DNA of 62,806 nt, the filler included, from Sphacelaria rigidula (taxonomy: Eukaryota), in NCBI GenBank assembly GCA_964200075.2. It is 7 parts of 7 records of this genome, joined end to end, with 100 filler letters (N's around TTAATTAATTAA, not from the genome) between each part and the next. Parts side by side here need not be neighbours in the genome. Positions count along the whole stretch, not along the records: positions 17,977 to 26,863 come from CAXNAA020009834.1; 6 more parts are not named here. The stretch is one strand, 5' to 3'. Position 1 is the first letter of the stretch. Each line of letters starts with the position of its first letter. The translations under genes were made by a program, and so were the position numbers. A model generated the notes under the pieces. That model made no database searches. It was not told where the DNA came from and was given only the letters and a program-made list of their open reading frames with translations. Of the stretch, positions 1 to 62,806 are shown one piece after another.

Positions 1-134
1 AGGTTTGTTCTAGCTAATGTCGCCAATATGAGGCCCTTCATGCAGCCTGAACCCGAACACCAGGCGCTGTATGGCCATTTTTTTCGTGACACTTTTAGCT
101 GGTTTGGGGGGGGGGGGCTATCGTAGAAAGTGTC
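1..134 (+). mobile_element. MITE family A, 5'-truncated copy (right end)
   Basis: GCCAATATGAGGCCCTTCATGCAGCCTGAACCC...GGGGCTATCGTAGAAAGTGTC matches the 3' half and right TIR of the copy at 8301-8564. Confidence 0.75.
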
Positions 135-194
135 GAATCGGTTATTTTCCGACTTGATATGGGACAGAACTTCTGTTCTATGTCGCGATTCCAC

Positions 195-1165
195 GTTCAT
201 GTTTGAGCTGTGTTTTGGTGGGTTAAAGAAAAAGGAGGGTCGGTTCCTCTATTTCATGTCTATGTCCGGGCTGTGCTGTGGTAGGTTAAAGAAAAAGCAG
301 GGTCAGCTTAGTCGTTTCATGTCTATGTTCGGCCTCTGTTATGGTAGGTCAAAAAAAAGGAGGGTAAGCTTTTCTATGTTGTGTCCATGTTCGGGCTGTG
401 TTATGGTAGGTCAAAAAAAAGGAGGGTAAGCTTTCCTATATCATGTCGATGTCCGGGCTGTGTTATGGTGGTTGAATGACAAGGAGCGTCGACTTCTTTA
501 TTTCATGTCTATGTCCGGGCTGAGCTATGGTGGATTAAAGAAAAAGCAGGGTAAGCTTACCTATATCATGTCTATGTTCGGCCTTTGTTATGGTGGGAAA
601 AGAAAAGAAAAGAGGGTAAGCTTTTTTATTTCATGTTCATGTCCGGGCTGTGTTATGGTAGGTTGAAGAAAAAGCAGGGTAAGCTTACCTATATCATGTC
701 GATGTCCGGTCTGTGTTATGGTAGGTTGAAGGAAAAGGAGGCTCAGCTTCTCTGTTTCATGTCTCATGTCCGGGCTGCGTTATGGTAGTTGAATGAAAAG
801 GAGGTCGAGCTTCTTAGTTTCATCTCTCATGTCCGGGCTGTGTTATGGTAGGTTCAAGAAAAAAGGGCGGTTAGCTTCTCTATTTCACGTCCATGTCCGG
901 GTTGTGTTATGGTAGATTAAGTAAAAAGAGAGCTTCATAATCTCATGTCTAGGTCCGGGCTGTGTCATGGTAGGTTCAAGAAAAAAGGGCGGTTAGCTTC
1001 TCTATTTCACGTCCATGTCCGGGCTGTGTTATGGTAGATTAAATAAGAAGAGAGCTTCATAATCTCATGTCTAGGTCCGGGCTGTGTCATGGTAGGTTCA
1101 AGAAAAAGGAGGGTTAGCTTCCCTATTTCATGTCTGTATCCGGGCTGTGTTATGGGAGGTCAAAA
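195..1165 (+). repeat. Minisatellite, ~16 tandem units of ~59-65 bp (mode ~63)
   Basis: Recurrent unit TTCATGTCTATGTCCGGGCTGTGTTATGGTAGGTT-AAGAAAAAG(C/G)AGGGT(A/T)AGCTT..CTAT starting near 195, 252, 316, 379, 441, 502, 565, 630, 694, 756, 819, 883, 942, 1005, 1064, 1127. Confidence 0.95.
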
Positions 1166-2448
1166 AAGAAAAGACTAAGAAATAGAACACGGAAAAGGGA
1201 GAAATGTAGAGAAAGAAAAAAAGCAAAAATCTAGAAGGGAAGGAAAGACAGAATGGCCAAGGAAAGGAAGTAGTAACATTTGGGAAAACATACAATTTTC
1301 GATATATCATGTCTTTATCCATTTTATGTCTGTTTTGGGGGGGAACCGTTGGGTTGTTTAGATGTTTGAATGATATGTCCGTCGGTCCGGGACTTTCTCT
1401 GTCTAGTGGCGGCCCCCGGTATATGTACGGTGACAGTATGTACATTAGTCCAGGTTTTGGTGGCTTATTTTACAGCGCCGTTGCCACTCGACGCCAACCC
1501 AAGAGTCAAGAGGTGAGGGGGGGGGAAAGGTGATAACCTTCGCTTCGCCGATGTGACTTGTGATAGTGGAGCTACGTCGCTCACGGGGCATGGCACAGTA
1601 CGGTTGTGCATAGATGGTCCCGACATTGCACACGCGGTAACTATTTTGTATTAATGCATGTCAGCAACTGTCCTGAATTACGAACGGTGGTGGCATGCCA
1701 AGTGCAGGGTTTCAGGGAATATACGGTAGGGACTTCGTGGCTTTCCGGTTACTGAAAAACGCCCGCTACGGTAAACGGCATTTTTCATGCGAGCCCGAAC
1801 AGCAAAAACTTACTCGTGACGATTAAGGTCAACCTGTCAGCACCGCACAGCGCAGAGCTGTGCAAGGACTATCGACTTCGAAGAGCGAATCATGGGAGTT
1901 GGGGTGGTTTTGTTGTTGAGTGTAGCGTTCGAGTTCCGGTATAAAACTGGTTTTGATATAGGATCTGTGTAGAGCACTGCACACGGGAGTAACATGGTAA
2001 TGGTATATTGCAAGCAAAATGTGACTCCGTCAGACCCCGAAAAAACACGAAATAGTGACAGAGCGCAAGGCCACAGAGGGAATCTCAGCAACGCGGCAGC
2101 AGAGGCTTGGCAAAACAAAACAATCGTACGCTCGTGAGACCTTATGGATAAAAGTGTTCACTTGGTTTCCTTATATAAGAGGCGCCATCTAATACAAATT
2201 GGCACACCCACTTGTGTGTAGCTTTTCATGTGCCACGACTGCGGCACCTTTGCCTCATACACCGCAAGAGGCAGACGATCACTCGTGCAAAACAAGAAAC
2301 AAAGGTCCTTTCTACAACAGATTACACTTCACGTATATCTGGCCAGTTGCTACCATCGCGAGCAACAGCACAACATGCCGAAATGCCGCTACCGCAGCTA
2401 TCCCGCACCGCACACCTAACAGCGAATGCTACAGCAATGCAAAACAAC

Positions 2449-5400
2449 CTAGACTTCGAAAAACGCAAAAAGGACAGCCACCATGACCGCCACCATCGCT
2501 GCTCCCTTGAACACCTCCACCGCTCCTCCCCTAACCAGCGCGCGCTCCGTCAACAAGGATTGGCGTACTCTTCCGACGTTGGTCGACTGCATAAATATCG
2601 TGCCTGGACCTGTATTCACGAGATGAACATCGGGGCGGGAAAAACAATCGTGCGCTTGCATGGAACCACAGACAGGCGCGGCCGTATCTTGCACATGTTT
2701 CCCCGCTGGCTGATTCGGGGACTGAACTGAACGGTATAAAATACATGATGCCCTGAAACTGCGACGAGGCGAGGCGCGAAATGGCGATATTACTCAGACT
2801 TCTGAACGGTTTGCTCCACAAAACTTCCAAGTCTGTCATGGAGTATGACACGCGCTAACTTCGCAACGCATGAGCACCGTGAAACCAATCTCTGACTGTC
2901 CTCCCAATACACACATTCCACGCTGCGGACATACGGACTTGTCCGCGTCAGAGCGCCTCTTTTTGTGTGCGAAGGCATCCGCTGGCTTCGAGAAAAATGC
3001 AGAAAACGAGAATGGGCAAATACAGCCGTATCATAATCGTAGCCGTATTTTAGTAGAGGTATCTCAAACTCGGCTCCCGATATCCTGGTTTATTCGCTGG
3101 CTGAGTTGCGTACTATTTTTTCAAGTGAAAGTGATCGCGATTCATAAGAGGACCTGACCTGGCGGTGAAAGGGTCTCATCATCTGATGAATCGCCATCAC
3201 TTTCACTTGGAAAAATAGAACGAGACGAACCAGGATAGCGGGAGCCGAGTTTGAGATACCTCCAAGTAGGCACATGGAGATAGAGGTTGCGCGAAAACAA
3301 GCACGGAAGAGATACGGACTGACTCACCAGAGATTTTGACGTTGAAGCCTCGCGAGTATGGCGGTTCGCGAACAAGCCCGGTCCGTTGCTCCGCCACGAC
3401 CTTGCACGATTCAGAGTACGCCGCCACGCAACCTATCTCTACCACCATCGATTCTCCGTGTCCAAGAGTTTTTTGTACAGCCGCCCCACCTGCTTGAGAG
3501 GTTGTGCGCCGCAAACATGAGTGCGAAAAACGCTACAAAGCATCACAAGATCGGAACGAAATCAATACTTGGATGAAATGAAGGGAACAAAGCATCCAGT
3601 GTAAGCGCAGCACCAAAAGTGTTAGTTGTTTAGTACAGCACGTTCACGATATTGTGCTTGCGCGCAGGCGGCCTCATATAAACCACGATCAATGCCGGTG
3701 GCATGGCGGATTCTGCGTATGGCATGCGAAGCAACAGAGGGTGAAGACAACGGCTTTTTGACGCCCCATGCACGCGCGGCGAGTAAACAACATGCGGACA
3801 TGTAAATCATCACTCCATCACTGTCCATCAAGTACTGTTTGCACCAATGCCTTCATTAAAACCACGAGATGAGTGCTTGCATAGGGGCAAGCAGCAGCGG
3901 AATCTGTGATCCCATACAGAGGGCGCTTGCAGGATAGCCTCCAGGTCAGATTCGACCAGATATTGGTTGGGTGCGATGCATGTACTGTGTTTCTGATGCC
4001 TTCATCACCGCAGTAGATCCCACCTGCTTGAATATAGCACATTCCAGATCCCGATAGCTTCCGCAGATCCACGTCGTATACAGGGAACGGGCCCTCCGGA
4101 GTAAGTTTCAAATTTTGGGTGGTCACCTGATTGTCTGCTACGCTGAAAAGGAAAAAAAAAAAGCAAGAGTGCCGGAACCATGTGGGAAAAGGAAAATAGT
4201 AGGGTCGGTACCCAGGATGCGTAATTTTTGGGGCGTTTCCCTCCAGGGAAGTCCGGTGAGCATCAATCGGGTCATCGCGGATGTGAAGGCGCATATTGCA
4301 TAAAATGGGCGCGCCGCAGATGCAGAGTTCGTACTCTCAAGCGTCTTCGTATGTCGAGCTGTCTCCATCGCGTCATGTAGGACGCAACGCTCAAGAAACG
4401 TCACGAGCTGTTGTAGCTCCCGTCCGGGACATGTCACTTGTATGGATATCGACTGTCGAGTCCGATAGAGTTTAAACAACACCGGGTTCGGAGAAATCTT
4501 CTTCCGATGCGGAAACGATCACGGAAAGTGAATCCCCCATGAGTACATGAGTACTTGGAGGATAACGGATCAGAGTCTCCACGGGGCAGCTCCCGTCTCT
4601 TGCGAGGCTACACTCTTTGCTTGTCAAGACGTCAACAACCCTTGGAAGTGTGAGCTATGTCAATTTCCTTGTTACGGTCTTTCTCCAATATAGTATAGGA
4701 GGATCGACTTCGCTTCGCTGAGCTCATGATGACATGTAAAAAAAAGGTCATCTTCACTACTAGTGACAGTCTGCATGTAGCGAAGGAGAATCAGCTAGTA
4801 CAAAGCACCGCGCGCAAGTATAATGCCTATACCTGCAAAGAAACACCTGCGCCTTGGAGAGAACGGTCCCGACTTTTTGTAAGTCGACTGGAATGACCTT
4901 GCCGGGTAGCGGTACGGACAGTCCGATGTAGGTGGGCGCTTGGCCTTCATTTGCCCACTTCATCACCTTGCCTAGTTTAACCCCAGTCCTTGTGATCCAA
5001 AAGTTCGGTGAGGAAACATAAACAGGTGAGCAGCACAACAACAACGTCGCACGGCAGGTTTAAAACGGTCGGGTTAGCGTGGAGCTTGGGTTTCAATTAC
5101 ACTGACCTACTTAGAAGAAAGGCCGTGAGGATTTACTTCCGCATAACCCGAAAGACAGGAGCATCCAAGCTCGTTCCAAAGCAGCGAGAGGGTGGCCTTT
5201 GGAATGGAGAATGGTCCGTGTCGGATAAGCCCGCCACCAAATTGGGGGGTGGTGACGAGTGCTTCCACGGATTAGGGCGCGAATTTCTGCTCTTCAACCA
5301 ACTTTTTTCAGGATAACTTCTGGCGACAGGTGGTGGCGGGGGGAGGTCGAAAATTACACACTTACCCAAAATATGCCGTGAAACCATGCGCCAACTTTTC

Positions 5401-7731
5401 GCAGGCACGTACTCTCATGATCCACTACCGCCCCCGTGCGCTGCGGCCGCAACCCTTTTGAATGCGAAGTTTTCGATACAAGGCCAACAATGCACCGCTT
5501 ACCTTGTATGTCGAGGTTTGTAAACGATCGCTCCTGCGATCCTAAAAACTTTGCTATCAGCGGATTCAGAGATGCTGTCACAGGTTAAGAACATTTCTGC
5601 ATTATCTGACTCATGTGTTTGTATGCCCCCGTGTTTTCGCGGTAGTGGTCAACTTACAACGCGGCTTCCCCATTGCAATCAAGCAGTTTATGCGGTGCCG
5701 ACGCCCACGTCATTGCTACAATTGTGTACACTTGCAGTACTAAAGAAACGCAGGCACACAACGACCCATTTGTCGCTATTGTGAGGCAACATCCATCTAC
5801 AAAAGCACTGACTGGCGCTCGGAGGTTCGTCCATGGTGAGGTGCGTAATCCAATCTTTCCCTCTCATCGTGCTCTACAAGGAAACAATACCGCACCTACA
5901 ATACTCACCGCCGACCCACTGTGTTGGCCCTCTAATTCCTGTGTGATGCCTCCGAAACGCTTGAAGTCAAACTATCGGCTACTAAGGCCGTCTTGTGCCA
6001 AGAAAAAAATCAGCTTCAATTTTTTCTGGTCGTGCTCGCACGTAGTACTCTAACGGTTTCATGTGGGAGTTTTTCTCCGAGAAATATTGTTCGAGGAATG
6101 CCCCCACTATTCAAACAGGATCAGAGTTGTTTGAGACAACGATCTAGCCGAACACGCCTCCATATGCGCGTGGCGGGTTAGGGATATGAAGTCCGGAGAT
6201 TGCATAGATCTAACAAGGCTCATTGCCGTTATGCACCACTCTTCACAGCAGCATGGCGACCGTGATTAATTAGATGGTCATCGCTGACAATATTACATCG
6301 CTGATGGCAAGTAGTCATCGAGTACTAACAGTGACGGTCTTTTTCGACGACGAGTTGTCGGTTACTGCGTTGCTGCCTCCTGCCCTCGGGATGCAGTGTC
6401 TGATGGCTGTGCCTTAGTTCCTCTGCGCGACACAATGGATATGCTATTCTGCCTACTTCGTGCCATCTTCCAAAACTGACAACCTCGCCTCCGGAAAGTT
6501 ACGCCTTTCAGTTGGCGTGCAAAATTTGAACGTCACAAGAAGCGGTTTCCAAAAAAGTTCGAGAAAAAATAACCCGAACAACCACAACATTTTTTTTCTG
6601 AAATCTCTGTATGATTTCTTGATCTCTATCAGAAGCGATCCAATTAGTTGCGTTCAGAATTTCCCATACGCACACCTCGACACTTCGTATTGTCCAACAT
6701 AAGTGATGTGCGACGGGCAGCAAACTTGTGTCGAGGATTGATCACCAAATGGTCGGAAACAATGGTTGGTACAATAAACGAGGTGCCGCCAGCCTTAACG
6801 CTAATCCTACCTCTAACCCTAACCAAGGCATTTGACAACCCTCGGGCAAGGGGGGTGCAGAGGGTGTCGCAGGCAAAGTGCGCGTAGGCAGACCTCACAT
6901 CGGCGCTTGCGGTGCCGATTTTGGGCAATAACACGTTCTGGACGAGCTAGGAGCACTGCGGACTGTCAGCTCCTCTAAACCAAGTTACAGCCATTGTTTC
7001 CGACCATTTGGTAACCTCTGCTGATTCAGTACGCGGCTGCATGGTACGGCATACAGTAGTATCGTGGTATGTAGTTGCACGCATGGCAAACGTACACGTG
7101 GATGGAAGTTTCGACGGTCGCGTTGTATAACACCCCCTGAGATATGAACATATGGCCAGCCTTGATATTCTCGAGATCTTTCACTCAAAAGGGGTCTTCC
7201 GGAGGAGTTACATCTTGCTCCTGGGGAACATCGAGATTCAAAGCAACAATCACTCAGGTATATTTTACTCTATCATCATGCACGAGAATACCAAACTGCT
7301 TGCTAGGCGTGTGGTTTGGCATCAAGCTGCGGCGAGATTACCCGCGCACTGACCCCGCTCCTGAAAACAGCGCTGGGCTAGCGCTTCACATGCTTGACTC
7401 CTGACCCTGCAGTACACCACAGTAGCATTAGCAACATGTTAACCAACTTGAGCCCTTCTACAAAGGCAGACCATACTGCAAGTCTCAAATCCAACGCAGC
7501 TCACCATCCGAAAGCCCTCCCTATCGCGCCTCGTTCGTTAGGGTCATGCAGCTCCGTTGCCTTCAGTCCTAGACCTCGGTAGCAAAATGCCTTCTCGTTG
7601 GCAATGATAGACTCACCCGGGGCAAGGGCTACCTGCAGAATTTCATTGCCATCCCCAAGAGAAAGAAAGCGAGGCGATGAAGATGTTGTAGTGTCCCTTG
7701 AGGCAGCAGCAGTGTCGTTTGCTTGTGCCAT
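2449..7731 (-). CDS. AIM24: AIM24 / TIGR00266-family protein, complete 5-exon model, 274 aa, with hydrophobic C-terminal tail
   Basis: Exons 7731-7505, 4988-4833, 4142-4024, 3489-3328, 2609-2449. All introns are GT-AG and phase-consistent (825 nt total). Motifs: LQVALAPGESIIANEKAFCY, LSVPLPGKVIPVDL..VLSKAQVFLC, LRKLSGSGMCYIQAGG, KTLGHGESMVVEIGCVAAY, KISGPGTIFMQS. Confidence 0.88.
3056..3262. repeat. Foldback inverted repeat (~80-90 bp arms) in intron 4 of the AIM24-like gene; MITE or hairpin-RNA candidate
   Basis: Left arm GAGGTATCTCAAACTCGGCTCCCGATATCCTGGTT...CAAGTGAAAGTGATCGCGATTCAT; the right arm is its reverse complement ATGAATCGCCATCACTTTCACTTG...AACCAGGATAGCGGGAGCCGAGTTTGAGATACCTC. Confidence 0.9.
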
Positions 7732-7961
7732 CCCGTTCCAGTCCAGCAGCCGCCGATGTGATGCAATGAACCGTTTTCAAACAACGCTGCCGTGAGAAAG
7801 CTGGGGCATTGGGATGGCAAAGTAGATGTGCAGTGAACGAAACTGCTCCCACTATGTAGTAGACCTGCTATGGCGGATTTCCTCCAGATTTCGACGCAGT
7901 CGAGCCTTATTTCAGCTGTACAACTGTTGCAGAGTGTCAACGGGCAGCAAGGCATTGTGCT

Positions 7962-8172
7962 GCTGGGTGTTTTGTGATGGTGTGTTCTCGTCACAATAGA
8001 CGTATTGTTCAGACCCGCGGTAAGACAGACGTCGCTATTTATTCTCCATTATTGTCACCGAGTGAGGTACAGCAAGACAGTGTGCGGCTCGGTGTTTCTG
8101 GGTGTTTCGTGACGGTGTGTTCTCGTTATAATAGGTATGTTGTTCAGACCTGCGGTAAGGCGTCGCTCTTTG
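7962..8172 (+). repeat. Imperfect ~75-bp direct repeat pair upstream of the AIM24-like start
   Basis: CTGGGTGTTT(T/C)GTGA(T/C)GGTGTGTTCTCGT..AATAG..TGTTCAGACC.GCGGTAAG at ~7963 and ~8098. Confidence 0.8.
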
Positions 8173-8300
8173 TTCCCCATTTTGTTCGGCTGGTGCACCC
8201 ACATATTATACCAAAATGTATAAACCGGCGTCCAGAATATTAGATGAGACGACGACACACAAAAAAGGCACACACGTTGTACGGATTTAAGTTGAAGTGC

Positions 8301-8564
8301 GACACTTTCTACGATACCCCTCCCCCCCCCGAAAAAATTGCATGGTTTGGGGGGGGCAAAATCTTCACATAAATTAAAATGGAAAAAGCCGAGCACACCA
8401 AGCAGCTGGGGATTTCCACGCAAGCCTTCGGTTCGTTCTCGCCAATGTCGCCCATATGATGCGCTTCGTGCAGCCTGAACCCCAACATCAGGCGCTGTTG
8501 TATGTCCATCTTTTTCGCGACACTTTTGGGCTGGTTTTTCGGGGGGGCTACCGTAGAGAGTGTC
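8301..8564 (+). mobile_element. MITE family A, full copy (~265 bp) with TIRs
   Basis: Left GACACTTTCTACGATACCCC, right GGGGCTACCGTAGAGAGTGTC; internal sequence shared with copies at 1-134, 52202-52521 and 53500-53755. Confidence 0.78.
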
Positions 8565-8834
8565 TGGAACACGGGGAAACTATCGATACCCTCACCTTCG
8601 CCTAATTCGCGATCTTTATCTCGAGATATGACGCACATAAGGTTCCATATATATTTGAATAAAAAAAGTAGGAGCAGAGGTACTAAATGCACAAAATCTG
8701 GAGACTGCGTCTAACAGTGTTTTCGTGAGATTGAGAGTAGATGATACGATTGCGAGTGAAAAGCGGTCAATCAGTGGATTAATCGTTTCAGTTCCGAAAT
8801 GCGCTTCAACGAGGCCTGTGACGGTTTAAGAGAC

Positions 8835-8888
8835 AACCAACTAGACTACTGACCAGTCAGCGCTGACTTGTCAGTAGTCTAGTGGGTT
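8835..8888. repeat. 54-bp near-perfect palindrome at the contig end
   Basis: AACCAACTAGACTACTGACCAGTCAGC|GCTGACTTGTCAGTAGTCTAGTGGGTT, 2 mismatches. Confidence 0.9.
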
Positions 8889-8988
8889 NNNNNNNNNNNN
8901 NNNNNNNNNNNNNNNNNNNNNNNNNNNNNNNNTTAATTAATTAANNNNNNNNNNNNNNNNNNNNNNNNNNNNNNNNNNNNNNNNNNNN
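8889..8988. other. Artificial contig linker (44N-TTAATTAATTAA-44N)
   Basis: The identical 100-bp spacer with six-frame stops recurs six times. Confidence 0.99.
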
Positions 8989-9220
8989 ATGAGTTGCTTT
9001 ATTCTGTGGTATCGCCACTTCCAGAGACAGCCATGGCTTTTACACTGCCTCATGGGTGTCTGCGCCGTGGTGTGTTCGGCGAGTCGTATGAAGGATGAGC
9101 TGCACCCTGCTAAGATTGTTCGGCCCAAGGGGGGAGGGGGCAGGCGAAAGGGGAGGGGATCCATGTGATCTCACAAGTACCAACGTGCTGCCGACGCGGT
9201 GCCGCGTGTTTCTTGCACAG

Positions 9221-11074
9221 GTCTCCGGAATCTGCGGGCGGGCGCGGCACTCCTCTCGAGAGCGTATGGTTGAAGATTGTCGCACAGTGGTTGGCCATCC
9301 TACTGCAGGTGATCTCCGCCACGCCTGTTCGCAGACTAGCGTGTGCATGAGGAAGGTGCCGTACCAGGGTATCCTAAAAGTCGAGGTGTTTGAATTGAGG
9401 CATTGTGCGAGTACCGGTTATGCAGACGTTAGATGCCCTGGAATACGCTGTATTATTTTCAGCAGCCGGTACCGCAGTGTTCTGTAGTACTCCTTATCTC
9501 GACAGTCACTGCCCCCAGGTACCTCCAGGTACTCGGTACTTATAACATCTTAGAGATCCATAGAACTAGAGGGTACAGGACTCTCGGCCCTATCCACCTC
9601 TGGAGTGTTCGAAGGTGTTTTACCCGAAAGTCGCGCCGGCCACGGCGTTGAGAGCTGTTTTTTCCTTCTCTTGCAACGCGTACCTTTTTGATCGTCTCCT
9701 TGCTCCTGATTGAGGAGTCAGAGCGACATATTTGTTGAAAATTTGATTTTTGTGCTCCTTCATGGACGGGTGCTTGAAGGTGTGTTCGGACCTGGGCAAT
9801 GAGGAGCAGAAGATGCGATTAAGAAAAGGGTTTTCATGTTCGTTAGCTTCATGCATACCAGAGCCAAAGAAGACAACTATTCTTGATCAAAGTGTATGCG
9901 TGTGGAATAAAATTACCTGCGTATGAAATGACCTGCCCGTGGAAACTGTTTTTTTTTTTTGTGCAACCAAGTTATAACTTTGACCTCATCACCTCTGCTC
10001 TCGCTGGAGCGAATTCTTTGCGTATTTTCGCCCTGTTCGTAGTTCACGCGGCATGACCCCCACCATATGCTCTTTTCCTGGAAGCCAACGGCAACGAAGG
10101 AGCAGATCGACGATACAGGGCTCATCAGTGGGGCAAATTCAGCCTGAATCCTCCTCGCCCCCCGTCCCACCTTACCCCACCCCCCTAATTCCAGTTTCCA
10201 ATTTCGCTGTGAATAAAAGTCTATCGCTCATGACGTGTACGTAACGAATCGTTGCATGTTCGACGTGTATGCATGGTGCTTCATGAATAACGAATCGACC
10301 GCAGTAGTTGGAAGAATAAGACGAACACTTCTGACGGTGGAATTTTGACTAAGTTTCTTGCGAATAGACAGGCATGTACTGCAAAGTGTGCATGACTGGA
10401 ATGATAGGTAATGTCCCTGTTCGTGTACTTCTTTACGACAGTGACATGGATGCTTCGTACGAGCGCTGCAGTTTCACCTACACAGTTATAGAAGGAACCT
10501 CGCGTCTTTTTCAGAATTGCTGCTGTTCGGCAGCGGCAGAAGCGATGCACAGGACCAATTATAAAGATTGTTGTTGTTGTTGCTGCTGCTGCTGTTGTTG
10601 TTGTTGTGTCCTACTCACGTACGTGAAATGCTTTTATGCCCTCGCTGTACCATGTCGGCAACCTTACCCCGCTCTTTTCCCCCTTTTGTGACTGTACCTT
10701 CATCATTTCCATGCGTAGTGTCGCTTATGTTGTGTCGTGCATATGCACGTGACCATCATTCATCCAAGGATGGTGAAATCCATGTTTCAGGAGTACGCGG
10801 CTCGTTTTTTCCCACCGTCTCGTGTGCAATACATAAAATGCACATTTTCTGGGCAGCGCGCAGCATGATGGGCGTGTCTGCGGAATTTGTACCCGGAGAG
10901 AACTGCCACCTTTGGAATTTCCCCGCTCTTCGCTTTTTCTGAGCGTGTTTCCTTCCTTTTGATGCCTCCCTCTCTTCGATTTTGCCGTGTGTTGCTGGCC
11001 TCTTTTCGTAGATGCGCGTGATATGGGTGGCTTTCAGAGACAACCGAGACGGCTCTTCGTACCGTAGCTTTTAG
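9221..11074 (+). CDS. Serine incorporator (Serinc/TDE)-like membrane protein, last two exons (partial)
   Basis: Exon 9221-9308 (ttgcacag|...ctgcag|gtgatc) encodes SPESAGGRGTPLESVWLKIVAQWLAILLQ, resembling the Serinc C-terminal SVWVKIxSxW motif. Putative last exon 11012-11074 (ttttcgtag|) encodes MRVIWVAFRDNRDGSSYRSF* and is in phase. Confidence 0.6.
10567..10607 (+). repeat. (TTG)n(CTG)n(TTG)n microsatellite
   Basis: Directly visible trinucleotide run. Confidence 0.95.
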
Positions 11075-13135
11075 GTGTGGAACTATTCCACGCGAGCGAC
11101 ATATCTGCTACGCCTGTTCACCCTCCACAATGGAGTACGCGGAGCCCACGGTGCAACAACTTTGCAGACCTCGGTTCAGATGCCGTTCCGTATCCGAGTG
11201 TATCGAGTGCATTTTAGGGGGCTTGAGGTAACTCAATCGTTGGAATTCCCCTCTCCCCCCCATCTGATGACTATGGCATGCATGATCATGAGTACACCCC
11301 CCTCCCCCCCCCGTTTTATCATGGTAGCTGGTGTTGCACAGATGCCACAGAACGAAGCGTTGGGTGAGGGGTTTCAAGGGGTGGCCAAAGGGGACCAGAA
11401 CTAAACCATCATCTATTCCTTGAAGGATAATTTCACGATCTTCGTGCTTGGTGCTGTGTGGTTGACGGTGGACCTCTCCCCTATAACTGAATCGTTCGCA
11501 AACCCCGATTTCTCGTGGGAGTACTGATCTTTTTCACGATCACTTCGACTACTCCCGGAACGCCCCCTGCTTGTACACGTGTCGTTCGTTCCCCGACGGA
11601 CTGGCATGCGGTTGTCGTGTGTGCAGTCTTGAGTATTAGCGTTTTTCCTTTTTATTTGGTGTTTTGCCCGTGCTCTTTTTCCCTTGTTTGCCTTGGAAGA
11701 GACGCACGAGTCGGGAAGAAGACGGCGGACGGGACATTGTGCGTTTTCTTCTTGGGGGTGCAAGTAGTCCGTGTCCGTTTGCCTTTTTGAGTAAGAGCAT
11801 GGGTGAAACCTGGCACGTATTTTTTTGTGCAACGCGTACGGGGTACCAGCAGGTCAATCCGATTTGTTTTTATCGTTTTTTGTTGTTTGTTGAGTTATAT
11901 GCCATCGGCGAAGATGGCTTGCGCGGGAAGATGTGAGAGGTTGTTCCGCGCGTGATGTTTATTCTTGTGTACTGTTCCGCCTATCATTATCATTGTCATA
12001 CAGTATCCTCTCGCCATGTACAGAAGAGTAGGGCAGTGAACTGGGACGCTGTTGTACATTGTACCGTAGCATTTTTTATGTAAATATACGTGAAACTGAG
12101 CGATTTTTTCAATTGCTTTCTCCGACGCTGTTGAGAGAGAGGTTGTGATCCCCGCGGGGCCTAGCAAGCGTGCTTTGGAACCAAGGAAGCGCTGTTTGAT
12201 GCTTCCCTCCATTTTTTCTGCCGGAGAACCGACACTTCGAAACCACGACGTTGCAATGTCCCCCCCCCCCCTCCCGGTTACGGTGAAATTTTGGAGATTT
12301 TGCGCGCATTCCACTTCGTTCAGCCGGGGTCGGAGCCGCGTAAACCACATGTACGTGCATATCGGTTAGGATGTTGTGACACTTTCTCTGCTACGCTCAA
12401 TGTGTTCCGGCGTGACTTCTCCGGCCCATAACGAACCGCATTTGGAGTCATGCCGCAGTAGAGGTTGCACATCCGGGCCCGGATATTCTTCATCGAGAGG
12501 CTCCTGAAGTTAAGAGCTACACTCAAGTATGGGTGAGGACACTTCTGTTTTGGAGTAAAGTTCACTCGGCATGTCTCGAGCCCATCAGAACGCTAATCGC
12601 TGACTTGCTCTCACATACTAAATACTTTATATTCCATATTTTGGCTGAGAAAAAGGGCTCTCAGTGATTTGAACCCGAGGACTTTTTTGTGCATCCCTGC
12701 CGTGTACCACTGTTTGGGCGATCACGATTGCCTGGCAAAAAAGTTGCGTTTGTTGAACGACGTTCACTACATCCGTTCAATTCTGTTGCGTGGAAAACTG
12801 GACACTTGTGTGGTGCTGGTCAGTGATCCAGGCTGGTTCACGCCCATCACCCCAAGAGTATTCTTCTGGGAAATCTCACGCCAATTTTTGGAGCTGGACT
12901 CTGCAATTCGCACACGATATCATGTACTCTGGGTCATTACGTTTTTTTTTCGCGGAAGCGTTTTCTTCTTACTGATATTTCGCCGGTTATCGGGGGTCTC
13001 AGGGTTTTCGGACGCGTGGGGATCACATGCCGTACTGGGACCCCAAATAAGTGGCGAAATGAAATGAAATGAGAAATCCAGTTCATACTAAGTTTTTTTG
13101 TCTCGACGGGGCGAAAAAAGGGACGATACATGTCC

Positions 13136-13395
13136 AGAGGGATGCTACGGTGGGGGTACGCACATATTTTCTGAGGTTAGAATTGTTAGGAGCCCTTTAT
13201 CTCATGCCAAACACGAGTCATGAGATATGTGAGAGTACGTCAGGATTACTATTCCAATGTGCTAGGGATGTCCCGAAAAAAAATGCAAACGGGGGTGCCC
13301 TGACCCATATTCTTGTGCATCTAGAATCTTTAGGAGCCCCTGAACCAGACACGATTTTGCGCAAAAAGTGCACCCCTACCGTAGCATTGCCCTCC
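13136..13395. mobile_element. Small TIR element (MITE-like, ~260 bp)
   Basis: GAGGGATGCTACGGTGGGGGTAC at the left versus GTGCACCCCTACCGTAGCATTGCCCTC at the right (inverted). Confidence 0.5.
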
Positions 13396-14219
13396 ATATG
13401 AAGTCATTTGTCATGACTTTGGGTCAGGGCAAGCATTGTTTAGGAGTTGAGACTAACTTTAGTGTTCAACCTCATTTTCGAGGATAGTCTGTTGTATACA
13501 AGTATTCGATTGGTAGGTGTTACGGAAGGCATTTACTTACTGACTACTGGTGAATTTTCGGTGACGAGCGTGGTCCAGCCTGCATTCAAAAATAAAAATT
13601 CGTGGTACCCATGCTCGTGTAGCTTGCTTCATCGTGTACGGTACACAGCTTGAAATCATGGGTGTTTTTCATGTCTTCGACAAGAAGTGACCAGCAACAA
13701 CATTTGCTATTTAGCTCATTCATTGTACATATAAATACTCTTCCTGTAACTACCGATTTGACTCGTTAGTTGGTACTGATCTGCATCCACGCCATCGCGT
13801 CCGCCAACAAATGACGATCTGCAGCTGTTCTGTCTCGTGTCTTATTCTTCTTGCGGACGCGCTCTTCTTTTCGTGGGCGGTATTATTATCGTACCTACCC
13901 CTCGATTCACCCCAGGCCCTATGCTCAATGGCGTGCGAGGCGAAAGTTCACCGCTCTAGCCCACAGAGTCGAACGGTAAGTTCCGTGTACCGCGGAATGT
14001 ATGAACCCTCACACAAAACCCCTGAACCACCCCATTATCATCGAACACATACGTCAGAGGTCTGAGACGCCGTCGCACAGGAGGAAGGTCCATTGCCCTT
14101 AAATTAAACAAGCAGCACATGTCCACCCATCATCGAACGCGTGCAGTGTCTGAGCACCGTCTCTTCGCAAAGAGTTGGACGTTATCGTGTGTGTAGTGTT
14201 GAACGTCTATATTTAAAAA

Positions 14220-14292
14220 AGCTCGAGGTGAGAATCGAACTCACGATCTCCTCTTTACAAGAGAGGTGCATTAACCACTGTGCTACACGAGC
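14220..14292 (-). tRNA. trnT-UGU: tRNA-Thr(UGU)
   Basis: Minus strand GCTCGTGTAGCACAGTGGTTAATGCACCTCTCTTGTAAAGAGGAGATCGTGAGTTCGATTCTCACCTCGAGCT. Cloverleaf with anticodon arm CCTCT-CT TGT AA-AGAGG and T-loop TTCGATT, followed by a T-run Pol III terminator. Confidence 0.95.
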
Positions 14293-14784
14293 AACTGTTG
14301 ATGTGACCACCCCAATTTTTTTCACATCTGAACTTTTTTGTTGTGAGTTATGTTCAGACTGTCTGTAGTTCGTAGTCATCTTCCACGCGACAAGTTGTCA
14401 CGAGATTACTCAACACAAGTACAATACAACTGTACGGTGACTGACCTCGTGTTCTCCCAAGTGTGACAGGTAAGGGCCCTCGGTCAAAATTCTCGACTCT
14501 CGTGGTGGGTTGAGTGGGTGTGGCGTTTGCGTACTGTTCTGGTGGATGGCATTGCACATTTTTCTCCGCGATGGCTACGCGTTTCTGTTTTATCTGGAGT
14601 AGACCCAGTGCCGAGAGGATACCGTGAATACTGCTCGAACATCAACAACCAAACACTGCATACACCCTCTCTGTGTGCCCATCTTATACTCCCTGGTCTC
14701 AGCACCATCGCTTCGGTCGTCTTTCGTAATTTCCTTGACATAGACTTGTACACCACACTGCATCGTCAGTAGGACATCGTCACC

Positions 14785-14943
14785 ATGCTTGCTGTTACAA
14801 GCACTGCCGGCCGCACTGCAACGCGAGGGCTTGTTGGGCTATACTGTCGAAGATCGCTGACCGCCGCTGCCAGTCCCAAATATGATTACGTGCTCGTGGA
14901 TAAGAGGGAGAGGGTTGGCATCGTTCAGTTCAATCGCCCTAAG
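14785..14943 (+). CDS. ECHS1: Mitochondrial enoyl-CoA hydratase (crotonase family), exon 1 only
   Basis: caccATG...AAG|GTGAGT encodes MLAVTSTAGRTATRGLVGLYCRRSLTAAASPKYDYVLVDKRERVGIVQFNRPK, an Arg/Ser/Thr-rich presequence followed by the crotonase VGxIxxNRPK motif. The next exon (expected ALNAL) was not found in this contig. Confidence 0.8.
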
Positions 14944-17876
14944 GTGAGTCGGGGGAGTTGATCGTCTAGCTACTAGTTTCCACCCGTACGTTTGGTCTAC
15001 CTCACTTTCTGCCCTGTCCACGGCTCGAAATGGCTCCTGTACGACACTCTCTGTGCAGCAGCTGCACTGTACGGTTGTACTGGCTGTACAGCGAAGGACA
15101 GAAGATCGCAACAACAGTCAGTGCAACAACGAAAAATTACGACAGTGCAACAACAACAACAACAATAGTGCAGCACCAACAGTGCAGTCGGTGTAGACAA
15201 CGGTACAGACGGCTCCATTGCGTGATACCTCATCGGCTGCGTCGTACACTATTTTCAGGAAGCGAACAGTATACCCTATCGTGTAGACAGTCCCCCAGTG
15301 ATTTTCAATTTTTGAACTTTGAACGAAAACGTTCCGTACTAGACCAGCCAGGCGGAGTTTGATGTTGAACTTTGGACACTCCGCGCAGGAGCAAGTTTCA
15401 CATGAAGGTCGCGACAAAGAGCTGCAGTACTGTAGCTATTACGCCATATCCATTGTTTTGACACAACACAGAGCACGCAATCAACGCTAGCGCCTGCGTT
15501 GACTTCCCGGCAGTCGCTCTGAAGACAGGATGGATATAATATACTGTGCTGGTGGCTGCTGCAATTAAGTCGCATATGTGGAGACAGGCTCCTTTCAGCA
15601 CCTTGGACGCGAAACAATCCGAAACGACACATTCACGAGGCTGACATTGAAAGCCGGTACTGTATCCCCGACGCTACAGCTAAACAACTCCTCTCTGTTT
15701 GCAAGTACCCAACTTCACAGACAATATTTTGAGCGTCTCACGACTTCCACGCTCAATCTCTAGTCACTTATGTCATGGAGTCAGAGCGGCAGTTGCTGGT
15801 TACATATTTCCAGCGCTTGTGCTGTAGCTACCGTCGATCTGATAGTTGGCGCACAAAATATAAATGCCGATTTTGTATAAAGTTGAGCTGTACGGGGATG
15901 CATCGACGATAGGTGGGGTTGTGCGTTAGGATCATTTCACGTTGGTCAATGGCAATGCTTTACGTGGCCATGTATGGATACTTCAGAGCGACACCGTTGT
16001 AACATTGACAGCTAGGCTGTCTGATCGGGACCGAAAAGTCGTTGTTCTCAAAATCAGTTTCGAATTCCACCCCTGTGATTGGTCGGGTCGACTCAATCCC
16101 CCCAAAATATGCCCGAAAAACGTGCGCTACACGAGTACGCGGGAAAACTCATCCTCGATAGACTTAGGATTCAGGCATGTTTGGACGAACAAACGGTCCG
16201 TTCGCTTCAAGAGGAACATAGGCGTAGCGATCGACGGATGGGGGCGCATGCGAAGATATGCCGCACTATCCAATCCAACGGAACGTTTACCTGAAATCCT
16301 CATATCCCCCAGTTAAACAAGAGCATCAGGTCGAGCCGTACGAGTAGCTGGGTACGACAAGTTTATATTTAGTTCCAAGGGTCGGAGAAATAATGATTTG
16401 TCTGTAAATTACTTGGTTTTGGTACAATGAGTCGACTCGTGACGAATCAATCCCAGGCTATATTTCAGCGTTGCAACCCAGGTAAACGCAGCCCAGACAC
16501 GTGGAATGGCGCAAAAGTTGCGTGTATACCCCTTGGACCAGCGATCACCTTTTTTCTCCCTTTTGGGCAATCAGGCTGAAGAAATAATGAATTCGGTGAT
16601 TTTGAGTCGTAATGATTTGTGCTAACCGTGTTTAGTTCACATGTTACAATCTCTAACGCCACAACCATTGAACCGAAACATGACACCAGCCTCAGATCGC
16701 AACGGCACGATGTTACATAGCACTCCGCGAGGGCAAAATACCGACGCGTTGTGAGTTGTGAGTCTTATTCTTGTGTCGATGCGGAGAGACTGAGGCACCA
16801 TTTCCGGGGAGAAAGGGGTGTGGTTGTTGTGGCGTTCGTGGACGGCAAATGGGCAGGAAAAGAGCCGAATGTGTGGGCGCCATGGTTGGAGTTGGCGTGT
16901 TGATTCCCTTGCGCGCAGTGTGCCCCATCAGGTACAGTATGGAAAGCAATGCCCCAGGACAGGTACTTTCTGGGCCGACTGGGGGACCAGATAAGGTACA
17001 ATCGAAACATAATACCTAGATCAGGTATACCTGGCCGAAATTTGTCCTAGAAAGGGGAAGTAGTTTCTGGAGGCGAGACGTCCTTCTGCTCATGGCCATA
17101 TCTCTCAAGTAACATGTTTTTTTCTATTTTTTTTCGAGGCCCGAGTGCCGAGAAGCCCCCCCCGATTGCTGTGCGTGAAAAATTCGGAGCGAAGTCGTTC
17201 TAGATCGTGTGTGTTTGCTATTTTCGCGTGTCTGGAGATTCTTTGTACCTTTCTTGGGTAAAATACGATAAGGTATACCTTTTCTAGGCAATTGCTCATA
17301 TCTTTATCCATACACCACCTGATCAGACCACCGAACTTTGCCACGTATGGCGAAGGCAAATGTACACAGGTGCATCACGTTCCAATGCGATACTGTACAC
17401 TTTTGTCACAAAAGGAAAGAAGCTGGGGCAAGGACGAAACCACGAGCGGCTCAAATCATACCATGTTTGTGAGGAGAAGAGCTCAAGCTTGGTCTTAAAC
17501 AACAGCTGCTGGCATGCTGTACTAGTGTACTAATTTGCAGCGCTTTCACGACCTGGACAATGGATTACAGTCAAAAAGTGTGCTGCGTACAGTACCGAGT
17601 ATTGCGTCTAATGCAATGGACAGGAGATTCCATACTGTGCGCATTACATTTTTTGTCAACGTCATTTATTGTCCAGGGTGTGCGGCGGCGTTTGTTGTGC
17701 AGTACAGCGTACGATGTACAAGAAGGCATCTCAAGGCTGTCGTGTTCGTGAGCAATACGTCGGGGCGTGCGTACTCCCATGTGTGTGCAAATTATACGTG
17801 ATTTATATAGTCCTCCGTTCCCCGTCCTCCGACGAAGGCCATGACCGGTCTTGTCGGTACGGCGTGGGGAGGGTCT

Positions 17877-17976
17877 NNNNNNNNNNNNNNNNNNNNNNNN
17901 NNNNNNNNNNNNNNNNNNNNTTAATTAATTAANNNNNNNNNNNNNNNNNNNNNNNNNNNNNNNNNNNNNNNNNNNN
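17877..17976. other. Artificial contig linker
   Basis: 44N-TTAATTAATTAA-44N. Confidence 0.99.
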
Positions 17977-19292
17977 ATGGACACAATCCCGGGGAGCGGT
18001 TGATTCTCATTTCAAAATACGTTCTCATTTTTCTGGCAACCCTGTTAATCAGTACAGAACGGAACAGAAATTAACGGTTTAACGTTATTATTAGAAAGCA
18101 ACGAGCATCAAACGGTTTGCAAGTTGGAAAACGCGGAATTTCGTAGAGGAGAACCTATATGTTTCTCGGCGAGTGTTACATGCGATTGCAAAATCTCTGC
18201 CATCTTGCTTCTACACCTGACGGGAGGACAGGGAAGCCGCAGTTCCTCAGAGCACTAGAGATATTTGAATCATGTTTACGTAGTTGAAAAAAATGAAACG
18301 GCCTGTTTTTATTGAGATTGGGAAATTTGGTACATGTTGCTGCGCCGGGTGACCTCTTTGCAGACGCCAGCCAGTCCAGTAGAGCGACGAAAGCTAGCTA
18401 TGATCGGGTTTGCCTGCCGTACTGTCGCCAGCGTTGCTTGAAAGCCACAAGACCTTTGCGGTTGGCGGTTCACGGCGTGGGTGTCAAATGCAACGAAAAG
18501 TGGTTGATCATAGAGCACCCTCGTTCTTCGTGGGCTCATATGTCGCCCCAGGTGGTAACGCGTGACCTCGTCACATCGAAATTCATTCTTGAAAGCTTCT
18601 GTACCGAGGTGTTCACGCAGCCAGGGCGTGCTCCAGATTGCAGCATGGACGCACCCCTCTACACCACGCTCGCAACGGTAAGATCACTACCATAGGCATC
18701 TTTTTCCACTCCGCATGTCAACAAGGTCTCCACAGGTGTTTGATGTCTCATACACCCCTCCCCCCTCCAACTGGCGTCTCGCGCGCTGTTGTCGTTGGGC
18801 ACCCAGAGGGTCGCTCACATACATGTCGGGTAAAATCAACGATGAATACCACCCCCAAAGTTCAAATTGGATATATATGTTGTTTTCGCCGCAACACCGC
18901 CCTTCCTGGCATGTGTGTGACAGAGGATGGTACTAGCGGTGACGGGAGCATTGCCCTACTTTTTCAACGACATGTTTTTCAGCGCACAGAGGCGCGTCCT
19001 GTCCAAAAAGAGAGGCAGAGAAAAATCCATCTTCGCATTCGTGAGCTCGACAGGCAATTGTAAGACGAGAGAAAATCTCTCCGCAGCTCGATGTTTCGGC
19101 ACATGGAAAATTTGGCACATGCTGGTAAGATCGATGATGCCAGTCTCTCGGGAGTTTGGTAATCGCCAAGCGGGGACACGCAAAGGACGCGGGCGAGGAG
19201 CTTCCTCTCTGTCGTTGCTTCTCTCTCTGGTGATATCGTCACCGACACGCGTGTACACCGCATTCGTTTGGTACACCTAGCCACAGCTGCTT

Positions 19293-19302
19293 NNNNNNNN
19301 NN
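19293..19302. other. 10-N scaffold gap inside contig 3
   Basis: Run of 10 N with no linker core. Confidence 0.95.
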
Positions 19303-22300
19303 ATCTATGGCTTCGCTCGGTCGTGAATGTTTCGCGCCATCCCTGCAAAAAAGAAATGCTACTTTAACCTCATTTTTGAGACGGACCCCATTTTTTAGGA
19401 TTCGCCATGTGCGATTGGCCCAATTCGCCCGCATCAATGAGATACGGCTGTGACAGCTCAAGCCCGTCTCGAGGCTGGACCGGTTTGTATATACTGTACC
19501 TCTCCGAGCAAGACTACTTGGAATTGATGAAGGGCGGGCATCGGGGAGCTCAAGATGTTTCTGACGTTTCATCCCTTGAAAGAAGACTATACGTGAAATA
19601 AATAGAGGATTCAGGTTTGGGCGCTGACCATGTCCCAAATTGTAACAACTTGCCTCAGGGGGCGCTGAAGTTTCAGGCACGTCTAACGTTTTTTTCCGGG
19701 AAAATGTTTCAACCCTTCGACCGCCGACGTCATACTATTATGTAGGTCATCTACGGAATCGGCTACCGATTTCACTTGAAGAAATAATGCATTATCGAGA
19801 TGACCTGCACTTGCGGTAAAGGAATTGAAAACATGGGCGCACGCTCAAGGCGCATTTGGGCATATACCCATCTATATGCCTACACCCGTATCTCGAAATG
19901 TTCCGCATGTGGCGTGCCTGTCTCCACCCGCTAAAAAGCACCTGCAGCGATCCTCAAAGGCTAGAATCTACTCAAAGGTCCACTGCAGCTCAAGTTGTGT
20001 AGACAAGGCCCAAAACATCACAACTACCCCGTGTGTAGCCCTTGGCGTTCGCGAGCGATTCACTGTGGGGTCTCCGAAATAGTAAGACTTTTGTCAAAGC
20101 AATAGGCCCTAAGTTTAGATTTCACATTACCGAGTGCTCCGCGCCGGCGAAAGATCAGTGCACAACAGATATCACAAAAGGGAAGGTATATGCCGACGCA
20201 AGAGATGGAGGTTAAATATCCACGGGAGCGAGGCGTCTCATAAACAGTCTTGCCCGGAAGCGAGAGCCTCCTCCCTGATCGTCAATTTCCCTCTGCCGTG
20301 TCGCCGTGTTAAATGCCTTCGAGAGCTGAATTTCTCGCGGAATATGCATCGCGTCGTACCCTGCGACACCATGCCTGCTCCTACTGCCTTTAGCGGGGGG
20401 TTTCGTTAATGCAGGACCTAGCGCGCTCAAGCAGTTGGCGATTATCGCATGGAATCTCATTCTGCGGCTGCGGCGGCATACTGCATCGCGGGCGCCCCGC
20501 GGGAAATTGTCCTTTACGAAGTACACACCCCTCGGAATTATGAGTCACACTGCGAACATCTCCACTTCCGCGGAGGGAACCATGCCCCGACGCCCAAAGG
20601 TGTTACTTGACTCTTCACTGCCGAACCTCTGGAGCTGTCCCCACCCCACCTCTCAAAAAGCTCCATCAATCAGTTTCCATGCTACAATCCAACAGCGATA
20701 CAACAGTGGGTCAACTTACGACAGCACGATCGACAACGCTCTGGCATCACTCGGTAGCCGTCGTTCTCTTCCGCCTTCAAAACGAAGCACCCGAGAGTAA
20801 AAGCACGCCTCATGAAGGAATCAACCGGCGGCGCTGCCAAAAAGGCGACGAACGTCTGCTTGCAGAAGTGAAAACAATGGAGTGAAGCTCCGTCCAGAAA
20901 TTTATGGAAATTTAGTTGGTGTATATACTCGTGCGTCATCCCCAGCTTATACTACTATTATTATTACTATTAATACTACTGCTATCTCGGACACTAGCCC
21001 GATCTCTCGAAACCATGGTCACAGACATGGGTTTGTCTTTCAAATACCGTCCCTGCTATTCCTTACAAGAGATGGGCGTCCCAGTGCTTCTTCTGAGATT
21101 CCGAAACAATAAATAAAACAGCACCTACTGGCCTGATCCTACCCTCTTCGCCTCGCCAACATCGGTGGGCACCTGAAGGCAAACGTAGCACACGCGGTGA
21201 AAATGAAACGTCCGGGTAAAGGACCGAACGGGGGCGAGTCGTGTTCGATTAGTGTATGATGGGGTAACACCGCAGGACAGTTGGAAAAATGAGAGGGCAT
21301 CGCCACGCTCTAAGTACTGCACGCGCGCATCATGTCGTCAACACGCGGGACAGGGTTGCAGTCGTCGTTCTGGCAGATAAACTGGCATAAATGGTCAAAA
21401 TATGGGACAAACCAAAAGTTGCTTCTGAAAAGAGTTGCTCGAGTAACATTCGCAGCATATTTGACGAGCACGGCAGAAACAAATGCGCAGGCGGTGGCAG
21501 TGCTGCTGGCATACCCTGCTCAACTTGGTGCAGGAGGTAAATACAACAGGGCAAGAGGATATGGGGTGCACTCAGGGGGACTCAAGGTGTGTCTTAACAG
21601 GTCGGATATTCAGAAGGAGAACGCGTTGTTCAATCGAAGGAACCGTCAATTGAGGGCTACTTCGTTTCTGGTCATCCCCCCTGTTACGTTCGCTGGTCAG
21701 AGCCAATTTACTGCCATGTAAAGGCGCGTGAGGATGGGTCAAAAAAGAATCCTGGGCGATTGAACAGAAGTGGGATGGGGGGCGTTTGCCTCTGCTCCTG
21801 GTCACTGAATATGTTCCATGACGTTTGTGTGCAAGGCCATGAGCCCAAACCGCGAAAAAAAAAGAGAAAAATCGGTTCCGCTGCTCCCTCATGTTTTTAC
21901 ACTCATTTTCTTTCAAGATACAGAGACACTCGCAGACCCCACCACACCTACAGCTACCGACCCTGCCAACTGTAGAGCCACGTCAACACGCCACCCCGTT
22001 CACACTCGAATCGAGCGATATCAACCATGGATAAAATTGCTCGCAAGTGGAACAAACTCTACAGACAACAATGACCCAGCCGACTAGAGCACACGGCAGC
22101 TCATGGTATAGTCGTTCGCTTCTTCCCTCGTCTGGGCCCTCGTTTCTACATAAACGGCAAAACACACGGATCATTTTTTTATCCCTTGCTCCCCCTCCCC
22201 CCTCTCATTTAATTTCCCACCGCTGACACAACCACCCGATCATGACTCCCGTCTCATCCCTGCTCCCGCTCCCTCTCCCAGTACCACGGACCGGCCATAC

Positions 22301-22325
22301 TTGTACACAGCATGTTAGACAGAAA

Positions 22326-22678
22326 GAGAGGCGAAACGTGCCGTGGAACTTCGAGATGGAGAGCTACTGATGGTGGTCGACATCCAAACCGTTGACCTCC
22401 AAATTAGACAGGTCGCACGGATCGTCACCATCACCACTGCGGACGTGTGCACTAGAAGACATGATACAGGTAGGATGTAGGTCGTGATGGGTGGCATCCC
22501 ATCCCCCCCCACGATGTACATCCTACCTGTATCATGCCTCGTAAAATGGACGTGTGCGGCAGTAGCAGTGCCGATTCGTGTGCTCTGTCTGACTTGGAGA
22601 TCAACGGTTTGGATGTCGACCACCGTCGGCAGCTCTCCGTCGAAGGAGTTCAAAGTTTAAAGGCACGCTTCGCCTCTC
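22326..22678. repeat. ~350-bp foldback (long inverted repeat) inserted in the transposase remnant
   Basis: GAGAGGCGAAACGTGCC..GTGGTCGACATCCAAACCGTTGACCTCCAA..CATGATACAGGTAGGATGTA mirrored by TACATCCTACCTGTATCATG..TTGGAGATCAACGGTTTGGATGTCGACCAC..GGCACGCTTCGCCTCTC. Confidence 0.9.
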
Positions 22679-23416
22679 CATTTATGATAACATGTGAGAT
22701 GACGAACACTGAACAGAACCGGCAAGGCTCAGGGCTTGGTCCGTCTGTATCGCTGATACCGGAAATCGAAGCGATTGTCATTTAACACGCTGAGAGACTG
22801 GTACGTAGACGTAGAAATATAGCAGGCGTGCACAACGGCGGCTTGAAACATCCAGCCAGCTTACTGTTCGATTGCAGGCAGTGCGAGTGCTGAAGGTGGT
22901 ACAACCGGAACACTGTACTTTGTACAGTGATCATTCTAAGAGGGGTCGCATCGTTAACGTTATGAGCGCCGTCACAACATAAACGAGCAACTTCAGGGAG
23001 AAGAAACACCGCCTAAGCAACATAATCGAGCGGGAAGCGAAAATGAAGAAGCATGATCGATAGGTACTGACGGCCGTAACTCAGGGCATCTCCACCACAA
23101 GAACCATTAGCACAATCTTCTCTGAAAAGCAGGTGCCACCAAGATAGAGGAGCATAATATAACAGAAAAAAAAGTGACTCTTGAGTATATAACCCTCCAC
23201 GCGAAGGCCAACATGTTACGTAAAGGCGTCACAGAATGCTTCGAAATTTGTCGTTGTTTCCAAAACGTCTTCTCTGTGTGTTCTCGCACGCCCTCAAAAC
23301 CCATATTACAGCGCAAGATTGCTCGCAACAAAATACGTACAGCCATTGGCAACGCCGCTACAAATTCACGCGATGAGACAAAAGTCCCGCTTAATATCGT
23401 CTACAACTTTCGCCTG

Positions 23417-25092
23417 TCACCTCACATTTTCACAGTCCGTAGACGAGGCCGGGTCTTCGCGCACGACCAACTCGGCTTCTTGCACGGCGTCTTGAGAGTG
23501 CTGAGGCGGAACGGAGGTGGTGTCGACCGAAGCCTGCAAGCCCGCTAACCTTTGCTCTTCCTGAAATCTCTTCCGCAACGCGGTCAGTCTACGTTCGATG
23601 TGGCAGATCGTTTCTGCTCTCGTCCTCGCCATGAGGTCGAGCTTCGCTATCTTCTCTGCCGGAAAGCTCCGAGGAATCAGGTATTTCAAACTCTGTCGAC
23701 CATCGAACTCTGGGGACTCGCAACCGCGGACGGTCACCAGTGTGACGTCATTGTCACGCTCGCTGATCGCCGTCATTATATCCTGGGCGACTGTCCGCAA
23801 ATAATTCGCGTGCACATCCGGCAAGTTTTCCCCCTTCCGATATTCGAGTATCCACGCCTCTACTTCTGCCCGGCGAACAAGAGCTCCTTCACCCAATGCC
23901 ACCTGCACGCGCTCTGTGATGCGGCACACCAGCCGATCCTTTACTGTAAGAGAGGCTTCACTAACGGCGGGTATATGTCGCTGTTCCTCGACCTTCCGAC
24001 GCCTTGAGTCAGTGTAGTAGGAGCAGTAACAGGCATTGCACAATACACTGTTCGTATTCAGTGTCCTATTCAGCGTAGATACCAGCAACGTAGCACGACG
24101 GATTCCCGCTCCAACCGTGAAGAACTGCGTCATGTCATCGCACGCAGCTCCGACCTTGCGCCAATGAGATGGGGCACCGACTCTCTTCCGCTCCGGTTGT
24201 CCGCAGATATCGCACCTTATTCGGGATTTTACAGATGCGAAAGCCCTAAACAGGTGATAGAAACAGTCGTCTCTGAAGCAGAGGCAGTCCGATGTGGGCT
24301 TATACGCACTGCTGATCGGTGCTGGTAGCCGCGTTTCCCGGCTTTCCTTCCACCATTGCGTTGCCGGGAGGAGATTCTCCTGAGTGATGTGCCTGAAGTG
24401 AGTTGCGGGTCGATGACAGGCAGCGCATCGTCTGTCGCTCTGCGCGTGATTCCTTTGACACCATGCGCAGAAACCTACAGCCCAGGTGCTGGCCGACCCA
24501 CAGACAGCCTTGCCACACTGCGGCCGTCTACCTTGTCGCGGTTCGGAACTTGCCCTCGTACGACGCACAGATGACGACTGCTGCCTTTCGCCGGGCAGCA
24601 CGCTCGCGTGTTCTTGGTGACGCCCATCACGCGCCACCCGTCTCGACCGTAGCACGATGCCATAATTCAGGCGGGCCTCGTCCACCGTTGTCGAGCCTTC
24701 CGAGAGCCCCAGCGCCGATTCCGCAAGCGAGCTAGAGGGGCGAAGGTCGCTTTGTTCCGCGTTCGACGCCGCATCTTTCGTGTGCGCAACAGCGGCAGTC
24801 CTTGGCCCGCCCTGGTCGGAGGTCCGGAGCGACCCATCGTGTGATGTAGCGTCTAGAACGTCGGTCCCGATCCCATTGGGCCGGGTTCTCTTATGCTTCA
24901 ATTCCCGGTCCTTTGAACCAACCCGGCACCCTCCAGCACCCACAGGCGCATCCGCTCTCTTCTCACCACGCGCGGGCGGGCTTCCGCAGATTTCCGACGT
25001 GGGGTTGGCGTTGACCACTTGATCATCTACTTCCTCCGGACTCCCCCCCTCGCCTCGGAGAGAAGGAGGGCAAGTTGACACAGCGACACCGT
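23417..25092 (-). CDS. Uninterrupted ~555-codon exon encoding a Cys-rich (multi zinc-finger) protein with C-terminal coiled coil; likely N-terminal region of the Academ-like element
   Basis: ORF 23417..25081 contains CAWCQRNH..RCAACH, CLCFRDDC, CDICG and LCNACYC. Acceptor ccccag| lies at 25093, and an upstream phase-1 exon 25352-25280 (ttcag|...ACAG|gtaaat) joins in frame. Confidence 0.7.
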
Positions 25093-26070
25093 CTGGGGGT
25101 CAACGGCGAAAAAGAGGGACCGAGAGTCAACACTTGACCCTTGGAAGATAATCACAGAGTGACTTCCGATTGATCAAAGTTGGACAAAAACAAATGCACG
25201 GGGTAGCGTCCCCCGACGTCAATGGTGACCACAAGCCGCGGAACGACCGTATCGCAGCTCCTGCATAATAGCGATTTACCTGTGCGTTCGGTGGGTTCTT
25301 CTGCAGAGCATCCCGCCGCCGGGTGGCTATCTGCGAGGATTCCGGTCAGCACCTGAAGCGGCCATGAAACGTGGCCGAGCAAATGATTGTCAGGCGGGTC
25401 GACCAGAGAGGGAGGGGGGGGGGTGAACTCATGATCTTGCATACATGCCGTAATCATAAAACAAATGATCTAGCGTCCTTATGAAGCCGGGACGGCGCAC
25501 GCCGGAGATTTTTCACCGGACTGTCAGGAGGGATGGTGGGGGGGAGGGGGGTGGGTGGAGGGAGGTATGCATTCGGATAAGATGACAGCAGTGCGTACTT
25601 GCATATTGCGCGCGTTTTCCTCCTAGAATGTGTACGGTGGTTCTTGGCATATGGCCGCAAGATCGTTAGCACGCCGCACGCCGGCAGCTTGAAGAAAAAA
25701 TACCCAAAACGGAAATCAAACGGCTCGTATCAACTCGCGAAGGAAGTATTATAGCACCGCTTCTTCATACCGAACGCAAAACAAAGTGACACAAAAAAAC
25801 GCGGCTAAACCTGCAGCCACGAAGGTATCATGTAAGTCTTGAGAGCATTTTAGGAGGTGCGCGGTCCACGACCTAATCAAGTCATGGGACAACCGAATAA
25901 TCTCTCACCGGTGTCTCAGAGGAATCCACGGAAGCCTTGTTCAAGCTTGGGTCTATTCCGCTATCTTCTCCCGAGTGCGTATTCATGCTCACAGGTCTGC
26001 GATTGAACGGAGACAACGACCAGTGAAGCGAGGGTGATGTGATCGATTGCTTGTGACGCGTGTACAATTA

Positions 26071-26260
26071 GGGCCTGTCTCAGTTCATGAGTTTTCGATC
26101 GAAAAAGTGCGGTGGAAAACAAAAATCCTGATCTGATAGGTGATGATTTCAACCATCTTCAAAATGAACGACGATTGGTGAAATTACGATCTATCAGATC
26201 AAGATTTTTGTTTTCCACCGCACTTTTTCGATCGAAAACCCATGTGCTAAGAGAGGGGCC
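26071..26260. mobile_element. Palindromic Tourist-like (PIF/Harbinger) MITE, 190 bp
   Basis: Flanked by TTA on both sides. Ends GGGCCTGTCTC...GAGAGGGGCC. Arms CATGAGTTTTCGATCGAAAAAGTGCGGTGGAAAACAAAAATCCTGATCTGATAG are nearly perfectly inverted. Confidence 0.72.
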
Positions 26261-26544
26261 TTATAATCCGCAACGACGAACACCAAACGGTCGTCGGAGG
26301 ACAGACGTCCGCGACGTGAAGGTCGAACCAAATACGAGCGGGGCCGGCCAATAAGCCCACGTTCCTTCGAAACAGGATAGCTCTTTTCAGTTTTCCCAAA
26401 TCAGCCCGACGTGAGGATATCACTGTGAACTGCAGACCGATCTGCTGATGCACGCTCTGCCGTGAAGAAGGAAGTACAAAGAAAAATGTACCGCATAACA
26501 GATGATAGATCTCGACGACGGAACCAGATTCTGCTAAAACAAAG

Positions 26545-26635
26545 GGTTTCTGTCAGGATTCGAACTCAAGACCTTCCGCCCCTTGTGGGAGTCTTCAGCA
26601 CGCGTTAGACCAACAGGGTGCAGCGGCGACACACA
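26545..26635 (-). mobile_element. tRNA-derived SINE head
   Basis: Minus GTGTCGCCGCTGCACCCTGTTGGTCTAA...GAGTTCGAATCC (B box); no intact cloverleaf; related to 45235-45325 and 61059-61150. Confidence 0.55.
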
Positions 26636-26705
26636 TAAAGTGAAGTGCCCTGCCCAATCCAAGGGGTTTTGAGCGGAAATTTCAAAAGGACTTTCTACGC
26701 GCCAG

Positions 26706-26778
26706 TTCAAGATTCATCACTGAGGCAACCAGAATATCGTCGTGAAATATTCAAGATTCATCACTGAGGCAACCAGAT
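26706..26778 (+). repeat. 28-bp direct repeat
   Basis: TTCAAGATTCATCACTGAGGCAACCAGA occurs twice. Confidence 0.85.
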
Positions 26779-26863
26779 GGAAGGTTTGTGACGGGCGAAT
26801 ATTTCACGGTTAGGACGAATCATCACGGGTTCGAATCACCAAATCCACGATTTCTTCGGCCTG

Positions 26864-26963
26864 NNNNNNNNNNNNNNNNNNNNNNNNNNNNNNNNNNNNN
26901 NNNNNNNTTAATTAATTAANNNNNNNNNNNNNNNNNNNNNNNNNNNNNNNNNNNNNNNNNNNN
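26864..26963. other. Artificial contig linker
   Basis: 44N-TTAATTAATTAA-44N. Confidence 0.99.
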
Positions 26964-27930
26964 CAAACCTCCTACAATGTCCCCTAGCTCGACTCTGTAA
27001 ACGAGTCACCCTACCCATCCGGGCGTCGGTCCTCAGTGCAAAGTTGGTGTACCCTGTCCCTGGCCCACAAGAAAGCCTTCGAAGCAGAAGAATCCCCAAG
27101 TTGTCGGGGCTCGGATTCCCCATTTTTCAATAATTTACTTGCATTTTATGTAGGCCCGACTTTCCATCCCCCGTTTGTTTTTGGCACCATCCATCATAGT
27201 AAACCCTACTTGATAACACTAACACGTAGTGCTCGGGAGAAATTCGGCAATATGTACCCTACTATAAATGTGGTCATGTTCACAAGGCGACTGAATCTAG
27301 CAACGCTGTGGGACGAGAGGCGGAGCTGGAGGCATGAGTTCTGCGTATCCCTCTGTCGAAGCGGTACAAATGGGGATGAGGTCGTATGTAATCGATGGTA
27401 ACGAACAAGCCGTGTATAGGCAGCTGATCTCCGTCGCGGAGAACTGCCCAGAACATGTGAGGGGGTATTCAGCGGCAGCTGCTGCTGCACTCGGAAAGGC
27501 GTGCTGCACTGTACTGTGTCTGCGGCGCAACACCCATGCCGATCGAAGAGAATTTGTCGCTTGCAACAAAGAGGAAAATCGCGGCCCACCCCGGCCAAAA
27601 AGGGCTGTGCGGCAAGGTGATGGGGACAATATCCAAGGCCACAAGTGGCGGACGGCGGTTGCCACATCCTGTCGGAAGCTCTCCACCGCGACTCATACTG
27701 TTTGATACATGTGTACATTACGTGATGCGCACAACACCCGAATTGTAGTACAGACGGTTTGTACCTGCACCTGAAAATAGATTGGATGAAACTTTTGGTC
27801 TTCATGTAACCCTGCTGTTACATACACACGTTGGTCTTTAGCAACATGAAGGCACTGTTTCATGCATACGCAGGACACGTCATTCCTAACCAGCCTCACT
27901 GGTCGTTCTGGAGGCCCAGTCCCAAAAGGG
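26964..27930 (+). mobile_element. Non-autonomous piggyBac-like element, one end
   Basis: Terminates in GTCCCAAAAGGG|TTAA; internal 27030-27510 is homologous (reverse complement) to 35951-36430. Confidence 0.65.
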
Positions 27931-29966
27931 TTAATGGGTTTCGCCCGGAATCGGGAACACCTTCGTGGTTTTTATAATACTCGGCGAACAACTCGAAACA
28001 TCTTACAATTGGCCTCTGGAATCCAGGTTCCGTTTCGCCATAAACCCGTCCCAAACGTTTCCGTGCAGTCGGTCCAATAACATCTAAGAACCAACCAGAG
28101 CACCAGCAGCTTCCTAGCCAGCCCTTTCTCGCCTTTCGAATTTTCGATTCGTGTGGGCTGTCGCAGGTGTGTCACTTTTGAGTCACCTCATGTGCTGGTA
28201 TTGTTGTGCTGCGCATGTCACCAGTTTCGCTACGAGTTCTTACTACTCTGAACCAAGCCGACTGCCACACAGTAGAGGATCGATTGCCCGCATTGTAGCT
28301 TCGTTGCTGTCGTGTCCGTGGGTACCCGCGGTCCGCTTGTAATCTGTGCACCTCTCTTTCTCCACAAGTCGGCAACGTTGTTCAGCTGGAATTGAGTAGC
28401 AAGACGTCTTGTGTTTTTTAGAAACGATTGGGGGCGGGTAACACGCCTTGGCGCAGTCAACAGGGTCCACTAAAATCCGCACCACTGTCATCCTGTAGAT
28501 CATGATGCCCCCACTGCGGTCTATATGTCGCGTGCGATGCGCTCACCTCGCTCGTTATCCTACGAAATACAGTAGTCATGCCGTACGCAATCAACGCTGC
28601 TGCGTCTCTTATGATTTCGGTCAATCGTAGTGCGCATGTGCACTTCTCAGACCCTTTGGTTAGCTGTGTGCATGTCTATTTTTGTACTTGAAATGAGAGG
28701 GGTGAACGGATATCAAAGGCTACAACTCGCCGACTATTTGATGACAGTCCTCGTCGAAAAAACAACAAGGAATCCGGAGCGAATCGTTTTGCTTCGCAGT
28801 TGGGGCCCTCGTATGTTGCACTATTTTGAGTGATTTTGGCTACGTGATGCGCAAGAGAGAATACCAGAGATATGCATTCCTATATACACCGAACAAAGTG
28901 TGTGTGTTGCCAATATTCTTCGAATGGGCACAGTCAATCGGAAACCCTTTCAAAAAGAGCATCGCCGAGTAGCTCTGAAGGGATTGCCTGTACACCATCA
29001 CCCCAATGCTCCTGTGTCTCATGAAAAACGCCTGAAACATTTTCCCTTATTCTGTGTTAACAGCGAGTTTTAGCCAAATTTAGCCCATGCCAGACATATA
29101 CATATATGTAAATATATATAGCATGTGTGAGTGGTCAGTCCAACGCTTTTCAGCTACGGTCTGCCCAGATTTTTCAAGAAAACAGTGGTGACGTAGGATT
29201 CTATTCGTGTTTTGAAGGGAAGACTTCTGAATCTGGAAGTAATACCCCCTGCATTGTGTTAGAGTTGTTTAGCTTCATATGCATATACGACAGGCAGGAA
29301 ATTAAACGCATATACGACATGGGCAGACACAACTCGTTGTCACGTATCACGGATTCCCGAGCATCATTAAAAAAAAACATCATTATGTGCATTACAACAT
29401 TTTTTGACTATTTTTGGGAATTATCACGCGGTGGCGGGAGGGGAAGGGGAGGGATTTCCGTCCTAGATGACGGCATGCATGTGCAAAATCTACAACAACA
29501 AACCTATGCCCCTGCATTTCTACGGATAACGTGTCGTCGTGCCACCACAATATCGCCGGAAAATACCGACATGAGGATCATTGTCAGGAGTTCTCAGTGC
29601 TTCAAGAAATCTCCCAGAGCGGATGTTTTTGGGCAACATTATTTCGAAATCCCCCCCCCCCTACTGTGACATGTTTCTTGGTTTTAAAACAAGCAGGGTT
29701 TGTCGTGTTTTTTGCCGGGGTTGGTTGGATGGGGTCTACCCAAACGCCTGAGAGACGCAAGCCTGCCGAACGCGGAAAATGGCCAAACATGGCTATGCAT
29801 TTACGATTTGAAACAGCCTCCGTCCAGACTGCGTATCTGTGTCCACGGACTGTAAAGTAGCGCGTGCTACACGGGGGGTTTCGAAGCACATGTTCTCGCT
29901 AGAACGGGCATGTCCCTTGGCTGATGTGAGCATGCTGTCGTCGGTGTCGAACTCGCACTCACCCAG

Positions 29967-31541
29967 GTAGATAGCGTATACACGCGAAGTACGCCGATGA
30001 TGGAGGCCGTGAAAGTCGGTCAGCTAGACCTCATAGACGCCCTGTTGCGGGCAGGAGCACGCCTCGACGTGCAGGTGAGTCGAGAAAATATGCTTGAGGT
30101 CAGTCCATCCGTTACGGGGGCTAGCAATGGAGCGAAGCTGGTCCTCTGTCGAGTAGCGAGCGAGCCCTGTTGGGTCTCTCCTCGCGTTTGGGTTTGAACC
30201 CTTGCGAGTGCGACCCGGCTGCGCACGACATGTCGTGCTGTGCAGGCAATATTTCTTTGCGGGAGAATGTCTTCTGGTAGTCGTTCTAGGGGCACTGTGT
30301 TGCTCTGCGGCTCTTTTGCCGACCCGATACGACCCCACACAGCGGAGGTGCTGGTGGGGGAAGAAACAAATGCTCCATGTGAGCACCACCTGGCACAGCG
30401 GGGGAAAACAAAAGCACATTCCCTTCACCCGAATCCCCTCAGGCTCAAGCGCAGCAGTGAGTGACCTCTTAGCGAAACCCTACTACAGACATTGCTCGCC
30501 AAAACAGAACGAACGACTCCGCAAATGCCGATGGCTGTGTTATCATGTCCGTTGATTGCCACCGGTCAAGAACCAACACTTTTACTTGATTGTGTCAGGT
30601 GGAAACTTCCTCTCTCTCTCTCTCACGCAAGAAACACCTCACACCTTACCTGACATCCGTCGGCAGGACGTCAACGGAGACACAGTTCTTCACTGGTCGT
30701 CGCGGGAAGTTTCGGCGGCGTTTTTGAGGCAGGTGCTCCAGCTAGCCCGGAGGCACGGAGCCACTACCTCACAACTATTGGAAGCACTGCAGGCGAGGTT
30801 CTTTCCCCAGGTTTCCAAGTATAGATAAGAGAACCTCAGAGGACGCGCGCGCAATCAAGTCCCGCCATTTATCGTTGCACATTTTGTTCGAGTGGCTCGT
30901 GCGTACAATCTTCTTGTTCTGCTCTTTGTTCCAGGCTTCCGAAACACAGTAGTACCTTCACATGACCATTGTTCACCTCCGACGCCCACCCCAAACTGTA
31001 CGTGGTATACATTGCACCTGGTGTGCAGCTCAAGAACAACAGCGGCGAAACGGCCGCCGACGTCGGTGCGAACGACATCGCTCGTGAGTCCATCCAGCGT
31101 CTCCTCACTGGGGAAGAAACGCCCGGGTGGGCCCTCAAAAACTCAAACTGCATTGTCCAACGTCCATCTAACACCGTAGTCAGCGGTGCCAGCGGCAGCG
31201 GCAGCGGCAGCGGCACCACCCTCCCACCCTCCAAGGTAGGCCAACAAAAACCACGTACGGCACCTACGGTGGCCACCGGGGGGCAGGGCCTGCATTCCCA
31301 GATAGCGCCCTCGCTGACTGGGCTACCGCGAGGAGGCACTGTAGGGGCTATGGCCGGTGCTACCCCTGAATTTCCCGCGGCCGGGGGTACAGCGGCGGTG
31401 GCGACTATGGCAGAGGCGAGAGGGGTAGTGGGCGGGACGGCTGGTGGCGGTCGGCGGGGGGAGGGTCGGGGTGCGACTGAACAAGACGATACGGCTACGG
31501 AGAACCACACGTCAGCAGTGGAGGTGTCGTTGCTGCCGAAG
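29967..31541 (+). CDS. Ankyrin-repeat protein, three internal exons (partial)
   Basis: Exons 29967-30074 (VDSVYTRSTPMMEAVKVGQLDLIDALLRAGARLDVQ), 30667-30792 (DVNGDTVLHWSSRE...LLEALQ) and 31029-31541 (LKNNSGETAADVG... then a G/A/T-rich tail); all phase 0. Confidence 0.85.
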
Positions 31542-32245
31542 GTAAGGGGTGTGTTGCGAATTGGGCGTCGGGTCTTCTAGCTGATTCGCTCTTGAGGTGT
31601 TCTGGCGGTCGGTAGATCGGGCGTCCCTTTGCCCCTTGTTTATTCCCTACAGTATCGCTTTTGCTTTTGGTGCCTTGCTCGCGTAGGACCAGGAAGCTGA
31701 AGCCCACGACCCATGCACTCGTTGTTGGAGGTGTTTTTGGTCGCCAAGTGCGAAAGGGTCGAGGAAGTGCATTTATTTTCGCTTCGGTGTTCACGTGTTC
31801 CTAGCCGCCAGAGTGGATTCGCGCTTTGAAACTTTTTTTGGTTGGTGTTGATTGCTGTAGAAACTGACGAAATTGCCAACACGCGTTCAAGATGGTCGTG
31901 TGACACCGTTGCCCCGTTGTAGAATAGCCAAGCGAGATCTTAACTTTCACCGTGCGGTTCAACAATGGTGATTCGTGCCCGGTCCGAATACGGTCATGAA
32001 ATACCTCAACTTTTGCCGTCCGGTTCACAGATTGCCGTGGAAGTCTTGTGACCGCGACCTTGACCTGAGCTTTGACCACTACCTCAGAATGGCGAGAATG
32101 AGCACCCGAAAGTAACGGCCGACGGCAAAAGTAGATCGCGCAACAACAGTCGACTGGGAAACACTTTCACAGCTGGAATATGTTTGGATGCGGTGCAAGC
32201 ACACCGTTCGTTTTTGAAGAAGTAGAGAACAACGGATCGACAACA

Positions 32246-32295
32246 TGCGCGCGCGCGCACACACACACACACACTCTCTCTCTCACACACACACA
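32246..32295 (+). repeat. Compound dinucleotide microsatellite (GC)n(AC)n(TC)n(AC)n
   Basis: Directly visible. Confidence 0.95.
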
Positions 32296-35200
32296 AACGG
32301 CTTTACACGAAGCCTACGTCTCGTAGAGCTTGGCGCACACATAAAAAGATGATGAGGCTTCCGTGCAGGTGAGACGAAGCGCATGCCGGTACCACTTTTT
32401 GAAACACAAAAAAAAAGTGTTGTAGGAGACTATTCACTCGGGTTTCGAGAGTTAGAACCCGAAACATTTTTAGTTGAGAAGCGCACCAACCACTCGAAGG
32501 GTCAGGCCGGTGGGGTTGATTTTTTTTCGTCGGGTCCTTCTGAGGGAGATTTGCGAAGTGGGGGAGCACTTCTACTTATCACCGGTGATGTTGAGTTTTT
32601 TTCAACGGGGGTTTTTGAGGGGGATTTCGGAATTGAGGGCTCACTTCTATGTATGATCGATGGTGTTGAATTTGTTTCGGAGGAAATTTCCGAATTAAAT
32701 ATACATTTTTATCTCCAGATTTAAAAACAAAAAGTGATCACACCATCAGTCATTCACTTCAGATAGTCCATGTGCCCCTCTTCTCGAGATTTCGGGTCCT
32801 AAACTCTCAAGCCTCGAGCGAATCAATCCAAGATATGTAGATTCCCAAGGACGTATAGAAAACCCATACTTCCTCTGCCCCGAAAGTCCGGGTGGGTATG
32901 TTTGTACGGACTCTCCACCGTGTCAGATTATTTGGCGCTCTCTGAGTTGAAACCCTTTTGTACTTCCTGCAGTGGTGCTTTGCCCATGCGGCCGAAGGGC
33001 CGCGAGAGAATCAGTCGGCCCGAATATGGCAGCATCGCCCTTTTCCGGGGGGAGAAGAAGAATGAGAACAGAAACAAATGGCAAAAAAACGACAGCAGAA
33101 ACTCTTCGCTACCTCTTGTTGTGCTACATTTTGCTGCTATTTGTCCTACTCGCGCCGGAGACACTCTTTCGTTTCGAGTTGTGGAATCACCCTGTAAGGT
33201 CCATGTTCTTTCCCCACCCGTGCACTGTGTTGTGTTTTTATTTTATTTTGTGGTTTGTCACATGTGCGGCCGCATAGTCGTCGACACAACGAGTTCGACC
33301 AGCCTAAAAAATAATTTGAGCGCCGCAGGCGGTTACGGAACTCGATTTTGAGAGTTGTGCTTTCGAAATTTGGTGTGGAAAAAAATCGCAAGGGGTAAGT
33401 TTTATCGCTTTTTAGACGTGTGCATGGGAAAATGTTCTGAAATAGTTCGAGCGCGCCTTAATTTCGACCAGTGTCGTGTGTGTTCTCGGAAACAACACTG
33501 CAGAAGGATAGTGGCTCGTGAGGGATCGTATTGTCATGACGGATACAGACTGCGTACACCGACACCGAACCCCTCGCAAAAACGCTCGCGTGGACCAATC
33601 AATGAGTAGGTTAAGGGCGCAATTTGTCAGGCACCTGCGAGGGGGGACGTGGATGTGTCCGAAGGCGCAAACGCCAGATTGAGAGCCAAGTCTTCCTGAA
33701 CTTGAGCGCATCGATTGTCGTCACGCAAGGGGGGCACAGGAGGCTCGCGTACTTCCTGAAGTTTTCGTCACACCTCCGCTTGCGCAACCCGTTAGTCGGA
33801 GCGTTCAGGGAGGAGGCAGAAGAGCGTGGGTGAGGCAAAAGCTCTAGGAGCGGCGGCGCTCGCGAAAAAGCGTGTTGAGAGCAGCTTCCGTGGCTACTCG
33901 CATCATTTGTAGCATCGATGATGTGTCCGCTATGATCGCTCTAACGCCAAATGTGTTTTCGTGAAGAAGGGAGTTGAGGGGAAATTGGACCGTTGCGGCT
34001 GTACCCGCCATTCGCGCAAACACCTATTATGATGCGAGTGTTTGTGAAAAAGTGAGTTGGGGGCAAAACAAACGAGTGAGGCCGATTCGATCCAGCAGTT
34101 TTGGTGCTCTGCTGAAAATCAAGTCGTTCGCTCCACGCTGAACTTGCACGCAATTACTGAGGAAGGAGCGCTCATCAACTCACTTCACCCTTCCTCGTGT
34201 TGAATGTTGATATCTCCGGGAGACAAGTGCTGCAGGACATGACGGGGGGGAAGGCTATCACGGTAGGTCTCCCTCCGCCGTGGCGAATCAGGGGGGTGGA
34301 AGCTACGAATTAGCGGACGATGTTGGATTTTCTGGGAGTCCGCGAATTGGTAAATACGTTCCGTGTTACCGTATTAGGGTTGGGTGTGGACGGGCGGTAC
34401 AATGATTGTGCCCAGTGTAAAACGTGTCCGAGATATCCCATCGCCGGATCTACGATCAGATCTACCGGTGACCAAGTTAGACCCACAAGGCGAGCGTCAA
34501 GGTTGCTGTCAGGTTTGCTCCCCTGTTCATGTATTAATAGTAGCGAACGGATTTGATAGGTATAGTAGCTCCCAGCTGGTGCCCCTGCCCTGCGTCGATC
34601 CATGTCGTGCGTTGAATATCCCTCCTCCCTGAATGTTTGGTAGAGAACGTGTGTCTGGGGAACAAAATGGCCAAGTTAGTATTTAGCCTAAACGCTATTA
34701 TAGTCTCAAATATTACCCAATTTCTTGAAATTGTACTTGCAAGTTTGTCTTCCGACCAACCTTTCAGGGCCATCTACAACGGGGACTCATTTGTGCATGT
34801 CTCGTCAAATGTCGTCGGACGCCAAAGCCCCTCAAAAATCAGAGCCGAGTTTCCCCACTTCTGCACCCCACAACGGCCGAAGGAGGTGCAAACATCACAT
34901 GTCAATCATCAGAGGTAGTCGTCCCGTGCGGCGCGCTGTGCTCACCACACACAACCCACCAACATCAATGCCGTGGTGAATGCCTCCACGCTTATCTTGG
35001 AAGAGCACACACCGACAGCCACGCTGTTTCAAGGACATGGTTTTCGTCGTGAGCGAGTCTGTTCCTGCGTTTTCGCTGTACAGATAGTACTCTTTTGTGT
35101 GTGACCAAGGGTGCTGTGGGCTAGGTGAACTCATACCCTTGTATAGCCTTTGGTGCTCCGAGCCCGACGCACTAGTCTCCCTCAGCCACAAGAGCGAGAG

Positions 35201-35779
35201 CACCAGGGGGTGCTTTTTACTATTCAAATATTGAAGCGCCGGACCCGCGTTACCATGCTACAAAGGCATCGCGGTGATGTTGAACCGGTGGGTTCACTGC
35301 GTATGCCCAGATCGTGTCTTAACCCGTTTAGCGCCCGCGGCCAAGGTCGCGTTGAACAGTCCCGCCGAGTCTTGGAGGATGGCAATAATTTAGGCGTAGA
35401 TGGCCGCTAGGTGACCCTCCGGGTGCTTGGCAGTTGTTTTTTCCCGTGATTGTTTTAATCAACCGAATCATAGTCTCACATGTTTGGGGCCCGGGCTGGG
35501 AAGTTTGCTCGGTCGTGTGTCCGCCGAAGGCTCAGCGGCACACTCTCGCCTGATAAAAGCAGGGGTATGCGGGAAAAACAAGCTCACCGCTGTGGTTACT
35601 TGCGCGTTGCCCGTGTGCGTGTCCGTGTGTGCTTGTCCTGCTCCAATGGCTGTTGGGGGAACTCCTGCAACGTTCCGGTCCACCCAGGGTCAAAAGCGCC
35701 CCCCCGCGCTCTCCGTCTCGAAAGGGATGCGTGGTCAATGGTCAAATGACTAAGGCAAGCATCAAATGAGTAGCACTGC

Positions 35780-35780
<1 letters not shown>

Positions 35781-35811
<31 letters not shown>

Positions 35812-35850
35812 CCCGCCCGACCCTCCGCCCCCCCCGCCCCTCCGCCCACC
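35781..35850 (+). repeat. Poly-C / C-rich run at the contig end
   Basis: 30 consecutive C followed by a CCG/CCT-rich tail. Confidence 0.9.
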
Positions 35851-35950
35851 NNNNNNNNNNNNNNNNNNNNNNNNNNNNNNNNNNNNNNNNNNNNTTAATT
35901 AATTAANNNNNNNNNNNNNNNNNNNNNNNNNNNNNNNNNNNNNNNNNNNN
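35851..35950. other. Artificial contig linker
   Basis: 44N-TTAATTAATTAA-44N. Confidence 0.99.
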
Positions 35951-36588
35951 GTAAAGTACACTGTAGTACGCCTCTCCGACTGAAGCAGCAGCTGCCGCTG
36001 CATACTCCGTTGCACGTTCTGGGCAATTCTCAGCTACCGAGATCAACTACCTATATACCGCTTCTTCATCCCCGCCCACTACGAGTGCATACATGTTGAC
36101 TGCACACTGCAAGTCATCGGCAGAGGGATGCGCAGAATTCATGACGGTAGCTCCTCTTGTCTTTCCACAGTCCATCTGGATTTTGTGCCTCGTGAAAATG
36201 ACCACATGGTAGCATGTACACTTCTTCCCGAGTTTTTCCGGCCCACTCCGTGTTAGCGTAAATAACTACGTTTTAGTATAGATCTGGGACCCAAAAAACG
36301 CTCCGGAAAAACTCGGGAGGGGTATACTGAGTGCAAGTAATACCATAAAACCGAGCTGCGACCACCCTGCATTTGGAAACCTGGGAAGGCTTATCTGGGC
36401 CAGGGATAGGGCCCCACACGATCTTTGCAATGACATCACATCCGACAACAATCCCCGCGCTGGTCGTTCGGGTCTGGTCGATGAATTTCGCCTTGCTGTG
36501 AGTGGGTAGGTCGCTCGAAGACTTATTTTTCATTATTCCACCAACACAGGGTCAACCCTGTGTTAGTGGGGGTCCGGTCCCAAAAGGG
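35951..36588 (-). mobile_element. Non-autonomous piggyBac-like element, opposite end of the same family as 26964-27930
   Basis: Ends GGTCCCAAAAGGG|TTAA; subterminal hairpin AACACAGGGTCAACCCTGTGTT; internal homology to contig 4 in opposite orientation. Confidence 0.65.
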
Positions 36589-36634
36589 TTAAGTGATCAG
36601 AAAACGCGTTTCTTATGGAAGCGTTTCTGATAAC

Positions 36635-36712
36635 ATTTTGCGATAGCCCAGAGTTATCACGAAATCTCGATTTTCATCGAGATTTTGTGATAACTTTGTG
36701 CTGTCGTAAAAT
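36635..36712 (+). repeat. 78-nt hairpin (37-bp stem)
   Basis: ATTTTGCGATAGCCCAGAGTTATCACGAAATCTCGAT-TTTC-ATCGAGATTTTGTGATAACTTTGTGCTGTCGTAAAAT. Confidence 0.85.
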
Positions 36713-37106
36713 ATAATTGAAAAGGCGTTTGAAATCCCACCGCCCTCCAACACACCCTACAGCCCACAACAGCACCGATGATGGCTTGGCTGTCATCACT
36801 ACTGCTGCTGGTGGTGCTCGCGGGCAATCAGCGTGTTGCTTCATCGTCCCTCGCCCGCCAGTAGCGTGGTGGCTCTTTACCCAGGGAGAACAGCACAGGG
36901 CAGGGTCGATGACGAGTGCTGTACAATGTATGTAATCTGTACAGTATCGTAGCGCTAGTTCAGGTCTGTGCATGCGGCGTGTTGCCAACAAGTGTCATAA
37001 TGCAGTACAGACTGCCCACGCACCCAAGCCCTGAAGAGACAGGACCGTACTGACTGTACACGCATGACTACACGTAGTGCTACTACTGCAGTCTTACAGC
37101 CAATAC

Positions 37107-37305
37107 TTAGAATGCGTTGGCCGTTGCCTTACTCTTCTTCATGGCTTCAATCGCGGGCCACACGGTGCGCAAAAACAAGAGAGTCGCGACATTCTCCGCC
37201 CCCAACCTGTTGCGCTCCTTTGTGACAAGTGCTGCCAGGGAGAGTAGACGCTCTGAATGCGCCGAGGTTGCCGGGATAGCAAGCACCCGGTGACCGAGCT
37301 TGGCC
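37107..37305 (-). pseudogene. hAT transposase C-terminal dimerisation domain remnant
   Basis: LGHRVLAIPATSAHSERLLSLAALVTKERNRLGAENVATLLFLR matches the hATC consensus LAIPATSxxSERxFS...RNRL. Confidence 0.85.
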
Positions 37306-37405
37306 CCCAGCGGACAAGGACGCCTATTCGTGTCTACGTCTGCGTGTGTGCGCTGTGTGATCATGTGCTCGCCTCTGTAACAGCATCTCTACTGTCATTG
37401 TAGTA

Positions 37406-38182
37406 CAATCAAGGGGCCCCACATCGGGAAATCACGGCACCAGCTCCCCCCCCCCCCAAGAGGTCGAAAATGAGGAAATGATCCCATCAGCTATGCAAAA
37501 ACCTTCTTCTCGTTTATCAAGAAATATACCAAAATAAACGAGGAGTTTTGGTGGGTCAGTCGTTCTTATGGCCGTAGGGGAGCAAATTTGCCAGCTGGAT
37601 AGTGACTTTGGAGTCGCGATGACCTCTGGATAATGAGGATTGAGTGCGCTAGCTTCGGCGAGACCGGCGGTCACCGACTTAGTACTTCCGCTAAGCTGCT
37701 GCAGTGGTACGGCCGCCATGCTGAGGAGATCGGTGTATGACGAGTAATTCTGTGCTGCTACCGAATGATATGTAACATATTGTGCAATATACATGCTGTG
37801 CTCGTGATGTAACCTGATTCGCCATTACCAACCGGCATGAAAATTCCACGATATTCTCTACATGTAAAGTATGTGAATTTTATATGATCACGTAGTTTGC
37901 CCGCCTTTGAGCAGTCAGCGACGTTCATCCAACGTGCATCTCTGCATGTCATGATACTGCACTGCGACACAACACAAGGAGAGGTTGCAAGGGGAATGTT
38001 GTATTATTTGTTATTATGTAATTTTATGATCCCAGTACAGAAAGTACTATCGCCATCAATCTTCCATCAGTGGGTACCCCCCCATCAAAATTAGGGTATC
38101 CCCCCTTCCCCCTGCCCCAGAATAAGGTTTTGGCGGCATAGGGGGGCCTGTTGCCGTGATTTCTCGATGTGGGGCTCCTTTG
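37406..38182. mobile_element. Mariner-like non-autonomous element (TA-flanked, ~45-bp TIRs, ~780 bp)
   Basis: TA|CAATCAAGGGGCCCCACATCGGGAAATCACGGCACCAG ... CTGTTGCCGTGATTTCTCGATGTGGGGCTCCTTTG|TA. Confidence 0.6.
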
Positions 38183-38484
38183 TACAATATATATATATAT
38201 ATTGATTTGAGTATGGCACCTACGTACACATAACACTTTGGAGTATGACATATATGTCGGGTGAAATAACTGGTTTGACGGGTTTCAAAACCGATCGGTG
38301 AACCAGTTGTACCAGTTAACTGTAAGGCGGTCCTATCAGATCTTTTTCGACTCGAACAAGTTCGTGCGGCGGGATTGATTCACTTCGCTTTGCTATGTTT
38401 GGGTCCGAGCGAATTTGCACGCTTTGAATTGAAAAGGTGTAGCGAAATTCGTGAAGCGGTACTTCTTTACTTATATTTAATATA

Positions 38485-39494
38485 CAGTACAGAGCAGACA
38501 GTACAGACTGTAAAACAGTGGCGGCCTGTACTGTACTGTTGTCCAGATGATGTGTGTTTCGTGAGCATGCGCGCACGATGTGGAAAAGAAGCGGGCAACG
38601 CGACACACAGCAGATTTGACAGACAGCACAGCTTTCTGAGTGCATACAGGAGGATGCGAAGCAGATTTGAACCACGTGCAGCTTTACATCGCCTCGACTG
38701 TACTGTCCATGAATGAACGCGTTGGCAATTCGATCGCCCACCCCGACATTCAACTCCGTCGGTGGACCCCGCCACAAAATTAGATGCCCAAGTTTTTGCC
38801 AACAACAAGAAACACACGCTAAAAGTGTGGTGGTGTCGGTTTCCTATCACCGCTGCAGTATATATCCCTGTGCTGAGATCGTGATCTGTGCTGCAGGGTT
38901 GGGTACGTAGCTGCGAATGAACCATTTAGGTTTTGCGTAATTCTGTGAAAAGGTAGTATCTGGCAGGGTTGTCTGCAACATCGGTACTTACAGTACAGAC
39001 AGTTCAGACTGTTCAACAGTGGCGGCCTGTACTACTGTGTTGTGTTAATAGTGCGTGTGTTTCGCTCAGCATGCAGCCGCGACGAGGAAAAGAAGCGGGT
39101 AACGCGACATACAGCAGATTGACAGACAGCACAGCTTTCTGACTCTCTGCATACAGCAGGATGCGAAGCAGATTTGAACCATGAACCTATGTGCAGTTTT
39201 ACATCGCGTCGGCTGTCGATGAGCGCGTTGGTAATTCGATCGCCCACCCCAACACGCCACTCCGTCGGTGGACCCTGCCACGAAATTAGATGCCTAAGTT
39301 TTCGCGAACAAAAAGGAACACACCATGCCAGAACAGTGGTGGTGTCGGTTTCCTATAACTGCAGTGTATATATCCCGGCGATCAGTTCGTGATCTGTGCC
39401 GCAAGGTTGAATAGGTATTCAATAGCTGCGAATGAACATTTGGGTTTTGCGTACCTCTGTGAAAGGGTAGTATCTGGCACGGTTGTCTGCAACA
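38485..39494 (+). repeat. Diverged tandem duplication of a ~500-bp unit
   Basis: Copies ~38485-38980 and ~38990-39494 share ACAGTGGCGGCCTGTACT, GGATGCGAAGCAGATTTGAACC, CTCCGTCGGTGGACCC and the end GTAGTATCTGGCA.GGTTGTCTGCAACA. Confidence 0.9.
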
Positions 39495-41592
39495 AGGGAG
39501 TTACGTGCCGCTTCGTTCATTCCGCCGCTCGTTTCGCTCGAACAAGCTAAGCTTTCCTATTTTCGACCCTGCCCGTCGCGCGCAACTTGATATAAAATGG
39601 ACTTGAAGCCATCTAGGAACGTAAATGCCGTGGACGTATAAGATTTGGCCTCGTAACGACCAGTTCGATTCGACCGCATGTTTTCGAGTAAAAAAAAACT
39701 GATAAGACACGACCTAACTGGTCAGTTAAACTGGTAGCCCGTTAACAACACTACTTTTTTATAGTGTTTTTTATACGAAGTACACAACAGTCTTGCGCGA
39801 AAATAAAAAAAACAATCCAATACCGGAATGCCCGCATAAAAGAACCATTTGACAAGCATTCGGATGATATCAGCCGTGAAGTAGACACAGTTCACACGAG
39901 CGGCGGGACCGACACAAGGGGGTTCCGGCCCAGCGGATGGCATCGGTGGAAAGCTTAGCTCGAGGCGGGATCGTCGGTGTGGATTTCTGGCTGAAAAAGT
40001 GATGATTTCCCTCGTAGGGTGGTCTGAATAGTGGTGCTCTTCATTGGTGCATCTCGTACACAATACAACCCCGACAGGTGGCGACCACGCTCAGGGCACC
40101 AGGCCACAAGGACGCGTGTCGGCTAGTGCATGACGTATTCAATCCACGTGAAAAAGAATCAGGGTATTTGCTTCAACGAACATTTTATACGACACAATTT
40201 TGGGCATGCATGCGTTGTACAGCCAATTGCACCGCCCCCAAAACTGAAAACTTCACATAAATTACAGCATGAGAATGTGTGATGTGCTGCACCCCTTTTT
40301 TTCATGTGTGACTACTGTACAAAGCTACTGTCCGTACCGTGCTCTGCAGTGCAATCGTGTACAGTATTCTGTCGCCTGCAGTTCATACGGCGTGCATTGG
40401 GAACACAACACTAAAATAGATGCCTTGTTCATGTCGACATGATTGAAGGCATGTCGGTTGGCGGGGCGATGTGGCGAAGCCAAATCCACAATGCTGGCAA
40501 GTAAGGTTGTGCGCTTGTCCCCATCTCTCCTGTGCTGCCACAGGGGCGCAGCAGTTACGCCAGTATGGTTTCGCACGAGGATTATGCGGCGTAACTGCAG
40601 CTGGTGTATCTTTCGACGGCTGACCGGTGCCATTTTCGACTCTTGAACTTCATTCTTTATTGTGAAGTTTTCGACCGCCGCTGCAGGCACCAACGTGAAA
40701 CTTAGTGCACCAGTCGGCCACACCACAGCCAGTGTATGTACCGAAGCACAGCCCCTTCCCTTCCCCGAGCGAATTGAACAAAGCGAGATCCGATTATGGG
40801 CAATACCGTCTGTATGCCCCCGAAACGGCCATCTCGTGATCGAGATTCTGTGCACCGTGAGTGAATGAATATGCGGACGGCGCACTCACTTTTGCATCAT
40901 GACGACCTGGGAGGCTGCAGTGCTCGCAAACAAACACAGATCAGTTGTGGCGCCGCCTCTGGATGATGACAATCCGTGGAGAAGCCATTTCGGTATCGAC
41001 TGTAGAGATGCTCAGATCACGAGGCACGGTCGTGCGCGCGCTGTCGTCGCTATTTTAGTATGCGCCGAAAGTTTGCTAATATCTCATGTAAAACACAATC
41101 AACGAGTTCATGCGTCTAGAGCTGCGGTTGGGCGTTGCAGCAGCGTGCGAGGGGATGAAAAAAACTCAATTTATGTTCCGAAATAATTGTTGTTTTATTT
41201 TATTTTTGTGCAAGACTGAAAAGAAGCCTCATCAGGCCCATCTCAATCGATAATTTGTTTCAGAGGTATCAGAATTTTTCAGATTTTTCGCACCCTGCAT
41301 TCAGACTTCTTGAATGGCGAAGGGACTTGATTGTTTCTCGAGCTTCAATTTTGGAGAAATTTGTACTGCAACGGAGCACTCCGGATAGCTGTCCTGTGTG
41401 TACACCTTGGTGCTCACAAGATTTCGATTCATCAGGTGCCTCGCCACTTGCGCGAAAATCGGAGATCTCCGAACAACAGGGGCGGTATTATTGGATGTCA
41501 ACGATTACTCCGCCCGTCCTCGTCTCTTCCACCGTTCTCGAAACATGCATGCAGTCAGAGGATTCGCCACGCCGTAAGGTACAAGGACATAC

Positions 41593-43113
41593 CGCTCTTC
41601 CCATCAATTCGCCGACGGACAGAGAGACTGCGGGCGAAACTGCTGTTCCGAGAAGTGATGTGGAGCAAAAGGGTTTACGCAACCACAGCACACGAGTGTA
41701 CAGTAGTCATGTACAGACGCGTCGAGCGCTCTGACTCCGTTGACCGTACTTCCCAATAGCACTGCACTGCATGATTCTACAGGTATCAGAATCAAAAGGG
41801 GAGCAATCAGCATGGGACTGACTGGCCTTTGAATGCTGCTTGTCGCACATCAACTGATACCGGAGGGGACCCAGCCGAGGTCACAAGATAACATAGACGT
41901 ACACAAGGGAAACAAAACTACGAGACTGACCTTTGGGGCCTCGGTATCGCTTTCCGCGGCACGCCGATTCTGCTTTGTCGTCCATTCCAGTCGGCTGGAT
42001 ATCGGCTCGCGACTCGGGGATGACTACCAAGTTGTACGCCCGCTTGGCCACTTCCCCTCCTGATGTCTGCAGATTTACCCAACCGTTGCCCGTTCTGTGA
42101 ACTAGGCCTGTTTGGCCATTGTGCCTCGGCGTCGTAATACGGACATACCGCCCGACCCATGTGTCCAACGGGACAGAGGTTAAGATGAACTCGTCCTGCA
42201 GAGGGACGTGCAAAAATATAAAAACTGTGGATATCTTACTTGGTATATGTTGTTGGCGACACCACCAGCCAGCCGGCATCGCATAAATATATTCAGTGCA
42301 ACCTGCTGAGAGAGCTTTGACGCCTTCGGGAACTCGATCTATTTTGAAAATTAGTGTTGGAAAAATCACGATGGCTAACTATAATAGACAAATGCACGCG
42401 CGAAATAGCAAAAAGCTCTCGAGTACGTTATATTTTTCCCAAGATTTTTTATTCGCCGATTGTTCAACACCATAGCATTCTCACCGATGCGGTGGGTGCT
42501 CCGTTGCGAGCATTCATGCTAGATTCATAGCTCTCTCCGTCGTCCTCAGAGCCCCCGTCTTCATCGTGGAGATCGCTGCGGCTAGGGGCGCGGCTCCTGA
42601 TTCGTCCATTTGTGGCATCACGTTCACTCGGCCTAGCCCCTAGGATTAGGACAGCAAAATATACGCCGACGTACAGGCCAGCAGTACATGGTTACAGTCC
42701 GGTTGCAGTGCACTCGCCCGATCACACACGAGGTTGGCAATTGAACCGCATGCGCCGACACACCATACAGGGGGGGAAAGGGGGTCGGGGCTAGGGAAAT
42801 CGGCGCCGGCATGGGAGCTGTAAGTTATCGACCTTAAGGATAGGGAGCTGGGCTCCGTTGTCGTTCGTGAGGGAACGCAAGTCCGAACGGACAAAATCGT
42901 CACCAGCAGTATATTCCGCGTTCGCCATGAATTGAATTGAACCTCACCTTCTTGCCGTGAAGGTTGCGGAGAGAGACTCCTTTCAACCGGGGAGCTTCGC
43001 CTTGGAGCATCGGTCGTAACGCGTGCAGATATACCTGCCTGTGGCGACGACACTCTAGCTACAGGCGAGGGCGGGGCGGTAGCTCCTCCTGCGATGGATT
43101 GTGAGCTCGCCAT
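41593..43113 (-). CDS. Uncharacterised protein with KOW/SH3-like motif (5' four exons; 3' end not resolved)
   Basis: Exons 43113-42948, 42639-42485, 42195-41931, 41642-41593, all GT-AG and phase-consistent. A disordered N-terminus precedes WVGRYVRITTPRHNGQTGLVHRTGNGWVNLQTSGGEVAKRAYNL. Confidence 0.75.
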
Positions 43114-44075
43114 TGATGATCGTGGGGTGTCGTTGCACTTGGGAGCAACAACACAAGCCGGGTTACAAGACGAACAGTACAGCCGCGAGTACAGTAGTAG
43201 TAGCGGTGTCGCCCAAAAACCCTAACCCACAGGATAGCAGCGTATATTTCACTGTGCCGTGCTGTAATATATTGTTGTGCTGTGCTGTGCTGTTATATAC
43301 GGTATGGCATAAAGCTCTATTCCCGACACCGTGTGTGAAACTCGAGCTACACTCTCAAGTCTTAAACAACCCCTCGTCCTCAGTTAGTGTCAAATTTGTA
43401 ATCCGACAATATCGGATGGTACACCCATAAAATCCGTCAACACTGGATGGGTTTCAGACAATTTAGGGTATAGAGAGGTGTGCACATTGATGAACCGGAC
43501 ATTGCGATTGATTTGACTCACTTTCCGACGTTCACACCCCCAAACCGGAATCTTGCTGATCTCCTGAACATGCTTATACTCCGCGAGACAAGGGAGCAAA
43601 TCCCCGATATTTCAGTGTATAATAGTGGTTGTCAAGAGCTGCAACAAAGGTTCATGCTGAATATTGGTGAAGCAGGAGGACTTTTCTGTACCCGAAATTG
43701 GCATAACAGACAATAAGGTATCCTGTCGCCTCGTCTCTAATTACCACCCAGTATAATGTATTCTTGGAACTCACGCCATGTCGGTATAGTGCAACAAGAT
43801 TCAACTACTCTGCTGGCTTCTAGTAAGTCAGATCAAATTTTTGAGCTACATACGTGACTCGTGATTTTGATCGTACTTCGGGGGGCTCCGTGTTTTACAG
43901 GATCGCACTCGTTGACTGAGCTGTAGTGAGCCCCTTCTCCTCTTCATGTTTCGATCGCGGATCTGAATGACAAGGCAAAAGTTGAAACCCGAGGCTCGAC
44001 GTCCTAGAATCATTGCTGTGCTACGGTCACCGTTGACAATCGTCCCCAGTATCACGTATAACTACTATTTCATAG

Positions 44076-44544
44076 ATGCAACCAGGACGAGGGAATGGCA
44101 GTGAGTGGGGTGGGAGACGCGGCGGTGGTGCGAGAAATTCGAGTCGTGGCCATGGAAATAATTACCGGCAGCAGCGGGCAAGTCCTACTACACCTTCGCC
44201 CTTTTCGGAAAAGAAAGCAAGGGGCGGGCGCTCCAGAGCGAAGCGCGTGTATCAAGATTATATATCACAGGAGGTGAGGCCTAGTTTTAGCTATAGCTGC
44301 ATGTTTGCGCAGCGGAAAACTTCGACCAAGGGTGTTGTCTCTTACGCGTATTTTATGCATGACCGATTTTGTCGCTCAGGATGCACGGAAGGGATTGCAG
44401 GACGGTACCCTGTTCAGCGGCAAAATCAGGATAAACGTGCGCAGCCGGAGCACAGCCTTCGTGACTGCAGACGGAGGAGTGCTACCGTCGGACATATTCC
44501 TCGACACTGAAAAAGCACGAAATCGCGCACTGGAGGGCGATCTG
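44076..44544 (+). CDS. DIS3L2: DIS3-like exoribonuclease (RNase II/RNB family, DIS3L2-type), first two coding exons
   Basis: Exons 44076-44273 and 44380-44544 encode ..VYQDYISQE|DARKGLQDGTLFSGKIRINVRSRSTAFV..DIFLDTEKARNRALEGDL. This is the cold-shock domain 1 signature, with no PIN domain in front. Confidence 0.82.
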
Positions 44545-44836
44545 GTACGCAGCACGGTATCTCCTCAATTTCACCGCAGTATACAGTGAAATTGACGTCC
44601 GGGTAGGCTTGACGTTGCCAATATTGATAAAGTATACATTTTTCGAGTGAACATTTCGCCCGTTCAAGATACTGTCCTCGTACCAGTATAGGACACGTGG
44701 GCTGTCGAATGGTCACCGTAAGACCCACTTTTATGGCAAGCACGAATCTTGATTTTTTCAAAATCGGGGGGAAAAAAATCGGGGAACGCATTTTATGGAC
44801 ACCGATTTGGGCCACATCGGGGCCGAAAAAATCGGG

Positions 44837-44936
44837 NNNNNNNNNNNNNNNNNNNNNNNNNNNNNNNNNNNNNNNNNNNNTTAATTAATTAANNNNNNNN
44901 NNNNNNNNNNNNNNNNNNNNNNNNNNNNNNNNNNNN
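44837..44936. other. Artificial contig linker
   Basis: 44N-TTAATTAATTAA-44N. Confidence 0.99.
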
Positions 44937-45234
44937 GTGGTTGAGTGCGAGCCTGGTCCGGCAAAAACCCGGCGTGCTCCGTCCCGGTATTGTAGGGATG
45001 CGAGGTCAATGGTCTGATGATTACGGTATGCATGGTGATGAGTACAACCCCCCTTCAGGTCGAACTCGCAGGCCCGAGGGATCAGCCGTTCTCTTCCCCG
45101 GCCCTTACCTTGCCCTTTCATAGCGAGCATTGGAGCAGGAATTCCGCAGCCCGCCGACTTCATCGAATCGTCTTTTATTTTCGAACTAAAGTTGCGTTCT
45201 CGCGAGTCCATATGACGGGAATAAGAACAGAAGA

Positions 45235-45325
45235 CTGTTGTTGGGATTCCAACCCACGCGAAATCTACTCACAGTAGCAATGGTGTAGTAGCTTGGTCAA
45301 ACGGGCGCGGTGGCGACACTGTCAC
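45235..45325 (-). mobile_element. tRNA-derived SINE head (degenerate)
   Basis: Minus GTGTCGCCACCGCGCCCGTTTGACCAA...GGGTTGGAATCCC. Confidence 0.45.
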
Positions 45326-45355
45326 TAAACGATGGCTCTTCTTTGGTTACTTCAG

Positions 45356-48300
45356 GCCTTCGCGCTCCCGTCTGGATGTCCACACGTTTGTTCTATCTAC
45401 CTCGCCGAACAGATCGCGCCCAGCGATCAACCCGACACAGACAGCGATAGCAGTGACTCTCATACATCAAGGGCGGGCCAAGGTAGGTTGAATAAGAAAA
45501 TCCCTGGACCTCGTCCTGTATGCCTTGACCGTCTACATTGCTAAATCGGTGCGCTGGGGACACAGGTGCTGTCCTGAAATCTTGAGCCTAACGGGAAGAA
45601 ACCCATTTTGCTCGCTTTGTGGGCTACCACTTTTCATTGTTGTGTGTGTGTGCCTTCATACCGTACCAATTTTACCCATCCTCTCCGGGAAATTCCCGCA
45701 CGCCCCCGATTTGTCGATGCAACCTCACCACAGTTGAACCACATCTCAAGCCTGATATATCGTGAACACTCCCCACTGCTTAATGCACACACATTCTCAC
45801 CAGGTGGTCGCGGCCGCGATTTCTCGGCAACGCGCCATATATCTGGCGTAGCCCTCTCAGGTGGCGGCAGAGTGGTCGGTGTCCGCTCTAGCCAGGTGAC
45901 AAGCTCCTCCTTGCGCGAGCCCATGATTCGCATGAACTCCAGGCTGGGGGCAGCGCACCCAGCCCGCAGTAAAACGACTATGGTTGCAGGACTAAGCAAC
46001 TTGACACCCGTGGGGCAGGCGGGGGCATCAGGGTTCAGTAGCCCTGCTGCCTGTGGGAGCCCCGTATCGTCTGGCGGCGGGGGCGGTGGTGGCATGACCG
46101 CCAACACTGCGGCGAACGCGGGGGGAAACCTGCTGGGTCAGCCTACCATAGCAAAATCGCGAACGATGGATCTCAGCTATCACATGTCGCATTCACTCAC
46201 ATTGTCGCCATCGCCGTCGGCAGCGACGAATGCGGCGAATGCGGTGGCGGCGGCGGCTGAGGGTGGTGGACGGGAAAGCCTTTCACCCCGGAGCGGGGGT
46301 GGCTCCTCACCTCGCTCGTTCGCTCCTCAGAGTGGAGAAAGTTCTACGCACCAAACGTCTTGGGACTCCGCCGCGGCAAGCACAGCCCCAACGCCATTAT
46401 TGCATTCACGCAAACATCATAGCACCGCAGCTTGGGGGATAAACTCGCACGAAGGGCAAGGTGGAGGAGGGGAAAGGGATAGCAGGGATGGTCAGCGTGG
46501 AAGCCTGCCGCCGCTCAGCCTCCCAAGCAGTCGAGAGGATGCCGACAGAGAACGAGAGCGCAGCCGGCGACACGATCGAGATCGAACCAGCATCAATCAC
46601 CACGGCGGGGGTTTGGGGTCCAACAGACGCCGTAGCTCCCTCGATGGTGAGTACGACGGCGATCTTGCGGGGATGCGCGGAGATGAACGAAAATCTGTAT
46701 CCTTGTCGCCGCGAACGTACACTGCAGACGACAACAGACACGAAGAAGAGTCTAACGTCGGTAGAGTAGAAGCGGGGATCGGAGTTGTGGGATCGAGTTC
46801 GTTGCATCCCTTAGGAGACGGAGTGGACGCGGGGGGGAGTGTGCACAATTCTAGGCGTGCGAGGCCGCCGTTTCCGCGGAGATCGTTAACGTCTCCAGCG
46901 AGTGCGTTCCATGCTCGGGATGGCGGCGCGAGTAGCTGGAACACGGAAAGGGACGGAGACTGTCAAGACAGCTGTGGTGATGACGACGACGGTGATGGTG
47001 GAAGGCGCGGTAAAGAGCAACATCGGTTACCGTCACCTCAGGGTGGTATGCTGAGATCAAAGGGCAAAAGGGACCCCGGGAAAGGCGAAGAACGGACGAC
47101 AAGCAACGGTAGAGCGGACAAGGATAACACGTCGTTTTTGTCTGGTTCACCGCGGGGCGAATGGGGTGGGGGAAGGTCACCGCCGCATTCAAGGTTGGAG
47201 GGCGTCGTCGGAGGTCCGTCACCACGTCATGTGAGCTTCAACGTAGACAAAAACGGACAGTGAGGGTTTGATAGTGCAAGTGTCACAGTATTTCGAGGTC
47301 GACGCGGTGCACTGGGTAGTGACATTCAGGTTTGGAGTTGTGTATCACTGCGTGCTTTTTTTAGACGCAGTATCGCAGGAATGCAACGCAAGGATGACGT
47401 GCGTGACAATCTAATGGTCGAGATATGCTGTCTGGGATGGAGCTTACATACCATAGTTATACCAGGCATATCTTGGAATGTTTCCCGTAGCGTAGACACC
47501 TATACATCCCGGTGATTCAGGCATACAGCTAGTCCGAGAAGGTTGGAAGCAAAAATTGACCCAAAAGGATTCCGGCAGTACATAACCTCACCTAGGTTAC
47601 AGCATAGAGGTGGAGGGAAATATTATGGCTCCAAAGTTGGTAAATTGCAACGGACATGCCTCCCTTACTACCCTCAACCCTCCGAGCCACATCCAATCAC
47701 TTTCTGGCGCTCCACTTAAATATCATCAACAGTTAGGGAAGCCAGTATTACGTTCATATTAGTACTGCGACAACTGGAAAACACTATCTCTACATTTCGC
47801 CCGTCATCACGGTGCCGGACACCCCGTGCGCAAGTTACGCTTCTTGGTAATTTGACTCCAACTTGTCGACAGGCGTACGGACCGTATACTTGTACTCTAT
47901 CGCCACTAGTGCCTGTTTGGTCTTTTTTTGCGGTAACTAAAAATCAGGATTACCATCTTCCGCATAAGATCCCAGGCGTAGGGCGGAAGGAGCTCGGCGT
48001 TTCTCTCGGCTCCTCCGCCGTAGACCCCGGGGTTCCGTCGCGGACACCGGGAAATCGAGCAGCTTCTCCCACCACGTTGACTCCGTTGCACTTGACACGG
48101 GCCACAGTGGAGCGTGTCGATCGCCGCGGCAGCAGCATCAGCAGCAATGACAGCAGAAACAGCAATAGAAGCAACCACGGCGGTCGTTACCACGGCGGTA
48201 ACTTGCGGGAGAATGAAGAAGATGAAAGGTGCGGGCCTTGTACCCACTGACATATGCACACCTACGGTTCATTCACGTCGCGTTTTGCTGTTCATCAGTG

Positions 48301-50163
48301 TTGGACATGTGTGCAAAACGAGACCGCACACGCGACCAACCGTATGGCGGCTCCGGGCCAGAGTCCGAACCGTATCGTAGACTCTTAGAGTTTAAGGTGA
48401 GAGAACGCGCTGTCGGAACGGGGAAAAAAACGGTACACAGGAGCAAGTTGATTGAATAGTTTCGCGCCCACACCGATCACGCTTGAGTTTTAATTTTATC
48501 GTGAACGCTTTTTGTACCCTGATTTGCAACAAACAAGGTCAGCCATGCGCCGTTTCTTGCAATTGTCGTTGATCCAACATTCTGTACTGGTGAAGAAGAG
48601 GGACACAGCGAAGAAACACAACACCAGCACAACCAGCCGCGAGACGAAGCTTACATACAACTTCCGCGCAAAAGCATTAGCTCCACCTCTAATTCTTGCA
48701 AGATCACACACAGCAGTCCTTGTTTGATGAAAACCTGTGCAGTAGTCAGGGCTGGGCGGCTGTGTGCGCGTCATTTTGCGCCCCAATACGCCCCGCTGTT
48801 GACCCTTATGAGTGTGTGCCGTTGGCCCACCTTAGACAAATGACCGTCTGCCATTTACTTTCGAATGGCCCCGACCAAAAGTAAGCACATTGTACCCAGC
48901 CTATGAACAGTTACGGTCCCAGAAGCATGACCCTCGTTAGCCGGGGGGTCAGAGGGGCTCCCAGGTTCATGTTTTGTTGTGTTGGTGGTTGCGTCACACC
49001 ATTGCATGCGCCTCTATGGTTCCTATATTCATATACCCGTTCGAGCACACCAAGAAGGATATTGGCACAAAACCGATCCTAACAAGTCCATATTCGCGCG
49101 AACCGATTCCAATAAGTCCTTTTGACTTTGTTGAAATCAGCTCGCGAAAAATATACATTATGGAACTCATTATGGGAGAGGTGGCGCCGCAGCGATCACA
49201 AGGCAATCAATTCAGAAAAGATCGACACTTTTTTCTCGGATGAAACACGATCTAAAGGGGGAGAAAACTGCCGAACAAAGTTGTTGCGGACTCGATGCAT
49301 TCATACGGTGGATGAAAATATGCGAACGCGGTCATGAGTACCACTACACCAAACATTTCACCATTGGCATACCTCCGGCATGGTACGATGCTGCAAAGTA
49401 TAAGACCACACCCCGGTAACTCTTCATATCGAAGATGTCCACGATCCATCTCTCTAGTTCCATTCCCGGTCAAGTTCCTCCGTCATCAAAGAGGCTAACA
49501 ACGCCTGAAAAAAATGTAATGGGCTATTCCCTCTTGCACCTCAAAACTACCTCAAAGGACACCCTACATCTCTTGCCACGTATCCTTTTATGCATGCTTT
49601 TTCCATCGGCCCGCTGTGCCCGCTGCTTCGCCTGTTGGATTGCAACATTGCGTGCACATGCAAGGTCACGGAAGCTTGCTAGTGATGAAAAGGACAGCTG
49701 CAGCGAGATCCTAAGTGATATGCCACCATCGACCGGCGGGCGAAATGAAGTCGTGGCAGAGCGAGGCGAGGAATCCACGGCCGATTGCAAGGATGCAGAT
49801 ATTGACGAGGGTGGGGCGGAAACGGGTCGATTCCACCATGGGGGCAGTTTTAGCGACGGGGAAAGCGACAATGGAGCACGTCCGACAAAGACTAGTCAAG
49901 CAGTACCTTCTCACGCGAAAAGTCGACAACATGGTAGGTCGTCTCATTCGTCATCTCGCTCGGGCCGTTCTTCTGTGGATTCCGACAAAGGTGCTCGGGT
50001 GGTGGCGGCGGCGGTAGCGGTGCGGTTAGGGCAGGGAGAGGAATCGGGAGTAGCTGTAACGGACGCTGCTATTGGGGAAGAGAAGCTGGGCACCGGGGCG
50101 AGCAGCGACGACGAGAATACAGCAGGGTGTGTTTCGCGGAGAACAAGCGAAGATACTTTGTAG
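45356..50163 (+). CDS. Large intrinsically disordered S/G/R/D-rich protein, 3' four exons (partial, unknown function)
   Basis: Exons 45356-45482, 45804-47230, 47948-48228 and 49665-50163 (stop) join in frame through GT-AG sites (phases 1, 0, 2); includes the long ORF 45608..47263. Confidence 0.75.
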
Positions 50164-52201
50164 GGGTGACTGCGCTTATCTCCAGTCAAGTGCGTCGACT
50201 GAGAAACAGCAGTCTGTACGTTTTACGCGCAGAGAGTGCTTTGGCCGTAGTATGATTGCCTTTTTGTGTGGATGTCACCGCAAGAAAAGCGTCCCTTCTT
50301 CTACGAGAGGGGTCTTGCTTATGCACGTTTTGGCACCGAGACTGTTTGACGGCTAGGAGCCGAGAAACATTCCGTATGTGTAACACATGGTGGATAGATC
50401 CCTGTTGGAAGTGTCGAAGCGGGTTACAACATCAGCAGTAGTGAGCAGATGAAGCCCAAAGCATGTTGTGCTTCATCAAGAAGATCTCTCACAGAATAAC
50501 TTCCTGTATTCGATTGATGCAAAGAGAGAACCCCCCCTGAAGGAAGTTATGCACGTAGATCGTGTACCATAAATATGATGATATTGCCAACGACTTCACG
50601 CGGTTGGCGTTTTGCGCTCTATTGGTCAGAGGTTGGGCAATCGCGAGGTATACGTGTGCTCTTATCCCGCGACAGTCGTTACCCTCACATCACTTGAGCG
50701 CATCTACCTGTTCGTACATGTCTCTTCATCACCTCTGCACGAGTTCGGGATGTCAAGATGACCCTTGCGGGCTGATCCTGCGCTGATCCAGGGTAGTCGC
50801 TGACCCTGCACTACTTTAGCATCTCTAAGCATCCGGGTCGGGTTGCCCCGTACCATGCTGAGGTGCACCGTGAGCTCACCCAACTACGCGACGACAAAAT
50901 CAGGTCTGAGCTACTGCGATAAGGGCCAGCACTTGGCCGGAAGGGTGAAATATCGAACTGATTTGAGTACACGTCACAATGGGGCAACATTATGTTTGCC
51001 GTGTGCTGATAATAACTAGTGCACAATTCAGGTGAGGTGATCCTTGTGCTGGTTGATTCCCACTGTCTTGCTCCTCGTGGAAACTCTCTTTCTGGGATAC
51101 CAACCTGGCGCCTCATATCCATCTAGGATGTCCATCCGGGACGTCAATCTCTGCGCACACAGACCAACGTTCTATTCAAACGTGCTCATCAATGGCTGGG
51201 ATTTGGAATTCGGTTCGAGTACCAGCGGCAGCCCTCATCCCCAAAACTCGCCGAGAGAGCAAGTTGATGTCTGCAAGAGAAGTGCTCTAGGTGAATGCTC
51301 ACGTCTCAATTGTACGCCAGCTAAGGCGTCCCAGGCCCAGATGGACATTCCGGGTCGAACCAATATCCCACATGGATGTGCTAAATGGACGTCTCGGATA
51401 GATATCCATATCCCAGATGGAGATTCCACGATAGTGCAGGGCACCGTTCGTACCGCAATACTGATGATCTCGGTGTCCATGTGTGCATATGCGCAGAATA
51501 CCGCAATGGCCCACCATTGCGGTGGTTAGCCTAGCAATTGCAGATGTACGAAGGTCTAGGAATCCGCCTAAAACTGCAAATACCGCCTCAACCTCATGGT
51601 ACACATCTAAGCACAAGTACGGTGGTCTTCAGCAATGCTTTACCTGCTGTTGTAGCCGGTACAGTAGAGTGAGCTCCTGAGGACATTTCAATCGCACGAC
51701 TGCTGCCACCGATAACAGGGATGCATGGGCTACAAGCGTGATCGTTATCGCTGCAAATCACAGGGTGTTGCCAAACATTTTGAGAGCAAAATCACACGCT
51801 GCTCTCACGAGCTCTCCGATTGCTGGCCTACACGCCCCCCGAGGCACAAGCGCTCACTCACTGTGCATGACGACAAGGCGATACTATTGGACAGGTGACA
51901 ACACTACCCTCTTCGATAAAACCACGAAAATGAGTGAGCGGAAGGGAGGCAAGAGCTCGCGGCCATGCAAGGCTCTAAGAAAAAGCCCCTATCAAAACGT
52001 ATAAAATCGGAGCAATGACTGCTCACGATGAGCTATTTGACGGACTGCTTTAGCATAGATAAAAAAATCCCCAGGATAAATGAAAAACAAAAGTCAACCG
52101 CCCGATGACATTCATTGGAGAGCAACATCTTTGGTCAAACCGCCGAACGAAGCGAATCACTATTACTAACAAAAAAATGTCATCGCGCCTCTGTTGGTCC
52201 A

Positions 52202-52521
52202 GAGTCTTTTTACGATAACCCCCCGCCCCCCAAAAGTGGCTGGTTTGGGGGTGCGAAATCTACACTTGAATCGAAATGAAAACTGTCGAGCACCACGAGC
52301 AGCTGAAAATTCCCCCGCTTTGGTTCGTTTTCGCCAACATCGCCCATATGAGGCGCTTCATGCAGCCCTGACACCAAACATCAGGAGCTGTGTGACCGCT
52401 TTCTTCGTGACAGTTTTGGGCTGGTTCTTTGGGGCGTACTCATTTGTTGCTTGCTTTAGCCGTGTGGCCATTGACCACGCATGGTTCTTTTGGGGGGGAG
52501 GGGGCTTTCGTAGGAAGACTC
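52202..52521 (+). mobile_element. MITE family A copy
   Basis: TIR-like GAGTCTTTTTACGATAACCCC / GGGGCTTTCGTAGGAAGACTC; core CGCCCATATGAGGCGCTTCATGCAGCC shared with 8301-8564. Confidence 0.72.
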
Positions 52522-52826
52522 TCCACCTGATATACCAACAGCCAGTTGGGGTGGACTTTATGGTTTTGAATAGTGAAATATTATAACGGCCGCGCTCCGG
52601 TAGTCTGACGATCCAACTAAAGCCATTAGATTGGAGAAAAAAACGCGGGTTCGCTTTCTACCAGATGCGTGTGGTTTTTTTTCGAAGTATCTAATTTCCG
52701 CAGTTGAAGGCTTGAGAATACGAGTAGACAAAGAGAGATTGACTTTCCTCTGTGTTTGACGAGAATAGTTGACGCAGTGCGGGAGTGTTGGTCATGATCC
52801 GATCCGCGAGACCGTAATGAAAGGCG

Positions 52827-53178
52827 TGTACCGGGGAGGGGTGGTTTGATCCCTTGAGACTAGTAGACCACAGACTCGTCCCGAGGAAGGAGAGGGGTTG
52901 GAAGTGCGGCGAAAAAACAAATCGTGATATACATATATACACACATTAACCACGGCATCTCATGACCGCATCCTGGTCTCTGCCATCGAAAACGTAAGTG
53001 CAGTACTGTACGTGAGTAGCGAATACAGATTCGCTGGGAGTCGACGTGCTGCGACACTGTTGATTCGACGCTCGATGATGCCTTGTCAGGCCTGTACCGG
53101 AGGAGAGAGGGGTTGACCTCTTGAGACTACACAGTCGTACCGAGGAAAGGGATTGGGGGTGGCACGTGCGCCAACGAA
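52827..53178 (+). repeat. Diverged ~85-bp direct repeat pair
   Basis: TGTACCGG..GG..TTGA.C.CTTGAGACTA...TCGT.CCGAGGAA.G at ~52828 and ~53093. Confidence 0.65.
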
Positions 53179-53499
53179 GTAGAGGGAAACAAAAGAGTGC
53201 GGTGTTCAGTCGGAGAACGACATGAGTTTAAAAATATTGAGCTCTTAGTACCGTTTTCCGGAAATGTTCGCAGTACGTTCACTTCATCGTCCCTAGACCG
53301 TCACATCACACCAAAAACTCCCTCGATTTTTGGCGACAGTAGATAATGACTTCGAAATTCCACTCCATGCTGTTGAAAGCGACTTGGGGTGCAGATAAGC
53401 ATTAACAAGTGCATGCCGGGTATAAGTCAGATGATCTGTGAAGCCCGGTAGACCGTACTCGCAGGTGACCTGGCAAAATAAGTGTGATCTGAGGAGTCT

Positions 53500-53755
53500 C
53501 TCAGTCTCTCTACGACAGCCCCCCCCCCAAAACATCAGCCCAAAACTGTCACAAAGAAAATGGTCATACAGCGCCTGATGTGTGGTTTAAGGCTGCATGA
53601 AGAGCCTCATACGGGCGACATTGGCGAAAACAATACATAGAGTGGGAATACCAAGCTGCTCGCCGTGCTCGGATATGTTTATTTCGACTTATGTGTAGAT
53701 TATTGTGCCTCCCCAAATCACCCCTTTTGGGGGCGGGGGGGGGGGGGGGGGGGTA
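53500..53755 (-). mobile_element. MITE family A copy (reverse orientation)
   Basis: Reverse complement reads TCGCCAATGTCGCCCGTATGAGGCTCTTCATGCAGCC..CATCAGGCGCTGTATG..GTGACAGTTTTGGGCTG. Confidence 0.72.
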
Positions 53756-53821
53756 CTTATTTTTTTTTTTCCTTTGTTTTTTGAACATTGCCCACGCCTC
53801 CCTTTCTGGGAGGGGACCAGG

Positions 53822-53921
53822 NNNNNNNNNNNNNNNNNNNNNNNNNNNNNNNNNNNNNNNNNNNNTTAATTAATTAANNNNNNNNNNNNNNNNNNNNNNN
53901 NNNNNNNNNNNNNNNNNNNNN
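53822..53921. other. Artificial contig linker
   Basis: 44N-TTAATTAATTAA-44N. Confidence 0.99.
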
Positions 53922-53991
53922 CTAGCATCGTTCGTACTCTATCGTTCAAAATCTTACAGAACGTTTTCCCTACCGTGCTCAGTAGCGTAGC

Positions 53992-56900
53992 TGTTGAGGG
54001 GTTGTACTCATGATTAGCTGTTGCCATGCCAGGAGTTCCTCCACCTCTTCTATCACCGATGCTAGCTCGTCCCGGTCAGCTGCTGCTCTCGTCGCACTGC
54101 GCGTGCGGCCTGCCATTTGGGAGGCAGAAGCAACTCATCGTCGAGTGCAAGACAGTGTAGCTCAGTCCTTGGGAGTTCGAGAGCTTCACCGCCCCCCCCG
54201 TCGCTGTGCTCGGAGGTGTCTACGGTTGTTGGCGGCAATGCTGACGGGGTAGTTGATGGTGAGACCGCAGGTGAGTGCGGTGTCGGCGATGCTGATGGCT
54301 GTTTCGGCGGTGTTGGCGTAGTCGGCGTCGCTGGTGGTGTTGCGGGTGCTGCTGCTGTCAGCGCTGCTGCCGTAGCCGGCGCTGCTGATGTCGATGTTGT
54401 CGGCGCTGCTGCTGTCGGCATGGACGGTGGTGTTGTCGGCGCCACCGACGGCGGTGGTGTAGGCGGCGCCGAGCCCCGGTCATCGATGGGATCTTGAACG
54501 GAGTTCCGTAAAATCCCCCCGCCTTCGCCGCCTTTGCGATGAGACGGCGAAGGCATTTAACCCCCCCCGCCATCAGTGGGGGTTCGCGGTGTGGTGTCGT
54601 CTGCCCTCCCTTCGGAGTTGGGTAGCAAGAACAACACACGATGAAAACCGCGTGATGAAGCGCCCACGGCTGGGGTTTGCTCCATGGACTCGCTGCCGGT
54701 CGGCCCTCCTTCGATGTGGTCATCCCTCGCTCCGCCGGGCGTCGGGATCGCTTGTGCTCGTGTGTCTGTTGATTTGGGGATGGACCATCGTAGTCCTTTC
54801 CCTTCCGAGCACCCTCGGCAGGGTCTCATCTTGCCGCTCAGCTCCACTCCGAGCTGCTTGACGGTCTGCCAGAGTAGGTCCTCATGGGCGTGTGCATGAG
54901 AACAGTGGAAGTCGTTGATATCAACAACTCGGGGGTTAGATGGTGCCCCCGGGGCAATCACAGCATCACTGCCGGGACCTATTCGGTGGGCAAACGCTTT
55001 GAGGAGTCTGTGCTCACCGGGGATATTCGGGGTGTTGCCTGATTTCATCTCAACCCGCAAGCCCTCCCTCCACCCAGTGGAGGTGTGGTCTGCGTTGAAG
55101 ATCCTAGTCAATGACAAAAGATAGTGACGGATGCCTGGTGCGTGGTCTACATTTTTCATATCTAAAGCTACATCACGTCCGTCAGATCGAAAAGCGAGAG
55201 TCAAATTTCCTCTCCCTACGATCGGGTAAGTACCGCCGCCCGCACACCGCAGTACCCTACCCCTGAATTCGGTTATCCGTCTTCTTGCTCGAATCTGGCG
55301 AAAAATGCTGGATTGCTCCCGTGTCAAACACCCACGGTTCGCCCCCATCTGGCTGCTCTACACCCCCCTTCTCAATCACAAACGCACACTCGCCTTTGGT
55401 GTCTTCGGCCTTCATCATGCCGATGCTGGTGAACGCCTCCGCATCAGCATCCGAGTAGATGAAGTCGTCGTCGACGAAGTCACTCACCAAGCCCATCGCT
55501 ATCATCACGTCCTCTCCAGTCTTCGGGCAGTCGAGCAGCTGATGCCCCCTCTTGCCGCATTTGCCGCACTACCTGCCCGGACATTCTCTCGACCGATGTG
55601 TCGTCATCTTCGACAAATGTGGCATGGCCATGTCGTCCCAGCTCCCGCTTGGCTCTTGTACGGTGAATTCAGCGACTGGCTGTTTTTGCCCTGGTCCCCG
55701 ACGCCACCGCGACCTGGATCCTGGTTCTTCCCCAGTTTTCTTCTCTGGCGTGAGTCGTTAGGTTTGCCGGGCTGGCCCTTGGCAGCAAGGGCCTGGTCGC
55801 CTGAAGAAGTCTTCTTCCCCTTGGCGAGTTTCTGCTTTAAAAGTATCGATTCGAAACGTTTTCGGATCAACCCCACCACGATTTGCCTCGTGAGCGGGTC
55901 CTCCCGCTCCTTCAGCTCTTGCTTCTGGAAGTTATACTCCGTGGGGAGGGCGTTGACAATTTTGAGGAGGGGTTGGGCCTCCGTCAGGTTGATGGTGTCA
56001 TACGATCTCAACTACCTTACCACTTCTTCAACCTCGATCAGTTTTTGAATCGGGTCATCACGAACGCTAATCTTCCCATGATCATACTTTTCCAGCAGTG
56101 CTAATCTACCCTCGTTGGTCCTGGGCCCTCGTTGGTCCTGGGATCGTAGAAGTCGTTCGATTCACGCCATACAGCTGCAGGGGAAGGAAATCGAAAGAGA
56201 ATGTCTCAGTCCCGTTTGTGGTGCAGGCTCGCCACCAACATATGCCTTGCTCTAATGTTTGCGGCTACAATGTTTTCCCCTGTCTCACCTCCAGGAAACG
56301 CACGGACAGTTCCGTGTTCCCAATCTCCACGTCGTGCAAACTATCGTCCGACATGGTGAATACCCAATCAAATCCCTCGCTCCTCGCCAAATTGGTTAGC
56401 TCGTGTTTATATTGGGAGAATTGCAAACTCTTCCCAGCAACATTCGGAGCAGTAGCCTTGAAAACTGGCACGCCCACAACGTCTTGCATACTTGGTCGAT
56501 CATGACCGCACTCAGCGATAGACTCACGTGCGGGGCCAATATCCCCTTGCTCCGTCGCTTCCGGCCCTGTGGTCGCTCCCACTCGTGGCTCCCTACTCGC
56601 CATCGCGGCTGCGTCGTCGACCTTGAGATGTGCTGGGGTTGGCTGAGCTATCAGCCATGTCATCTTGTGTTGCTTGATATCTTCCGGGAGAGGCTTCGCT
56701 CTCGATGACGCCGCTCCACCGCGCCCCCCCGAACTTGTGTTTTTTACTACCATCAACTCTACTCTGCAACACAGTTTGTTTGGACTTTACGTCTCTATCT
56801 AGATCAGTCAATGTATTAAATTGACTCCTGAAATGGCTCATCATGCTCTCATATTGAGCTGCCAGTCTATCTGCCTTCGCTACAGGAAAGGAAGCACCAC

Positions 56901-57197
56901 CATCCTTATCAGCCATACTTGCCCAATCGATTGATCACTAGTGTATTCGTTGGCTCAAGCACAGGATATATGTTTTATGCATGTTATTAGGGAGCACCCA
57001 AGTAATGCTACAACTCGTGCGAGTGTATTGAGGAGAGGGGAGAAGCTGGAGGGTGAGCGGCTGAGGGCGATAGGTGCGCCCCAGGAGCTTGACTGTACCA
57101 CATTCGGACACACTTGCCTCTCAGTGCTCATACATCACCCTGATCCCCTGTTCTACGTAGATCTAGTATGACTGGGTGTACCTGAGTCACTCGAACA
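53992..57197 (-). mobile_element. Ty1/Copia LTR retrotransposon, degenerate internal-deletion derivative (gag, protease, GAG-pre-integrase; integrase core, RT and RNase H absent)
   Basis: UBN2-like KIVNALPTEY; zinc knuckle CGKCGKRGHQLLDC; protease WVFDTGAIQHF; NVDHAPGIRHYLLSL; FHCSHAHAHEDLL..CRGCSEGKG. Contains stops and frameshifts. Probable 5' LTR at ~56982-57197 (TG...CA); outer boundaries are approximate. Confidence 0.88.
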
Positions 57198-57581
57198 GGT
57201 GACCTTGGACTTGTCTTCAGGAACATGTGTGCGAAATTGTTACCATAAATTCTCGCAACCGGCATACTGTAGAGTTCAGAGTAAACTGAAAGTTTCCCTT
57301 GGAATGTCTATGGGATACATGGCCGACGATCCAACGTGTGAATTAATATTAATAGCGGGGCTGCGGCGAGGAAACCGTACTTATTCGTCCATGAGCGATG
57401 CTATGTCTGAGTTACTCCCTCCTACCTCATCGCGGGGTGTATATGCTTGACTCCCGTGTAGGCGACGAATCATCGCGCCCAACCGTTACCGGAGGTTCGT
57501 CCTGGATGCTCAAGCGACTAGTGTTGGCAGTGCACATCCAGTGCAGAGATAGACCGGCGGTACCAAGAAGAGAGCTTGACC

Positions 57582-57778
57582 TGTGACGAAATTACGCCGT
57601 GATGTTGAGTTGGTAGTGATGATCTGGATAATGACCGGGGACACGTGGATTCTGGAAGATTCTGGGAGGACTTCGGATAATGGAATGTTGGAAAGGCTGA
57701 CAACTGAAACTGAGGCCAGTGCGACTAAGGAGTCCCTCGAACAGCAGTGATCCGGCAGTTCTTCTGGCTGGCGTCACA
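57582..57778. mobile_element. Possible solo LTR (197 bp)
   Basis: Inverted termini TGTGACG...CGTCACA; flanks GACC / GATC are an imperfect 4-bp TSD. Confidence 0.4.
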
Positions 57779-58253
57779 GATCCCAAAGTAGCGCCGTGGT
57801 GATTGGTTTTGGGTGTTCATCCACGACACGTTCTGAAACAAGTTGAAACACCGTTTCTCACGCAGTTAGCGTCCGCTCCAACACGGACCGGCACTGAACA
57901 AGTGGCCACGAAACACCTCCCCCCGCATAGAGGAGAATTTGTAGGTGTCATTGTCTTGATTTGCTTCGTGTGGGGAAATAGTTTACTGACATATATTTGG
58001 GTTGCTGTTCTGAAGCAGCAGACGCTTGTCCCGTTCTCAAAGGAATCGGGGTTTCCCCAACGACTAATTTATATAGAAAGAGCTGTCCCCATTATTGACT
58101 AAATCTACCCTCCGTCGCGCCCACCCTTTTTATGAAGCATTACGTTTCCTGTCTTCGCCGGCTGTCGTCCTTATGTTTGCATATTTTTACCCTCGTGCTC
58201 CCTTCCCCTGTGCCGATTTACTACTTTGTGCTCTGCGCGAAACTAGAATACAG

Positions 58254-60967
58254 AACAGGTTATGGTTAGCAGAAAACTGCAGTCCTCCGTCCCGTCCAGT
58301 CCAGAGTACGAATCCTGCTTTAAAGACGAGGAGGGTGACCGAGTCATGGAGGACCAGTTGATCAGCGAGGACATGATATCTTCGAGGTGCCGTACACACT
58401 GCTTGCAGGTGAACCCGGGGCACGAGTACTACGCGACCCAGGTCAGTCGAAACGTTCTCGTCTGATCACCGGCCGTGTGTCGCCGGCGATTGTTCATGCC
58501 CACGTTTCGGGCGTGCTGGGCATCTAGTGCTTTTTTTGCGCTGGGTTCACATTGTGAAAGAAGACGTCACCTGGCGCCGTCAGTTTGTTAACAGTGCAGT
58601 AGCGCCAAGCTGGCGCACGCCCCTGGAAGGGAAGAAGTGCGTGGTAGCTGAAGTGCATGAGCGAGGGCGTTATTCCGCATGTTGACCATTTGGCCACCAG
58701 AGGTGATCATCTAGGTCTTCCACTCGTATCAAGGTACAGAATGCCGATTAAACAAGTAAACCACCCTGGTTATCCGAGGATCAATATTATTGTCAGCCTG
58801 CACCAATTTTACTTGATCAACCGCCCTATTTCCAGCAAGGTGTTGAATCGCCCAGTCATCCCAAGAGCAAAAAGTTATTGCGGCCAATTCTTGTGGTGAG
58901 AATATAACCAAACTTCATTCTTGGTCGAGTCTGCAAGTCTGGACTAGAAGAAGTCACGTACTTGGGTCTCTACAAACATTGCATGCAATCTACCCACGTG
59001 ACGTGGAACAACGCAAATGCACTCCTGAAATGTTCACTGGTCCTCGGGGTGTGTATCCTTCGTCGGCTGCGGTCTGCAAGCTGGGGCAGGCAACCGCTGC
59101 CTTGACCGTGGGCATCCTTGCTTGCTTGAGTATTCTCTGGGACGCCCTTCATTCAAGGTTGCACGAGAGATCACGCGTCCTCTCCTCCCCGAACCCTTGC
59201 CATTGGCGTGTATGTGCATCAACCACCTGCGTTGAAACAGTATGGGAATGAGTGCTGGTGCGGGAAGTCGGAGACCGTCGTAGATTATGACCGCCACGGC
59301 CTGGGCGACTGCAACATGGCGTGCGCGGGTGATTCTTCCGAGCCGTGCGGCGGCGTGTGGGCGTTCAGTTTGTTTCGGTTGACGGATACCGAAGAACCCG
59401 CGGAGGTGGAGCAGCCGACTACGGCCAGCACTGATGTGCAGGAATTGTTCGATATGCACAATGCCGTGAGATGCATACACGGCTCGGCATCTCTCTCGTA
59501 CAGCGATACCGTTGCAGCTACAGCAGCGGTGAGATATAGAGTTCATCATTTATTGTATTCTCTTGGATTTTTGTAGTCTCAAATGCCGTATATCCTCGAG
59601 CTAGTATTTAAGCACCAGCCCCTTAGTCGGCAAAGGCATAAGGAGAGCCGGATCATGTGATCTGGGATGCAGAAGAGAATAGCTATCCATCCATCGCAAA
59701 AACGTGCCAAGGATCGGCTAACAATAATTGATGACGTTTCATATGCCTCCTGGTTTTTTACAATATTTTTTACTGTCAACGCTGTCGTGGGACATTCACT
59801 GATCAACGATGAACCCTGGTGTAGTTTCGAAGTATGAGATGGACATGGCTCAAAGTTTGTGGCGTTTTTCTCTAATGTACCTACCCAACTCCTGGGTAAA
59901 AGGTTCACGCAAATGGAGACGACGAATCGAGGACCCGCTGCTCCCTTTGCGACCTCTCTCAATCGTGATATTGTCCCCTGCCGTAAAACGACAACAGTCG
60001 TATGCAGCAACCATCACCAACGCCGAGAACTGCGGGAAAGCGCTCGTACACAGCGATGCCGGGGACAGAAACTACTGGGGAGAGAACCTGTACATGTGTT
60101 TCACTTCTGACCTTAGTGCTGACTGCTTCTCGGCCGGCGTGGCGATGGTCCGATTATGTGAGTTGTTCTATGACGAAGCTGCTTTTCGATGAGGGTAGGG
60201 AAGGGGGGTGGCTGCCTGTCTGCGCCGAGTTTCCAGTCCATACACGAGCTCGCATGAAACCCATTATTGTACTGCACTGTAGTGTACCGTACTGTTGTAC
60301 TGTAGTGTACAGCGTCGCCAACGTCAACTTGTTTTTTTTCATGGGGTTCGCGTGCGTTTCGTAAATTATCACGTGTTAGCACCCTCCCAATCCCCACCCA
60401 CCCATCTGAGAAAATATATTGTTCCAAGAGCACGTTTATTTGCCTCGTCCTTGATGTTCTTTCTTTTCTCCTTTAACGATTTTGATTGGACCAAACAGAT
60501 GACGAGGAAGTTTCCGACAGGGAGCCGAGCGAGTACATCGGGCATGCTACCCAAATCGTCTGGAAGGGCACGACATCGGTCGGCTGCGCTGTGGAATCGT
60601 GCATCGACGGCGGGTGGAGGTACAACTACATGGTCTGCAACTACGATCCTGCGTGAGTTTCTCGCGAATAGATATATTTATTTTTTCAAGTTCACCGATT
60701 TCCGCTTCCTTCGGCTGAACTTGTCGCTCGCTCTTATCGCGCTTCTGCTACCCACAGGGAGCCAGCCTATAGCATTACTCACGCATAACAGGTGATCTAG
60801 AGTGATTTGGAATTTCAGCAAAAACTGGAAAGATATCATAACTCCGTGAAAAAAACAAAAAATGACGGCATCCCCAGAAATGTATCACGTACTTTCTCGT
60901 TTCGTTTTTCTCGGGTACGTCTATCATGAGACCACAGCTGGACCCCTAGGGGATCAGTTGAAGTGCG

Positions 60968-61005
<38 letters not shown>

Positions 61006-62168
61006 TCGCATGAGATTCTGGTATAAACCACCCCAAGAATTGCGCCCAACCCGGCACTTGTTGGGTGACACCGCTGCGTCCCCGTCGTCCAACTGATACA
61101 CGATCCTCCAATTGCGCAAGTCACGAGTTCGAATCCCGGCACGACCATTTCCCCTCCATAGTCTGGCAGATTTGTTTTTTCCAACTGTAGTGAGAAAAAA
61201 TTATCCCCATCGAGGATTTGATCGAGGAAAAGTGCTGCAGACTAGTCCCAGTTGGATGCTCGAGCCTATGCTCGTTGTATGTCACAATCGGCTCCGAAGT
61301 CCTCTCCCATGATGCCGCTGCTGACAAGCGTGATGTCATCTCGCAGCATTCCCAGTGCAGTCTTGACTGTGTGTCAAAGTTGGCTTACGTAATTCCGCCG
61401 CATTTCCTGAAAAAACTCAGAACACGCTCACCTCACTCCACGATATGGGACGCACCCGGTACTCATCGCAGTACAAACACGTCATCGCTAAAACTGCGCC
61501 AATCGACCAGCGGAAGGGCGGTGTGCTACCAGCTTGGTCTGTAGTTGACAGAAATATGCTCAAGTCGAGTTAATTTGGGAAAATTGAGAAGTCTAACCCC
61601 AACTCACCGCGAGTAGATGGGTCGCCTGACACTCTGTTTTTCGCGGAATACCCCTCGCCCCCCTTTTACCTCATCATCAACGGCGTTTACTCTACGGCAT
61701 TTTTATTGCGATAGTCCAATCTACTACTCTTCTCAAATATTGGGTAAAGTTGGGCACGATTGCATTGATATACCCAACATCTGAGTAGTCTTGAATGCGA
61801 TTTTTCAAAATACCTAAATGTAGGAAGTACTCCACCCGGCACACCCTTCGAGAATTCCTACAATACTCGTCACCCCGCAGAAGTACGTCCGCCTGCAATG
61901 CTCAACTAGGGTTGATTGCGGTCTCGCGCTTTTGCCACCTGATTTTTCAGCAAATTAGTTTTTGGTTTTCGTTCTTACTCTCCCACATTTTGTCAGTGAT
62001 GAGTGTTTCGTCACTTCACCCCCCCCCCCCCCCCCCCGCCCCGCTCCCCCCTCGCTTTTTCGTCACAGCGGCAACGTCTGGGGTCAGTATGAAGAAAACG
62101 TGGTGGCACCGATCGAGAGCAGAGCGACCTGCGGCTACCCAGAGTACAATACCGGCCGAAGATCATGA
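58254..62168 (+). CDS. WSC-domain + CAP (SCP/PR-1/Tpx-1) domain protein; 5 exons through the stop, first exon not identified
   Basis: Exons ~58254-58441, 59241-59528, 59998-60157, 60499-60652, 62069-62168, all GT-AG and in phase. WSC: YESCFKD..CRTHC..YYATQ|YGNECWCG..CNMACAG..PCGG (8 Cys). CAP: HNAVRCIHG, LVHS, WGENLY, GHATQIVWKGT..VGCA, VCNYDPAGN. Confidence 0.92.
60969..61040 (-). repeat. (ATTG)n microsatellite tail with adjacent sequence, possibly a retroposon 3' end
   Basis: About 7 copies of AATC on the plus strand. Confidence 0.7.
61059..61150 (+). mobile_element. tRNA-derived SINE head
   Basis: GGTGACACCGCTGCGTCCCCGTCGTCCAACTG...GAGTTCGAATCCCGGC (B box at 61125-61136). Confidence 0.55.
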
Positions 62169-62806
62169 TGCGGTTGCGACGACATAGTGGCGACAAAGGC
62201 GTCGGAAATGGACGATGCTTCCTTATACTTCATATATATACTCTTCGTCACTGGACCAGATCAATACTTGTACCGACCACTCGAATGCGGGTCTAGCTGG
62301 GAGCATAGAAATTCTCTCTCTGTATCTTTTCTGCGATACTACTGCAGCGGCGACAAACCTCAACAAGCGACGTCGTTACTGTGATTTTTTAGCTAGTCAG
62401 TAAATATTGAAAAATTAGTCTATGCGGATAGTACACGAGAGGTGAGGTATTAATCCCATCATCAGCTATAGCGGCTAGGAGGAGGACTTTTTTCCTGGTT
62501 CCGCGTTTCAGTGGGATTGTGCGTAGTGATGGGTCGTATTTTTATTCTACGCTTCTCTTTTGTTCCCGAGATACAGGAGTCTACCCGTTTCCATTTTTGT
62601 TACTCGGGGGCTTTGTGTTTTCTTCCTGATGAATGTGCAGTTTTTCGTCGGGTACAGTGCACATTTTCAAGTGTATATAGTATACATGCGGAAAATAGAA
62701 ATCGGCTGTATATTAGTCAGTAGATCTATTTTGGGATTGGTCTCTGTTCTATGCGACCGTTTCGAAGTCGGCTCACTCGCTGTTACTACTTCATGTATAC
62801 ACCAGT

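Follow-up and report, generated by a model that had tools for sequence, protein, structure and literature searches.

The KP-type repressors of the P element are truncated, DNA-binding-only products of its transposase. The gene that we describe here, from the brown alga Sphacelaria rigidula, is like them in that it keeps an N-terminal part predicted to serve DNA binding and oligomerisation while the presumed catalytic part is lost, and in that it appears to be the expressed product of a defective copy from a multi-copy element; by analogy, its expected mode of action would be to occupy sites or to mix with the full-length protein. It differs from them in that a Cys/His cluster and a winged helix stand in place of a THAP domain, and in that a new splice to an exon further downstream completes its truncation.

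A second comparison is with proteins carrying DUF6589 (PF20231), which are found mostly in Basidiomycota: the full-length relatives of our gene carry this domain, whereas the gene itself is without it. One passage of a study of the rust Puccinia striiformis describes DUF6589 as enriched in pathogenic fungi (bioRxiv 10.1101/2025.10.24.684071). The Academ superfamily is similar in scale, as a group of large elements with proteins of more than 1000 aa; passages of a review give it as most abundant, among fungal elements, in Pucciniomycotina, and note that in 2017 Pfam had no family matching its RNase H-like domain (PMC5751038). The fungal overlap of Academ and DUF6589 is a lead only. In the window that we analysed, however, Pfam gave no DDE-type domain on the neighbouring frames, and a repeat search of 15000-29000 gave no terminal repeats or target duplication. 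A literature search on Academ and brown algae gave nothing relevant, and by a search on brown algae and domesticated transposases, transposon domestication is essentially undescribed in these organisms. If the truncated protein is functional, the locus would present a transposon DNA-binding module caught in the act of turning into a brown-algal host or regulatory gene; if it is only a transcribed relic, it would be an ordinary annotation caveat and the gene model should be flagged as repeat-derived.

A spliced four-exon gene on the minus strand

The window is the whole stretch of DNA analysed here (62,806 nt, filler included), a chain of seven contigs of ~8.9 kb with spacers of the form N44-TTAATTAATTAA-N44 between them. 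The locus lies on one of these contigs (positions 17977-26863, 8887 nt), which has repeats on its flanks. As the original prediction had it, this contig holds a long intact frame: on the minus strand, 560 codons run from stop to stop without an internal stop (23420-25099), ending at a TGA (23419-23417). Frames of 560-561 codons occur twice among the 2063 frames of at least 20 aa in the window, the next longest having 272 codons, and in 2000 shuffles of the frame's own letters the longest open run averages 96 codons and reaches at most 295. The first ATG inside the frame is its codon 323.

We find that this frame is the main exon (exon 3) of a real four-exon gene that is spliced and transcribed. 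In each of three RNA-like sequencing runs (X6, X7 and X8), a single contig (2693, 2498 and 2804 nt, respectively, at a depth of ~38-40) contains all three joints, connecting 25999-25909 to 25352-25280, then to 25092-23426 and finally to 21172 and on to below 20900, with three GT..AG introns removed and splice ends that read CT..AC on the plus strand. Translation of the spliced coding sequence gives exactly the public 621-aa S. rigidula model CAM9640343.1 (P0060), which may rest on the same RNA data. The DNA-like run X1 has no splice joints, and its contigs are collinear with the window. The RNA evidence consists of three runs from one study. Their label as RNA, which run X9 shares, is a guess, and none of the listed runs is recorded as RNA, though the spliced form itself argues for RNA; depth in the intron bins of these runs is 0-13, and intron stretches without coverage were left out as evidence.

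Exon 1 (25909-25999) is coding from the ATG at 25986-25984 onward (25986-25909), and beyond 25999 the transcript contigs have 85-86 more 5' letters that are absent from the window. Intron 1 (25353-25908, 556 nt, GTGAGA...CAG; joint 25349/25906, with a cut ambiguous by 3) has a short repeat of high copy number near 25406-25442, and DNA-run depth in its bins is 1117-1745. Exon 2 (25280-25352, 73 nt, VLTGILADSHPAAGCSAEEPTERT) matches the exon proposed beforehand exactly, and intron 2 (25093-25279, 187 nt, GTAAAT...CAG; joint 25092/25280, carried by a single contig in each of the runs X6, X7 and X8) leads into exon 3 (23426-25092, 1667 nt), which lies within the open frame. The acceptor at 25352, the donor at 25280 and the acceptor at 25092, all proposed from the DNA, are the exact sites used in the spliced contigs and in the public model, and their presence in the RNA-like contigs also bears out the idea that the exon is expressed. 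A speculative ATGCAA micro-exon at 25604-25599 fared less well: it is unused, the true start being the ATG at 25986 in an upstream coding exon (25986-25909).

At its 3' end, exon 3 stops not at a stop codon but at a GTGAGG donor (23426|23425), 6 nt ahead of the TGA, whose GT comes from the Val codon in '...ENV'. Intron 3 (21173-23425, 2253 nt, GTGAGG...CAG; joint 21169/23423, cut ambiguous by 3) holds a relic of the ancestral frame, a local palindrome with 137-nt arms (22355-22641) and a repeat near 22785-22955. The coding part of exon 4 (21125-21172) is a terminal exon of 15 codons, VPTDVGEAKRVGSGQ followed by a stop, and the 3' untranslated region passes below 20900 by 387-614 nt in the transcript contigs, overlapping a very high-copy repeat at ~20900-21066 (DNA-run depth 50,379 in bin 20900-21080). 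A possible isoform in which intron 3 is kept would end in ...CENVR*.

The contig is very small and bordered by repeats, 85 letters of the transcript's 5' end lie off the window, and contigs drop rare isoforms, all of which would allow DUF6589 exons to sit on another contig or in another isoform and the truncation to be an artefact of an 8.9-kb contig. We regard such a complete gene as very improbable: the RNA contigs are fully explained by four exons and untranslated regions, their coding stops 15 codons into exon 4 with no room for the >2 kb of DUF6589, and a TGA and a frameshift stand just past the donor in the old frame.

By DNA depth the gene is single copy, as would be expected of a host gene under the original prediction: contigs of the DNA run have a depth of 25.2 over the main exon, against 22.4-25.8 in unique flanks and 800-50,000 in repeats, and the window contains no second copy. 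One variant of the protein is known, a non-synonymous change of S to L in P0002.

Predicted architecture of the 621-aa protein

In the AlphaFold2 model, a disordered stretch of 240 aa is followed by a Cys/His cluster, a winged helix and a long helix. Modelling of the Cys-rich segment, which had been suggested as a check, gives a confident fold over aa 251-600, where pLDDT is mostly 84-97. The Cys motifs named in advance (CAWC, CAACH, CLCFRDDC, CDIC and CNAC) are all found, together with a further one, CGKAVCG. By column conservation in a 59-sequence alignment, the cluster spans aa 243-405 (24029-24517, minus strand), with the putative ligands C243, C248, C259, C262, H266, C273, C276, H277, H285, C320, C322, C327, C344, C347, C402 and C405; the gene keeps 16 of the 16 Cys/His columns that are conserved in the family, and the cluster would be of four-zinc type.

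The winged-helix-like domain (aa 430-527; 23663-23956, minus strand) is drawn from AlphaFold2 and VIA-align. Residues 435-543 align with the extended winged helix of TFIIIC tauB (8cli_A) at a Z of 8.6, which falls in the range that VIA-align calls common, with an rmsd of 3.1 over 102 aa, and many other winged-helix chains match at Z 5-6.8. What is shared with tauB (8cli_A, 5aim_B) is the fold only, at a sequence identity of 7-9%. Long helices are predicted next (aa 529-570, 42 residues, and aa 580-595; 23459-23659, minus strand) and form a possible coiled coil. The coiled coil claimed earlier survives as a predicted 42-residue helix, but heptad support for it is weak, the best register having hydrophobic residues at 9/12 a/d positions, a level that 3.3% of shuffles reach. 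We take it as probable that the 621-aa protein binds DNA, and as possible that it does so as a dimer.

Pfam returned only a chance-level match of the protein to CCP_MauG (E 0.096) and has no family that matches the N-terminal Zn/winged-helix module; Foldseek on the gene's model gave no match at E <= 0.001; a search of the protein atlas by features with aa 240-600 gave no usable match, the structure rows having TM <= 0.33; and the profile of the N-terminal module, compared with sequences of solved structures, gave only 4 chance-level matches (E 1.6-3.6), to coiled-coil constructs and UvrB.

A brown-algal family and its missing DUF6589 half

Word-indexed protein searches recovered the gene's own cluster only, and an exhaustive search was needed to reveal a family: phmmer finds 58 representatives at E <= 1e-3 and 25 at E <= 1e-10, with P0003 at E 1e-84. 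Judged by homology, the gene is the N-terminal module of a multi-copy, transposon-like brown-algal family, whose mobility we infer from the copy pattern only. Named members come from S. rigidula, Ectocarpus spp., Ascophyllum nodosum and Scytosiphon promiscuus, and the full-length ones, of up to 1302 aa, carry a C-terminal DUF6589. Of 5 long relatives, 3 pass the Pfam cut-off for this domain (27 bits) with scores of 42.2, 29.0 and 27.7, and the other two score below it; the domain is presumed to be the catalytic or transposition part of the full-length members. In the protein atlas, DUF6589 clusters are expanded in fungi, and the relative P0080 adjoins them with scores of 0.95-0.96. The structure model of another DUF6589 relative, P0078, failed (pLDDT 38.5, from an alignment of 11 sequences), and the profile of a DUF6589 relative gave 0 matches at E <= 10 among solved-structure sequences. 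The family offers a concrete handle on the role of DUF6589, in that it links a Zn/winged-helix module with this domain, occurs in many copies in several brown algae and has kin that are expanded in fungi.

Within S. rigidula, the paralogue CAM9449743.1 aligns with our gene from residue 1 across exons 1-3 (37% over 203 aa), and diverged paralogues are found at 35-46% identity. Leaving the gene itself aside, identity peaks at 42% over a long match, and fragments do not exceed 52%; a collection that includes several brown-algal proteomes has no relative above ~52%. In the tree, the terminal branch of the gene is 0.54 long, against a family median of 0.69, and by a leave-one-out count it keeps 38 of 42 conserved columns (rank 18th of 51).

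Could this be a host multigene family that was never mobile, specific to its lineage and coding for DNA-binding proteins, with our gene as a short paralogue? Member genes contain introns and are annotated in several species, their C-terminal domain is a DUF, no transposase Pfam family is recognised, and a repeat search of 15000-29000 turned up nothing beyond two local palindromes and spacer artefacts, with neither terminal inverted repeats nor target-site duplications among its results. The copy pattern points the other way: three near-identical Ectocarpus proteins of one 90% cluster sit on three different contigs, an 11-member 90% cluster includes 1302-aa proteins, many fragmentary copies are 30-49% identical to each other, two deep lineages occur inside one species, DUF6589 clusters are expanded in fungi, and the gene bears lesions of pseudogene type. 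We consider a non-mobile family improbable. As for the ends, a truncated copy of an element need not retain both of them.

The original prediction had the exon at the head of a destroyed Academ-like transposon of 5 kb, and saw a step change in decay behind it. Its view that the exon comes from a transposon whose catalytic part is gone agrees with what we find, the exon belonging to a transposon-like, multi-copy family and DUF6589 being the missing, catalytic-type half. The ~5 kb downstream is indeed rich in stops (60, 64 and 78 per frame over 17977-23416), but a decayed 5-kb element there is unsupported, since homology to the family extends only ~300 nt past the donor, from 23419 to ~23110. 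Searched with C-terminal profiles of relatives, the 2415 six-frame pieces of the window contain no DUF6589-type match, the profiles matching only the relic at 23110-23400 (E 0.014 and 0.25). Pfam on neighbouring frames (30 on the minus strand, 14 on the plus strand) gives nothing credible and no transposase-type or DDE-type domain on either strand, the best matches below cut-off being WBP-1 (E 0.0028), FWWh (E 0.02) and Ntox11 (E 0.098). The step change in decay likewise finds no support: apart from a remnant of ~300 nt the C-terminal half is missing, and what is left of it is only lightly damaged.

This relic of the ancestral frame, now intronic (23110-23419, minus strand), was located by tblastn with relatives, among them P0003 (37% over 43 aa) and P0015 (27.5% over 80 aa, to 23149). 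Its TGA (23419-23417) stands where relatives have R, L or G after 'NV(S/R)'; it is followed by a 1-nt frameshift near 23391 and then by 97 open codons (23400-23110). The relic can still be aligned with relatives, the motif 'RE(Y/F)..LP..(L/V)R....MGF' included, and its substitutions in this conserved motif are mostly to similar residues. Removal of a 25-nt GT..AG micro-intron (23425-23401) would put the relic back in frame, but we reject it, as spliceosomal introns are not that short and the contigs do not show it.

Truncated copy or host gene

The explanation that we favour, with somewhat better than even confidence, is that the gene is a transcribed, spliced, 3'-truncated copy of the multi-copy, transposon-like family. 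The copy lacks DUF6589, and a GTGAGG donor within the old coding sequence, just ahead of the nonsense codon, is now spliced to the 15-codon terminal exon 2.25 kb away, which gives the 621-aa product. Because the relic is only lightly damaged, the truncation is probably recent, in a qualitative sense of the word, and for this reason the intact frame is not proof of selection; it would be inherited intactness and not the work of the host. Since the paralogue CAM9449743.1 shares exons 1-2, the 5' exons and promoter that drive expression are probably those of the element itself. If the protein acts at all, it would most likely occupy the family's binding sites without catalysis, as do truncated transposase products that only bind DNA.

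The original prediction saw here a domesticated host gene, that is, a DNA-binding module kept by purifying selection as a regulator or family repressor, and several observations suit it: the gene is transcribed, its splicing creates a new 3' end that avoids the stop, DNA depth indicates a single copy, all 16 ligands are retained along with 38 of the 42 conserved columns, the fold is confident over aa 251-600, the terminal branch is not lengthened, and both lesions lie downstream of the donor. This explanation nevertheless seems doubtful to us. Among several brown-algal proteomes there is no relative above ~52% identity, a relic that has barely decayed leaves little time for selection to act, the 5' exons belong to the element itself, and a non-synonymous change (S to L, in P0002) is the only variant on record. 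We put forward adoption of the gene by the host only tentatively. The kept ligands, the kept columns and the short branch fit continued constraint equally well.

A narrower version, which we think unlikely, takes the 621-aa protein to be a young exaptation, specific to its lineage and kept by Sphacelaria as a family repressor or as a new transcription factor. It would be a DNA-binding-only derivative of a DUF6589-type element, made when a cryptic donor in the old coding sequence captured a downstream exon; DUF6589 would then possibly be another name for the catalytic domain of Academ.

Continued constraint is equally compatible with the position of the two disabling lesions, which both lie within the final ~15% of the homologous stretch. 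Two lesions placed uniformly would both land there ~2% of the time, by our own arithmetic, which takes no account of the way in which the frame was chosen. The neat avoidance of the nonsense codon by splicing fits constraint as well.

A spliced and expressed gene on one short contig

Spacers of the form N44-TTAATTAATTAA-N44 lie at six places (8889-8988, 17877-17976, 26864-26963, 35851-35950, 44837-44936 and 53822-53921) and cut the window into seven short contigs, each 8885-8888 nt long, strung together in order of length; it is not one piece of genome. A feature on one contig is no neighbour of a feature on another, and nothing outside 17977-26863 (8887 nt) is a physical neighbour of the gene studied here. 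On the minus strand of that contig, a frame open from stop to stop over 560 codons (23420-25099) ends at a TGA at 23419-23417. The window holds 2063 frames that are 20 aa or longer, with one other of similar length (561 codons) and the next longest at 272 codons, while the longest open run in 2000 shuffles of the 560-codon frame's own letters was at most 295 codons. The long intact frame of the original prediction is therefore borne out, but its first ATG does not come before codon 323, so the frame is unable to stand alone.

An exact look-up places the product of this frame in a cluster with CAM9640343.1 (P0060 among our stored proteins), a 621-aa 'unnamed protein product' of Sphacelaria rigidula whose contig is listed at the same length, 8887 nt. 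We rebuild its coding sequence from four minus-strand exons: exon 1 (coding part 25986-25909), exon 2 (25352-25280), exon 3 (25092-23426) and exon 4 (coding part 21172-21125), whose translation is identical to P0060. The introns measure 556 nt (GTGAGA..CAG), 187 nt (GTAAAT..CAG) and 2253 nt (GTGAGG..CAG). We also aligned four public sequencing runs to 20900-26300, three of which (X6, X7 and X8) come from one study and carry an RNA label that is a guess ('RNA?'). Each of these three yields one contig carrying all the joints (2693, 2498 and 2804 nt; depth ~38-40), linking 20900-21169, 23423-25092, 25280-25349 and 25906-25999, with two cuts ambiguous by 3 nt. All the skipped parts have GT..AG ends when read on the minus strand (CT..AC on the plus), and depth in the intron bins of the RNA-like runs is 0-13. 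The DNA-like run X1 gives contigs collinear with the window and none of those joints. Since three canonical introns are absent from the X6, X7 and X8 contigs and kept in the DNA run, the contigs are cDNA-like, which makes this a real, expressed gene. The expression evidence comes from one study's runs, and data of that kind may also underlie the public model.

Spliced contigs and the P0060 model together confirm the proposed acceptors at 25352 and 25092 and the proposed donor at 25280. Of the two junctions proposed for checking in RNA, 25280/25092 is found and 25599/25352 is not used, 25352 being joined to 25909 instead; the proposed ATGCAA micro-exon at 25604-25599 is wrong, and the upstream coding exon is 25986-25909. 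The proposal also missed a donor 6 nt ahead of the TGA, at which the main exon is spliced. Beyond 25999 the RNA contigs continue at their 5' end for 85-86 letters without a match anywhere in the window; these represent an additional 5' exon located on a different contig, or else the contigs were wrongly joined at the neighbouring repeat. At the other end, the 3' UTR extends 387-614 nt below 20900.

A probable DNA-binding architecture in a multi-copy family

Pfam finds no credible domain in P0060. An AlphaFold2 model built from a 59-sequence alignment (mean pLDDT 67.8, pTM 0.42) has residues 1-240 disordered, with block pLDDT mostly 84-97 over residues 251-600. The Cys/His cluster has 16 ligand columns with at least 75% conservation, and P0060 keeps all 16. 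Foldseek alone gives no match to the model at E <= 0.001; the winged helix (residues 430-527) has as its top match the TFIIIC tauB extended winged helix 8cli_A (Z 8.6, rmsd 3.1, 102 aa), and many other winged-helix chains score Z 5-6.8. Helices are predicted at residues 529-570 and 580-595, the first with a weak heptad pattern in which 9 of 12 a/d positions are hydrophobic, a level reached by 3.3% of shuffles.

An exhaustive search with P0060 returns 58 representatives at E <= 1e-3, 25 of them at <= 1e-10, including two further S. rigidula proteins and members from several Ectocarpus species, Ascophyllum nodosum and Scytosiphon promiscuus. The longer members extend past the end of P0060, and an 11-member 90% cluster includes proteins of 1302 aa. 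Searching with residues 520-1302 of one of these finds five more proteins outside its own cluster, four of which carry PF20231 (DUF6589) in precomputed annotation; in our own scan three of the five exceed the Pfam cut-off of 27 bits (42.2, 29.0 and 27.7) and two fall below it (24.1 and 22.1). In a protein atlas, one long relative adjoins DUF6589 clusters, chiefly from basidiomycetes, at scores of 0.95-0.96. Three Ectocarpus proteins that share a 90% cluster are each encoded on a different contig, many fragments span the same part of the query yet are mutually just 30-49% identical, and two Scytosiphon members sit in different deep clades of the tree. Such a distribution of copies resembles that of an element that moves, or at any rate amplifies; terminal repeats and target duplications were not found around the locus, so we infer mobility rather than show it.

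Among fungal elements, Academ is described as most abundant in Pucciniomycotina, and one of its domains as not covered by Pfam in 2017 (PMC5751038), while a rust study on Puccinia striiformis describes DUF6589 as enriched in pathogenic fungi (bioRxiv 10.1101/2025.10.24.684071). These distributions are a lead on the 'Academ' label given to this locus. The family itself, and the role of DUF6589, hold more interest than this one copy.

Truncation or domestication

The gene was originally read as the head of a transposon whose destroyed remains fill ~5 kb downstream. Our searches do not recover such remains. With seven long relatives and then all 80 other stored proteins, tblastn limits family homology to 25096-23149; C-terminal profiles of the relatives, run against 2415 six-frame pieces of the whole window, match only 23110-23400 (E 0.014 and 0.25), and none of these pieces gives a DUF6589-type match, so that this domain is absent. 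Nor does a Pfam scan of 44 frames nearby, on both strands, give a credible hit. Homology stops ~300 nt past the exon 3 donor, in a relic (23110-23419, minus strand) that now lies in intron 3. Where relatives read '...(K/R)NV(S/R)(R/L/G)...', the window reads '...ENVR' followed by the TGA, and eleven codons further a 1-nt shift near 23391 puts the homology into another frame. After the shift, 97 codons stay open (23400-23110), aligning with the stored proteins P0003 (37% over 43 aa) and P0015 (27.5% over 80 aa). Across a conserved motif of 24 residues the relic agrees with P0003 at 11 positions, against 15 at which P0015 and P0003 agree, and six of the relic's differences are between similar residues (Y/F, L/V, F/L, V/I, F/L, D/N). 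Two lesions with the rest well kept is, from the sequence, what a recent truncation looks like.

This bears directly on selection, which had been argued from a step change in decay: the C-terminal part is missing rather than decayed, the surviving piece is well kept, and, if the truncation is recent, a 1.7-kb frame is expected to be still open even with no selection on it. Of the proposed transposon-derived host gene, descent from the family and truncation stand, while the key argument for selection fails. On balance we favour a recently truncated, still-transcribed family copy making a DNA-binding-only protein. Known truncated transposase products act through site occupancy or mixing with full-length protein, and any activity of this one would probably take the same routes.

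A domesticated host gene kept by selection seems to us rather unlikely, though several features would suit it: the ligand residues are all kept, a leave-one-out count finds 38 of 42 conserved columns preserved (P0060 ranks 18th of 51), and the terminal branch of P0060 (0.54) is under the family median of 0.69. Both lesions also fall beyond the donor, which two random lesions do in ~2% of cases by our own arithmetic, uncorrected for the choice of frame. However, the highest identity to any relative is ~52%, in collections with several brown-algal proteomes, and the sole known variant, S to L in the stored protein P0002, is non-synonymous. Furthermore, the same-species paralogue CAM9449743.1 aligns from the first residue through exons 1-3 (37% over 203 aa), so the 5' exons, and presumably the promoter too, are the element's own. 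As for copy number, DNA depth shows the main exon to be single copy, at 25.2 against 22.4-25.8 on unique flanks.

Repeats and other frames

An extremely high-copy repeat (20900-21066; DNA depth 50,379 in bin 20900-21080) overlaps the 3' UTR, and the end of the transcript may derive from a repeat. A near-perfect hairpin immediately 5' of exon 1, at 26074-26256 (87-nt arms, 85% complementary, 9 nt apart) has a DNA-run depth of ~15,000-23,000, against ~25 on unique sequence, and looks like a very high-copy MITE-type repeat. Intron 3 holds a palindrome at 22355-22641 (137-nt arms, 75% complementary, 13 nt apart), adjoined by a repeat at ~22785-22955 with a DNA depth of 110-823. On the same contig, a 10-N gap (19293-19302) breaks a 251-codon minus-strand frame (18982-19734) that has no Pfam match. 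The 561-codon frame (45578-47260, plus strand), on another contig, is G/S/R-rich with a low-complexity look, has neither a Pfam match nor similarity to the studied gene, and could be one exon of a host gene for a disordered protein. In the last contig, a 266-codon minus-strand frame (54560-55357) weakly matches a Pol polyprotein beta-barrel (PF22936, E 0.0014, under the cut-off) and may be a retroelement remnant.
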